A stretch of DNA of 64,000 nucleotides, from NCBI GenBank assembly GCA_964057225.1, contig OZ059897.1, forward strand, positions 6,944,001 through 7,008,000, written 5' to 3'. The position numbers were made by a program, and so were the translations under genes. Below are positions 1-64,000 of the stretch, piece by piece. Each line of letters begins with the position of its first letter. Position 1 is the first letter of the stretch. The DNA is from Auanema rhodensis (lineage: Eukaryota > Animalia > Nematoda). Under the pieces are notes generated by a model. The model was given only the letters and a program-made list of their open reading frames with translations. It made no database searches and was not told the origin of the DNA.

Positions 1-1220
1 AACCATTTCAATATTATTGTAGATGTGAAAAAATATGTTCTTGTGAAAATGGAGCAACATGTGATCGTTTAACTGGCCAATGTAAATGTACAGCTGGTTT
101 CACTGGACTGACTTGCAATCAAGGTAAACTTTAAAAATCATAATAAAAACGTTTTAAATTTATTATTTCAAGTTTGTCCTGATGGTCGATGGGGCCCAGG
201 ATGTAAGGAAAAGTGTCGATGTGCCAATGGGGCTCATTGTGATCCTACTACTGGAACTTGCAGGTTTCAATCGAGTTTGAATTTGTTATCAATATTAACT
301 ATTCTTAAAGATGTAATCTTGGATATACCGGTGCCACTTGTGAGCAAAGTTGTCCAGCAGGAAAGTACGGAATGAATTGCACGTTAGCTTGTGAATGTCA
401 CGGAAACGCAAAGTATGTTTTTTTTTCTGGAAAAATATTTAACCTGAGAAAAAACAAAACTTTTTCTAATCATTAGATTACTATTCCAAACTAATATTTG
501 AAATTTCAGATGCGACCCCGTTCAAGGTTGTTGTGATTGTCCACCTGGCCGCTATGGAACCAAATGTCAATTCGGTATATAATATTTTATTGTTTTAGTT
601 ATAACTAGTATGTCTTGTTTTCAGTCTGCCCTCAAGGATTTTATGGTTGGTACTGTAGTCAGTCATGTGATTGTCAGAATGGAGCATTATGCGACTCAGC
701 TGATGGTACATGTCTTTGCCCACCCGGCTTTCAAGGAGATCACGTATGTTCAAATTTTAATGGTTTTTGATATTACTAATTAATCATAGTGTGAGGAATC
801 ATGCAAGAACAATACGTTTGGTCCCCATTGTCAGTTAAAGGCAGATTGTGGGGAATTCGCTAGTAATCCTATCGATGGCTCGTGCATTTGTCCCGTTGGA
901 ACACAAGGACCACGATGTGAACAAAGTATTTCGAAAACCTTTTTCATAATCAACATTTTGAAATTAAGCTTGTCGTCCTGGTAGATATGGAGAAAATTGT
1001 GCTCATAAATGTCAATGTTACAATGGAGCAACATGTGATCGTAAAACGGGAAAATGTAGTTGTGCTCCAGGATATCTTGGCCCAACTTGCCAATCAGAAG
1101 TATCAGGTAATAAAGAGAAAAAACTTAAATGTGAATTAACCTTGACATGTTTTAGATCAAAACAGTGTAGCCAAACGAGGAGACTTACCAGATGAATGGG
1201 AGTTCAGGAAACGACGCTGA
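1..1220 (+). CDS. 3' part of multiple EGF-like/laminin-EGF repeat protein (MEGF6-like); 5' end outside the window
   Basis: Spliced exons encode repeated Cys-rich units ([87 protein letters not shown]). The last exon ends [21 protein letters not shown] (TGA 1218-1220) with no transmembrane segment. Confidence 0.85.
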
Positions 1221-1820
1221 AATGGTATTATCATGTTTCCATATAACCTAAGAGACAATGTTGAAAATAGCTATAAGTTTTATTTAAAAGCTTTCTTGCC
1301 TTAAACAGCACATTTCCTTTTAATTTGAAAATGTCTTACATGCTCTTGAATCTCCTAATATTGCAGAATGCTTTATTTTTATCACCGTTTTGGTAATTTT
1401 TTAAAATATATTTTTTAAGTATTTAATTTCGATGACAAATCGAAATTAGCTCTTTCAGTATTTACAGTTTATCTGCCATTTTTGTTTTATGAACCGAGTG
1501 TGATCTGTGTTATTTTTCTTATTTAGGCATTTAAAAATTGCTATATTAGTTTTACTTGGTGAAAATTATATATTTCATATATGTATGTACTACAACAGTT
1601 GTATTAAATAAATGATTTAATTAACAAAAATTAATTGTAATACATAAAACAAACTATTTATAAAAGTTATAAGCATTTTATAAATGTAACATGATTGCTC
1701 ATTAGCATAATCGGCATATTATCAACTCATTTTAAAATTATTACATTCGGCAGCGGTTGCATTCCCGTTCAGGTGAGTATTTTTTTAATTATGAGAATTA
1801 GTAAATGGCGGATAAAAACT

Positions 1821-2440
1821 TTACAATGGATAAGCCCATGGTGCCGCACCTTGAATAAATGGTGCACCATTTCCCCAACCAAATGCTCGGCCACCACTTC
1901 TGCCAGACCCACCTAATAATAAGTATTTAGTTAAAAATTACTAATATTAATAAACCCATGAATATATCCAAATCACGCCTTAATAACAAACTTCCATAAG
2001 GATGTTGAACTCCAATTCCAGTTAAGATATTTATATTACCCAATCCTATGAGAGAAAAAGTTACTTCAAGACAAATTGGAATGTTTGCCTGGGCCAAAAC
2101 CAGGTCCCGAATCGGGGTGTAGCCCAGTTCCCGGTTCATCTCGCTCATAATTTTGCCACCTAGCGAATTCCTTTTCACTAGGAGAGCCAAGATTTGGAGA
2201 AGATTTTATAAATTTTCTAAATGAAAATTATATGAAATAGAACCATAACTTAAAAGCACATGACCTACTTCATTTTCGGTTTTTCGGTAACACGATTACT
2301 CGGACATCTAGCGCTATCCTCACAGATAACATCCCATAAAGACCGAGATTCAACAGATAAAACTATAAAACTTTTTGAACATATTTTCAAAAAAGAATAC
2401 CTAATATGCAAATTGGAACTAAAATTCCATAAGCATTCAT
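1821..2440 (-). CDS. Small (~140 aa) secreted Gly/Pro/aromatic-rich protein of unknown function, 5 exons
   Basis: Manual splicing with four phase-consistent GT-AG introns gives MNAYGILVPICILVLSVESRSLWDVICEDSARCPSNRVTEKPKMKKFIKSSPNLGSPSEKEFARWQNYERDEPGTGLHPDSGPGLGNINILTGIGVQHPYGSLLLRRDLDIFMGGSGRSGGRAFGWGNGAPFIQGAAPWAYPL*. The N-terminus is signal-peptide-like, and a TTGCAG acceptor lies 10 nt upstream of the ATG. Confidence 0.75.
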
Positions 2441-2874
2441 TGGGAAACACCTGCAATCAATACCGTAAACTGGCTTTGACGTTTTACACAATGCGTACGT
2501 TAATGACGAATTCTTTATTTCTAATCTATTTTAAATTAATAAATATCACTAAAAATATATCACATTGAAACAATATGAATTCGTGGGCACAACTCGACAG
2601 AAAAAAGTGTAAAAACAATGCCCCGCATCAATCCAACTCACGTATACAGACAACCAACCTTTACGAGTAAATCATACGCTATTAGTATTTTTGGAAAATT
2701 AAAATATGATGTAAATAAATTAAATGAATTAAACAAGGAAAGCACCATTAGTGCGGAGTAAGTGAAATTCTATATTGGTTTGCTAAGTGTTAATGGATTT
2801 TAACAAGTAAGTAGCTTACTCCATACTCTCAAATCTCGAAATCCAGGTTAACATGCAGGAAAATTTTCATATTA

Positions 2875-5800
2875 TTATAAAGTTGTGGATATGACAGATG
2901 ACACTCCGTGAACCATTAAGGTTGGAGGCAGAGATTCCGTTAAGGCCCGTACAATCTCAAGATATTTTTCGCTTTCGTTAGCGGTATCTGTTGGTGGTAT
3001 GGGAAGATTCAATAAGGTAATCGCAGCTTCTTCACTATTTCTCTTGATCATATCATTAAAAGCTGTAACATATGGAACCGGAAGTTCCGCTGATGGTCTG
3101 AAATAAGAATTTCTTTTTGCATTTCATAGCTTCTTATCATACTTCGACGTGTTAGTTTGTTGACCGAAATGGCAAACAACGTGATCCCAAGGAACAACAA
3201 TAGATTCAGCTTTAATTCGCAACGTATCCAACATACTCTTCAATTGTTTTTCTCGACGGTGCATATCCTATAAGATATTTCAATTAGGAATTGATAAAAA
3301 CAATCAATTTGAAAACCTGAAGACTGTTAACACAGATGAATACACGTAATTTGGTATATGAACGCCAGCGAGAAGACATAGAAAGAATACATGCTAATTG
3401 AAGAAGGAAAAGTGAACTGCAAAAAAGTTTGATTTTCAAGCATTCGGTGCAAATTGTACCTATTATCCCATCCCAATCCAGTCTCTACAGGCTTCTGTAA
3501 ATCTACGGGCCAAACATCAATATATCGTTTTTGGCCGTTCCATCCTCTGATCAAACTGTCCTGAAATCAAATAATCAGTAATCGATAGATTACATAAATT
3601 ACCTTATCAAGTTTATGGAAATGCCGAGCAACGCATAAATTTTTGTTCACATGCATAACATCTAAGAGAACATTAACGTAATCTGCAGCTTCTAATCTTT
3701 CACGATTTCCATCTAATTCCTAGGGAATTATGTTTATTTGTGTCAGCATGAATAGTGACTTACTTTGGGAACATAATCACTAGCTGTGAAGTATTCTACA
3801 ACCGAAGCTCGATCTATCTTAGCATTGCGTAAATCTTTAAGAAGCTGAGCTTCCTAAAACGATTGAAATTATTGTACTCATTTTGAGAAATACCTGTAAT
3901 GAGTCGGTAACTGGTGTTCTTTCGTGGAAACCAAGAACTACAGTATTTGGTTTCATGGCGCCAAGACCGGATAATCGAATCAATTGCTGTATACCTTCAC
4001 GAACTTTAGAAGAGAGGGTTAACTCAACAAAGGCTTTAAGCTTCAAGTAATCGACCAACGAAAGCCAATAGGGAAAAACCTAAAACAAAATAAATATAGT
4101 TGTTGGTATTTTAGATCATGTTCTTACTTGTTGTAATGGATCAAGTGGTTGCAGAGGATCTAAATCTCCTTTCTTTACATGACCAATTACATAAAGTCCT
4201 GATTTCTTCAGATCATTAACAAAGTCCATCAAATGGTGAGCTGAAGCTGGACGTGATACCAACAAAAGAATTTGTGGTCTCCAATATCTTGAAATCATTT
4301 ATATAGTACAATATGAAAATAATATAGACTCACTTGACATGTTCCTTTCTGACATCCAAAAGCAAAAGGTATTTACGAACTTGATGGTAAATCAGTGCTT
4401 GAGAAATAGATCCAGATGCCATAGACGGCGCCTGAAAAAGTAGAAGTTGTGATTTAAAAAATGACAGCGAACTTGCCTGATAATGAAGAACGATGATGAG
4501 AATCAAAAGTAGCACTACACCAATTGCACTCATTGATGCATCAACTACGAGCATCATAGTAACTGTAGCAAAAACTCCCAATGTACACGTATGCCATGAA
4601 AAGTATTTAAAGGTTGGTCTATAAATACAGTGATTATATTTTTGTAAAAAATTGAAATATTAACCTGAAGTTAGGAGCACTGGTCAGTTCTAAAGCAAGA
4701 CAGGCAATATTAACACCCATATAGGATAAAAGGAAAAAGATGGAAGTAAGCTTAGCAATTTTGTTCATTGCTCCAATAAGGAAAACAAGCTTAAAACAAA
4801 AAAAAGCTGAAATCATTATTGATCTTTTAGACTTACAACAACGAATATCCATGTGAATATCACTGAGACTACAGGGTTCTTATCTCCAATTTCAATAGCT
4901 GCTGGTCTTAAGAGAAATCCGAAGAGTTTATCATGGGAAAGACGGTTCAATACACGAGATGACCCTAAATGATGAAAAGTTATGAATGCTTCTAAAAGTC
5001 TAACAAACCAATCAAGTTACTCATTGAAGAGAATAAGGTAGTGGAGAATACTCCAATCAGAATAAACCATCTTTGAAAGTTAGTATCCATCATAACCTGA
5101 GAAACAAAATTATCGAAGTTCCATTTTTACAGCATACCGTATAGTCATTCTGAAGAAGATATCTACTTGAAGTAGCGGCCATTAAGAATGCTGTCATAAC
5201 ATAAACGGCTAAAGTTACAAACACAGCTTGAACTGTTCCTCTGGGAATAGAAACAGAGGGCTTAGCTAGTTCTCCGGACATGTTTGCACCAGCCATCAAA
5301 CCTGGAATTCGACAACCAAATCATAACATAATTAAAAAATAAGAACTAACCTGTTACTCCGGAGAAAATAATAGCGAACATAAGAGCAAAATCAGTCTGT
5401 TTCTCAGTAGAGTAGTCAATTGTATAGTTCGCAAACATGTTTTCGCTTAGGGTATGGAAACTGAGAAAAATAATTTAATTGAATAATTTATCAAAAAATA
5501 AGAATACCTGAATGCTGTATAAGCTCCAGTAATATTTTGATCAAGATTTACAATCATTGGACTATCAGGATCAGAGAAATTTTCATGTACTCGATACACA
5601 GGAGTGTTAACCGGAAATAGAAAAAATATATAAAGTTATAAAATATAATCTTACTTTAGGAATAGGAACATTCATAGCACCACTAAAAATAACAGAAAAG
5701 ATCCAAGTTGAGTAACAGACCTAAAGCTAGTTTAAATGCTTGTTAAAAAGTTGGAACTAACCGAAATGAGGAAAAAGGTACCCATAGCGATTTTGGTGAA

Positions 5801-7486
5801 TAATCCAGATCCAAGAAGAGACAAAATCAACAAAATCACAGAAACAAGAACGCAATAAACAAATCTCCATGTAGGACTGTCGGGAAACTCTGTGAAACAA
5901 ATCTTTATATTTTAAGAAAGTCTATTTGTAGTCTTACGTCCATGCCCCAAGTTGTTTAAAAGAGCCTCCGTGAAACCAGAAATATAAAGAGCACAGGAGA
6001 ATACGTTAGCAACGAAGAAAAGAACTCCAATAGCTCCTCCAAACTCGGGGCCCAATGATCTACTTATCATGTCTTAAAAAAGACATAAGAATATGTTTAT
6101 AAATAAAGAATTACAATAAACTCCTCCTCCTTCAATAGCTCCATTTGATGAAATAGCACAGAGTGATAAAACAGTTAGCATAACAATAGAATATGCCATT
6201 AATAATTGAACTACTGTTAAAAGGAAACCAAGTTGTCCAACAACAAAACCTTCAAAAATAGCGTTAACGGATGAGGCCTGAAATGCAACATACCCATTCT
6301 CATAAAGAGAAGAATACTAAACATGGATAAAGCCACAGGAGCAAAAACTCCAGAAATGGTCGATAAACCACCTGGCCTAGAAACCGTTGAAAAATCCATA
6401 CCTAAAATAATAATAAAATAATTATAATAAGAATAAAAACAATAAATACGAATTCTAACATACTTGGTGATTGGGGCGGTTGAACCGAGTCCCTTCGCCG
6501 GCCCAGCTCTTCGTCATCTTAATAAGTATCTTGTGATTAATAAAATATCAATACTTACTCATTTCTTCAAATGTTACTTCACTTGAAGTAGGAATCACTA
6601 AGTCCATAACACACCCTACTCGTCAAAACTTCCCGGGATAATTAAAAACTAGTTTAAAAATTTACGTTTCAAAATAAATTCTTCACAACTAAAAAGATAG
6701 AAATAACGATAATTTAAATTATAATTTGGAAATATCAAAAGAGGATGCCATAACGTAAACTGAACAAATATAGCAACAGGCAGTACGAACAAATAACGCG
6801 AGACGTGAATCACCCGATAAAGCTCCGAGGTCTAGATACGGTTTACACGCAGCGATGTAAACGAACAGACCCATTTGTTCGAATAATCACTTTCGGCAGT
6901 TGATGAAAAATATAAACAATAATGATCAATTTATATCATCTAGATGAATTGATATAAGCCTTGTAAGTCACATGCTCACTTATTCGGACAAAGCTTTGTA
7001 CGCAAAATGCTCTTGTGAGCATTATATGCACTCAAGAGCTCCGAAATTGCGAGGAACGGTCTACATTATGATTCCCCCACTCAAACAAAAATTTATTATG
7101 GATATACGTTTTTATGTATAAACGTACTGCAAACTAAAGTCTTCGGTTTGCCACATATGTTCGAATTGTCAGGTTGAGTATGAATGATAAGGAAGCCTTG
7201 CCGGTCAAAACCATTTGTATGCATGAACAAAGAATCTCTTACATAGCAATGCAACAAATGCGGGAAAAGTCTTATCAATTCAGAAAATAAACCAAATATT
7301 GCACTCACCTAGAATGAGAGGATGGTCATCGAATTTCCTGGGTGCAGCTGTATACCCTGAAGGACCGTTACTGGTAACTGATTCACTTCCGGTAATTCCA
7401 GACGAATCAAACATTTGATTGACTATACCTCCGTAAGAAGTGGTCGCTGATCCCGCAGAAATTATCGGCGGATCGGACTCACCCAT
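2875..7486 (-). CDS. SLC12A9: Cation-chloride cotransporter family member SLC12A9 (CIP1)-like
   Basis: Motifs [98 protein letters not shown]; C-terminus [18 protein letters not shown]. Confidence 0.92.
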
Positions 7487-8448
7487 TGATCCTAAAAAAG
7501 GGATACATTAGAAGAAATGTAGAAATAAAGAAATGATATAGTTAACGAACGAGAATTGTACGATTCGCAAGCACTATAATAACTTTATACGCATTTATTA
7601 ATGAATAAATAATCAGTTTAATTGAATACGAAGCATACAATCCAGAACAGTTGGACGCTGGAAAGACTAGCCTTTTCCCATCATAGTTCAAATCTCGACA
7701 ACGCCGAATTGCACCACAAAAGAGGTTGAGTATTCGGGAAAACCGGTCAGTACTAGTTGCGAGAGTCATTTTGATACTGATGACAGTTTTCTCTTAAACA
7801 GCAGCAGGTGGTCCTTTTACGGTAACTGTGTTGAAAACGGTCCGTTGTTCATCAAGACTTTGAACAATGAAGAAAGACCAGCAAAGAAGTGCGCGGGATC
7901 GATCGGAGGCCTTCTGTCAGTTCACCCACCCCTTCCCCCCAAACGACATATACACACAGCCCCCCACCCAGCAGTGTCGCACTCTTCTTATGAGGTGTCG
8001 GATAAAACGTTTTTTGGCTGCTGTACAAAAGAATTGCATAAAATTGTATAAATGTTATTTCCTTATATATTTCTAGTTATTCTGACTAATACATAGTTCC
8101 ACCACGCGCGTAAGCTGCCTATTCTAGTACAAATTAATTTTTCAATTGTAAAGAATCGGTCTCATGGGTCATTATTCATGAACGCTTAACACACGAAAAG
8201 TCAATAATACCAATTGCTGGCTCTGAGGTATTCTACGGATGAATGGGACGAGCTTGACCTAAGACCAACTGATCGATATATGCTCTTATTCTCCCCTCTA
8301 TTAACCGACCGCCTTCCTGGTCAATGTTTCCCTGCATGAGCATATCAATCAAAACGCTTCTACTTCATATCTATATTTATTTCCATTCCAGCTGTCATTA
8401 TTACGACGACCAGCAACTTTATTTCGAACCTTACGACAGCTATTAGCC

Positions 8449-8471
8449 TATATATATATATATATATATAT
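8449..8471. repeat. (TA)n microsatellite
   Basis: About 11 perfect TA units. Confidence 0.9.
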
Positions 8472-10657
8472 TGTTAATTTCAAGGTAAAGCTGAAATATG
8501 GCTGAAATAAAGCAGAAACAGCTCTTGTAATTACATGCTCAGGAACAATTTCCATTCTAAACCTCATTGCCATAAAACCTATAATGTAAGTAACTAAAAT
8601 TTCCGTCAATATGTGTGCAGCTTGTTGCGCATTGCAGCCGTTGTATTAGTCACAGAGTATCTGCTCTCGAATTCTAAGACAACAGACTCAATGTCATATT
8701 CACTTTATATCCAGTTTTCGTGATTTCAATGTATAGGAAAGATAAAGTGCTATTAAACAGCTTACCTATTATTTTTCAAAAATATTTCATATTTTGATTC
8801 GTACTAGCCCGAAAAGAACAATTAAATGCTTTATCATAATCCTGAATTATTGCTACAACAATCAATTTATGAGAAAAACAAGCCTTTCACACCTCTTCTT
8901 CATCGCATTATGAGATTGAATAGCCCATCTTCTCTAATTTGATATAATCGAAACGTGATTGGTCATCAACCGTTCAACATCTCTTGTAGAAATCAAATGA
9001 GCTGTACGTGAGTTTCACGTGATTTTACGTAATGTAATTTTGCTCAAACGTGGAAAAATTGATTTTAGCGCCACTTTCAAATCATTTTTTATAGGCTGAG
9101 GAAGCGTATGATTTTAATATTTGAAATATCGATTGCAATTTAATTTTGTAATAATAGGCTTTTGAAACCAGTACATGTTTGTTTATAGACTTATGTTCGA
9201 TCTCGTCTTATTGATTTTCAAATGACAATATGAAAGCGGTGTTATTTTATTTATTGAATAAAGCTTCATGAACCCAGTCCAGCAAACTATCTGTCTCATA
9301 AGTTGAATTTGACTAAATTTCCAATATACAAGAATTATTCTAGAATGTCGTTGTTGTCCACTATTTTCCAATCAATACTTCTTACTTACTGTCTTGAGAT
9401 ATGTATAGAAAATTGAATTTTTCGTTCAATACAGAATGAAATCCGCTATTCTTATCTAGTTCTATCAAGTAAGGTTGTATAGCTCTCGCTGTACAAATTT
9501 AAATTTCTTTCAAATATGCTTGCACTTATGTTTACGATAGACTTCTTAGAGCTTTCAGTGCATCAATATTTCTCACCAGAATTCATATTCGTATATTATC
9601 GTATATATTATCATTTCCCCGTAACATTGCTTCATTGTTCAATATTTTGATTTTCATCATTATTTACACCTTAAACTTTCAAGCCTTATCTAGCACATGA
9701 TTTGTCTCACTTGTTGCCTGCATTTTGTACAAGTTTGGTTATGTTCTCTCTGCTGGATTAGGAACCCTCATCCGGTTCTCTCCTCTCATCGTCTGTATCT
9801 CCCATTTACTATGTCCTCGGTTTTCACCTTGTTCATACAAATTCCCACTTTGACCACCCAGCCATTCATTCATATGTGAATTCACCAATCTGCTCTCCTC
9901 ATTTCTTTAATCTCTTCTCTTTTCTATCTGATTTCACCTCCCACTATTTGTCAAGTCACCAGCAGCTGATCATCAGCCATTTCTTCGTTCATAGCAGCTT
10001 TTAAAACGGACTATTTTTCCGTCCTACTTATCTCTATTTTATAAAATTATATAATGGCCATTATCATACTCTGGCGAAAACTTGACGCTATTGTCTACTA
10101 CGCCTAATCTCATTTTTTTTTCTTTTTTAAACTAAATACAAGCCTCTTAACTGAAGCTATTGTAACTGCAATTGTAAATATCAAATACTGAGTATATCAA
10201 AGAACGTAGGTTATATGATTTGATTTTTTTAATCTTCATTTGATCCAATTGGTACAGTCTATTCAAACAACTATCGTGACCCTTATTATAAGACAATCTG
10301 TTTAGTTTTCTTCCAGAATACTTTTACTGTGTTATTTCTGTTATTTCTGTTCTGCAGAGTTTTGAGAGTTTAGCCACACCTATTAGTCCAAATAACACAG
10401 TTCTTTCTCGTTCTTTCATAGATTGATTTGTTCAGCTCTCAAATTCTTCTTATTAATTTCCATTGAAGCATTCCTAGTCAATTATTCTCCCTCAACCGGT
10501 ATAACGGTTGTATTATCCTGCTATTATACCCGTGGATGATTTATTGTCGTATAGATGTTATCTTTTCTATCTTCTTCATTCCTGTTGTGCACAACTTTTT
10601 TAATTTCACTCATCTTCAGCATTACGTGGCAGGTGGGGAAATCCCAACGTGGACGTT

Positions 10658-13600
10658 ATGACTTCCACGTTGGTTGAGACTGTAAATATTAATTTTGATG
10701 ACTTTTCTGAAAACTTTTTAACTTGCTCAACTTGTCTTCATCTTTTTGATCAGGTCAGTTTTATCGGTTTTCCTTTTTGTTTATTGAAGTGTGAAATGGA
10801 ATTTATTATGTTATTCAGGACAAACGTAAAGCCAAACTCTTGCCATGTTCTCATTCCGTTTGTCAATCCTGCCTCCAGCAAATTGTGTGTTTACCTCCCG
10901 TAAGTTTTAACTCTACTTTCTTGGAGCTATTTACATTGCTTTGTTAATTTTCGAGAAATAATCTTTCTGCTCTATTCACGTCGTTTCATGTGAATATGCG
11001 ATTTCATTTCTATTCGAAATATGTTGCAGTTGCTTTCTACATCCCTCTAAAATTTAATATTTTTTTTCTACATATGTATATCAATAGATATACCAGATGA
11101 AGTATAGCGTTAAAAGAGAGAATAACTTTTTATTTACTTCTTTCTCTTTTCTGCTTTGTGTGTATAGATACAGCACACCGTTTACTTTTTTTCATTTTGT
11201 AAAGCATTTAAAATTTTGATGAAAGAAAAATATTCTGATTCACGTTTATACTGTTTTTTCATAGAAAATTCATTACTTTTACAGAATGATGGACTGACTG
11301 TACGCTGTCCTATGTGCCGAGACGACTGTATGCTACCAAGTGGAGGTGTAAGCGGCTTACCCCCAGCTTTCTTAATAAATCAGTTGTTAGATGTCATGCA
11401 GGTTTGTTGAAATATAACTCATATTATCGTTAAGTTTGATCTATTCAGAGACAAAGGAAGGAATTTGTGCCTTCTTGTTCCAATCATCCCTCGGAACAGT
11501 TATTATATTGCGAATATTGTGATTTTGTTTTCTGTCATCATTGCCATTCATCTGTCATTAAGTTGGTTACTAGCATGTCACTTTTCCAAATACTTTGTTT
11601 TCAGTAAAAAGTGTACTCAACATGCTGTCATACCATTATCTATAGCTCTAAAGCGAATGTCCGAAATCGTCATATATCGAGCAAAGGTTTTTTTTCTCAA
11701 TTTAATTTATGTTATAATAAAAGTGATTACTAAACAAAAAAATAATTTCTGTTATTAAAAATTAAAGAGAAACAGAAATTTGTGTTTTAGTTTGTTCCGA
11801 TTCTTCTTAAGAGCTAACTTCTTCAATATTTTTCACGTTTTCTATTTGAATTTCACCCGAAAAGTATTTTATTTCATTTTCCTCCAGCTCGTCTTTCGAT
11901 AATTTGAAAAATTCATCAATTAAATACAAGAGAATTAATTTAAATACATGTTTTAAGGGACGTCTGCGTGCCTTGGATCTGGCTCGTGTTACTGTTGATG
12001 AAGAAATAACTCTATTAGACCAAAATGTTGATAAAATAGTTGATCAAATCAACGCCACCTTCCAGGTACTTTCTAATTTTTGAATCAAAATCTTGTAAAG
12101 AGAAAGAAACTATTGAATTGAATAGGATTATTATTTGAAAAACAATAGCGAGGAAGACGAGTGCGAAGTCTGAAAAGATGATCAGCATTCGATTTTCTGC
12201 TGTGAACATTGACAGGAATGCGTATGTCTCTCCACAGCGTTTTCGATATTGAACGTCTGAATCAGATTTTGTATTGAGGACTTTCGATCTGCTTCTCAAA
12301 CGTAAACATAGCGTACGAGCTTGTTTCTCATGTACTTTCCACTCGTTTTCTTTGAATTTCCTCCTTGTGATGTTTTTCTCTCAAAATATTTCAAAAAACG
12401 TACTTCATTTGATAAGTCTAGTTTATTGCGCAAATTTCCAATAGAATTAAAAAGCTATGACATTGATAAGAATTTCAGCGTATCGACAGTTGTCGAATTT
12501 TAAATACAATTTTTCATATATCATTAATAGTTTCAATATTATATATTTTTTTACAGGAAGTTTCTAATATTGTTGAAATTCGACGACGGGAATTGATAGA
12601 AAACGTCAGAGTCACCAGGGATAAGAAGAGGAAAGTACTGAAGGATCAAATAGAAATGATCGCGGATGAAAAGAAAAAACTGGCAAAGGTATGTTTTTGT
12701 TATTTGGCTCTATTACTATATGTACATACGAGGTGATGTGCCTGTGATTTTGTAACATTTTCAATATTTATTGGAGTATATACACAAAAAATGTTGACTC
12801 AGCTGAAGCTTGCAGGAATTGGACAATTGCCAGGTAGACGTGCGTACTATGGGCAGACAACTACGATCTTTTGATAGTAACAGCGACCTCCAGTTGTGCC
12901 AACCACGGGAAAACGCATTTTTACGCTTAAATACTACTTCTAGTCAACTTCTTTGTGGTTAGTTTACATTGAAAAAGTTGCTATGATCGTAACTCTTATT
13001 GCAGATATTCAGCAGTGTGTATCAAATTTTGGAACAATTACTGCTTCTACCACCTTCCCCGGTGAATCTACTATTGATCAAGTTGAACACTGCTCAATAA
13101 ATACAGAATGTAAGCTGTTAGTTAGGTGAGTAGTACTATTCTCTTTCTACCTTCTATCAATTTTGATACATATTTCAATACTTTGTTATATGAGTGATGA
13201 TTTTCTTATTCGTCAATTTTAAGAAGCCTTATCTTTCTATTAATGTTATCAAGTACAATACTCATTCATGTTTTATAGAACCTGTGACGTTAATGGCAAA
13301 GCTCGGACCAGTGGAGGTGACCCTCTAGATGTTTCTTTGAAGTCGAAATCAGGCCAGGACATTGGTGCTACTGTTCATGATATGAATGATGGCACATATG
13401 AATTATCATTTAGGTTGGATATTATTCTATTCTTCTCATATATATTCATTTATAGAGTTCAAGAACCTGGAACTTATACAGCTACAGTCAACATATTCGG
13501 AAGGCCTATTAAGGATAGTCCATTACAATTAACTGTTTCTTCTCGGCATAAAGCAAAGTAAATCATCTGATAAACTTATTAAATTGTTTAAATCGATATT

Positions 13601-14613
13601 GTTCAGATGGCAACTTGAAGCTGAATTATTACAACCAACGAGAATGTCTACGTTAGATGACGTATTTTACGTTCTTGACACTGGTCATTGTAGGAGTAAG
13701 ATCGTCTTGTATTTTTTTAATCTGCTGCAATTTGACTATTCAGTTCGAATGTTCAAAGATAATGGAGCGATAATAGGTGAAATCAAATCAAAATGCCTCG
13801 AAGGAAATTCTGCGGTTGGCATGGTGGTTCTGAGTTCATCTGAAATTGTCGTTTTAAATTGGAAAACGAAAACAATAACCAAAATAACTACTAAAGGGGA
13901 AGAATTACAGGTACTTGTGTTACAGATGTTTCTGAATACTCCATTTCTTATTAGGCTGTAACGTTTTCGGAGTTTCAAGAGCCTATAGACTTAGCATTGG
14001 ATAGGAGAGGAAGATTCATTATTGCAGATAAAAACAAGGTATTTAATATACATATAAATAGTGATTTCAACTAATATTCTTGTAGGTTTTCGTATTTGAT
14101 CCTTCTCTTCGTCCTCTCTTCAGTTTCCCCGCGAAGGGTTTAAGAATATCAGGTGTAAAAGCTGGATTGGATGATGACATTTTAGTGTCAACAACAACGG
14201 GCTTACTTTTATATGATGGGACTGGCAAATTTTTAAGAGAAATAGAGCTTGGTCCTAAGAATCACAGGTTTGGTTTCCGCATTCCCTTTGGTTTTTAATT
14301 GATGTTTTTTTCAGAGGGAAATTGATGTCTACATCTTGCTCAGTATGTCCATCGACTGGTTTAATAATCTCAGGAACTTTAGATATGAAAACTAATAAAA
14401 CATACCTAGCGGTAAGTGTAATAACCTGAGGAATAACTTAGTTTTCATTTTCAGACATGCAGTTACAAAGGCTTATTCCAATTTTGGATAGATACATGTG
14501 ATACCCCACTAAGAAGTCCAAGTTGTATTACTATTGGCAGTGGGAAGTTTCAAGGAATGTGTTTTGTGATAGACCATATCACAAACTCCTTAAAGTTGTA
14601 TAGGTATAAATAA
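10658..14613 (+). CDS. nhl-3: TRIM-NHL protein (RING, B-box, coiled coil, filamin repeat, NHL-like propeller), TRIM2/3 / nhl-3-like
   Basis: RING: TLVETVNINFDDFSENFLTCSTC...KPKLLPCSHSVCQSC...VRCPMCR. B-box: CSNHPSEQLLYCEYCDFVFCHHC. Filamin: DVNGKARTSGGDPL...HDMNDGTYELSF...GRPIKDSP. NHL-like: FQEPIDLALDRRGRFIIAD. Stop TAA 14611-14613. The frame is open a few codons upstream of the ATG, so a further 5' exon is possible. Confidence 0.85.
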
Positions 14614-14853
14614 TACGAATATTTTTTTATTGTTTTTTCTTATTGTTATACTTATCGGGTTATAAAACAACCTCTTCTGTATGTATTAGATTTTTCGAAG
14701 TTTAACACTCCCCGTGGTCAGGCTCCAGTGTTCATAATATGTAAAAACAATTCATGCAAAATAAAACATTATCAAAACAATCAAGTAGCATTATGACTTA
14801 AGAAGTTAAAAACTGGAAAGGGCAAATAAATAGAAGACATTACCAGAAGTAAA

Positions 14854-15725
14854 TTACAACTCGGCTTTACCACCAGTGGCTTTATTTTTGTAATGGTTAA
14901 AGGTACCAGTTACGTATACAGTGATTTGATGAAGGAATGCCTGAGTGTACGAGTAGAAGAGCTGTCCCAAAGCTACTGGTTCACCGCTGGCAAGAGCGCC
15001 GGTGGTGGCCCACAATCCAGAGACAGGCATAAGTCCTCGACCTAAATGAAATAGGTCAAACAGATTTTTCATCGAATTTAATACCATAACAGGCTAAGTA
15101 GGTGTCATCAGCGAAGGAATATATGTAAGAATCAAACTGTCCATGACGGAAATTGCCACCTTAAAACACAACAAAATGAAAATAGTTTGGGTCAACGATT
15201 ACAAACCAGAGCTAAAAGCTTCCTTATTAGCGATGCTAGCAGAGTCAATATGACGCTTCACTGATCCAGATAAAACGGTGCATGTGCTGTTACTCCAATG
15301 TAATCCTACGATAAAGGTAAAAGAAAACAAATAAATGTAAAAATTGAACCTGCTCTCCCGCTAGTAGCAAAAGGAGTACTAAGGACAGCAGCATACTCAG
15401 TTAAAGAAGCGTGTAAAATCAAAGTCTGAAGGCTCAATCCACCAAGAGTTAGAGAATTCCAAGGCTGGTCGGGTACAATAAACTTAGGATAAGTTCTTCT
15501 CAATTCATTAGTAAAACGGTTAACAGCTGTAGTGGGATTGGAATCTAAATAGAAAGATAAACAAAAATATAATTTTACCAAGGAACCTTGAGATTTCGAA
15601 GCGATATTTCTGAACTCTTTGGGAGAAATGTTGTACGACTTCCAACGAAGAAGAAATTGTACTCCTGAGAACAGGATGTAAAGAATTACGAGATTTCGCA
15701 TAATTTTCGAAAAAAAGAATCCCAT
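14854..15725 (-). CDS. Sigma-1 receptor / ERG2 family membrane protein
   Basis: N-terminal TM helix; LILHASLTEYAAVLSTPF..GRAGLHWSNSTCTVLSG and TYLACYGRGLMP align with human SIGMAR1 LLHASLSEYVLLFGT..GHSGRYWAEISDTIISG and TWMVEYGRGVIP. Confidence 0.88.
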
Positions 15726-16126
15726 TTCTGCTGTGGTTTAACTGAAAAAAAAACACTGATAGACGAAATAAGACAAAAACAAATTATAGAAATAAAGAAA
15801 TAAATATTTTCTATTAAAAAAATGAGTCGAAAAAAATCAAAAACAACCCTATGGACACAGAGAAAACTATTTATCAGTTCCAGCAAAAAAAAGTTGTACA
15901 CATAATCAAACTTCGAAGTTTTTTAAGACATTTTGAAAAATAACCGATTTTAGAAGTTATCTCGAAGCGAAAAGAGGCCACGCCCATTATTTCGTGGTTG
16001 CGAGACGGCGCGACATTAGAATTTTCTGGAGAAGCCAGTCGTAGCACATTGAACAAGCTCTGCTTACTGATAAGATCTATTTAGAACGAAGTTCTTCTAA
16101 CGAGCGGTCTGTTATTCAAATCAAAA

Positions 16127-17721
16127 ATGCCTCTTGATTATTCAAGGTGGGATCATATCGATATCTCTGATGATGAGGATGACACCCATCCAAACATCGA
16201 TACTCCATCATTGTTCAGGTGAGGAATCTAACTTTACGATAACTAAGGTGGACACAAATAATAATTATTTAGATGGAGACATCAAGCTCGTCTAGAACGT
16301 ATGGCTGAGAACAAGCAACAGCAAGATGAGATTGAATCAAACAAGAAACAGCAGGAAGATAAAATTTCCGTAAGCTCTTTTCTCCTGTATCCGCTTTCTA
16401 ATTATTGTATTACTTCAGATACTCACTAAGCAACTGGAAAGTACTGAAATAAGTGAAGATGAGAAGAAGAAAATTGAATTAGAAATTGCTGAAGTTAAGA
16501 AGCAGGAGGCTGAATGGAGAGAGAAAGAGAAGGCTTTGGAGGTATCGTAATAGTTTTATAAATTGATTTACTCTCTGTAATTTGAAGGATAAGTTACGCA
16601 CCGAACCATGGAATATCGACACCATTGGGCACGAAGCTTTCAGTTCCTCAAGAATCAACAAATATGCTGAGAAAAAAGCTGAGCCTGTTAAGGTTGATGA
16701 AGAAGAGGATTCCAAAAAAATGGTATCACATTTACATAATATTTTTTCATTTTCTTTATTTTTATAGTCTGACTTCTTTGATAAGTATGAAAGTCAACTT
16801 AAAGCTTTTGGTTCTATTAGCAACATTGAGGCTACTCGTGAGTATTTATTGGAACACCCTCATCTTGCTAACGATTATTCCGCTAGTTTTATTACAATTG
16901 AAGCACTTAATCATGCCATTGTCGAGGAGGTTAATTTTTCCATATTCCGCCAAATAGAAATGTATATATATATTTCTTTTCAGGAGGAACAGTTGGTAAA
17001 CCTTTCGAAGCAATGTATAATTATTCAGTACATAATAGAGCTTGCCAAGAGTCTTAAGGCTAAAGCTGATCATCCTAATATGATTAGAGCATTCTTCACC
17101 AAGTATGTATAGTTTTGTAATGCGTTATATTATCTTGGTCATAGATTTGAAAAAGCTGATCCTTCTTATATGAAGTTGTATCAAGAAGAAGTTCTGGCCT
17201 TCCAAGATAGATTAAGAAAGAGAGCTAAAGTAAAGAGAGATGAAGCATTCAAGCAAGAAGAAGAAGAGAACAAGGTATCATTTAGTTGTTTGTATTATCT
17301 TTAAAATACACATTGTTTCAGTCAGAGAGAATTCGTGAGTCTCCTGGTGGACTTGATCCCTACGAGGTTTTTGAGTCATTGCCAGTAGAAATGCGTGATG
17401 CCTTTGAGAGCAGGGATATCTCAAGACTTCAGAATTTAGCTACATCTATGGATAAAGAAGTAAGATCAATTCAAATTTAATTTAGTTTATGCTTATCCAG
17501 GTTTTCGCTTATCATCTTGACCGTTGTATAAAATCCGGATTATGGGTTCCTGGAGGAGAAGATAAGGAAAGCGATAAAGAGAATGATGAGGCTTCTGAAG
17601 ATTTTGAAAATCCCCCACCTGCCCGAAGCCGTGATGCCAACGAGGTATTATCATTATGATAATGAAAATTCAATTCTTATTTTAGGAAGTACCTGATGGT
17701 AGCGAATTGTCTTCACCATAA
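16127..17721 (+). CDS. cdc-37: Hsp90 kinase co-chaperone Cdc37
   Basis: [41 protein letters not shown]; [19 protein letters not shown]; [13 protein letters not shown]; [10 protein letters not shown]. Confidence 0.96.
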
Positions 17722-18074
17722 TTTAAATCGTTCTTTAATTTTATCTCAATAATTTTTTTCTTTTTTCATGAATTTTGTCGTTTGTAACATGTACCATATA
17801 TGTATCATCGAGTCATTCTTTTGATTTCATTTGTAATATTCAAATCATAAAAATTTTACTTACTAATTTGAAATATTATTGAAAACATTATAAATTATAA
17901 GGAAACAGGAAAGGAGGGGGCAGATTTAATGGGAATATTCAAACAATTAGTGTCGGTCGTGTAATTGGAAATAACATATTTGATTTTAATTGTGTTTCTA
18001 ATATTATATATGAAGAAAAGTGGCTCAATCATAATAACAGAAAGTAAATAGCGCAAATGATGATGAACCCATAT

Positions 18075-18107
18075 CATGTACGGCGCAAAACTTGCGCAGT
18101 ATATATA
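18075..18107 (+). promoter_or_regulatory. Type-3 Pol III promoter (PSE-like element plus TATA box) of the RNase MRP RNA
   Basis: CATGTACGGCGC (PSE-like) followed by TATATATA at 18100-18107, about 27 nt upstream of the predicted RNA 5' end. Confidence 0.6.
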
Positions 18108-18133
18108 GACAACTCTTGCACTATCAAGATCGT

Positions 18134-18320
18134 GGTGACGGCAAGAGGAGTATTCGCAGTTACCCAACAGTTCCTGTAACTGATCTACTGTGAGCGAAAG
18201 TCCCTGGACCTGTGGCCGAAATGGCCCTCCATAGATGGAGTACCTTCCATAGGGCGGTAGTCAAAGCAAAGAGACGCTCCCATGGCAACAGCATAGGGCT
18301 TACTCTGCTCGTCTCCTTTT
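18134..18320 (+). ncRNA. mrpr-1: RNase MRP RNA
   Basis: P4 pseudoknot halves GAAAGTCCCT and AGGGCTTA; P1 GGTGACGGCAAGAG pairs with CTCTGCTCGTCTCC; P3 CGCAGT/ACTGTG with an internal loop and a CAGTT/AACTG hairpin; P8 GGCC-GAAAT-GGCC; P9 CTCCA-TAGA-TGGAG; CR-IV-like AAAGCAA; ends in a TTTT Pol III terminator. Confidence 0.88.
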
Positions 18321-18658
18321 ACTAAAGCTTAGTAATATGCTTGTTGGGATTTATGAAGCTAATTATGAAAGAGGGATTCTCAATTCTAAAACCTAACATT
18401 TCATTAATATTTTGTAAAAGCAAGCATTTTCTCGTCCAATACAGAGCCACCCATTAATACTGTTATCTATATTCCATAAAATATTTCTTAGTGATTTATA
18501 TATGATTTATAAGTATAACCAATACATTTAAAAATCTTTGTTGAGTCTGATTACAAAATATACAATCAATTAGTTTCAACCAGTGCAGCATGATCATGTT
18601 AATATTAAAAAAAACTTTCAGTCCACATTGAAAGCGAACAACACAGATATGATGATAA

Positions 18659-21600
18659 TCATAAAAATTTCGCTTTATCATACTTTAATGAGAAACCGGC
18701 TTTCATTTGCTCAGGCCGTACTTTGAATTCAGCAAGTAACTTAGCTGTTTCAGGATTCTGCAAATAAAAAAAGAATGCTAAATTTTATATTGAAAACTTA
18801 CAATATCAACGATGGGAACTTCTCGTTTCCTAGTATTAGGTGGAGGCTTATGTTGTTCACTTTTAGCTGGGAATGTTGGGAACATATCTGTAGGTGTAGG
18901 CTTTGGATCTTCTCTATAATTAGTACAATTATTTTTGGAAGCATACAGCTGCACATACGTGAACCAGGGATGTTTCAATGCTGCTTCAGCAGATATCCGT
19001 AGCTCTGGATCATACCTCAAAAATCTGTAAATAATCATTAATATAATAAATAAAAATTATGGGCCTACTCATTTAACAATTTAAAGCCGGTGTCATTCAT
19101 AGCAGAAATGGGGAATTTTTTCCTCAATTGATTATAAGGATACTTATCTAGTGCAACTTGTTTAACTAGAGGTAACTCATCATATTCTTCCCAAATTTCT
19201 TTAGTTGGTGTGCCCAATTGCTTAAATAAAAAGTAAGAAGTATTTTTTAAATTGTCTGCTTACTTGGAATATCAACTTGATTTGATCCATTTCTCCTTTA
19301 CCTGGGAACAATGGTTTCAACAACTGGAATTCTGCCATTAAACATCCTACAGACCACATGTCAACAGGGGTGGAATAAAGCTTAAAATTCAAATTTAAGT
19401 TCAGATTTGAAATAAAGAGAAACAAACCTTCTTACCCAGAAGAAGTTCAGGGGATCTATACCATAAAGTTACTACTATTGATGTATACGGTTTTAAAGGT
19501 GAGCCAAATTCACGAGCTAAACCGAAATCTGCTATCTTAAAATAAATATCAAATACATAGAAGAGGAAAAACCAAACCTTAAGCACACCTTTATGTGATA
19601 ACAGTAAATTAGAAGACTTCAAATCTCTATGAAGGATCCATAAATGGTGCATATGGGCTAAGCCGGCTAGTAATTGCCTCATCAAAGTTTTCTGTTCTCC
19701 TGAAATAGAAAATAGAAGATGTATAAAGAAAGTTTGCAAACAAACCAATTGTAAAGCGCTTTCCCTTTTTACTCATAGTGTCCATTAAACTTTTGATATC
19801 ATGCTCCACGAATTCCATAGCGACATAAATCTTATCCATACTACTTCCAATAAGAATTTCTTTGATCTGGAGAGAAGAAAAGTAAACAAAAAGTAAGAAG
19901 AATTTAAAAATACATTAACTATGTTCTCATGACTGCCAGCTTTTAAAAGCATATTAACTTCTCTTAGAGATGTTATAGGAAAACCTTCACGTTCCTTTTC
20001 CATCTTTAATCTTTTCAAAGCCACAATTTCATCTGAAATGTTAAAAGTTAAATAACTCAAAAAAAAACTATTTTATCACCTGTTCTTTTATCTCTTGCTC
20101 GAAATACTACTCCATAAGTTCCTTCTTCTACCCTATTAACACATTCAAACTCTTGTACATTTCGACAACCCATTATGCCTTTAAGAAATATTTGATTAAA
20201 TAATATTAAAAGAATTATAACACACCTGGATAAAAAACGGGTAGCTGTGCAACTAATCGTTTTTGATAGTCATCTTCCATACGTTGTCGAGTATCAGGAG
20301 ATAACTAAGCAAAAAAAACCAACATGAAAATAATTTTAACCGAACATACTTTGCATTTTTGTTCTTCAGTTAACTCTTCTACTTTAGCAGTCTCAGGATC
20401 AAAATCAAGCTCAGGCTCTTTCTCCTCCTCTTCGACTTCACTATATCCCATTTCCTCCACTGAAAAATGAAAAATGAACGCAGAGAACAAAACTAATACA
20501 ACATACCATCACTCTGTTCAGGGGATGCCAGCTCATCAGGTTCAGGACTACTGTCAAATTTAGAATACTTAGAGTATTTTGGACCCGCGGGGCAATCAAG
20601 TACGAATGAAGTTATTTCTGAGATATATTTTTTATTCAATAAAATTTTAAATATTGAAACCTTTAGGTGGCTCCTCTTCATCGTCATCTTCAAAGTCTGC
20701 CTTCAACTGTTCAACAGGATCCCTAATTTCTTGGGAAGCCACAGGAGTTTTTTCTTCGTCACTTTCATCTGATACTTCACGAGAAACTTCACGAGAAACA
20801 TCACGAGAAACTTCGCGCGAAACTTCACTTTTGGTTTCTGACAACTTTTGTGTTCTTGTTTTTACTTCTTCTTAAACAGTAAATATTAAGAAAATAACTT
20901 GTGACATCGAAATCACCTTCTTTTTTTTCTTTGGAGTTATCCTCTTTGCGCTCACGCTTACGCTCCGATTCAGGTGATGAAGAACCACTAAAACATTTTT
21001 ATTAATTTTGGAAAGCAATCTACAACCTACGTTGGGGTTCTTTTATGTTTTCTCGTAGATTTATCTTTGTCACGTGGTCGTTCATCTTTTTTTTCACGTT
21101 CTTCTTTAATTCTATCATTTTTATGTCTTTCTGTTCGATCATGAGAAGGAATGCTGAGAGGTTTGGTTAGCCGTCGATCCTTCAAAGTCATCAAAATCAT
21201 TGAAGCATAAATATTTTCAAACCTCTGATTTACTTTTATGTTTATGATCATCATGTCTATCCCGATCTCGGTTTTCACGATCATCGTGTCTATCACGATC
21301 AGTCCTACTCTCTCTATCATGACGATCCCTTTCCGAGTGTCGGTCTCTCTCACGATCTCTTCGGTCTAATTGAAATTTTCAAACAATGAAAAAAATACTA
21401 TAAACATACTTTGTTTATGCTTATGATGCCGATCATGGCGATCACGATGATCTCTGTCGCGATCCTTGTCCTTTTTATCTCGTTCTGTTTTATTCTTGTC
21501 TACTTTTTCTAGCCGACTAGATAGTCGCGAACTATTCTGAAAGAAAAAATAACTATAACAAAAATACTTTAATCAACTTACAGAGTCACCCGGTTGCATT

Positions 21601-21962
21601 GTAAACATTTCTTGTTCATCATCTTCACTAGAATGCATATAAGATGACTTTGAAGAATGTTTTGCTAACAAATTACGACGTAATCTGTCTTCTTCTTCTG
21701 CAGAAAATGAAAAATTTTAATAAATACGTAAACTTAAAAAGATTTACCTTTTGCTTTAGATGTACTACGTGCTCCTTGTCTCTCACTAGCTGAGGAACTA
21801 GATCTAGAAGATTTTTCGGCAGTGTGACCTGCAATTCTCTGTATTTTATATATTACAAAATGCCGCACCTGTGCGGGAACGGCGATCAGTCGCACTTTCA
21901 TCGGTAAGCTCACCATCGTCTGAAGAAGCATCATGCCTGATGTTAGGCTCTCCGACGCTCAT
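18659..21962 (-). CDS. cdk-11: Cyclin-dependent kinase 11 (PITSLRE kinase)
   Basis: RD/RE-rich N-terminus; [25 protein letters not shown]; [20 protein letters not shown]; [12 protein letters not shown]; [32 protein letters not shown]; [11 protein letters not shown]. Confidence 0.96.
20774..20828 (-). repeat. Coding 12-bp tandem repeat in cdk-11 ([19 protein letters not shown])
   Basis: About 4.5 ACTTCACGAGAA-like units on the + strand. Confidence 0.75.
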
Positions 21963-22220
21963 TCTAGAGAAAAAAAGTATAAAAGGAAAGCTGATGAAGA
22001 AAAATGAAGCTAAACCCTTGAACAAAGTTTCAAAAATTGCTAATTCGAAATTTCAAGACGTGCAATTGAAAATGCTAAATTCCAGTTGCATTTTTAATGT
22101 AACGTCGCGAGTTATAAATTATTTCTATGTTTTGTAGTAAATAAGTTTGTTGTTTTTATTATTGTTTTCATTGTTATAACTTTGAGCATATATCAAACGA
22201 ATATTCTTGATTCTAGGTAA

Positions 22221-22493
22221 ATGGCCGGACCAGGAGAGCGCTTTCATGTTTTAGCTCAGCTGGAGCATTTGCAATCGAAGTTCACCGGTTGCGGACACGC
22301 TGATTTCAATCGTTATGAATGGCTTACCAATCAACATCGTGATACTCGTGCTTCTCACTTAAGTCATCCAGGAATGTGTGCCTTTGTTTCCATCATTGAG
22401 AACGAGTCAATTGCTAGAACAAGATTCAACTTGATCAATCGAATGATACAACCGTGTGGTGTGCCGCCAGAGAAGTCGCCTCTCGACGAATAA
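22221..22493 (+). CDS. SF3B5: Splicing factor 3B subunit 5 (SF3b10), intronless
   Basis: ERFHVLAQLEHLQSKFTGCGHADFNRYEWLTNQHRD...IENESIARTRFNLINRMIQPCGVPP. Confidence 0.95.
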   Translation: MAGPGERFHVLAQLEHLQSKFTGCGHADFNRYEWLTNQHRDTRASHLSHPGMCAFVSIIENESIARTRFNLINRMIQPCGVPPEKSPLDE

Positions 22494-22731
22494 AATTTAT
22501 TGATTTGATTGCTTCGTGACAATCTTACTGACATTCTTGTTATTTCTCAACTATGATCTTGGTTTAACTATTTGTATTTGTGAATAAAATTTAGGTGTGC
22601 CCACTCGATGGAACACTGACTTGGAATTTTCATGAACAGTTTTCTTTTAAAAGGACGTACTTTTAGTAAGCGTAATATAACCTTAATCTCTATTTATTCA
22701 ATGCATGGTTTGAGAGTTCACAGCGGTAAGA

Positions 22732-25700
22732 ATGTCATCCACGTTCACTAATCATTTGGCAAATGAGAAATCTCCTTACCTACTTCGCCACAAGCACAAC
22801 CTTGTTGATTGGTCCTTGCAATTCTGTAATATTGGTTCATACTTAAACTGTATTTAGGCATCCTTGGGGATCAGAAGCCTTTGAAAAAGCTCGATCATTA
22901 AATCGTCCAATTTTTTTGTCTGGTAAACTATTTTTAACGAAGGTTCTTTGCTATTATAAATATAGTTGGGTATTCAACATGTCACTGGTGTTATGTTATG
23001 GAAAGGGAATCCTTTGAAAATGAGGAAATCGCAAAAATTCTGAATGATAACTTTGTCAGCATATTGGTACAATTAAGTTATTGAAGTGAAAATTATAAAT
23101 CTTTTTCATGTGGATCGAGAAGAAAGACCTGATGTTGACATGTATTATATGAACTTTGTGTTGACAATGGTGAGATCAGGTGGATGGCCTATGAGCGTTT
23201 TCATGGATCCGAATCTTGTACCATTCATGGGTGGATCATATTTTCCTCCTGATGATGTAAGAGAAAGGAAGCAAGTTGGATTCCGATCTTTACTTCAAAT
23301 TATTATAAATGCGGTTCGATTTGAGATTTTTTCGGGCTTGACCATATTGTTTTAGTGGAAAGATAATCCTAGCCTTCTTCCGCAGCAAGGAAAGATGCTC
23401 CAACAGTCCATGAGTAGTGGCATTTTAAAATTATTGACTTTTAATGAGAATTTCCAGTTTTTCCTCACAAAGTAACTAAAGATGCTACTATACCTGGGTC
23501 ACTAGAGTTAGCATTAAAGACAATTGAAAAAATGTACGGAAGATTTGATGTAACCCATGGTGGAATTGGAGGTGGCCCTAAGTTCCCCCAAGCTCGTAGG
23601 TTACTTCGCATTAATATTTATCTCGTATATTTTCAAGCCCTTTTTAACATGCTTAATACAATGATTGCTTGGATGGGTCCCGACTCTACCGATTTGAAGC
23701 AAAAAGTGGCCGTAATGGTGGATGTCACGCTTGAAGCTATGGCAAAAGGTGGAATACGAGATCACATTGATGGGGTTAGCTGTAAATTTATTATGGCTAT
23801 CGGATAATATTGAAGGGTTTTCATCGATATTCGGTTGATGGAGAATGGAAGATTCCACATTTTGAAAAAATGCTCTATGATCAAGCTCAACTTCTGGCTC
23901 TGTACTCTGATTTTTCCTTAATGACCGATGGAAAATATAATTTCATATTGAAAGAACAATTAAATTATCTGAATAATATTTTGAAGCATAAGGTAATATA
24001 TAGATAGTTGTGTAATACTTTTATTTTTTTTAAGGAAGGAGGCTTTTATTCGGCTGAGGATGCTGTTTCTCTTTCAACGGTTGATGCGAAAGAAGAAGCG
24101 GAAGGAGCCTTCTATGTTTGGGAATATTCTGAAGTTGAATAGGAGTATAATTCTTAAATTATTTTCGCATTTTAGATAGAGCAGGGCTTGGATGAATGTG
24201 AAGGCTTTAACGGAGAATCAGCTGCTGAAGTTTTTTGTAAATATTTCAACATCAATCCAGAAGGAAACGTAGAGCGGCGATATGTGTGTTCTTGGAGGTT
24301 TTGTTTTAAGAAAAAAATTATTTGATAGGATGAACGAAATGAACTGATGAAGAAAAATGTTCTACATATGACAATGACTCATGATGAGATTGCCAAATCC
24401 ATGAATGTATGTCCGAAACGTTTGCAAGAAAAAATTGATGGTTATAAGGTTTTCTAATTATATAAACATTGGACTTTAGTTATGTTTTTTAGTCCGTTCT
24501 TGGATATATTCGAGGATTGAGACCTCGAGCATATGTTGATGCCAAAATTATTGCCTGCTATCAAGGACTTCTTATTACGGGGCTTGCTAAAGTTTACTCT
24601 GCAATTGCAATAGTTATTGACAATATTTTTTCCGACAGGCTGCTAAAGCTTTGAATTGCTCAGATACTGTTAAGATGGCAGAAGAGTGTGCAGAATTTTG
24701 CAAAAAGTACTTCGAAAAAGAAGAAGGCTCAATGATTCGTTGTGTTTATAAAACTAATAACGAGACTATAGAAAATTCGTAAGTCTCTTTTTTCAGTTTT
24801 TATCCTTTCAATGTATTCCAGTGATTCCATTGTATATGGATTTTCCCATGATTATTCTTATTTAATTCAAGGTTTACTTGATTTATATTCTGTTAATGGT
24901 GATGAGAGTCTTCTCATCAGAGCGAAGAAATTACAAAATACTATGGTTGTCTATTAATGGTGAAGCATGCTAATCTAATTGCTTAAGAATGAAAAGTTAT
25001 GGGATGAGAAGGAGAAGGAATGGGGTTACGTTTTATGTGAGGATGCCTTTTCTGGTCAGACTGATTGCTTCAAAGAAGGTTTGCATGTATTGCTTATTAT
25101 TCAGTTTTTTTGATTTTAGAAAGAGATGGGGCCGAACCAGCTGCGACTCCGATAGCTACAATGAATTTGATCAGATTGGGTGCTATTTTTGATGATGATT
25201 CTTATACCGAATATGCAAGAAAAATAATTAACGGTGTTGGAAAAGTTGTAGCATTGTACGCGAGTTTATTTTATTTTTGAATTTCGCTATAAGCGTTTGT
25301 ATATTTACATTCTCATTTACTTTTATTTCCTTTTTAGAGAAATTCAAATATGTCCAACTTATGCGATCCCTATAATGTTTATGGAAAATAGAATGACGAA
25401 AGTATGGTATATTTTAAAAAAAAATTAAATTCATATTTGCAGGTTGTTGTTTGTGGGGACGAAGGAAATGATTTGGTTAAAGAGTTTAAAAACATTTTGA
25501 ATTCTCAGTTATTATGGAATGGTGTTTTCATTCACATAAATAGTTTGTGATTCATTTTGATATACATATACTAGCAATTTTACAGAAAATTCAAAGTTAA
25601 TTGAAAATTCTCCTGTATTCAATGATATGGTGAAAGATGAGAAACCTGCAGTCTACATTTGTGTCGGCGATTCTTGTGGACTTCCCATCCACACGGCGGA

Positions 25701-25788
25701 AGATTTAAAGAAGAAAATGGCTGAACTGTCAGGAAATGTTGAGTTGAATGATTTAGATAGATCTTTTTTAATTGAAGAATCAAACTGA
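22732..25788 (+). CDS. SPATA20: SPATA20 / thioredoxin-DsbH plus six-hairpin glycosidase-like protein
   Basis: [110 protein letters not shown]. Confidence 0.92.
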
Positions 25789-25900
25789 TACTATAGCGTG
25801 TACTTGTATATAAAATATTGAGTTTTTAGAATATTTATTTGGAATATATTTGAAATGTAAAATGAACAAAATGTACACGAATTAATAATTCTATATGATA

Positions 25901-27745
25901 TTAATGATTAGGAACATTATCGTACTGCGGTAAACCCTCATTAGCTTCTGCATATGCTTCCACTTGAACTACTGTATCTCTAACAAAGTCCTCCACCCTG
26001 CAAAGATAGGATCAATGTTTCAAATATAAGAAAATGGTAATTTTAATATACCTGCTTTCAGCATCTTGTTTCTCGTCAGTATGTTCAATTAAAGCATTGA
26101 CAAAGGCATTCTTATTACCCTTAAATATGAAATAAAGTAATAAAAAAGAAAAACAATCTAACTTTTGCGAAATCTTTAGCATCTTCCAATTGCAATCGTT
26201 TGTAAACACGGACAATTCTTGTGTTGTCCATGTTTTCAATGCTTTTTTTGTTAACCAAGAATGGCTTAAGATACTTATTATTGAAATTTTGGAAACTGAA
26301 ATTAGAAATATTCAATCTTGAAGATATACTGACGCAACTCACGTATCACGAATCCAATGATGTCCCTTGAATCCAGCAATATCTTCCATTCCAGTCATAG
26401 TATAATCGATTAACTAAAGAGAAGTACTAGGAAGTTTCTTGGAAAAAACAATATCTACCTCACGGTATATGATTTCTGTCATATTCTTCTTATGTAAACT
26501 CTTTTTCTCAACCTGGAGGAACTCAGCAATTGGTTTCAAGGTTATTCCCTAAAAATCTTTACTTTGCTTTTCTAAATAAAGAAAGTTAAACCTGAATAAA
26601 CACTGTGAAATATATAACTACAATTGTTGCTGTGATAAACATATTTTTAGCAGGAATATCGTTCAACGCGACTACAAGACCGTAGGCAATAGCGCCACGA
26701 AGTCCTCCATAAGCCATAATGAATTGATCAACCTAAATTCAATTTCCTTTGTAATTGAAATGGTAATAAGAGAAACCTTAGAAAATTTGTTAAGACGATA
26801 CTTATTTAGAATTGTACACAAGAATACAACTCCTAAGGTTCGATAGATCAAACAGAAAACAACTGTTAATACGATAAATGCACTGTCCCAGTGATGCTGA
26901 GAGGAAACTGTTGAAAGCCCAAGGAATACGAAAATAACAGTTTCACAACAAAGAGACAGTACCTGAAAAAATATTGTTGATTCAAAGTTAGTGATAATAG
27001 GGTGAGCTTTAGATTAATGCAACCGCTTTCACTTCCATCAAAATTCAAAATGAAGTGAGGCAAATTAGAATATTTAAAATGCCTACTTTGACAAAGTAAT
27101 TAATAGCATTTAATGATTTTTCTGGAAGATTTTCTTTCACATATTGTTTCATAGCAGCTCCACAAAATACAATTCTGAAAGATTTCTTTTTTTCATTTTT
27201 TTTCATAATATATCAACTAACCCCAATATACTCGAAAGGCCGAACATTTCAGCTACTAGGTAGCATGTGTATGGCACAACAATAACAAATACGGGATTCA
27301 AAATTTCGACATCGCGCGAATATCTAAATTTTTGGAATTATTATCATTTTAATAATAATAATAATCTTTACTTGGTTATGAATGAAATTAAAACAGCAAA
27401 GATAAGACCTAAACCGATTCCACCAAAGGCAACAACCAAATAAGAAATTCCTCCGTTCACATAGTCCATTGTGATCAATTCACCTCCTTAATATCATATT
27501 GTTTGTTTATTATAAATTGATGTAAAAATTAACCTTCAGTGATTTCTGTGAAAGCTGCAAAAATACGATAGAATACCTGTGAAATTAATTAATGATAAGG
27601 TGTTAAGACTAATAGCATGTTAAACTTACGACTGCGACACCATCATTAAGCAATGATTCTCCGAATACACTGATGAAAAGCACATCATTAACCTACAAGT
27701 AAATACTTTAATATGAGTATACACATGCAGATTTTCAGCACATGG

Positions 27746-27830
<85 letters not shown>

Positions 27831-29455
27831 GTTTCAGTAGCAGTGTCGATAATGCTTCGAACGATAAGAGTAGGTTGTAAAATCCGAACAAAATTGATTT
27901 ACGTTCGGATGGACTATGTAAAATATTTCGATAATAAAATAATTAATTATTAAAGATTACATATTTTTTGCTAAGAAAATAAAATTAAAAAAGGACGGGT
28001 TCCTTGAATATGTGATAAACAGAGATTAGAAGCTAATATGATTTTCGATAAATAGAAGTATTCCATATAGCAAAACCCCTCGTTTTCGTATTGAAGCATA
28101 TATTTCTTTCAAGATTGAGAGCTTGAATGGCTCATTTTCAAATAATTTCTAGTTTTATTTCAAATATAATGACACTTCCGACTTTAGCTCATGCTTTAAA
28201 TGTTGTTCTTATCATTGTAGTTCCGTTTGTTTCTTAATCAAGACGACCCATATGTCATGTGAAAAATACTCGAAAGAACAAATTTGATTCAGTTCTTTTT
28301 ACATTGAAATGATATGAAACTTACTCCTAATTCTTCGAAGATGACTATGACAGCAACGGGATCGACGTCAGCAACAACGGAACCGAACAGAAGAAGATGA
28401 ATCAGTGGCGTATCAATAGAAAATAATCCGGTGGTAGCGATTGCATAAAGCGATAAAGCTGCAATATCATCTCAGAGTTTAAAATATTTTCAAAATAAGC
28501 TTCTCTTCCATACAGATTGAAAGAATATTCCATGTGGTTCCAAGTAAAGCAAAGCATAAAATGGATCCGAGATTATCGAAGAAAGAACGAGCAGGCATAA
28601 AATAACCTGAAAGTCATTCTTTTGATCTTCATTAACTATTTGATATCTGGAAAAAATAAAATATTTGTAGATATCAAATACCTGCATCAAAAACAAGTGG
28701 TGGAAGCAAATATAACATGAAGACACTACTGTCCAAATAGAAAGCATGCTGAAAGTAGCTCAATCATTAATCAAATTTGATTAGATTTTTATTATAATTT
28801 TAATTTTATCCTATAGTAAGTAGTGAGAACTCCCCGAAAATTATTGATAAAGATTTTACACGTTTATCACAATGATTAGAAGATCAGAATCACTTTCAAT
28901 TTCGTACGGATTTTTTAAAACTAATTTACAACTTAAGATATTTTTTTGCTAAATTCTCTTCAAAAAGTATATTTTAAGTTGTTGAAAAATGGTAGGAAAA
29001 ATCGTGTTAATGACGAAAGATTTAAGACAATAATCTCGTGATAAGGGGATTACCCTGTTAACTCCAATAGCGTTGAAAATAATTCCAATTATTAGCCCGA
29101 TCATAATAAGAAGAGCAGAATCAGGAAACATTTCCGTGAGATGAGGAACAGCATGGAAAACTGAGAAAAATTGAATGAAATAGAACTGAATATTTGAAAG
29201 AATTACTGATTTTAGCTACACTGGCTACAATAAGCCATATGCAAATACTTAGAGGAACTTTAACTTCTTTCCACTCAAATACAGCAATAGGATATCGTTG
29301 GAGAGGCTCTTCTTCTTCTTCTTCCTAAAATGTGATAGAAGTTAGATTTAGAAAGATATTTCGACACAAACTACCTCTGCATTACTACATTGTTCGGCAA
29401 GAACTGTACCTAAGCAAAGGAATACACATAGAACCCATAGCAGTCGTCGAGACAT
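25901..29455 (-). CDS. Na+/H+ exchanger (CPA1, NHX family; nhx-1/nhx-2-like) with signal peptide
   Basis: [88 protein letters not shown]; short cytoplasmic tail. Confidence 0.93.
27749..27828. repeat. (CT)40 perfect microsatellite in an nhx intron
   Basis: 80 bp of uninterrupted CT repeat. Confidence 0.97.
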
Positions 29456-31491
29456 CAGGTTCAACACTGAATATAGCGAAAATTTCTTTAAAATAATTGA
29501 ATGAAAAAAGAATGTACTACAGAAAAATTGAGTTGAGTACGAAATAGAAAATGATTTTATTTGTAAATACGTTGACAAGCTGATACATAATCGTCCAAAG
29601 AAAGACGTTAAGAATTTATAAACAAATAATTCTCTTACTCTTTCCAGTATCCAATAACAAAATAAATTAATTTTCATTAGTCTTTTAAAAAATTTAAAAA
29701 AAGAAAATGAGACAACGGGAGGAAAGATCAAAATGGGTCTCTCTGACTGTCTTAGCTCTCTTCATTTTGGGCGTTGTTACATTATGAATGCTGCTTACTG
29801 CCGTTGGAAAAGCTGATTAAAGATAACGAACCAAGCTACTGTCTACAGAGCCAAGACAGATTATAATCAGAATTCCGAAAAAAAACAGTAATATTGATGA
29901 AATTTGTGGAGGAGCACGGTGCTATAGCAGTTAAGTGTGAATGAATAGGTGGTTGTAGACTAGCTCTAGTATTTTAGCACAACAAAATATCCAAAACAGG
30001 TCATTAGTAAGATATTTTCAAAAACTTAACAAAGTTCAAGCTGTTTCTTATCAGCTCACTACAGATGGTAAGATTATCTTTTAAACATAAGATGTATATT
30101 TTCATTGTTGGATAACGTCAATAATATGCCATTGCTATTATTGCTTAAAGAAAAATCCATCATATGATTTCATAAAAATTCTTTAAATTTTGAAAAATTA
30201 TATCAATTGACAGCAACACTTATAAAGCTTTGCGGAGGAGGGTGAAAAACAGAAGAGAATATTCTCTACAACCCTATCAATTTAACAAATTGATCGAGCA
30301 ATCAAATAGAAATTAACGGCTTATGAAGTATTTATGGGTTTTCCATATGACGCAACGTTAAGGCTTATTCACAAGTTAAAGGGATGAGTATATCTCTATC
30401 TAGTACTAGCTGCCGAATTACTCTGGTTTAGGAATAATTTAATCCAAACATAATAGAGCAGATAAAGCTTTACAAACTGGATTAAAAACATTAATTAGAG
30501 CAAGGTGATAGTGCTATAACTAATTTAACAATACAGTATCCTGATGAGATTTTCTTCCAAATTATTAAAACAAAGAACAAAAAGTCTCATAATCTGATGT
30601 TATCATTTTGCATGACCACGTGGAATTAAAGAATACAATACCATGAGCTAATAAGCTAATAAGCTACGTAATGTGATAATAAAAGTTTACAAATAAATAC
30701 AAAAAAAATGAACTGAACGATAAAAACTTTGAAATACTCAAAAATACAACTTCAACTCATCTTTAAAAGATGTTCTATATGAAACGGAATACATATCTAA
30801 GATTTCTCTATACAATCTACACAATCAATACTACTCCAATAGTTCATTCGAACTGATAAAGAATACGTTTGATGATGGCAAAATCAGTTTGAAGCCTTGT
30901 AAACTTAAATGAGTTGGGTCAGAATAGTTAGAAGTCGAATAGACTCAACAGCAAGAGGGAAATAACCTAATAAAATAAAAATCTATCGAATATTAGTGCG
31001 TTTAGAAATAAGGTGAGAAGAAGATATGCCGATCGGTAGAAGGGGGAGAGGGGGTTGGTTCATTAATTTGTTTTAGAGATTTATATGATAGCATGTTTAT
31101 CGTTAATTACTGCTTTTTTTGTATAGCATCATCCGCCGCCCTTCATTTGTTATCAATATAAAGAGTTTAAAATGTTTTATAAACCTGGAGAAAAATAGGG
31201 ATACCGGATATACATATTACTCAATCATTCTGTTTTTATTACGAATTGTGATGATTTTTTAAAAACTTTGTTTAATACTTTTGCGTTAAGTATATGATAT
31301 AGTTAGTGCAACCTGATTGAAGCGTGACACACTGTAATATGCTAACATGATTTCACCTGTTAATTCTTCTTTTTTTTCGTACAGTGACCGGTTGTATTCT
31401 CTTTTTTTCGGTGCAACTTTCAAAGATAACATGTATATGAGCTTATTCCTTTCATTTATATTACAATTTAAATTTATTACTTTCTTTGATA

Positions 31492-34400
31492 TTAAATCAG
31501 ATCATCTATGTCTCGGCGACTATTATGAGCATCGGCAGTAAGAGAAGATACTAAACTCGTTAACTCCATAATCTAAAACGAATTTCAGTTTTTATATTTT
31601 ATTCTCTAATGGTTACCCGTGTCTCAGCTTCATTTAGGTCTGTTGAGAGTGTCTTAATCTGTCTTTTCAATGGTTCCTAAAATATCAAAACAATTTCCTC
31701 CAATCACAATATTGTGCAGATTGCATGTGTGTGTGTATGTATGTGTGTGTGAAATAAAAATGGTTAGTAATATGACGTGTATAAGTATGAAGTGAACTAA
31801 GAATGTTAAGCAGTGGTAGTGATTAGTTTTAGTAGATGTGTTTACATAGAAAACAAAAAAAATTTATTTAAGTGCAGTGCAGCAGTGATCATGGATAAGG
31901 CAATATATGAGTGCAAGTGCTGGAAGCGAAATTACGTGCCGAGAAATACGTAGAGCATATCGTCACTACGAACTTGCTTAAAAAATTTTAAAAAATGAAA
32001 AGAACACACTGTGTTAGATATTATGCGCCGAAATAACGGCAGTATCACCAGAATTTGTTTTTTTTTTCATCAAATATAGTTATAAAAAAGACGAATCAGT
32101 TGAAATTAAAAAAGTATTAGTGGGGTATATATGTATAGCTAAAAATGTTTTCTTCTTAATTTTTGATATCAAAAGAAAACATTAATATATGTTAGTGAAG
32201 TGTAGCACACAATACGTGATGCTTGTTAATAACTTATAATGATGGGAAAAATTGGCTTCGAACTCGCTTGCTGACCTGTTGACGATATTCTGAATTTTCG
32301 AGGTTTTTCTTCAACTTTTCGACATGGCGGTTAGATTCTTGGAGTCTGTAAAGGAAAACGATTGTTAAAGACAAAAAAATTAGAAAAATCAAGCTTTTAT
32401 TGGGTAATAAGCCCATTTTATTTGCATGAAAGTCCATTATGGGTTAAAGGTTCAACACTCAAGGAAAATAAAAACTTTGGAAAATATGGATGTAGTGACA
32501 AGACATGCATGCAATACCTTCAACTAGTAGAGACACTCCTAAACTAATTCCATAGATACATACATAATCCTTGTGCTTATCTAACTATATATGCAAAACT
32601 GAAAACGTTAAATGGGCTAGTATGATTGAAACAAAAAAAAACAAAATCATGATGATGTTATGAGATCGTTCGATTTGAAGATAATTTCAGATAGACAGGC
32701 ACTACATCGTGTTCATCGTAATCCTTAAAACATGCAAAACGGGACAGACTAAAGTCATAACACAGCACATATTACCAGACATAAGACATTTATTGAGCTT
32801 TTACTATTTTACAAGTATCTAAGAATATTTTTTTATGTGAGAGCAATAAGAAATCTAGTAATCTCTATATTTTAAATATTCTATGTCCTTAAAAGATTGA
32901 GCAAATTTACTTTAATAAAACGATATCAAAGAGCAGAATTCTAGACCAGCTTGAACAGTTTGAACCGTACGTAAGCGAAATAAGTAGTTGATAGAGTAGA
33001 TTAGAGAACTTTGGATGTAAGTACCTTACAAATACGAAAATTCTAACTAAAAAAGATATACTATTTGAAATTTCTCTATTTTAAAAAGAGAAATTATGTG
33101 CAATATAATAATTATTGTTTGAAACAATAATCATTAATTTCTAGAAGAATTTAGGAACGTGCTGGGTGGAAAAGGAGAAGAATTTGGGAGGATAACTAAT
33201 AAATTCACAAACTAATACAAATAACTACGAACATCTAAAATGCTGGTGTAAAACTAAAACTTAAAACTTATTTGAAATTTAAATATGTATAATCAGAGAG
33301 TTTATGTTAAAGAATATGATAAAAGTGGATCATTTAACCTTCGAGCATTGTCAGCAGCATCTCGGGTGGAAGATTCTAATAATCGCTGTAGATCGGAGAT
33401 TTGCTTCCTCATACTCTCCACCTCTGTCTCTGCTTCCTTTCTCTGGAACGAAAATTGGAAATTATTAGACGGGGTTCTAAAGCTACGAATGGTTTTTTTC
33501 ATGCAGGTGAGAAAACCAACTGTTTTGTGATAATACGTAGCATTTTTGTGCGTTACGTGAAAAATTTACGTATGATATATTTTGAAATAATTTTGCATGC
33601 AGATCGGTTGGTTGGTTGTAAAATTTTAAATGATAGGGAATTGGGTAAAGTTTATCGAATTAAGGTTGTAACTTACTGTCTTACTCCATTCCTTTTTAGT
33701 TGAATCCATGGTTTGCTTCCATTGTTGGTTTATTTTTTTAATTTCATCGTCCACATGAGCCATTCTATCTTCTAATTGCGTGTTTCTTAAATTCAAAAAC
33801 ATACTGAAATCCCATTGGGCAAGCTAACTTCTGAAGGAGTTTGGTGTTGTCAATTGCCAGGGATCTTTCCGTAGTTGAAGAAGCTTCAAATGATTGCTTC
33901 AACTCATTATTCTCCGTTTCACTTTGTTCAAGTTTTTGCTTAGTGTTCATTAATTCATTTTTTAATTGGACGTAAGTTGTTGCTTCTTCGAAGTTCTAAA
34001 TGAAAATATTAGAATGATTTACTTGTGAAGCAATGCCTCAAGTTGAATAGCATCAGCTAATGGGCGAAGTTGTTCAATCTCTACCGACAAAATAGTCTTG
34101 GAGGCCAGAGCTACTTCCAAGTTCTCTGAAGTTTCTGTTAATGCCAGGCATTTAGCATCCAATTCGTGACGTAACGTTGTAATTCTAAAATGTTAATGTT
34201 TGCTTATATATGTTAATAATATGCATTTTGAATACTTTTCTTCCAATTTTTGATTGTCCGCTTTCCATTTAGCGTTCTCTTTTTCGAAGGTATGACGCAT
34301 TTCCATTATTACTTGATCTTTTTCGGATACAGTCTTTGTAAGTAATTCAACCTATATAATAAGAATTTCTCGAATTATTTCAAGAAATAATCCCATTTTA

Positions 34401-35690
34401 CCTTGTCATTCATAGATTGTTGTCCGCTGGCCATGCTTCTCAAAAGTGCCAACTCGGTCTCGTAAGCGGAAACTTTAGATTCTGCTTCACTTCTACGAAC
34501 ATCAAGTTCACGAATACTTCTTAAAGATTTTCATCAGATAAACTCTTAGCGATAATTATTACTTATGTGAATCTTCCATTTTATCATTTAATTTCTTAAT
34601 TTCATCTCTTAAATTCTCAATAACAATATCCTTTCCCGTTGAAATCTTTGCCAAGTCAGCGAATTGCTGCTCCAATGGTGTCATTCCCTTGGTTGCTATG
34701 TCTGATTGTAGAGGAATGCTGGGTTGTGCTTGGTTGCCAGATTGTAGCAAACGTTCTTGTTCCTCAAAAGTTAATGGATTATTACTGGAAACAGAATTCT
34801 GAGTCGTACTTGTGATGTTACGGTTAAATTAGATACGATTGAGGCTGAGCTTGCGGAATGCTTTCCAGTGGGAGAGATTGGTGCTTTTTTTCGTGAACCA
34901 CCTTTGATAATATAAAAGTTAGAAAATATGATTAATCATCAAACCCTACCCATAGTCGAGGCAATCAACTGTTGAACAGCTTGAACATTTTTTTCAAACG
35001 TTTTAGTCGCAGACTCATATGAGCTGAGATTTGAAGAGTGGCATCGCTGGCCTTAATATAAACTTAATAATAGTGTAGAATATAAATAAATCAATAACAT
35101 TTTTTTATTTAGCTGTTTAATATTGCTCCCTCAATCTGTGACACCCGGAGATTTTGAAAAATCATAATGAATTCTCAGCTGAGTGCGTCAATCTAATTTT
35201 AGATTACTTTTCGTTATCATGTAAAAGAAGGGGAAAACGAAATTGCTGACATTATCTATTGTTTAATAAATAATTTGAGAAAACTCAAGAAAATGTCTTT
35301 CAAACTATAGCTGAAGATTCAATAATCAAATCATATGATTGCTCGAAATGAAGAACCGTACTGGCCACCCTTTGATGGAATTTTGACTCAAATTGTTTTG
35401 AGCACAGTCTTACAAAACTCACTTAAGTTAACAAAATATTGTCGATCGTTCCATGCCCCACCAGGAGGATTAAACTTCTGTCCGTCGAATTTCACGGAAG
35501 ATCGACAGTCCTTCTCGCGATCACGAAAGTACATGCCAGAGCACCCTAAAAATAGATAATTAGCAAATTTTGTGAAGAGTGGCATTCTAAAATTAACCTG
35601 GAAAAGCAGTTTGTAATGATGTCCATTTAATTCCGTCATCCTCTTCCAATTCTACCTCAACGGGTTCAACATAGATACGTATACTTCGTA
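31492..35690 (-). CDS. TDP-43 N-terminal-domain-like plus long coiled-coil protein, no RRMs; first exon not located
   Basis: Spliced product RSIRIYVEPVEVELEEDDGIKWTSLQTAFPGCSGMYFRDREKDCRSSVKFDGQKFNPPGGAWNDRQYFVNL, followed by ~10 heptad-rich exons (e.g. LEQQFADLAKISTGKDIVIENLRDEIKKLNDKME, LKNELMNTKQKLEQSETENNELK), ending IMELTSLVSSLTADAHNSRRDIDDLI*. Confidence 0.78.
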
Positions 35691-38532
35691 CTAAAAACAG
35701 TTTAATATATGCACATGATTATTTTAATTTTCGTTTTTGTTTATTTTAAAAATCATTTCTTCTCTTTGTCCATAAAATTTATTTGAAGTGAAATATCTTT
35801 TGTTTCAAGTAATATATCAAAATCGTTAAAATGTCATTGCAATTTGCCTTATCAGCTTTTGCAATTATGGGAATGAATTAATGCAAAGAAAGGATAGGTG
35901 TGGTGATGATGCCGGTTAATTACTGTTATCGCCCACAAAGTTTGTAAGTGTATGCAACATTTTTCTCAAACAAAACATTTGAAATTTATAAATTTTAATA
36001 AACATTATTAAACAAATTTCGGTATTATCTTGTTTTTATAAAATTTAATTCATCAGATAGAACATAGACCCAATTTTTACATGCATAGGTGGCTGTCCGA
36101 ATATATATAGATCGGCAACTCGTTTTTATGAACTTGACTGATGTCTTCGGACAAGAACACTCGGAATTCATCGTTACTTCCCCGGTATTGATTCAAGCAA
36201 AACTTTAAGAAATGTAGATTTTGATCATTTTAATGAATATCTGTAGTTTTTCTCTATTTGGGAAATTATAAATATTTATTTTGTAGAATGAAGAAAATCT
36301 CAGATTTTTTCGACATTGTCTTTGTATATTAAGTACGGACATAATGAAACCTCTTACGTTTAAAGCGAGATTTTTGCTTTTTCTGTTCAAATCGTAATAA
36401 AACTTCTGTTTAAATGATCGAACTGTGCAATGAGGATGAAACGGAATTTGTTTGATCAACTCTCAGATAGTCTGGTTAATTCCTATTAGTTGACTACGTG
36501 TTTTTCGCATAAAAACGAGGTAAACTTGAGTTTGGTCATATGACGAAAAGCCTTCACGATGTTCCGATAGTTAAACATCACATATTGTACAAACGTACTT
36601 TTAGGGGGCGAGGACAAGACAAGGAAAAAGAAATATGAAGTGAGATCAAAAACAACAACCGCTCTGCAAAACTCTGCAACATTCAATGAAATTAATGAAT
36701 TACCGATGTTCACGTTAATTCCACGTGTGCAGCATAACGTTCATCATGATATTCAAATCAGTCAAATAACAAGAAATTATTGAATGGAATTAAAGAAAAC
36801 TATTCGGAAGAAATCGTAAATAAAAAAAATGGAAAAAGAATATAGAATATTTGCTATTTCGAAAGGCAAGTTGATCAATCAATACAATGTATACATATCT
36901 CTCATGAGACTATTTTTCAAAGTGTTTGTCCTTATTTTGAATATGAAGACGGAATAAATTCATCAGTTACAACGTTTTTAACACTAAGATCTAACTTGTT
37001 TACAGGAAAAAGTGGAAAAACATGTGTAAAGACATAGACTTGGCGTTTAAATCGATGCTCCAAAAAATATAAGTATGAAAAATATTGCAAATAAATAGAA
37101 TAATGATATTTTAAAAAGTTTGTCTTTTGTGATTCAAAATAAAATCAAGAAGTTCGTAACAATCACAATACTACGTGATATTAAATTTAAAATATTAAAA
37201 GAAGAAACAAACTTCACAAAACTGTATAATAAATGAACAACTGAAACTAACCCTTGCCGATATTACTGCTCATTATATTAAAATTGTGGAATAATGCAGC
37301 TTTTTTTCCTTTGTTTTTAGAGTAATTTTGTAATAAATTTGGTTGCTGATTCAATAGGGCGGTTGGAATGGAGAAACACAGTGAAACTGGGGAAATGTGA
37401 TGACAGAGGGCGGAGATCGATGGATGGCTTCCCCCCCCCCTCTGGCCGGTGTCCGTACCGCTCGTTCCTCCGGCTACAATGTGAGTTATTCTTCCGTGTT
37501 TTATGACAAAACAGAATTGTTAAGTAAACTTCCGATTTTCCTTTTCAAAAACATAGATTCTGTGATAACACGGTTTCTTTTTTGGGAAAAATCTTTAATG
37601 TACACAATGAGTCTTGCCTTTATTACAACGTTTCATGAAATTAAATCCTTGGAATATTTCTTTACGACCGAATTATTTGCCAATAATATTGGATACTTAG
37701 AAAAAATATATATTAAGACATAGCTTAAAAACATATTTATCAGAAAATTGCTGTCATTTTCTTGAAAAAGACAAACAAATCAATGAATTGTTGCAGTTTT
37801 TATCTTCGGCTTGTCAAAATTTGTTGGTTTCATTTAAAACAAAACAGCAAAATAAGTGTTATGCTATTGATTATCAGTATGGGATACTTTTTCAGTTGAT
37901 CACAATTTTTATTCAAAATGGGTAATCAAGAATGATTGGAGACATCATAATGCTAGCTTAGCACATTATACTATTTATCAAGCTAATTTCATTAAATGAA
38001 TGATCCTTTTTAACTTTATCACTCGTCGTTATCTACTTATCAGATAACTATAGAGAGAAAGAAAGTATACCCAATTCTTTAATTTCTTGTTGACGAAAAT
38101 GTTAGTTTAGTTATGAAATCGAGAGAAAATCCATATAATGGAATTCTTGTGTAAATGAATCCTTTTAAGTTTGATGGGAATTTCGTTTTCAGAAGTCTTG
38201 GAATGCTAGCCATAGTGGCTATAGGTTAATTTGAAACTTGGCTGAAAATCACCTAGAGTTTATGATCTTTTGTGCAATTTCGTAAATATGTATCCGTACT
38301 ATTATCTGTGTTTTCGTTTTATAAAAGAAGTAAAAAGTATATTTGACCCATGTAATTTATTATTAGTCGTGTGTCTTGTGTCGTGGTCATACAGTATAAA
38401 AAACAATCTATGTACAGTCAGCAGCGGGTGAAGAAGAAATGGCTAAACAACGGGAGACTGAATGATTCATCCCATCGAAGTTTGAGCAGGTAGGCTTTTG
38501 TCCACCAATATTTTAGTAAGTGCATATGTGGC

Positions 38533-39919
<1,387 letters not shown>

Positions 39920-41132
39920 AGTCGTGTGGACTACTGGTAGAGCACACGAGAGGAGACAAGGGCCGCTATGTCAAGCTGTCCCTTATGTAGTCGGCCAGCC
40001 GGGATCAAGCGAATTTGGTGGGCGGAGAGATAACTGGTATATTTCTCATCATCTCCGTCATGGTTTACTTCGATAGTTAGGTTTCGAGTACGAGGAGAAG
40101 CAGATCCAGTGATGTGCTAATTGAATATCCGCTTTCTCAAGTATTTCCATCATCTATTTCATCGAATGACTTGAAATTGAAAACAACAAGGGATAGCTGT
40201 CTGTTCTCTCGTTGATTTGTCCCATATCTTATTCATTGCGCTGATCCGCTCTCATTACTCGATCATATATTATCTTCCTTCTATTCTAAGTTAGTCTTTA
40301 AGATTATCAATTCTTTTTTTCCCCAAAACACTCGCTTTCTGGTATGTGTAGACGTGAAGCTGGACATAAAGACATTACAAAGAAGTGACCAATTCAGATT
40401 ATCAAGCATAACAAACTAAGATATATATATATATGAAAAACTTTATATTTGGTAGATATGATAAGTAAATTAAATTCTATGAATATACTATATGAATATA
40501 ACTTTGAAAATCATTCGAAGCCTGTGAACGTAATTAAAAAACTTCAAGAATTTTAAAATTTATGATACTTTTATTTTGAAATTTATATTTGAGATGAACG
40601 GTTGTATTTAACTCTTCTTTGCACTCTTAGTAATGAAGTTAATATAGTTTTATTCATTAATTCTTTCTCTATCGTAGTCTAATCAAAAATCAATTTGGTA
40701 TACTAACTTAATATATTACGAGAAAGGTCGAGTCATCGATCTTATCTTTCTATCTTATTTTGACCCTGAATTGGAATACTTATTACCTATTGCAGACGAA
40801 AATGACAGATATTCTTATGATTTTCATTACAGGAAAACCGTTTTCCTTACGATATCTACTTTTTATAAATATCAGCTTGAAAAAGAAATGATTAGGAAAG
40901 AAATCATTTGGGAGAAAACAAGGGCAATTAAAACGATTCTAATCAGTTATCCGAAAACAATCAGGAAACCCTACTGGATAAACCGAACTTTTAATTCTTT
41001 TTGTGTTTGAAGTATTTATAAACGGTTGTGTTGTAGATCTTATAAGAAATGAAAAGAAAATATTAACAAAATAATTTATTGCACTTAATAAGTTAATGAC
41101 CATGATCTCAAATATGGTCTTTATTTCCAAGC

Positions 41133-42214
41133 TTAATAGCCAGGAGGAGTACGAGGAGTTGGGCAGTGGAAGCAATCTCCGTTGGCTCCACGGGATCCAA
41201 GTGGTCCTTGTCTTCCGGCTTCTCCTTTGCGACCACTGCGTCCCTTCTTTCCTTGGTCTCCTTGGGGTCCTTGTGGTCCAGGAATGACAGAGCCAACGCG
41301 GCCCTTTGGTCCACGCTCTCCCTTGCGTCCCTGTGGTCCTGGAGGTCCTGGAGGTCCTGGTGGTCCGTTAACGTTGATGACACGACCGTCCTCTCCCTTC
41401 TTTCCTTTTGGTCCTTGGTTTCCTGGCTCTCCCTGTGGTCCAGCTGGTCCAACCATACCGGGTTCTCCACGACGTCCGTCGACTCCAGACAATCCTGGGG
41501 ATCCACGGGGTCCTTGTGGTCCCTTAGCTCCAGCAGTTCCTGGTGGTCCTGGTGGTCCTGGTGGGCAGATGATGCATGGTTCGGATTGAAGTCCGTCAGA
41601 TGGAGCGACTCCTCCGTCACGACCGTTATTTCCGTCATGTCCTTGGTCTCCGTCTCTTCCGTCGTTACCATCATCTCCTGGTGGTCCTGGAGGTCCAGCA
41701 GGTCCTAGAAAATAATTATAAGCATAATTTTACAAAAATAAATAATAAAAGGATATCTAACAACTAATATACCTTGTTGGCAGGTACAGCATTGTGGAGC
41801 TGGTTCAGCGTTGACAACTGGTCCGTATCCATTGCTTGGAGGAGGAGCTGGAGCATATCCGGGCTCAGTAGCTGGAGCTCCATAATCAGCTCCACCTCCG
41901 GCTCCACTGTCTGGAACCCATTGTCCGAAAAGCCATCCTCTCTTAGCACGTCCAACTGGGGCACGTTGGTACATGGCAACAAGAAGATCACGAGAGCGAG
42001 ATTTACAGAACTCAGTCTCAGAGTTAACTTGGCTTTGGAGGGCCTGGACATAAGTGTAGAGCATTGGCATGGTAATGACAGCAGCAATGACGGCAGCTGT
42101 TGAAACGACAACAGCTGAGAAGGCAATGCGCTTCATTTGTCTAAATATTATTATATTATAAAAGAAAGTTATGAATATAAAGTACCTATGAATTTCGGTT
42201 TCCTTTCCGTCCAT
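41133..42214 (-). CDS. Nematode cuticle collagen (tandem paralog)
   Basis: [33 protein letters not shown] furin site, CCTCQQG, Gly-[15 protein letters not shown]; TATA-like CTATATAAG upstream (~42270). Confidence 0.96.
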
Positions 42215-42752
42215 CCTGATCTCTGGGAGTAGAGACAGCAATGGCCTACCGTATGAGGGATCCTCGCCTTATATAGGCTCGGTCATCCCATTGTCCTTGA
42301 CTCCTCGCGGATATAGGCCATCTTCCTATCCTCATCTTGATATAACATGTGCCGAGCACCTCATCTCCCACTATGCAAATTCGTGCTCTCTCCTCGATCT
42401 CTCCATCGTTTGCTTGATATATAACACATGATGTCTTAGTGATCAGGTAAATGATAAATAGGAATAGAATGATGAATAGAAACATATGAATGTTATACAT
42501 AGGAAAATCGCACGAGAAGATAAGAGATTCTGAGAAAAAGCGCAGAGAGGAAAACAAAGAGAGGAAAGTAAGATCGCCATCTTTATTCTCGCCGATTGGT
42601 CTTCCCGAAGCCGGTTATAATGGCAAGTGATTCGCCCGTTTATGATTTCATCCATATAAATTATTATAGTTTATCGAGAATTAGTGTGGAATGAATAGAG
42701 AACAAACTTTATTAATTCTTTTAAAAAGTGAGAAACTTATGGAAAATAATAA

Positions 42753-45172
42753 TTATGAAAGATTGATTTGATTTCTTCTCGCCCATCCTCGTATAGTATT
42801 GGCGAGAGAATCAGACTGAGGCTGACCACCTCGTTCTAAAAAAATCAGCACTTCTGACATCTGTTCACTGAATTTTTACCATTTTCATACAAATATTCGA
42901 ACATATAAATAAGCTCACTTGCTTGCTTTCCCAGCTATTAATAATTTAAAAACACCAGCCACAGAGCACATTTTTCCTTGCCAATGTTCTGGGGAAGGAT
43001 CTATTTTCTCTAAGCCATCGAACCCTTTTGCAGCATAATAAAACTCTTCTGCCTGAAAAAAACTATCAAAACTTGCTCTCTGTTACTTTTATACCTTATA
43101 GCAATCATGAGCAATTATTCTTAACAATGTAAAAGAAACTTTGTTATCTCTAGTTCTAGTATATAAATCCCATGCAAATTGAGGTTTTCCATTCATGATA
43201 ACTAAGATTAAAATAAATAAAATGCCATATTATATTTAACCATTACAAGCACGAGCTAAGAAGTACTTGTAGAGACTTGCATCACGGATACCACTTGTGA
43301 CAGCCAGTAGCTCTTCCTCAGCTTCTTTATAGTTTCTACACATTAATAGAGCTTGGCCATAATTCCAATGAAATGTATCATCATTCATATGATAAGCCTA
43401 AAACGATAGAATACGTCAAATTTTAATCTTAGAAAATTTACTTTGACAGAATGAAGGTAAACTTTAACATCATCAAACTTTTGTTGCAGGAAATAACTCG
43501 AAGCCATCGCTTGTCGGCCAACAATAGTGTCTAAAAAGATACATAAATATGCTGAACTTATTTGAACACGACAATGCAGACCATACAAAAAACACCATTT
43601 TTTCATTTTGAATATTATAAACGGGAAGCTTATTAACAGAGTTATAATTGAACTCACCAGCTTCAAGAAGAGACTCTCCAACCATTTTGAAAAATTGCTC
43701 GGCTGTTTTGAGATGATCTTTCTGAATAATTCATTCATAATATTCCCAAAACATTAGTGTTATTTCATACCGATTCCTTACTATTTCCCCAGAATGTGAA
43801 GACAATTGCTTTAATCAAAAATTCTAGAGGTCGAAGTGGTTCCAATTCTTGAGAGAGACTTAGAGCAGTGCTTATATCTTCTTAACAAGTTTAATATTAA
43901 TTTTTATAGATTAATTTTTCTCTCACCTATTCTCAAATTGTAAATAATAAGATTTAACCTAGCTTCAGGCAAATCATTGACCATTCCCGGAAAGACTTGT
44001 AGAGCACCATCCCCTTCTTTAAAGACAACCATATTATGGGCTAGCAATTCCTTAATAGCGGGATACAAGGTCCCTTTTTGAATTTGATCGACTTCAGCCT
44101 TAGAAACATATTTCTTAGAGATTCATGAGCATACATAAATTTACCAAGGCTGCCTTTCCTAAGTATGTTTTGTATGTTATACAAGCTTTCAGATTCAAAG
44201 CAGCCGGGCTGTCAGGAAAAGATTTCAAATACACGGCAAGCATTTCCTGAAAAAAGTTCTGTCTCCGAATAAGTTCCCGTTTACACGAACCATAGCAACA
44301 TCATAATAGTCCATTTTATAATAACACATAGCCATATATACATTTACTGCTATCATATTCCTTAAATATTTAGTTGGAAATTTAAATTAATAAAATAGAT
44401 CCTACGTATTTTGAGTTAATATACTTTTGTAAATTTCGATTGCTTCCGCATAATGCTGCCGCATGTAATGTATGGATGCTAAAGACAGTTGATCTTCGAG
44501 AACTTCCTAGAAAATAAGCGATTCGAGTATCTTTCAACAGGTACATACCCCAAGCTGTTGATGATGGAACATAAGCTTTTTTTCATCGCCAAGCTTATGT
44601 GACACATGAAACATCAATCTATTTTGTAGAGGGCTTCGTGAACCTGTCACAAGAATTTGGTAAATTCAAAAGGTTACTTCGCATACTTTTTTCAGCAATA
44701 TCCTTTCCTTCTTTATAAAGTCCAAGAAAAAGAAAGCAACACCCAAGGTATACATTGACATCAGCCGGGCAATTTTCATTCTTTAGCATTCTTTCATAAA
44801 CCTGGATAATAAAAAATAACATAGTCAATAATCTAGAATACATGCCTCGCATGCTTTTTTGAACTCTCCAGCTCGGAAATAACAGTGCCCTAACCAAAGT
44901 TCTGTGCTCTCATCTCTGTTCCCATTTTTTTCTTTGAACTATAAATCATAATGAGTGATATAGAAAATTAACAACAGATAATTTACCTCAAGCATAGATA
45001 TAGCTCCGGCATAATCTCTTTTATGAAGATATTCATCAAGCTCCGGTAAACGTGGCTGTCTGGTAACGCGTTGCTCAACGGTTTCATTACTCTTCTTTTT
45101 GGAGGGTCGAAGACGAGATAAGAGCTGGATGTAAAATTATTTGAATCATTTTTCAATGAAAAAGCTTACCAT
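42753..45172 (-). CDS. dyf-13: Intraflagellar transport protein IFT56/TTC26 (DYF-13)
   Basis: MLLSRLRP...[21 protein letters not shown]; [24 protein letters not shown]; [16 protein letters not shown]; [18 protein letters not shown]; [15 protein letters not shown]; IAHDCY; [12 protein letters not shown]; X-box upstream. Confidence 0.93.
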
Positions 45173-45230
45173 TGTTCAATTTGTAATATGGGAAACTAGC
45201 TTTCACTGTTAAGTCGATGTTGTAAATCTT

Positions 45231-45244
45231 GTTGCCATGGAAAC
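45231..45244. promoter_or_regulatory. X-box (DAF-19/RFX site) of dyf-13
   Basis: GTTGCCATGGAAAC matches GTHNYY-AT-RRNAAC and lies ~60 bp upstream of the ATG of a ciliary IFT gene. Confidence 0.9.
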
Positions 45245-45561
45245 GATATGCATTTTGAAATTTTCAATATTTCCAAGAATTAAGATCTTATCAGATTCAA
45301 ATGTGATGGAAAACTTCCAATAGCATAACTTTGTCATATTACTATGAATGATTCACCCAATTTTCTTTCCCGTATAGCTCAGTATATAAAACGCATAAAT
45401 TTTCAAGGTAATTTAAATCGTAGCCTAACCATCTGCACGCTGTTTACAACACAACTGCGTTATGGTCACAGCTTTCAAATATAACATATATTTTATTTGT
45501 TTTTTTTTAAAGCTTATTGTATCGAATAGTTACAAAATTTATAAAATTTAAAATTTTTAGA

Positions 45562-46694
45562 ATGAGATTACTTCTAAAAATTGACAAGCTGAACAATTTG
45601 CATTATCTAACACGTATGTACGCAACAAAAGTAGCGTCACAATCATTCAGTTCTACCTCGGCGTTGTGCGTGCGTACTGCCATTACACCCTCTTTATCAT
45701 CCAATACTTCCTTGAACGGTAACCAGGATTCTTAATATGAAATATCGTCTGAGCTATATAGCGTACAGGATATCGTTATATTCGTACCCGTGCGCCTGGT
45801 GCTGATCATGGCAACAATCGTAATCAAACCGACAAGGAAGAGGAGAATAAACAAGACGGAGATAAAAAAGAAACTTCTGATTCTGCGGGAAACGAGAATC
45901 ATCAGCAAAAAAAACTTGATCCCGCTACAGGTATTAATTTTTCTAAAGATTATTGAAGCTTGAGTTCTTTAGTTAAGAAACTACGTCTTTATGTACTAGC
46001 TGTAGCAGGCTTATCTTTTGTCTCATCTTTTCTTATATTAGCTAATACTTTCAAAGATGGAAGTGGAATTCCAGATGGCGTCCAGCCGGAACATTTCAAT
46101 AGGTTTCTATTTTAATTTATTCCGCATTGACATTCTCATGCCTTCAGACAAGGCATTGATTTTCAATCCTTTGTTAACCGTTACTTAAAAACTGGAGAGG
46201 TAGAGAATTTTTCTAAAGTTTTGATATATGTATATATATATTTTTTTTTAGGTTCGTAATATTGTTTTTTGCCCTGCGCAGCAACGTGCCATTGCATTCT
46301 TGCACGATGGAGCTATAATTGATGGAAAGGCGGTTTGTTCGCAGTTTTAGACTCAGATTCCAAATATTTGTTTTGTAGGTTACCGACAAGGTGGTTGTTG
46401 TATCTTATTCTCAAAATGCCCAACAGTTTTGGGCTGATGTTAGGAAAGAAGAAGCATTAATTGGAATTTCCTTGAGCAATGGAGTAAAAATTGATTTATA
46501 CCAAGGATTGACCACTATGAAGTTCGGGTTATTTTTTTTTCTATTTGACATATCAGAGTTTTAGAGTTGTTGAGCTTTTGCTTGGTCTCTTCATATTAGC
46601 TTTCTTGGGAACTCAATACGGAAGACTATTGCGAAAAAAAATGCTTGAAAACAAAGCCGTTAAAGGAGGTTCCACCTCAAGTGGAAAACAATAG
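45562..46694 (+). CDS. Putative mitochondrial inner-membrane protein resembling the N-terminal TM-FtsH_ext-TM module of m-AAA proteases (paraplegin/AFG3L2), without ATPase or protease domains
   Basis: Arg/Ser-rich presequence, acidic linker, TM1 (LRLYVLAVAGLSFVSSFLILA), IDFQSFVNRYLKTGEVRNIVF...FWADVRKEEALIGI, TM2 (LLLGLFILAFLG), stop TAG 46692-46694. Confidence 0.72.
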
Positions 46695-46848
46695 AGCTCT
46701 ATTTAATTAGTTTTTAATGTATATATTATATATGAGACTGGTAAAATAAATTTTTAGATTATTTGTTTGATATATTTTATCGTTTTATTCGGACTATTAC
46801 TTTTTGTTTCTTTTTTGTATGCTTATTATTCTTAATTTTTTAGCAAGC

Positions 46849-48706
46849 ATGACTGAAGCCATGCGAGATATGATTGCCCAACTAATGGGCTCCCAGAAAG
46901 ATGATGAGGATGGGCGAGATTTAATTGCATATAATCATCCTTCTGTTTGTCGGGCGTACTTAGTGGGAGCCTGTCCGTATGATCTAGTTCCGGACAGCAG
47001 ATTACAGGTGAACTTGTATTGTTTCCCGTGCAAAATAATTTTTATCTATATAGGGGCTCTTAAATTGTTATCGTGTACATGAGCCTGCCCATAAAGCTGA
47101 TTATATGAAAGCTCAGGAAAAGAAGGATCATTTTTTTGATGTTGATGTAAGTGGTTTGAAGAGTAATCATGATAAGACTTATCTTTAGGCGTTTGAATCT
47201 TTGGAACATGCAGTGAAAGTAGTAGATGGTGAAATTGCACGAATAAAACAAAAATTGGATAGAGAAACACGAGATCAAAATGATACAGCTGAACAAATGA
47301 AGGTATATCTTTCACCGACTCTTAAAATTTTTAAAGGAAAATTTTGCAGACACAAAAAATTGACGAGCTTGACACAAAAATCAGCAAAGCTGTTGAAGAA
47401 ATGGAGGCTTTAGGAAACATGGGTAAAGTTGAAGAATCCATAAAATTATCAAAAGCTGTCGAAGAGTTGAGGCAACGAAAATCAGAACTTGAGGTAAGTA
47501 TTCTCAAAAGATAGAATTATGTAGAAATAGAAGTTTATTTTTGTAACTGCGTAACGACCCGCTTTCACAATGCGCTGAAATAACACCAAAATATAAATTT
47601 TTTTGTTTACTTTTATATTAATATTAATATAAAATTGATTAAGGCACAAACAGAAGTTAGGCCAGCAGGTCCTGGAAACGCATCGAGGCTAAGAGTCTGT
47701 GAGGAATGCGGTGCTCAATTAAATATAATGGATCATGAATCACGTATTGCTGATCACTACAATGGGAAAATGCATTTAGGGATGCTTGATGTCCGGGAAA
47801 AATATAATCAGATGAAGGTATTTATTAATATTAACCTTGAAAGATCGTACTAAGCTGATTCAAGCTGAAACGTGAAAACTATTACAAATTCTTGATAAAA
47901 TGGTTCGGCCACTTTAGGTCACAAGCGTTACTGCATCTTAGCCAATGCTGACATGTTTTCCGTTTGTTTACGTGGGTTTTTGTTTCGGTCGCGGTTTTCA
48001 GTTTTGAAAATAGAGCGAAACTCTTTAGCGATAATATGACTATGTTTCATACATTACCTTTTAAGTCGACGGTTGTGTTATCAAGCGCTGAAATTTCAAC
48101 TTGTCTGTTATGTTGTCTTTACAAATGTGATATCCGTTAAACTATGATAATTAAATGTTTTCAGGAAACAATAGAAGACAGAAAAATGAAGAGACGGGAA
48201 CAAGTAGGTGATTGCCTTCCTCTCCCAGCATCCAGATTTGCTGATCGAAGGTGAACATTTTTCAAATAAATTAAAAAAAATATTTGAATATTTTCAGACA
48301 GTTCAGACGTAGTCCACCGCGTAGGCATTCAAGAGATGACGAGAGAGGAAATCGCCGGCGAAGGTTAATCAGTAGCATTTCGATAAACAATTTGACTCAT
48401 TTTTTTTTCAGTCGTTCACGTTCACGTGATAGGGAAAGGGAACGTAACAGAAGATATGATGACCGAAGTTATCGTGGTGGAAATCGAGACAGAGAACGTG
48501 ATCGTGACCGTGACAGAGAACGTGATAGGTTGGTTTAATTGCTCTTATCTTCTTGTTTGTTGTAATCTAGAAAATTAGAAACACTATTTTATGTTCATAT
48601 TACTGTCGTCGAAATCTTATCAATGTTTATTTGTGAGCCACTCTTGCAGTTTGGCTAGCAATATGTCTGTTGAATCATATATTTTTTCAGGCGCGATCGT
48701 CGGTGA
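46849..48706 (+). CDS. LUC7-family U1 snRNP-associated splicing factor
   Basis: MRDMIAQLMGS..VCRAYLVGACPYDL (ZnF1); LRVCEECGAQLNIMDHESRIADHYNGKMHLG (ZnF2); RS/RD-rich tail. Confidence 0.92.
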
Positions 48707-49009
48707 AGATGATGCCATTTGCGAACGTTCCAATCCAGTTATGTTGTACCGCTAAATTTAATGTTTTTAACTTATTTATCTGGGTTTATACTATATTCTC
48801 CTTATTTTTATATAAATTACTTAAAAAGGCGCCACTTTCAAAAAATTGAAAATTTTAAGCTTTACTGTGAGAAAAATTCGTGGTTGTGTGTAATTACCAT
48901 GCATTAAAGAAAGTTTGATTCATTTAGTTCTGTTTTGTTTCTGTTTTACATTACTTATATCTTTATTTGTCTTCTAATTTCCATCTATGTGTTTATGAAT
49001 AGGGTTGCC

Positions 49010-52000
49010 ATGGAAGTTAGGCGCAGGAATGTTCCTGCTCCGGAGCATCAATCTGATGTTCCTTATTACGAGCTTAACGATAGTAAGACCAAACGAACAG
49101 TGGTACGATTATTCAGAAAACCAATTAAATCATTGTTTCTTCAGGAAGCTCTCGGATTTAGGCATTGGTTATTGCTTTTAGTATGTTTCGGCCTTATTTA
49201 TGGTGGTGTAGTATACTTACATAGGTTTATCTCGATGATTAGTTAATATAACAGTTTTGAATTCAGAAAAATGCCTGATGTAATTGAATCTAGTAACTTC
49301 CAAGAATTCAGTGAGACTAGAGCTCGTGTTTTTCTGAAAAGTTTAGCTGGTCTTGGGCCGCGACCAAGTGGATCAGACGCTCTGGAGGTGAGAAGCTCAA
49401 ACTATTTCACTGTTATATATTCTAATTTTCAAGGTCAAAGCGTTTAACATCGTTAAATCTAGCTTACAAAAGATCAATACTGTTTTTGAGAAAACTGATG
49501 TTAACAGATTTGAACTAGATGTCCAAAGACCAAACGGGTGCTTTGATCTCAAATTTCTAAGTAGTTTCACTTTATGCTATCACAAAGTGACAAATATTGG
49601 TACCACTGAGCTATTTATCCCTAATATACATAAATTAATTTTTAGTTGTGAGAATAGGACCTAAGAAACCTGCGGATCATGCTTTTATGCTTAATTGTCA
49701 TTATGATACCATGCCAGATACACCCGGAGCCACTGATGATGCGGTACGTTATAATAGAATAAGTATAATAAAAATGCTATTATGTTTCTGTTAAGGTTTC
49801 TTGTGCTATTATGATGGATGTACTCCGCGTTTTTTCACATTCCAAAGAAGAATTAGAGCATGACATAGTATTTCTTTTTAATGGAGGTGAATTCTAAATT
49901 TTTAAAGACATTTTTTATTTTGTTAATATATTTAGCTGAAGAGAACTTCTTGCAAGGTGCTCATGGCTTCATTGAACAACACCCTTGGCGTCATACTATT
50001 CGTGCTTTCCTCAATCTCGAAGGAACTGGTTCTGGAGGGCGTGAAATTCTTTTCCAGGTTTGAATTGATTGTCAAATTCTCGAGTAATTTATATTTTTTC
50101 CAGGCTGGACCCGGAAATTCTTGGTTATTGCAAACTTATTTGGAATCTGCTCCCCATCCATTCTGCAGTGTGCTAGCTCAAGAGATTTTTCAATCTGGAA
50201 TTATTCCATCTGATACCGATTTCCGCATTTTCCGCGATTACGGAAGAATCTCAGGTCTCGATGTAGCTTACACCAAAAACGGCTGGGTGTATCACACAGA
50301 ATTCGATGAAGAATGGAGAATTGAAGCTGGAGCTATTCAACGGTTTGAAAATGCATTCCAAATATCAAGACTGTAATAATTTCAGAGCTGGTGATAATGT
50401 GTTAGCTGTTGTTAAAGCTATTTTGAAAAGTCCATACCTATCTCAACCTGCTACTTTCGATGAAGCTAATAAATGGGTTTTCTATGATGTAGTGGGTCTA
50501 TTTACCGTCTACTACTCGGTTACTACAGGTATGTTCTTGATACATTCTGCAGCTTTTTCATAAGTATTGGTGTAGGTCAATTCCTGAATTATGGAGGGTG
50601 CTTGCTTGTTGTCTTCTTGATAATGTATCGCATTACTCGTGGCCATTATTCGTTTCAAGATTTGACTCGGGCCTTTTATCATCATGCTGTTGCTCTTGTG
50701 GCTATGGTCATAACTATGCTTGTCATTGTCTTTGCTGTTACTGCTTTAGATCTCGTCATGTGTTGGTATGCTTTTTTACACACTTTGTTAACTTTTTATT
50801 GTGTTTTTAGGTACAAAATGCCTGAGCTAGTTGGATTGCTTTATGTGTTTCCACTCTTGATTGCTGGAATGATTGCTCATTCATATTTTGCAGACAATAA
50901 CAAGGTGAGTATTGAGTTCATTTTGATATTCCAAGCAACTTTAACTAAAAACAGATGCTCAACGCTGAGATGACACAGTACGACAGTATCTTGGTTTCTT
51001 TTGCCATAATTCTGTTCCTGATGACCTTCTTTAATCTTGCCTCGTCTTTCTTCGTATTTAATTATCTCTTATTCCCATTTTTGAAAGATCCATTAATTTT
51101 TCTACTTGGTTCTTTGGGAATCATCAGAAGTAAGTTAATGTTATATAAGTATTACCTAACACATCCGTTCAGGAGTAACTCCACGAGTACTTTTGTATTG
51201 CCAACTTACATGTTTCATTCCTGTTATTGTTTTTGCTGTATATGCGATCAGTCAATGTGTTGATTTCTTTGTACCCGTTATGGGCCGTCTCGGAGATGCT
51301 GTAAATCCAGAGTTTGTCATGGGACCTATCGGATTAGTAATTGCATCCAGCTTAATTCTTTTCGTGGTTTGTTTTTTTGCATTCTACAAAACTAACTCAG
51401 ATGTCTTTTTTCAGAATAATTTGTTCTATGTATCTCGTAGAATGAACTATGTTATAAAAGCCTGTATTGCCATGTTCTTACTTTTTGTAGCACTTCTCTT
51501 CACTACACGCTTGGGAGTCGCATACGAATACTCTCATGAGCATCCACGTTTGCGTCGAATCATTGCTCTGGTAAATTTTAATATAAATAAAAATAATTTG
51601 AAAACTGATTATTTAGCATACGAACCGAACTGTTTACGATTTTGAAGGAAATGTTGTTCAGAAAGACAATTCTTTGTTTGTCCAAAGCTTGGATTATAGG
51701 TAATAAAACATAGTGGTTCTTCATCTAAATATATCTTTTTTTAAAGAAATACTGCTGATTTACCATCTCATTCATTTTTACAAGGAAGCACTGTTCCAAA
51801 CTGTACTGGAATTGAAGATGAGTATTGTCGATTACCGTACTACACTGCAATTCATGAGCTTTTCCCTCCAAGGTATTTTTGCAGTTTTAAAAACATTAAT
51901 GGTAAAACAATTCAGCAAATCTCTCTGGGTTCCTGTTCCTTCTCCCGCAAATATACCTTATCCTATACAACTAAAGCTGATTGACAGAGTTTTAGTAGGA

Positions 52001-52621
52001 AATAATAAGTTGAATGTATCTTTTGAGGTTAGTCTATTTGTTCAGTTTTCTATCATGCATCCAATTATGATTGCTTATTTATAGCTTCGTGGTGGATATG
52101 ATAAAATGTCTTTACATGTAACACCTTTAAATGGATATACTTTTTCAAAATGGTCATTTACTGATATAGGTAACATACATGACACCATATTTTTATCAAT
52201 AAATGCGTTTAAGATTTGGATGAATTTGGTAGAAGAACAACCTATTTCGTATTTCTAACTTACGGAGCGGAAAAACCAGAAGTTCGTAGATTTTGGATTT
52301 TGTTGGAAAAGGTTTGCCTAAACATACAAAAATTGCCTTAATAATGTATTTGTGTTCTCAGAATGAGCCTGTCCTTGAAGATCCCAGTGTTACCCACAAT
52401 CTTGAAATAGCTGTCGCTAGTCATCATGCTCATGGTAGCTGTTTTATTCGTATAGCATTAAAATATTATTTTTAGGTCAACATCAAGACTCCGATACTAT
52501 CAAGCAGTTACGTCAAGTTATTGCTACTCGTCGCAAAAGTCCTGACTCTGCGGTTGGCTGGTGGAAGTGGGGAATAACTATGATCGGTGGTGTTTCAGAG
52601 ATCATTGTTCATATATTTTAA
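49010..52621 (+). CDS. ERMP1: ER metallopeptidase 1 (M28, FXNA-like)
   Basis: [93 protein letters not shown], multiple TM helices. Confidence 0.95.
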
Positions 52622-53226
52622 GTAACTAATTGAATAATTTTGTCACGGTTTTCTGAATGTGTTGAACAATATTGAAAGTCTTTTTCCAACTTAGTCCTGC
52701 CACGTTTTATACAGAATATGAAATCATTTTATCTTCTTTAACGAATTTTTACTACTGCGATTTAAAGTACGAGTGCATATCTCAGATCACTTTTCATAGG
52801 GACTCTTTTCCTGCTACATCAGTTCCATCATAGCATTCCAAATGTGATATTTATTTGTAATAAAAGTTAATTCTTACTATTTGGTCCTTTAAACCATACG
52901 CACGTGTCGTTAATGATGCTTAAACAAAGTTTGTCTAATTTGAAAGTTTAAATCAAAGGTTAAAATCAAAAAAAGAATTAGGGCACTGAACTTTTGCCAT
53001 AGAATTACAAATTATGTCAAACTACAGTTAATTGCTTTTTGAATCATTTCCAATTCGAAAGTAGAAAAATTCACGTAGTAACTTCTCTTGATTTTCACAA
53101 CTCACACAATTTTCTGATTTTTGAAGTTGTATTTAGCATGACGTTATGAAAGCAAAGAATTTGTCACTAATCAAACAGGTTTAGTTTTCATATCTTTGGA
53201 GTTTGAATGTTTCACCACATCACTCC

Positions 53227-55175
53227 ATGTCTGTAACTGCCAAAAACTTTTATCGAAGGGCTCTACCAGATACCTGCATTGATTTTTCTTCGGAAGCTGG
53301 AAAACAACTTTTTAAAGAATCCTTAGCAGAGGGTATCTTATTTAAGCAATATGTCTGTGTATTTATTTTCCAATTATAGGAAATGCTGAAGTATACTTCA
53401 AACTGGCTGCACAATTTAAAACTCAGGATGAACCAGCCTATTGTGGACTCAGTACTCTAGGTTTATAACTTATTTTCTTAACCTTAATAAAAATGAATCA
53501 GTTTTATTAATATTGAACAAGGTTTTATGATAATTACTTTTGTTAAACTAACTTCCTCATTTTCCTTTTCATTTTCCTTTGTTTATGAACGGTAGTTTTT
53601 CTGTTTTCAACAGGGGTTTGATAATTTAACAAGCTAGACACAATTTTTTCTTCTTCTACTTTTAACATAATATGAATTCAATGAAAATGTCATAGTTATG
53701 GTTCTGAATGCTCTTGAAGTTGATCCAAAGCGTGTTTGGAAAGCACCATGGCGTTGGTATCATGAAACAATGCTAGATTGCTGTGTGCCTTTGGAGAATG
53801 TTAAGAAGTAAGCCAAATGAGCTCATATATGTAGTATATGAAATTATAGAACTGGCATTAACCTGATACAATTTAATTGCCTAGCTGTTTGTAACCGACT
53901 TCGAAGTACTGCTCATCACGCTGAAGATAACGAAGGTATAAAGTATTGTCCTGCTAGCTGATATACACCTATGTTGTGGACAAACATAAATTTATGACGT
54001 TTTTAGATTTTTTATCCCGTTTACGGAGAAATGTGTTAGAGAGTGTACGTGGTGAATCATCAGCTTTGGTAGCAGCTTATGATAGGTCCATATTGGGTCA
54101 AACAGGCTCTGGTAAACATAATTTAGTACGATTCTCTAATAAAGCATGAAATTTAGGACATTTTTCTCCACTAGGAGCTTATCATTCAAACTCTGACAGC
54201 GTTTTAATTATGGACGTAGCTAGATTTAAATACCCTCCACATTGGGTTCCGTTACAGCTACTTCAAAAGGCTATGTGCTCTGTAGATAATTCAACAAAAA
54301 AATCACGAGGTTTATATTTAAATTTGGTGTAGGTCGTTGATCTTCGAATGTATTTGTCCTAAAAAATATTGAGAGTTCTATTTGAAGGATTCATTATGCT
54401 AAAACTAGAAGAAGATTCGAGACCTCTAGTCATGTTTGGCATCAAATGCAATCTTAGTTGTAATGATTCGGAGGTTTCTTTAATTACTCAGCATATTGAA
54501 TTGTGCAACCATATTTAGTTCGCTTCCTCTGTGCTTTCTTGGAATGAATTTTTAACTGCTGGGCCTTTGCCTAAAGAGGAAGAGGAGTTGTATCTATGTT
54601 GTCGTAGATTTGCTCAATTTTTTTCTCCTCACGCTCTTTGTTGTACGAGAAAAAATTTAGAAGAAGAACAAGAAAAGGTACAAAAGCTTTAATATTATAC
54701 AAAAACAAAATCATTACCAGACTGATGCCATGTACTGTACCGACGAATTTTCTGAGGCTTGCCGTATAGTTTGTCAGGAAATTCGGGAGACTAGGATTTC
54801 TAAAATTTTCCAAAACGGCGCGGTTGCAGCGCTCATGATAGCATGGCCTTATCAGGTGTGTTTTTGTTCTGAATTGATATTTATATTTTCTTGATTACTT
54901 GTCCTCATTTGAGACATTTTTAGAAAGAATTATCTGAGAGGTGTGATAGATTATATAATCTGACTCGCGAATGTATTAAAGGGTTTTCAAAAGAAACAAA
55001 AAATGAAATAGGTAATATTTTATATTTTGCTCAAGTTCATCCTGGGTTTTCAGCTGTGCTCAACACTCAGCTGATGACCATGATCATGTGCAACAAACCT
55101 CCTGCGCGATTTGGTGAATCTAATTCAACTGGTGTGGTGGGTTCATCTGACTGTAAATGCAAAAAGGAAATATAA
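53227..55175 (+). CDS. pcs-1: Phytochelatin synthase
   Basis: FYRRALP; [24 protein letters not shown]; [12 protein letters not shown]; [15 protein letters not shown]; [13 protein letters not shown]. The Cys/His/Asp triad is intact and the C-terminus is Cys-rich. Confidence 0.96.
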
Positions 55176-55316
55176 TCTAGTAGAATGTGTTGAAACTTAT
55201 TATTTAAACAGAGAATTTGGAACAAAGGATATCTGTTCATAAACAGTAAAATCTAATCATAATAAAATTTATTGCTTATTGCTTATACGGTTTTATAGAA
55301 TAATTGAAATCAATGG

Positions 55317-56351
55317 TCAAACATGCTTGTTTTCTGCCAGTTCGTATTCTTTTAGGTATTCAGTCCTATGAGTTGTTATTCTGCATATATATTCTTGTGT
55401 ACTGCTTCTTATAGCATCGATATCATCGGCTACCCACCCACCAAAGGGCTTGAAGTCGTCGAAGGACGGGTTAAACATTTTGGAAGAATGAAGCCTATGA
55501 AAATTAAATAATCGTGGAAAATAAGCGTTCAAATAACATTACCATAAAGGTATTTCTTGATCGTTGTTACTGACTGTTCCGTTGTAATCTTTTCCCTCTG
55601 CAATTAAAGCCCAATCATCAGGGTTGGTTAGAATACCAACTTTAAAGTGCTAAATAAAATAGATGTTGATGTTAAAAATTGATATCCTACGCATTTAGTA
55701 GCTTCAGTAATAAAGCTTTTAATGAAATCAGTATTCTCACCAGGACTACGCATATTCCATTGCGTTGGTTGTGTAACCTATGAAATATGATTAAGTTTAA
55801 AAATATGAACAAATGGTATACCCAAAGCCAAACAAACTTCACATCCTGTAACCTACAAGATTTACCGGTCAATCTTTTATAAAAATCGCTAAATACTTCT
55901 GCTCCTTTCATCATTCCAGTTGAGCTAGCTTGCAAGTAAAGCATAGGATCAAGTGCAGCTGCAAGATACTTATTGCATATTCAAATTAAAAATTTTTTTG
56001 TGTTAGCATTTGAAATGTGGTTGCTCTTGTAACTAAGCAAGTATTACCTGCATCGCATACTTTATAATTGCCACAAGCGTTGACATCATATGCTCCTTCT
56101 GCTTCTAAAGTCCAAGCTCTTAATATAAAAATATTTATGAAATGTTTTGTTTTCTTGAAGTACCTAATGAAGACGCCGTCAATCTTCTCAGATTTCAAAC
56201 ACCCTGCTTGTTCTGAAGTAATTGGATCGGTAACTTCTATGGCTTTTTTGTATCCCCTCTGAAATATTAAATAATAAATGAATATATGTATATATGGCCA
56301 TACCGCTACAGCAACACCAATAAGCAAAATGATCAGAAGTGAATTTTGCAT
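55317..56351 (-). CDS. Protist-type (GH25-like) lysozyme-like secreted protein, copy A
   Basis: Signal peptide; AIEVTDPITSEQAGCLK..GVFIRAW..GAYDVNACGNY; FVWLWVT; VGILTNPDDW; LW; FDDFKPFGGW. Confidence 0.85.
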
Positions 56352-57976
56352 TGTCCTTTGATTATCAGGGAAATCTTGCGATCTCTCTTTTTATACAAAT
56401 TTACTTGCTGTTTTTGGGTGGAGCTTTGAAAGATAAAAACCGAAGCATTTTCAATTCTTTAATATTTGAGTCAAAGTTTAAACAATTTGTCTAATAAACT
56501 ACAGATAAGTTATCATTCGTAATTCTATTCAATTCAACTTTATAAAAATTTAAATTCGAAATAAATTTTAATGTGTAATATATTACAGATAAGTTATCAT
56601 TTGTCGTTTTGGTCAATGTATTTAATGATGATGTCACATTCATTATTCTTACAGGTTGATTAGATATTTCTGCTTTAAAAGTTTTATATTTATTGCTGAT
56701 AAACCAAAATTGTATTTTAATAGACAAGTTGTTCATTCACTAATCTATTCGAATGCTCTATTGTATATATCTAAGTTACATTGTACTTTACAGTAATGGT
56801 TGACATTTTGAGAATACATTTTAGCATCAACCAAACTGATATTCCATCCATTGAATTCTGCGAAATCCGAGAAGTTTTCACCCCCGGTTGTTGAATACCT
56901 AGGAACAATAATCATTTGGATAAAATTAGAATAAGCAATACCATAACTTATGATCTTTCCCACTGTCACTTATGCAATTTTGGTCACTGTCTAAAGTAAT
57001 CAATTTCCAATCGACCATATTAGTAAAGATACCGACTTCATAGCCCTTTATAAAATATAAAAATATACAGAGTAGAGATTTTAAAAACTCACTTCTGCCT
57101 CGGCGGCTCCGACAAAACTTTTAATGAATGCTATATTCATATTGGGATCACTCGTTACCCAATTAGTGGCGTTGACAACCTGTACAATATGAAAAATGAA
57201 GTAAATATCAATTCATATATTTATATACTTGAAGCCAAATGAATTTTTCATCTTTCATACCACAGTTGTCTGCCTTTAAAGATTTACTTAAAGCTTTAAA
57301 CTGTTCATCACCGTTTGCATTATCTTTGGATACATAGGGCACCACGTAAATCATTACATCAAGACCAGCTGAAACATACTGAGTACGAGAATTTAAAAGT
57401 TTCTCTATCAGTTAATGAAGCCCGATTGCTCGTCAAATAAAACAAACACTACCTTCAATGGCGGTCCTATAACTATCACAAGCATTAAAATCAAATGTTC
57501 CACCACCTAATGCAGTGAAGGCTCTTAATATAAAAATATTTATGAAATTTTTTGTTCTCTTGAAGTACCTAATGATGATCCCGTCAATCTTCTCATTTTT
57601 CAAACAGTTTGCTTGGGTGGAAGTAATTTTGGTTGAAATATCTATGGCATGTTTATAATTTTTCTAAAATAAATAATAAATGAATATATGTATATATGGC
57701 CATACCGCTACAGCAACACCAATAAGCAAAATGATCAGAAGTGAATTTTGCATTGTCCTTTGATTATCAGGGAAATCTTACGATCTCTCTTTTTATACAA
57801 ATTTACTTGCTGTTTTTGGGTGGAGCTTTGAAAGATAAAAACCGAAGCATTTTCAATTCTTTAATATTTAAGTCAAAGTTTAAACAATTTGTCTAATAAA
57901 CTACAGATAAGTTATCATTCGTAATTCTATTCAATTCAACTTTATAAAAATTTAAATTCGAAATAAATTTTAATGT
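56268..57976. repeat. Direct repeat of 307 bp (56268-56574 and 57670-57976) covering lysozyme intron 1, signal exon and promoter
   Basis: Aligned by eye at an offset of 1402 bp; only 2 mismatches seen. Confidence 0.92.
56745..57753 (-). CDS. Protist-type (GH25-like) lysozyme-like secreted protein, copy B
   Basis: Signal peptide; AIDISTKITSTQANCLK..IIIRAF..GTFDFNAC; AGLDVMIYVVP; FIWLQVV; VGIFTNMVDW; ENFSDFAEFNGW; CKVQCNLDIY. Confidence 0.87.
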
Positions 57977-58781
57977 ATACAGATAAGTTATCACATATTA
58001 ATTTAAGGAGACCAAGTTATATATTGTTATATTGTTATATTGTTCATTCTTTTCTAAAAGGGTCCTGAAGTATCATACAAATAATTGTATTTTGTTATAT
58101 AAAGTATTTTGGGAAAGCTGAAACACTTCTATTGACAGATTTTATCTTATAGTTTTTTAATATGACATATCGTTTATCACCAGCAATATGTTTCATGGTG
58201 ATTCTCCCTTATAGGCTTAGAGTAACTTACATTGTTTTATTTTATCATATATTTAGTAACTGGCGAGATGTTATTCTTATGACAAAGGCTAAGCAGATTA
58301 AACTATTATTTATTTCCATAGATTCTTCAATTTGGTCAAGTAAGAAAAAACAAATTCGTTCAATTTCGAACGCTTATACCTTTAATATTATTAACAGCTG
58401 ACAGGACAACTTGATGGTTAATGATTTACATATTGTAAATTCTTTTTAAAAATTATTCAAAAATTGCTTTTTCTAGTTTTCATAAACTGCTATTACCAAT
58501 GAAAGAAGTGAGTAAACTTTTGAGAAAGTCTAATATTTATTAAAAAGAATCTATAAAAATGAACTAGATTTCAAATAAATAAGAACTGTATCGTAGATTA
58601 TTGCACGGACATATATCCGTTTTCTGAAAAAAATATGAATACAAGTATGCTCTTCTCTAGGAATGTGAACAGAAATGTCGGGGATGGGTATACTAACACT
58701 AAAACATATTAAGCACTGGTGAATATTTAGTGGATTAATGAGCTACATTATCATGGCTTTATGAACTAGAAATTCAGAAGA

Positions 58782-61700
58782 TCAGTTGAATGCACCGAAG
58801 TTAGCAAAATCAGCGAAACCTCCGGCTGCATTTTGGTTAGTTGTTTGGCCAGCAAACGGGTCTCTTGAAAAAATTATTATCATTATTTATTTTTAAAAAA
58901 AACTTACACATTAGAAAAGGGATCATCGTTAACAGGGGTTTGGCGAGCTTTTGGTGGTGCTGGACGGGGAGGAGGTGTAGCTTTAGCAACATTGTTATTC
59001 TGAGTTTTTTAAACAATCACATAAGTAATAAAATTTAAACAATACCTGTTGCTGAGGTGCAAAACCATTTTGAGAAATGAAAGGATCATTAGGGAAACCA
59101 CCGAAAGCATTTGTACCGGTAGAAGAGGCAAATGGATCATGCTGAGAGAATGGATCCACATTGGCAAGACCTGAAAATCAAAAAATGTAAAAAATAGGTT
59201 CAATTAAAAAAAGCATACCACTTTGATGACCAGCAAATGGATCAGGAGGCTGTTGGAAACCATTATTCATGGATGTTGAGGCAGTTGTTGGGGAATCGTT
59301 AAACTAAAAACAGTTAATTCAATACAGACAATAGGAAGCAGAACGTACTAGTTCAGGTTTTTCGACAACAGAAAGAAGGTGCATTTTAGTTCTCATCAAT
59401 TCTGCAGCATCGGGAGAATCTAGTACAGTCTTAAAGAGTTAATTTCAAACGTATGTTATAGTATTGGGGAAATACTTACTTGCATCTCATTAACAAGGAA
59501 ATTCACTTTTTCGATTTCTTGAGTTAGTAATTCGACTTGCTTACTATCGCGATCATAATCACGTTCCATCTAAAATTAAAGATTTAAATTTTTTTTAAAA
59601 GGTGAAAAGAAACCTTAGTGAATTGGTCAACTGCTTGTTCCATGGCACGCTGATCAGTTGCTATTTGGGAAGATAAGCTTCTTCCTTCTGTTTCATACTG
59701 CGTTAGCTCGTTCTTAGCTTCCATAATAGCAGCTTGATCCCTCTGAAAATAAAGATATCAAACTATATGAAAAAATAAAAACCTCTGCACTAGCAACGCC
59801 TTCGGCAGCATCAGATTTAAGTTGTTCTAATCGAGAAGCGGTTTCAGAGCCTTTGTTAGACTGGGCAGCTCCAGCTGTTTCTAACTGTCTAATTTGCTCA
59901 TCTAAATCAGCAAGCCGTCTACCGGCTTCTCCTTTCTGACGTTCCAATTGCTTTACAGTACTCTCGAGAGTTTGCAATTCAATCTTTAACAAGATGTAAT
60001 AAGAATTTAAAAAATACAAGAATCACCTGAAGATTTTTAATGGCACTATTTTTTACTGTCATATCAGCTTCTAACTGTGCTACTTGCTCCTCAGCTTGAC
60101 TAAACATAATAAATAATTGAGGGTACATGAAAATATACAACCTCTTCTCCTTAAGCAAGTTTTCCATATCATCAGCTAATTGTCTTATTTCAGGATTATC
60201 GCTTTGAGCTGCTGTACCCAAAGAAATATTACTGACAGATGGTGGAATATTAGCATCAGGGGTCTCCTAAGAATACCATTTATATAATTGTTACTTATTT
60301 GCTAATAATACCGTTAAATTTAGACTGCGGAAAGTTGGCGGAACAAGATAATCTGGTAAGAAATTAGGCAATTCTTCTCCTTGTTTTAAACCGTTGATTA
60401 GATGCATGCTGAAAACTTCGTTTTAAAAAGGATTTCCAATTTCTATACATACGCTAAAGCAAATTGTTCTATATTTAGGGTACCATTTTTTTTAATATCA
60501 ACCAGCTCCCAAACTTTAGCTAATGCAGCTTGAGGTAGACCTGAAAATGGATGTTGGCTTAACTTTAAGATAACCTAAAAACCTGTGGCCATTAAAATTT
60601 GGCGAACATCCATTCCATTAACCAATTCATCATTGTCTGAATCACATGCTGCGAACTGAGCTGCGTAAAGCTGATAGTTCACAGGCCAAGTGCCAGCTGG
60701 GATAGATGTCTTGGGTGGTGGAGGAACAACAGGAGGACCATGAACGGGTGTAGCAGACTTAAAACTTGTAATTTATCGGTATTTACAACTTTTTTTGAAG
60801 TTTTTGTTAGTATTATTGGATTTTTCGCAAACAGCTTTAGCATCTACTTTTCTCAGCCGAGTAAAGTAAGGAGAAAATAGCGTAAAAGCTTAAGGAACCT
60901 CCCCCTCCCGAAAAAGCCAATAGTGCCGAGTTTGCGCATAGAATATTCGGCAGCTAACATCTGAGAGGCGGGACAAGAGGCAGGGCAAGTACATATCGAT
61001 CACTAGACGCTTTAGAACTAAGCAACATCGATGTGAAAAAGATTATGGAAATACATACATATAATGGCAAAGAGAAAAATAAAAATATATAAACTCATAA
61101 ACATACCGCACTTGCATTTCTTAATGACATAGGTTGAGCTGACATACTTCTTTCCTGGTGGGGGATTGTTGGAGTGATCATACCAATTCCGTCAAGAGAT
61201 GCCATACTGCCAGCGCGAGATCGAGCTGAATCATTCGAAAATATTTTCAAAGAATATCAAAATATTAGAATCACCATTGAATCCCGCAAAACTATGCGGA
61301 TGATGCATGTCTCCTCCTTGGGAGGCCATAGAGCTTCGACGGCTAAGATGAGCTTTACTTGGATGAATAAGATTTTGGGGTAAAACACCGGGAACAGGCT
61401 CATTTTGTAGTGCTCTTCAAATACATGTGGTAAAAAAAATTGAAAAAATAGATTATTAGACCTATAAACCAAATGCAATGCCACGGACATCTCAACACGA
61501 TCGAGCTGACCGTCATTATCCTGATCAGCAAGCTCCCAAATTTTAGCTAAGCTGGCTGGGTTCAATCCAGAGTTTAATAAAACAGGACGAACCTAACAAT
61601 ACGAAATCATGAATAAAGAATGAATAACAAAACAAACCTTAACACCAGGCAATTTCCCATCAATAGGGGAAAGGGAATCAAAAATTGAATCATATTTAGC

Positions 61701-62261
61701 CTATAAATATAGAATAGCACGCAATAGTAATATTGGCTATACTTGGTCTTGAGTGCTGATTGCCCACATAGGAGCACCAGATTGACTAGCAGGTGAATGG
61801 GAAGCAGGATGAGCAGGAGAACTTTGTCCTTCGGTTATTGCTGGTGGTGCTAAGCCATTAAGGTATACAGAATTTGGTTGGATTGGATGACCTGAAATAT
61901 AAACAAAGTGATTCAAAATTAAAACAATTCACTGCCTTGTTGAGCAGCAGCAATCAATTTCATAGCCATGTAAAACCCTTTTTTGTCAAGAACACCTCTT
62001 TTTTGATAATCACTAATTTCCCATATCTAAATAAACTATAATTAAACCGGTTGAATATGAGATGTTACTTGTCCGAGAATAATAGGATTAAGATTGGATC
62101 TCTTGAGAAAATTTGCCGCTTCGCCAGCTCCTATACAAGGTGCTCCTCCAGGATTTATCTAAAAAAGGAGTAAGCGCAAATAACCATACGAAAATTACTT
62201 CTCTATAATATGCTTCATATTGCTGAAGAAACGGTTGAGCAATAACTGCGGTTTCCTCCAT
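58782..62261 (-). CDS. ehs-1: EPS15-family endocytic adaptor EHS-1 (3 EH domains, coiled coil, DPF motifs)
   Basis: EH motifs (LGQIWEISDY, LAKIWELADQDNDGQLDRVEM, LAKVWELVDIKKNG), coiled coil, multiple DPF motifs, C-terminal GGFADFANFGAFN*. Confidence 0.94.
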
Positions 62262-62738
62262 ACCTATAGACAGTGAAAGAATTTAAATTTCACCAAAATT
62301 CAATGAAACCAAAAGAAACCAGAATATATTATAGCAAGAGATCGAAAGATGAGTAATTGAAAACTAATTTTATCGAAACTTGCATAAAACTTTAAAACAA
62401 TTTTGAACAATAATCTTAGCGAAAGTAATATTTTTCCGAATTATAAGCACAAGCTCTCTTATGAAAATCAATAATTAAGAAGAAGCGAAGAATTAAAACA
62501 GCATAGAATGTAACACAATATCGCAGAACCACTGCTATTCGGAGTCCAGACTCCATTGGAAAAATTATTGAGTTCAATGGATGCGGAATTTTTAATCCCA
62601 CGCCGACACTTTAAATTACGTATTCCTTTTCTTGCTCACATAATTCGAAAAGTTTTGAAAATTTAGCTAAAATGTATATTCGATTAAGCCTTAATTATAG
62701 AAAAATCCATTTTCATCGGTTTTACTTTTAATTTAAGA

Positions 62739-64000
62739 ATGAGTGACGAAGAAGATGTGGACGTACCCATGGATGAGGGCATTAGAAAATATGCCGGTTT
62801 CAATGTAACTTGCTTTCAATAAAATAATATACCTTTTTAATTTAGTTTATCCCTTTCAATAAATTAGTAGCTAGTATTGGAGGCGATAATGCTAGATTTA
62901 GTAGAAAATATAGAACTGAAAAAGATATTGGAGGAACTTATTTCGCCGAAGCTCTTACTAAATGGAACGATATGGACCATGCTGCTGACTTTGGTATGTG
63001 AACTTTCAAATTCCTGTTTTCTATTGTGTTTCAGTTGAATTCTCTGATAGTCTTCCATCTGCTGATCTGCAGACCTATGCACAACTTCTATATCATAGCA
63101 AGCTCATTATGACTAATCTGTTAGAAAAAATGAGAAACGAGGTAGCGAATATCTGAAGTATATTATTGGAATGCCTATTTCTTTTCCAGAAAACAAAATC
63201 GTCTCCAGCTTATTGTGAGATTTTAACAGCTTTAGCTAAAGATTTAAGAGATGATTTCTTTGAATATATGTGGGACTCTTTCGAAGTCATAACAAATCTG
63301 CTAGGTAATATTTCAATTTAAGCTGTACTAAAGTGTCTTTCTCCAGATTTTGGAGAACAAGATAAGGATAGTATTGAAGCATCATTTTTCTGTCTAACAA
63401 CACTGGTAAAAGTGTTATCAAAGCCTCTCTGCAAGGGAATCAAAAAATCTTTAACGTTAGTTCAAGAAAGTTTTCTCTTTTAATAATTTTTTTAAGGAAG
63501 TTTACTCCGTTGTTAAGTAGTTCTCATTCTTACGTTCGACGTTTTGGAGCTGAAGCATTTGCTTTCTTGCTCCGTAAAGTTAGTAATTTGAAGGAAGTAG
63601 CGAAATTTGCAGTAGAACATGTCAGCAAGGTTTGTTTAGTATACATGAATTTTGGCATTGAATCATTTATTTAGGCTGAAGATAATCGTTTGAAAAATGG
63701 TGTTGCTGAATTGTTTTTTAATGTCTTCAGAGGACTTGCAGGTGGCTTCCAGAGTAGTGGTTATGAGGTTACTATCCTATTATTCTTTTTAATAATTAAA
63801 AAATATTTTAAGCTCTTAAAAGACATATTTCTTGGTGTTTTTTCAATTACCGAAGAGCCTGTGAGAGAAATAGGAATAGATATCTTAGAACTAACTCTTA
63901 CATCTACTGTTCAATACGTAGTTAAAGCCAAAACGGGTGATTTAAAAATGGTTGAAAAAGTTTTATTAGTATGTTTTTAATTATTATTTCTTCGTAATGG
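62739..64000 (+). CDS. UTP20: UTP20 (SSU processome HEAT-repeat protein), 5' part; runs off the window
   Basis: FIPFNKLVASIG; FAEALTKWND; TYAQLLYHSKLIM; LAKDLRDDFFEY; YVRRFGAEAFAFLLRKV; GVAELFFNVFRG. Confidence 0.85.

What the first reader, a model, noticed from the sequence alone, without database searches (positions are those of the whole stretch)
15089..15282. Sigma-1 receptor homolog has Cys at both ligand-binding acidic positions (D126 and E172): possible disulfide-locked pocket
Seen: GLHWSNSTCTVLSG (Cys codon 15280-15282) and TYLACYGRG (Cys codon 15089-15091) align without gaps to human GRYWAEISDTIISG and TWMVEYGRG, so D126 and E172 are each replaced by Cys. Known: in human SIGMAR1, E172 salt-bridges the cationic ligand amine and D126 hydrogen-bonds to E172, so the two positions are adjacent inside the cupin barrel. 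Inference: the paired substitution could form an intrabarrel disulfide or metal/redox site. The protein would then not bind classical sigma ligands or perform ERG2-type isomerisation in the usual way, and might be a neutral-lipid/sterol-binding or redox-switched variant in a sterol auxotroph.
Basis: partly seen in the sequence, partly recalled or inferred. Interest (0 to 1): 0.72.

Follow-up and report, generated by a model that had tools for sequence, protein, structure and literature searches.

The report
Nematode sigma-1 homolog with cysteine-pair pocket
This expressed worm gene is the nematode counterpart of the sigma-1 receptor/ERG2 sterol isomerase, and, as in every nematode examined, the two acidic residues that hold drugs in the human receptor are replaced by a facing pair of cysteines, so worms probably lack a classical sigma-1 drug site.

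Summary
A five-exon minus-strand gene (14854-15725) is expressed and spliced exactly as modelled. It encodes a 231-aa ERG2/Sigma1R-family protein. Its only two cysteines (codons 15280-15282 and 15089-15091) fall on the D126 and E172 columns of the solved receptors.

The trait is not special to this genome. All 65 nematode homologs from the word-index search that cover both sites are Cys/Cys, and the profile search added Trichinella, Trichuris and Romanomermis. C. elegans W08F4.3 is among them. On a tree the 67 full-length C/C sequences form one branch (support 98), which implies a single origin. No C/E or D/C form was found, and the named non-nematodes have other residues.

Published structures place 126 and 172 opposite each other on neighbouring strands β5 and β10, in a domain reported to be luminal. 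A cross-strand disulfide, or a thiol/disulfide switch, that removes the amine-binding anionic site is therefore my preferred reading (about 50%). I could not measure the S-S distance because the fold tool returns no coordinates.

Rivals are a thiol acid/base pair in the unassigned nematode sterol 8(14)-isomerase, or a metal site. I found no paper noting the substitution. It undercuts attributing sigma-1 agonist effects in worms to W08F4.3.

The parts
15587..15725 (-). CDS exon 1 (ATG 15725-15723). Encodes the short N-terminal tail and the transmembrane helix. Ends in phase 1.
   Evidence: Translation. Tiles the N-termini of the orthologs. The RNA contig joint at 15544/15587 removes 42 nt.
15350..15544 (-). 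CDS exon 2. Holds the core ERG2_Sigma1R match, including HASLTEY (the E102 and Y103 columns).
   Evidence: Pfam PF04622, 30.6 bits against a cut-off of 21. PDB match to 5HK1 and 7W2B.
15207..15305 (-). CDS exon 3. Encodes strand β5 with N-S-T-C.
   Evidence: Translation. RNA joints remove 44 nt and 47 nt on its two sides.
15280..15282 (-). Cys codon TGC at the D126 column
15283..15291 (-). N-S-T sequon directly before the first Cys. The Asn lies on the E123 column.
   Evidence: N-x-[ST]-C is present in 53 of 53 near-full-length nematode orthologs. The Asn is invariant in 67 of 67.
15253..15255 (-). Arg codon on the Q135 column, conserved in nematodes only
   Evidence: 97% Arg in the C/C group against Q or T in the D/E group. 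The column assignment comes from the HMMER alignment.
15085..15159 (-). CDS exon 4. Encodes GNFRHGQF and strand β10 up to A-C-Y.
   Evidence: Translation. RNA joints remove 47 nt and 43 nt on its two sides.
15089..15091 (-). Cys codon TGT at the E172 column
14854..15041 (-). CDS exon 5 with the stop codon (14856-14854). Encodes the C-terminal helices and ends in K-A-E-L (14857-14868).
   Evidence: Translation. [KR]-x-E-L ends 48 of 67 C/C sequences, -EL ends 57 of 67, and the motif is absent outside Chromadorea.

Best explanation
The gene is the single-copy nematode representative of the sigma-1 receptor/ERG2 family, the counterpart of C. elegans W08F4.3. It encodes an ER membrane protein with one N-terminal helix and a cupin-like barrel. 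On the nematode stem lineage both pocket carboxylates (D126 and E172) were replaced by cysteines, and this state has been kept without exception since (shown). The two residues lie directly opposite each other on the neighbouring antiparallel strands β5 and β10, three steps from the backbone-bonded 123:175 pair, which makes theirs a non-hydrogen-bonded register (inferred from published structures plus my alignment). The domain is luminal in the mammalian receptor, so the pair most likely forms a cross-strand disulfide, or a thiol/disulfide switch. That bond would replace the D126-E172 hydrogen bond, staple β5 to β10 and remove the anionic anchor for cationic amines (inferred). The barrel would then still take neutral sterols or steroids but not classical sigma ligands (inferred).
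For: Gene model and expression: RNA contigs from four samples remove exactly the four predicted introns with no mismatch. Family: Pfam PF04622. The AF2 model of the closest ortholog has pLDDT 95.2 and matches 7W2B and 5HK1 at TM 0.88-0.90. Column identity: HMMER alignment to the solved receptors. Conservation: 65 of 65 nematode homologs are C/C. The profile search adds Trichinella, Trichuris and Romanomermis. Both columns are 100% Cys where only 15 of 216 columns reach 97% or more. C/C forms one branch with support 98 and needs one change. Cys never occurs unpaired. 42 of 53 orthologs, and the window's protein, have only these two Cys. [quoted passage not shown] In the model both Cys lie mid-strand. 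Cross-strand disulfides are a recognised metastable, redox-active class (PMC4354306). Ligands: E172 and D126 are essential for amine ligands (PMC10094450). Progesterone binding is unaffected by E169A (PMC11224282). Topology hints: the invariant N-x-S/T before Cys1 and the chromadorean C-terminal K-x-E-L.
Against: No S-S distance could be measured, because the fold tool returns no coordinates. The register of the pair is inferred, not seen. The orientation of sigma-1 in the membrane has been disputed, and it has never been tested for a nematode protein. In a cytosolic domain the pair would stay reduced. K-x-E-L is missing in Dorylaimia, and its -3 position is atypical for a KDEL signal. Strict conservation of two thiols fits a catalytic pair equally well. 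The AF2 model is of an Auanema ortholog about 70% identical, not of the window's own protein.
Confidence: 0.5

Rival explanations
1. The two cysteines stay reduced and act as a thiol/thiolate acid-base pair for a sterol double-bond shift. The protein would be the unassigned nematode sterol 8(14)-isomerase, an ERG2-type enzyme with its carboxylate chemistry swapped for thiol chemistry.
For: The family includes the fungal C8 sterol isomerase ERG2. Zhou et al. predict a nematode sterol 8(9)-to-8(14) isomerase with no assigned gene, and list W08F4.3 (ERG2/Sigma1-like) among the candidate sterol genes in their supplement (PMC6997595). Invariance of both Cys over the whole phylum suits catalytic residues. 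The gene is retained under constraint in sterol auxotrophs (PMC2478713). Thiol-mediated allylic proton shifts are known from IPP isomerase and the two-Cys racemases (my own knowledge).
Against: Fungal-type members keep the Glu at the 172 column and have acidic residues at columns 123/124; the nematode proteins have none of these. Two directly opposed cross-strand Cys in a probably oxidising compartment would tend to oxidise. No enzymatic data exist.
Confidence: 0.25
2. The Cys pair, perhaps with the neighbouring His, binds a metal ion (for example Cu(I) or Zn) or another redox cofactor inside the cupin barrel.
For: Apart from sigma-1 receptors, the nearest folds are metal-binding cupins such as KdgF, ergothioneine dioxygenase and YubC. 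A His aligned to H154 sits nearby in most chromadorean sequences.
Against: Only the two Cys are invariant. The H154-column residue is Q in several chromadoreans and L, F or S in Dorylaimia. The sequon x-position (column 124) is variable. Two ligands are too few for a structural zinc site.
Confidence: 0.07
3. The nematode protein is not the ortholog of canonical SIGMAR1. It descends from an older non-acidic 'sigma-1-like' paralog shared with tunicates, and its pocket had already lost both carboxylates before Cys appeared.
For: In the maximum-likelihood tree, the sister of the C/C clade is a group that is hydrophobic at both columns (Ciona V/V, Styela I/V and unnamed sequences), with SH-aLRT 91.
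Against: Nematodes and tunicates are both fast-evolving, and several of these rows have very long branches, so long-branch attraction is likely. The group is tiny: the search found only Ciona intestinalis, Ciona savignyi and one unnamed sequence. The tardigrade member is D/E. The window's genome has only one family member.
Confidence: 0.15

Closest known systems
Vertebrate sigma-1 receptor (SIGMAR1; structures 5HK1, 6DK1, 7W2B, 8W4B)
   Same: Same Pfam family. Same length and architecture: an N-terminal helix, a cupin-like barrel and two C-terminal helices. The model of the ortholog superposes at TM 0.88-0.90 and rmsd about 1.7 Å. The E102, Y103, G-R-G and many Gly columns are conserved.
   Different: Both ligand-anchoring carboxylates (D126, E172) are Cys. 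E123 is Asn in an N-x-S/T sequon. Q135 and V153 are invariant Arg. Chromadorean members end in K-x-E-L. Sequence identity is only 21-24%.
Fungal ERG2 C8 sterol isomerase
   Same: Same Pfam family and fold class. Both are linked to sterol metabolism. W08F4.3 has been called the ERG2 ortholog (PMC2478713) and a candidate sterol isomerase gene (PMC6997595 supplement).
   Different: The fungal-type sequences in my sample are F at column 126 and E at column 172, with D-D at columns 123/124. The nematode proteins have C, C and N-x there. Nematodes make no sterols de novo.
C. elegans W08F4.3 and other nematode 'Sigma non-opioid intracellular receptor 1' entries
   Same: Same clade, same Cys pair, same sequon, same gene neighbourhood with cdc-37 (the C. 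elegans synteny is my own knowledge).
   Different: None that matters. The window's gene is one more member of this clade. Its closest database relative is from Auanema sp. JU1783, at 63-87% identity per exon.
Cross-strand disulfides at non-H-bonded sites of antiparallel sheets (aCSDn; for example CD4 domain 2)
   Same: Two Cys directly opposite each other on adjacent antiparallel strands. This class is described as metastable and suited to redox switching (PMC4354306).
   Different: Here the disulfide is only inferred. It would lie inside a ligand pocket rather than on a surface sheet.
Tunicate 'sigma-1 receptor-like' proteins (Ciona, Styela)
   Same: Both pocket carboxylates were lost together, and the N-x-S sequon before column 126 is kept.
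   Different: The replacements are V/V or I/V, not Cys/Cys. These proteins have longer C-terminal extensions.

Membership tests
ERG2_Sigma1R (Pfam PF04622) | Score above the Pfam gathering threshold | tested here: met
   Exon 2 alone scores 30.6 bits and the exon 1-2 read-through 40.2 bits, against a cut-off of 21.
ERG2_Sigma1R (Pfam PF04622) | N-terminal transmembrane helix, cupin-like β-barrel and two C-terminal helices | tested here: met
   AF2 model of the closest full-length ortholog P0001: pLDDT 95.2, helix 2-20, ten strands, helices 166-179 and 183-217. TM 0.88-0.90 to 7W2B and 5HK1. The window's five exons align colinearly to P0001.
Sigma-1 receptor in the pharmacological sense | Glu at position 172 that salt-bridges the ligand amine | tested here: not met
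   Cys (TGT 15091-15089).
Sigma-1 receptor in the pharmacological sense | Asp at position 126 hydrogen-bonded to E172 | tested here: not met
   Cys (TGC 15282-15280).
Sigma-1 receptor in the pharmacological sense | High-affinity binding of (+)-pentazocine, haloperidol and similar ligands | not testable with these tools
   Needs a radioligand assay.
Fungal-type ERG2 sterol C8 isomerase | Glu kept at the 172 column and acidic residues at columns 123/124, as in the F/E group | tested here: not met
   The nematode proteins have C at 172 and N-x at 123/124. The fungal-type rows have E and D-D.
Fungal-type ERG2 sterol C8 isomerase | Sterol Δ8-Δ7 isomerase activity, or complementation of erg2 | not testable with these tools
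   Needs an enzyme or yeast assay.
Cross-strand disulfide (aCSDn) | Two Cys directly opposite on adjacent antiparallel strands, in the non-H-bonded register | tested here: inconclusive
   Both Cys lie mid-strand in the model. The β5/β10 adjacency and the 123:175 backbone H-bonds come from PMC10094450. The register of 126:172 follows by counting and was not seen directly.
Cross-strand disulfide (aCSDn) | S-S distance of about 2.0-2.1 Å in a structure, or the oxidised state in vivo | not testable with these tools
   Structure prediction returns no coordinates, and there is no biochemical data.

The most novel reading that the evidence does not exclude
Nematodes turned the sigma-1/ERG2 pocket into a redox-gated pocket of inverted polarity. 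A reversible cross-strand disulfide between β5 and β10 (the strands that simulations say must part to open the barrel) replaces the anionic D126/E172 pair. An invariant Arg at the Q135 column makes the distal 'polar zone' cationic. The protein would then bind or isomerise neutral or anionic sterol derivatives (8(14)-sterols, sterol sulfates or dafachronic-acid-type carboxylates) under control of ER redox state.
Probability: 0.12. Interest if true: 0.8.

Novelty: new variant of a known kind. Interest (0 to 1): 0.5.

Why it matters
E172 is routinely called highly conserved and essential in sigma-1 receptors. Here a whole animal phylum, including the model C. elegans and major human and livestock parasites, has an ortholog without it and without D126.

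There are three consequences.

1. Sigma-1 agonist effects reported in worms (for example ANAVEX2-73, PMC6468724) cannot be assumed to act through W08F4.3. That paper names the gene but reports no test of dependence on it.

2. The nematode protein is a natural experiment on what the sigma-1/ERG2 barrel does without its amine site. It is also a concrete candidate for the unassigned nematode sterol 8(14)-isomerase.

3. A phylum-specific, invariant Cys pair inside a lipid pocket is a distinctive handle for chemical probes, and for telling worm from host protein.

If the disulfide is real, it would be a natural staple across the β5/β10 seam that simulations implicate in opening the pocket.

Tried and rejected
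1. Measuring the S-S distance.

2. The top Foldseek hit, 7W2H ('double cysteine variant'), looked like a precedent. Its engineered pair is C179/C203 on helices α4/α5, not the pocket positions (PMC8913746), so I rejected it as a precedent.

3. A second family member with canonical D/E in the same genome. Both the Pfam and the profile searches of the 181-Mb assembly hit only this locus.

4. A conserved post-TM sequon (Y-N-I-S) as a topology marker. It occurs in only 6 of 53 orthologs, so I dropped it.

5. A Cys2-His metal site. The His column is not conserved in Dorylaimia or in several chromadoreans.

6. Breadth of the hydrophobic-pocket group. The last word-index search found only two Ciona proteins and one unnamed sequence, so the paralogy question stays open.

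A search for strand geometry returned reviews only.

8. The spliced 231-aa protein of the window has no reference, so it was never joined for any search or fold.

Full report
**What is in the window**

The finding lies in a minus-strand gene with short introns of the nematode type. I derived five exons from GT..AG sites and reading frame:
- exon 1: 15725-15587
- exon 2: 15544-15350
- exon 3: 15305-15207
- exon 4: 15159-15085
- exon 5: 15041-14854

All introns are in phase 1. The coding sequence is 696 nt, giving 231 aa plus the stop codon. The exon translations tile four full-length nematode proteins end to end (alignment A1).

Contigs from four samples of one study each cover 14700-15716 with no mismatch. 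They skip exactly 43, 47, 44 and 42 nt at my intron positions, with CT..AC ends on the plus strand. The runs are probably RNA; they hold 55% of the sampled words, about the exon share of the stretch. The gene is therefore expressed and spliced as modelled.

Exons were searched one by one by reference.

**The observation**

- Exon 2 alone passes the Pfam ERG2_Sigma1R threshold, with 30.6 bits against a cut-off of 21.
- HMMER aligns the ortholog to the solved Xenopus and human receptors. The first Cys falls on the Asp of ISDTI(L/I)SG and the second on the Glu of WMVEYGRG, with no gap near either site.
- The window's protein has exactly two cysteines, and these are the two.

**How general it is**

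A profile search of the word index returned 67 nematode family members. Of these, 65 cover both sites and all 65 are Cys/Cys. They include C. elegans W08F4.3, Pristionchus, strongylids, ascarids, Strongyloides, tylenchids and Plectus.

An exhaustive profile search of 1.84 billion representatives found 324 family members, of which the best 150 were listed. A column tally over those rows plus the earlier hits gave:

| State (column 126 / column 172) | Rows |
|---|---|
| C/C | 81 |
| D/E | 39 |
| F/E (fungal ERG2 type) | 9 |
| hydrophobic/hydrophobic | 8 |
| scattered singletons | a few |
| C/E or D/C | 0 |

Source names show that the most divergent C/C sequences are Trichinella, Trichuris and Romanomermis. 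The pair therefore spans both nematode classes. The named non-nematodes differ:
- tardigrade and gastropods: D/E
- soft coral (Xenia): H/E
- nemertean (Tubulanus): K/S
- leech (Helobdella): D/S
- Ciona: V/V
- Styela: I/V

On a maximum-likelihood tree of 124 sequences, the 67 C/C rows are one side of a branch (SH-aLRT 98) and need a single change. Within nematodes only 15 of 216 columns are 97% conserved or better. Both Cys columns are at 100%. 42 of 53 near-full-length orthologs contain no other cysteine.

The window's 181-Mb genome has only this one family locus.

So the trait is an ancient, strictly maintained nematode character, not a feature of this gene alone. What is seen is joint invariance after one origin, not repeated covariation.

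**Structure**

An AlphaFold2 model of P0001, built with a 121-sequence alignment, has mean pLDDT 95.2 and pTM 0.90. It places Cys112 in strand 108-116 and Cys160 in strand 156-164. Foldseek matches it to Xenopus and human sigma-1 receptor structures at TM 0.88-0.90 and rmsd about 1.7 Å; ordinary cupins follow far behind.

Published work supplies the geometry (PMC10094450; strand assignments also in PMC11224282):
- D126 lies on β5 and E172 on β10.
- The two strands are neighbours.
- E123 and R175 share backbone hydrogen bonds and a salt bridge.
- D126 hydrogen-bonds E172.

The residue numbers of both contacts add to 298, as expected for an antiparallel ladder. By my inference, 126:172 is a directly opposed pair three steps from a hydrogen-bonded pair, which puts it in the non-hydrogen-bonded register. 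That is the register in which cross-strand disulfides occur. Such disulfides are described as metastable and redox-active (PMC4354306).

**Compartment**

The mammalian receptor is reported to be a type II protein with its barrel in the ER lumen (PMC10094450). Two nematode features fit this reading, although neither proves it:
- An N-x-S/T sequon lies immediately before the first Cys. The Asn is on the outward-facing E123 column and is invariant in 67 of 67 sequences.
- A C-terminal [KR]-x-E-L ends 48 of 67 C/C sequences, and -EL ends 57 of 67. It is absent in Dorylaimia and in every non-nematode group.

**Mechanism I favour**

I put about 50% on a disulfide or a thiol/disulfide switch. The Cys pair would replace the D126-E172 carboxyl pair with a cross-strand disulfide that ties β5 to β10 and removes the anionic anchor for cationic amines.

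Shown: the substitutions, their invariance, the fold, expression of the gene, and its single-copy status.

Inferred: the register of the pair, the oxidised state, and the ligand consequences.

The loss of classical ligand binding is well grounded, because both residues are essential for amine ligands (PMC10094450). Neutral steroid binding could persist, because progesterone binds the Xenopus receptor without touching E169, and E169A leaves its Kd unchanged (PMC11224282).

**Rivals**

1. A reduced thiol/thiolate pair catalysing a sterol double-bond shift. Zhou et al. predict an unassigned nematode sterol 8(9)-to-8(14) isomerase and list W08F4.3 among the candidate genes in their supplement (PMC6997595). 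Against this, fungal-type members keep the Glu at column 172 and have acidic residues at 123/124, which nematodes lack.
2. A metal site. Only the two Cys are invariant, and the H154-column His is not.
3. Descent from an older non-acidic paralog shared with tunicates. The tree places the hydrophobic group as sister with support 91. Both lineages are fast-evolving, several of those branches are very long, and the group is tiny. I therefore regard long-branch attraction as more likely, and the point as unresolved.

**Comparison with what is known**

The protein is a member of Pfam ERG2_Sigma1R by score and by fold. It fails the two residue criteria that define a sigma-1 receptor pharmacologically. 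It also lacks the acidic residues kept by fungal ERG2-type sequences.

The gene family member itself is known and is automatically named 'Sigma non-opioid intracellular receptor 1'. PMC2478713 called W08F4.3 the ERG2/OPRS1 ortholog. Only three papers in the searchable library mention W08F4.3 in their text, and I found no mention of the Cys replacement. PMC6468724 attributes the ANAVEX2-73 effects in worms to sigma-1 activation and names W08F4.3 as the ortholog. It mentions the gene only once, and the passages I retrieved show no test of dependence on it.

I therefore class this as a new variant of a known kind: real, phylum-wide, apparently unreported, and of moderate interest. The scan's notes hold no earlier finding on this gene or family.

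Noticed in passing
window 15253-15255 and 15146-15148 (minus strand): Two Arg residues are invariant or nearly so in nematodes only. One lies on the Q135 column, which lines the distal 'polar zone' of the barrel in Xenopus structures. The other lies on the V153 column, next to H154. Together with the loss of D126 and E172 this shifts the pocket region by about +4 charges. That fits the unusually high pI (9.39) reported for W08F4.3 in PMC2478713.
   Followed up: partly
window 14857-14868 (minus strand): The protein ends in K-A-E-L. A C-terminal [KR]-x-E-L resembling an ER-retrieval signal ends 48 of 67 C/C sequences. All of these appear to be chromadorean. The motif is absent in Trichinella, Trichuris and Romanomermis and in all non-nematode family members sampled.
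   Followed up: partly
window 15283-15291 (minus strand): The N-x-S/T sequon directly before the first pocket Cys is universal in nematodes. It also occurs before the Asp in a few invertebrate D/E members (gastropod, tardigrade) and in the tunicate V/V proteins, but not in vertebrates, which have E123. Whether it is glycosylated is unknown.
   Followed up: partly
P0005, P0006, P0010, P0013, P0015 (public proteins of Ancylostoma duodenale, Ancylostoma ceylanicum, Trichostrongylus and Ostertagia): These database proteins carry insertions exactly at C-Y-G|R-G, which is the position of intron 4 in the window's gene. P0013 has another insertion near the position of intron 3. They look like retained-intron gene-model errors, and they show that the intron position is conserved.
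   Followed up: no
window 16127-16219 (+): The divergent neighbour starts with a CDC37 N-terminal kinase-binding domain (Pfam E 5.7e-10). This is the same cdc-37 neighbourhood as C. elegans W08F4.3/W08F4.8 (my own knowledge), and it agrees with the scan's note on a cdc-37 gene nearby.
   Followed up: partly
window about 11216-14600 (+): A convergent downstream gene has RING-like, B-box and filamin-repeat exons, of the TRIM-NHL type. The RNA contigs that cover the sigma-1-like gene run on about 2.1 kb into it, so the 3' ends of the two genes abut or overlap in unstranded assemblies.
   Followed up: partly
window 15716-15725 (minus strand): All four RNA contigs stop at 15716, 9 nt short of the ATG and within a T-run. 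The 5' end, and any trans-splicing at the TTTTCAG acceptor about 16 nt upstream of the ATG, could not be seen. The Auanema database protein starts at the second Met.
   Followed up: no
P0104, P0095, P0234 (Ciona intestinalis, Styela clava, Ciona savignyi): The tunicate 'sigma-1 receptor-like' proteins have lost both pocket carboxylates as well, but to Val or Ile. This is a second lineage in which the two positions changed together.
   Followed up: partly
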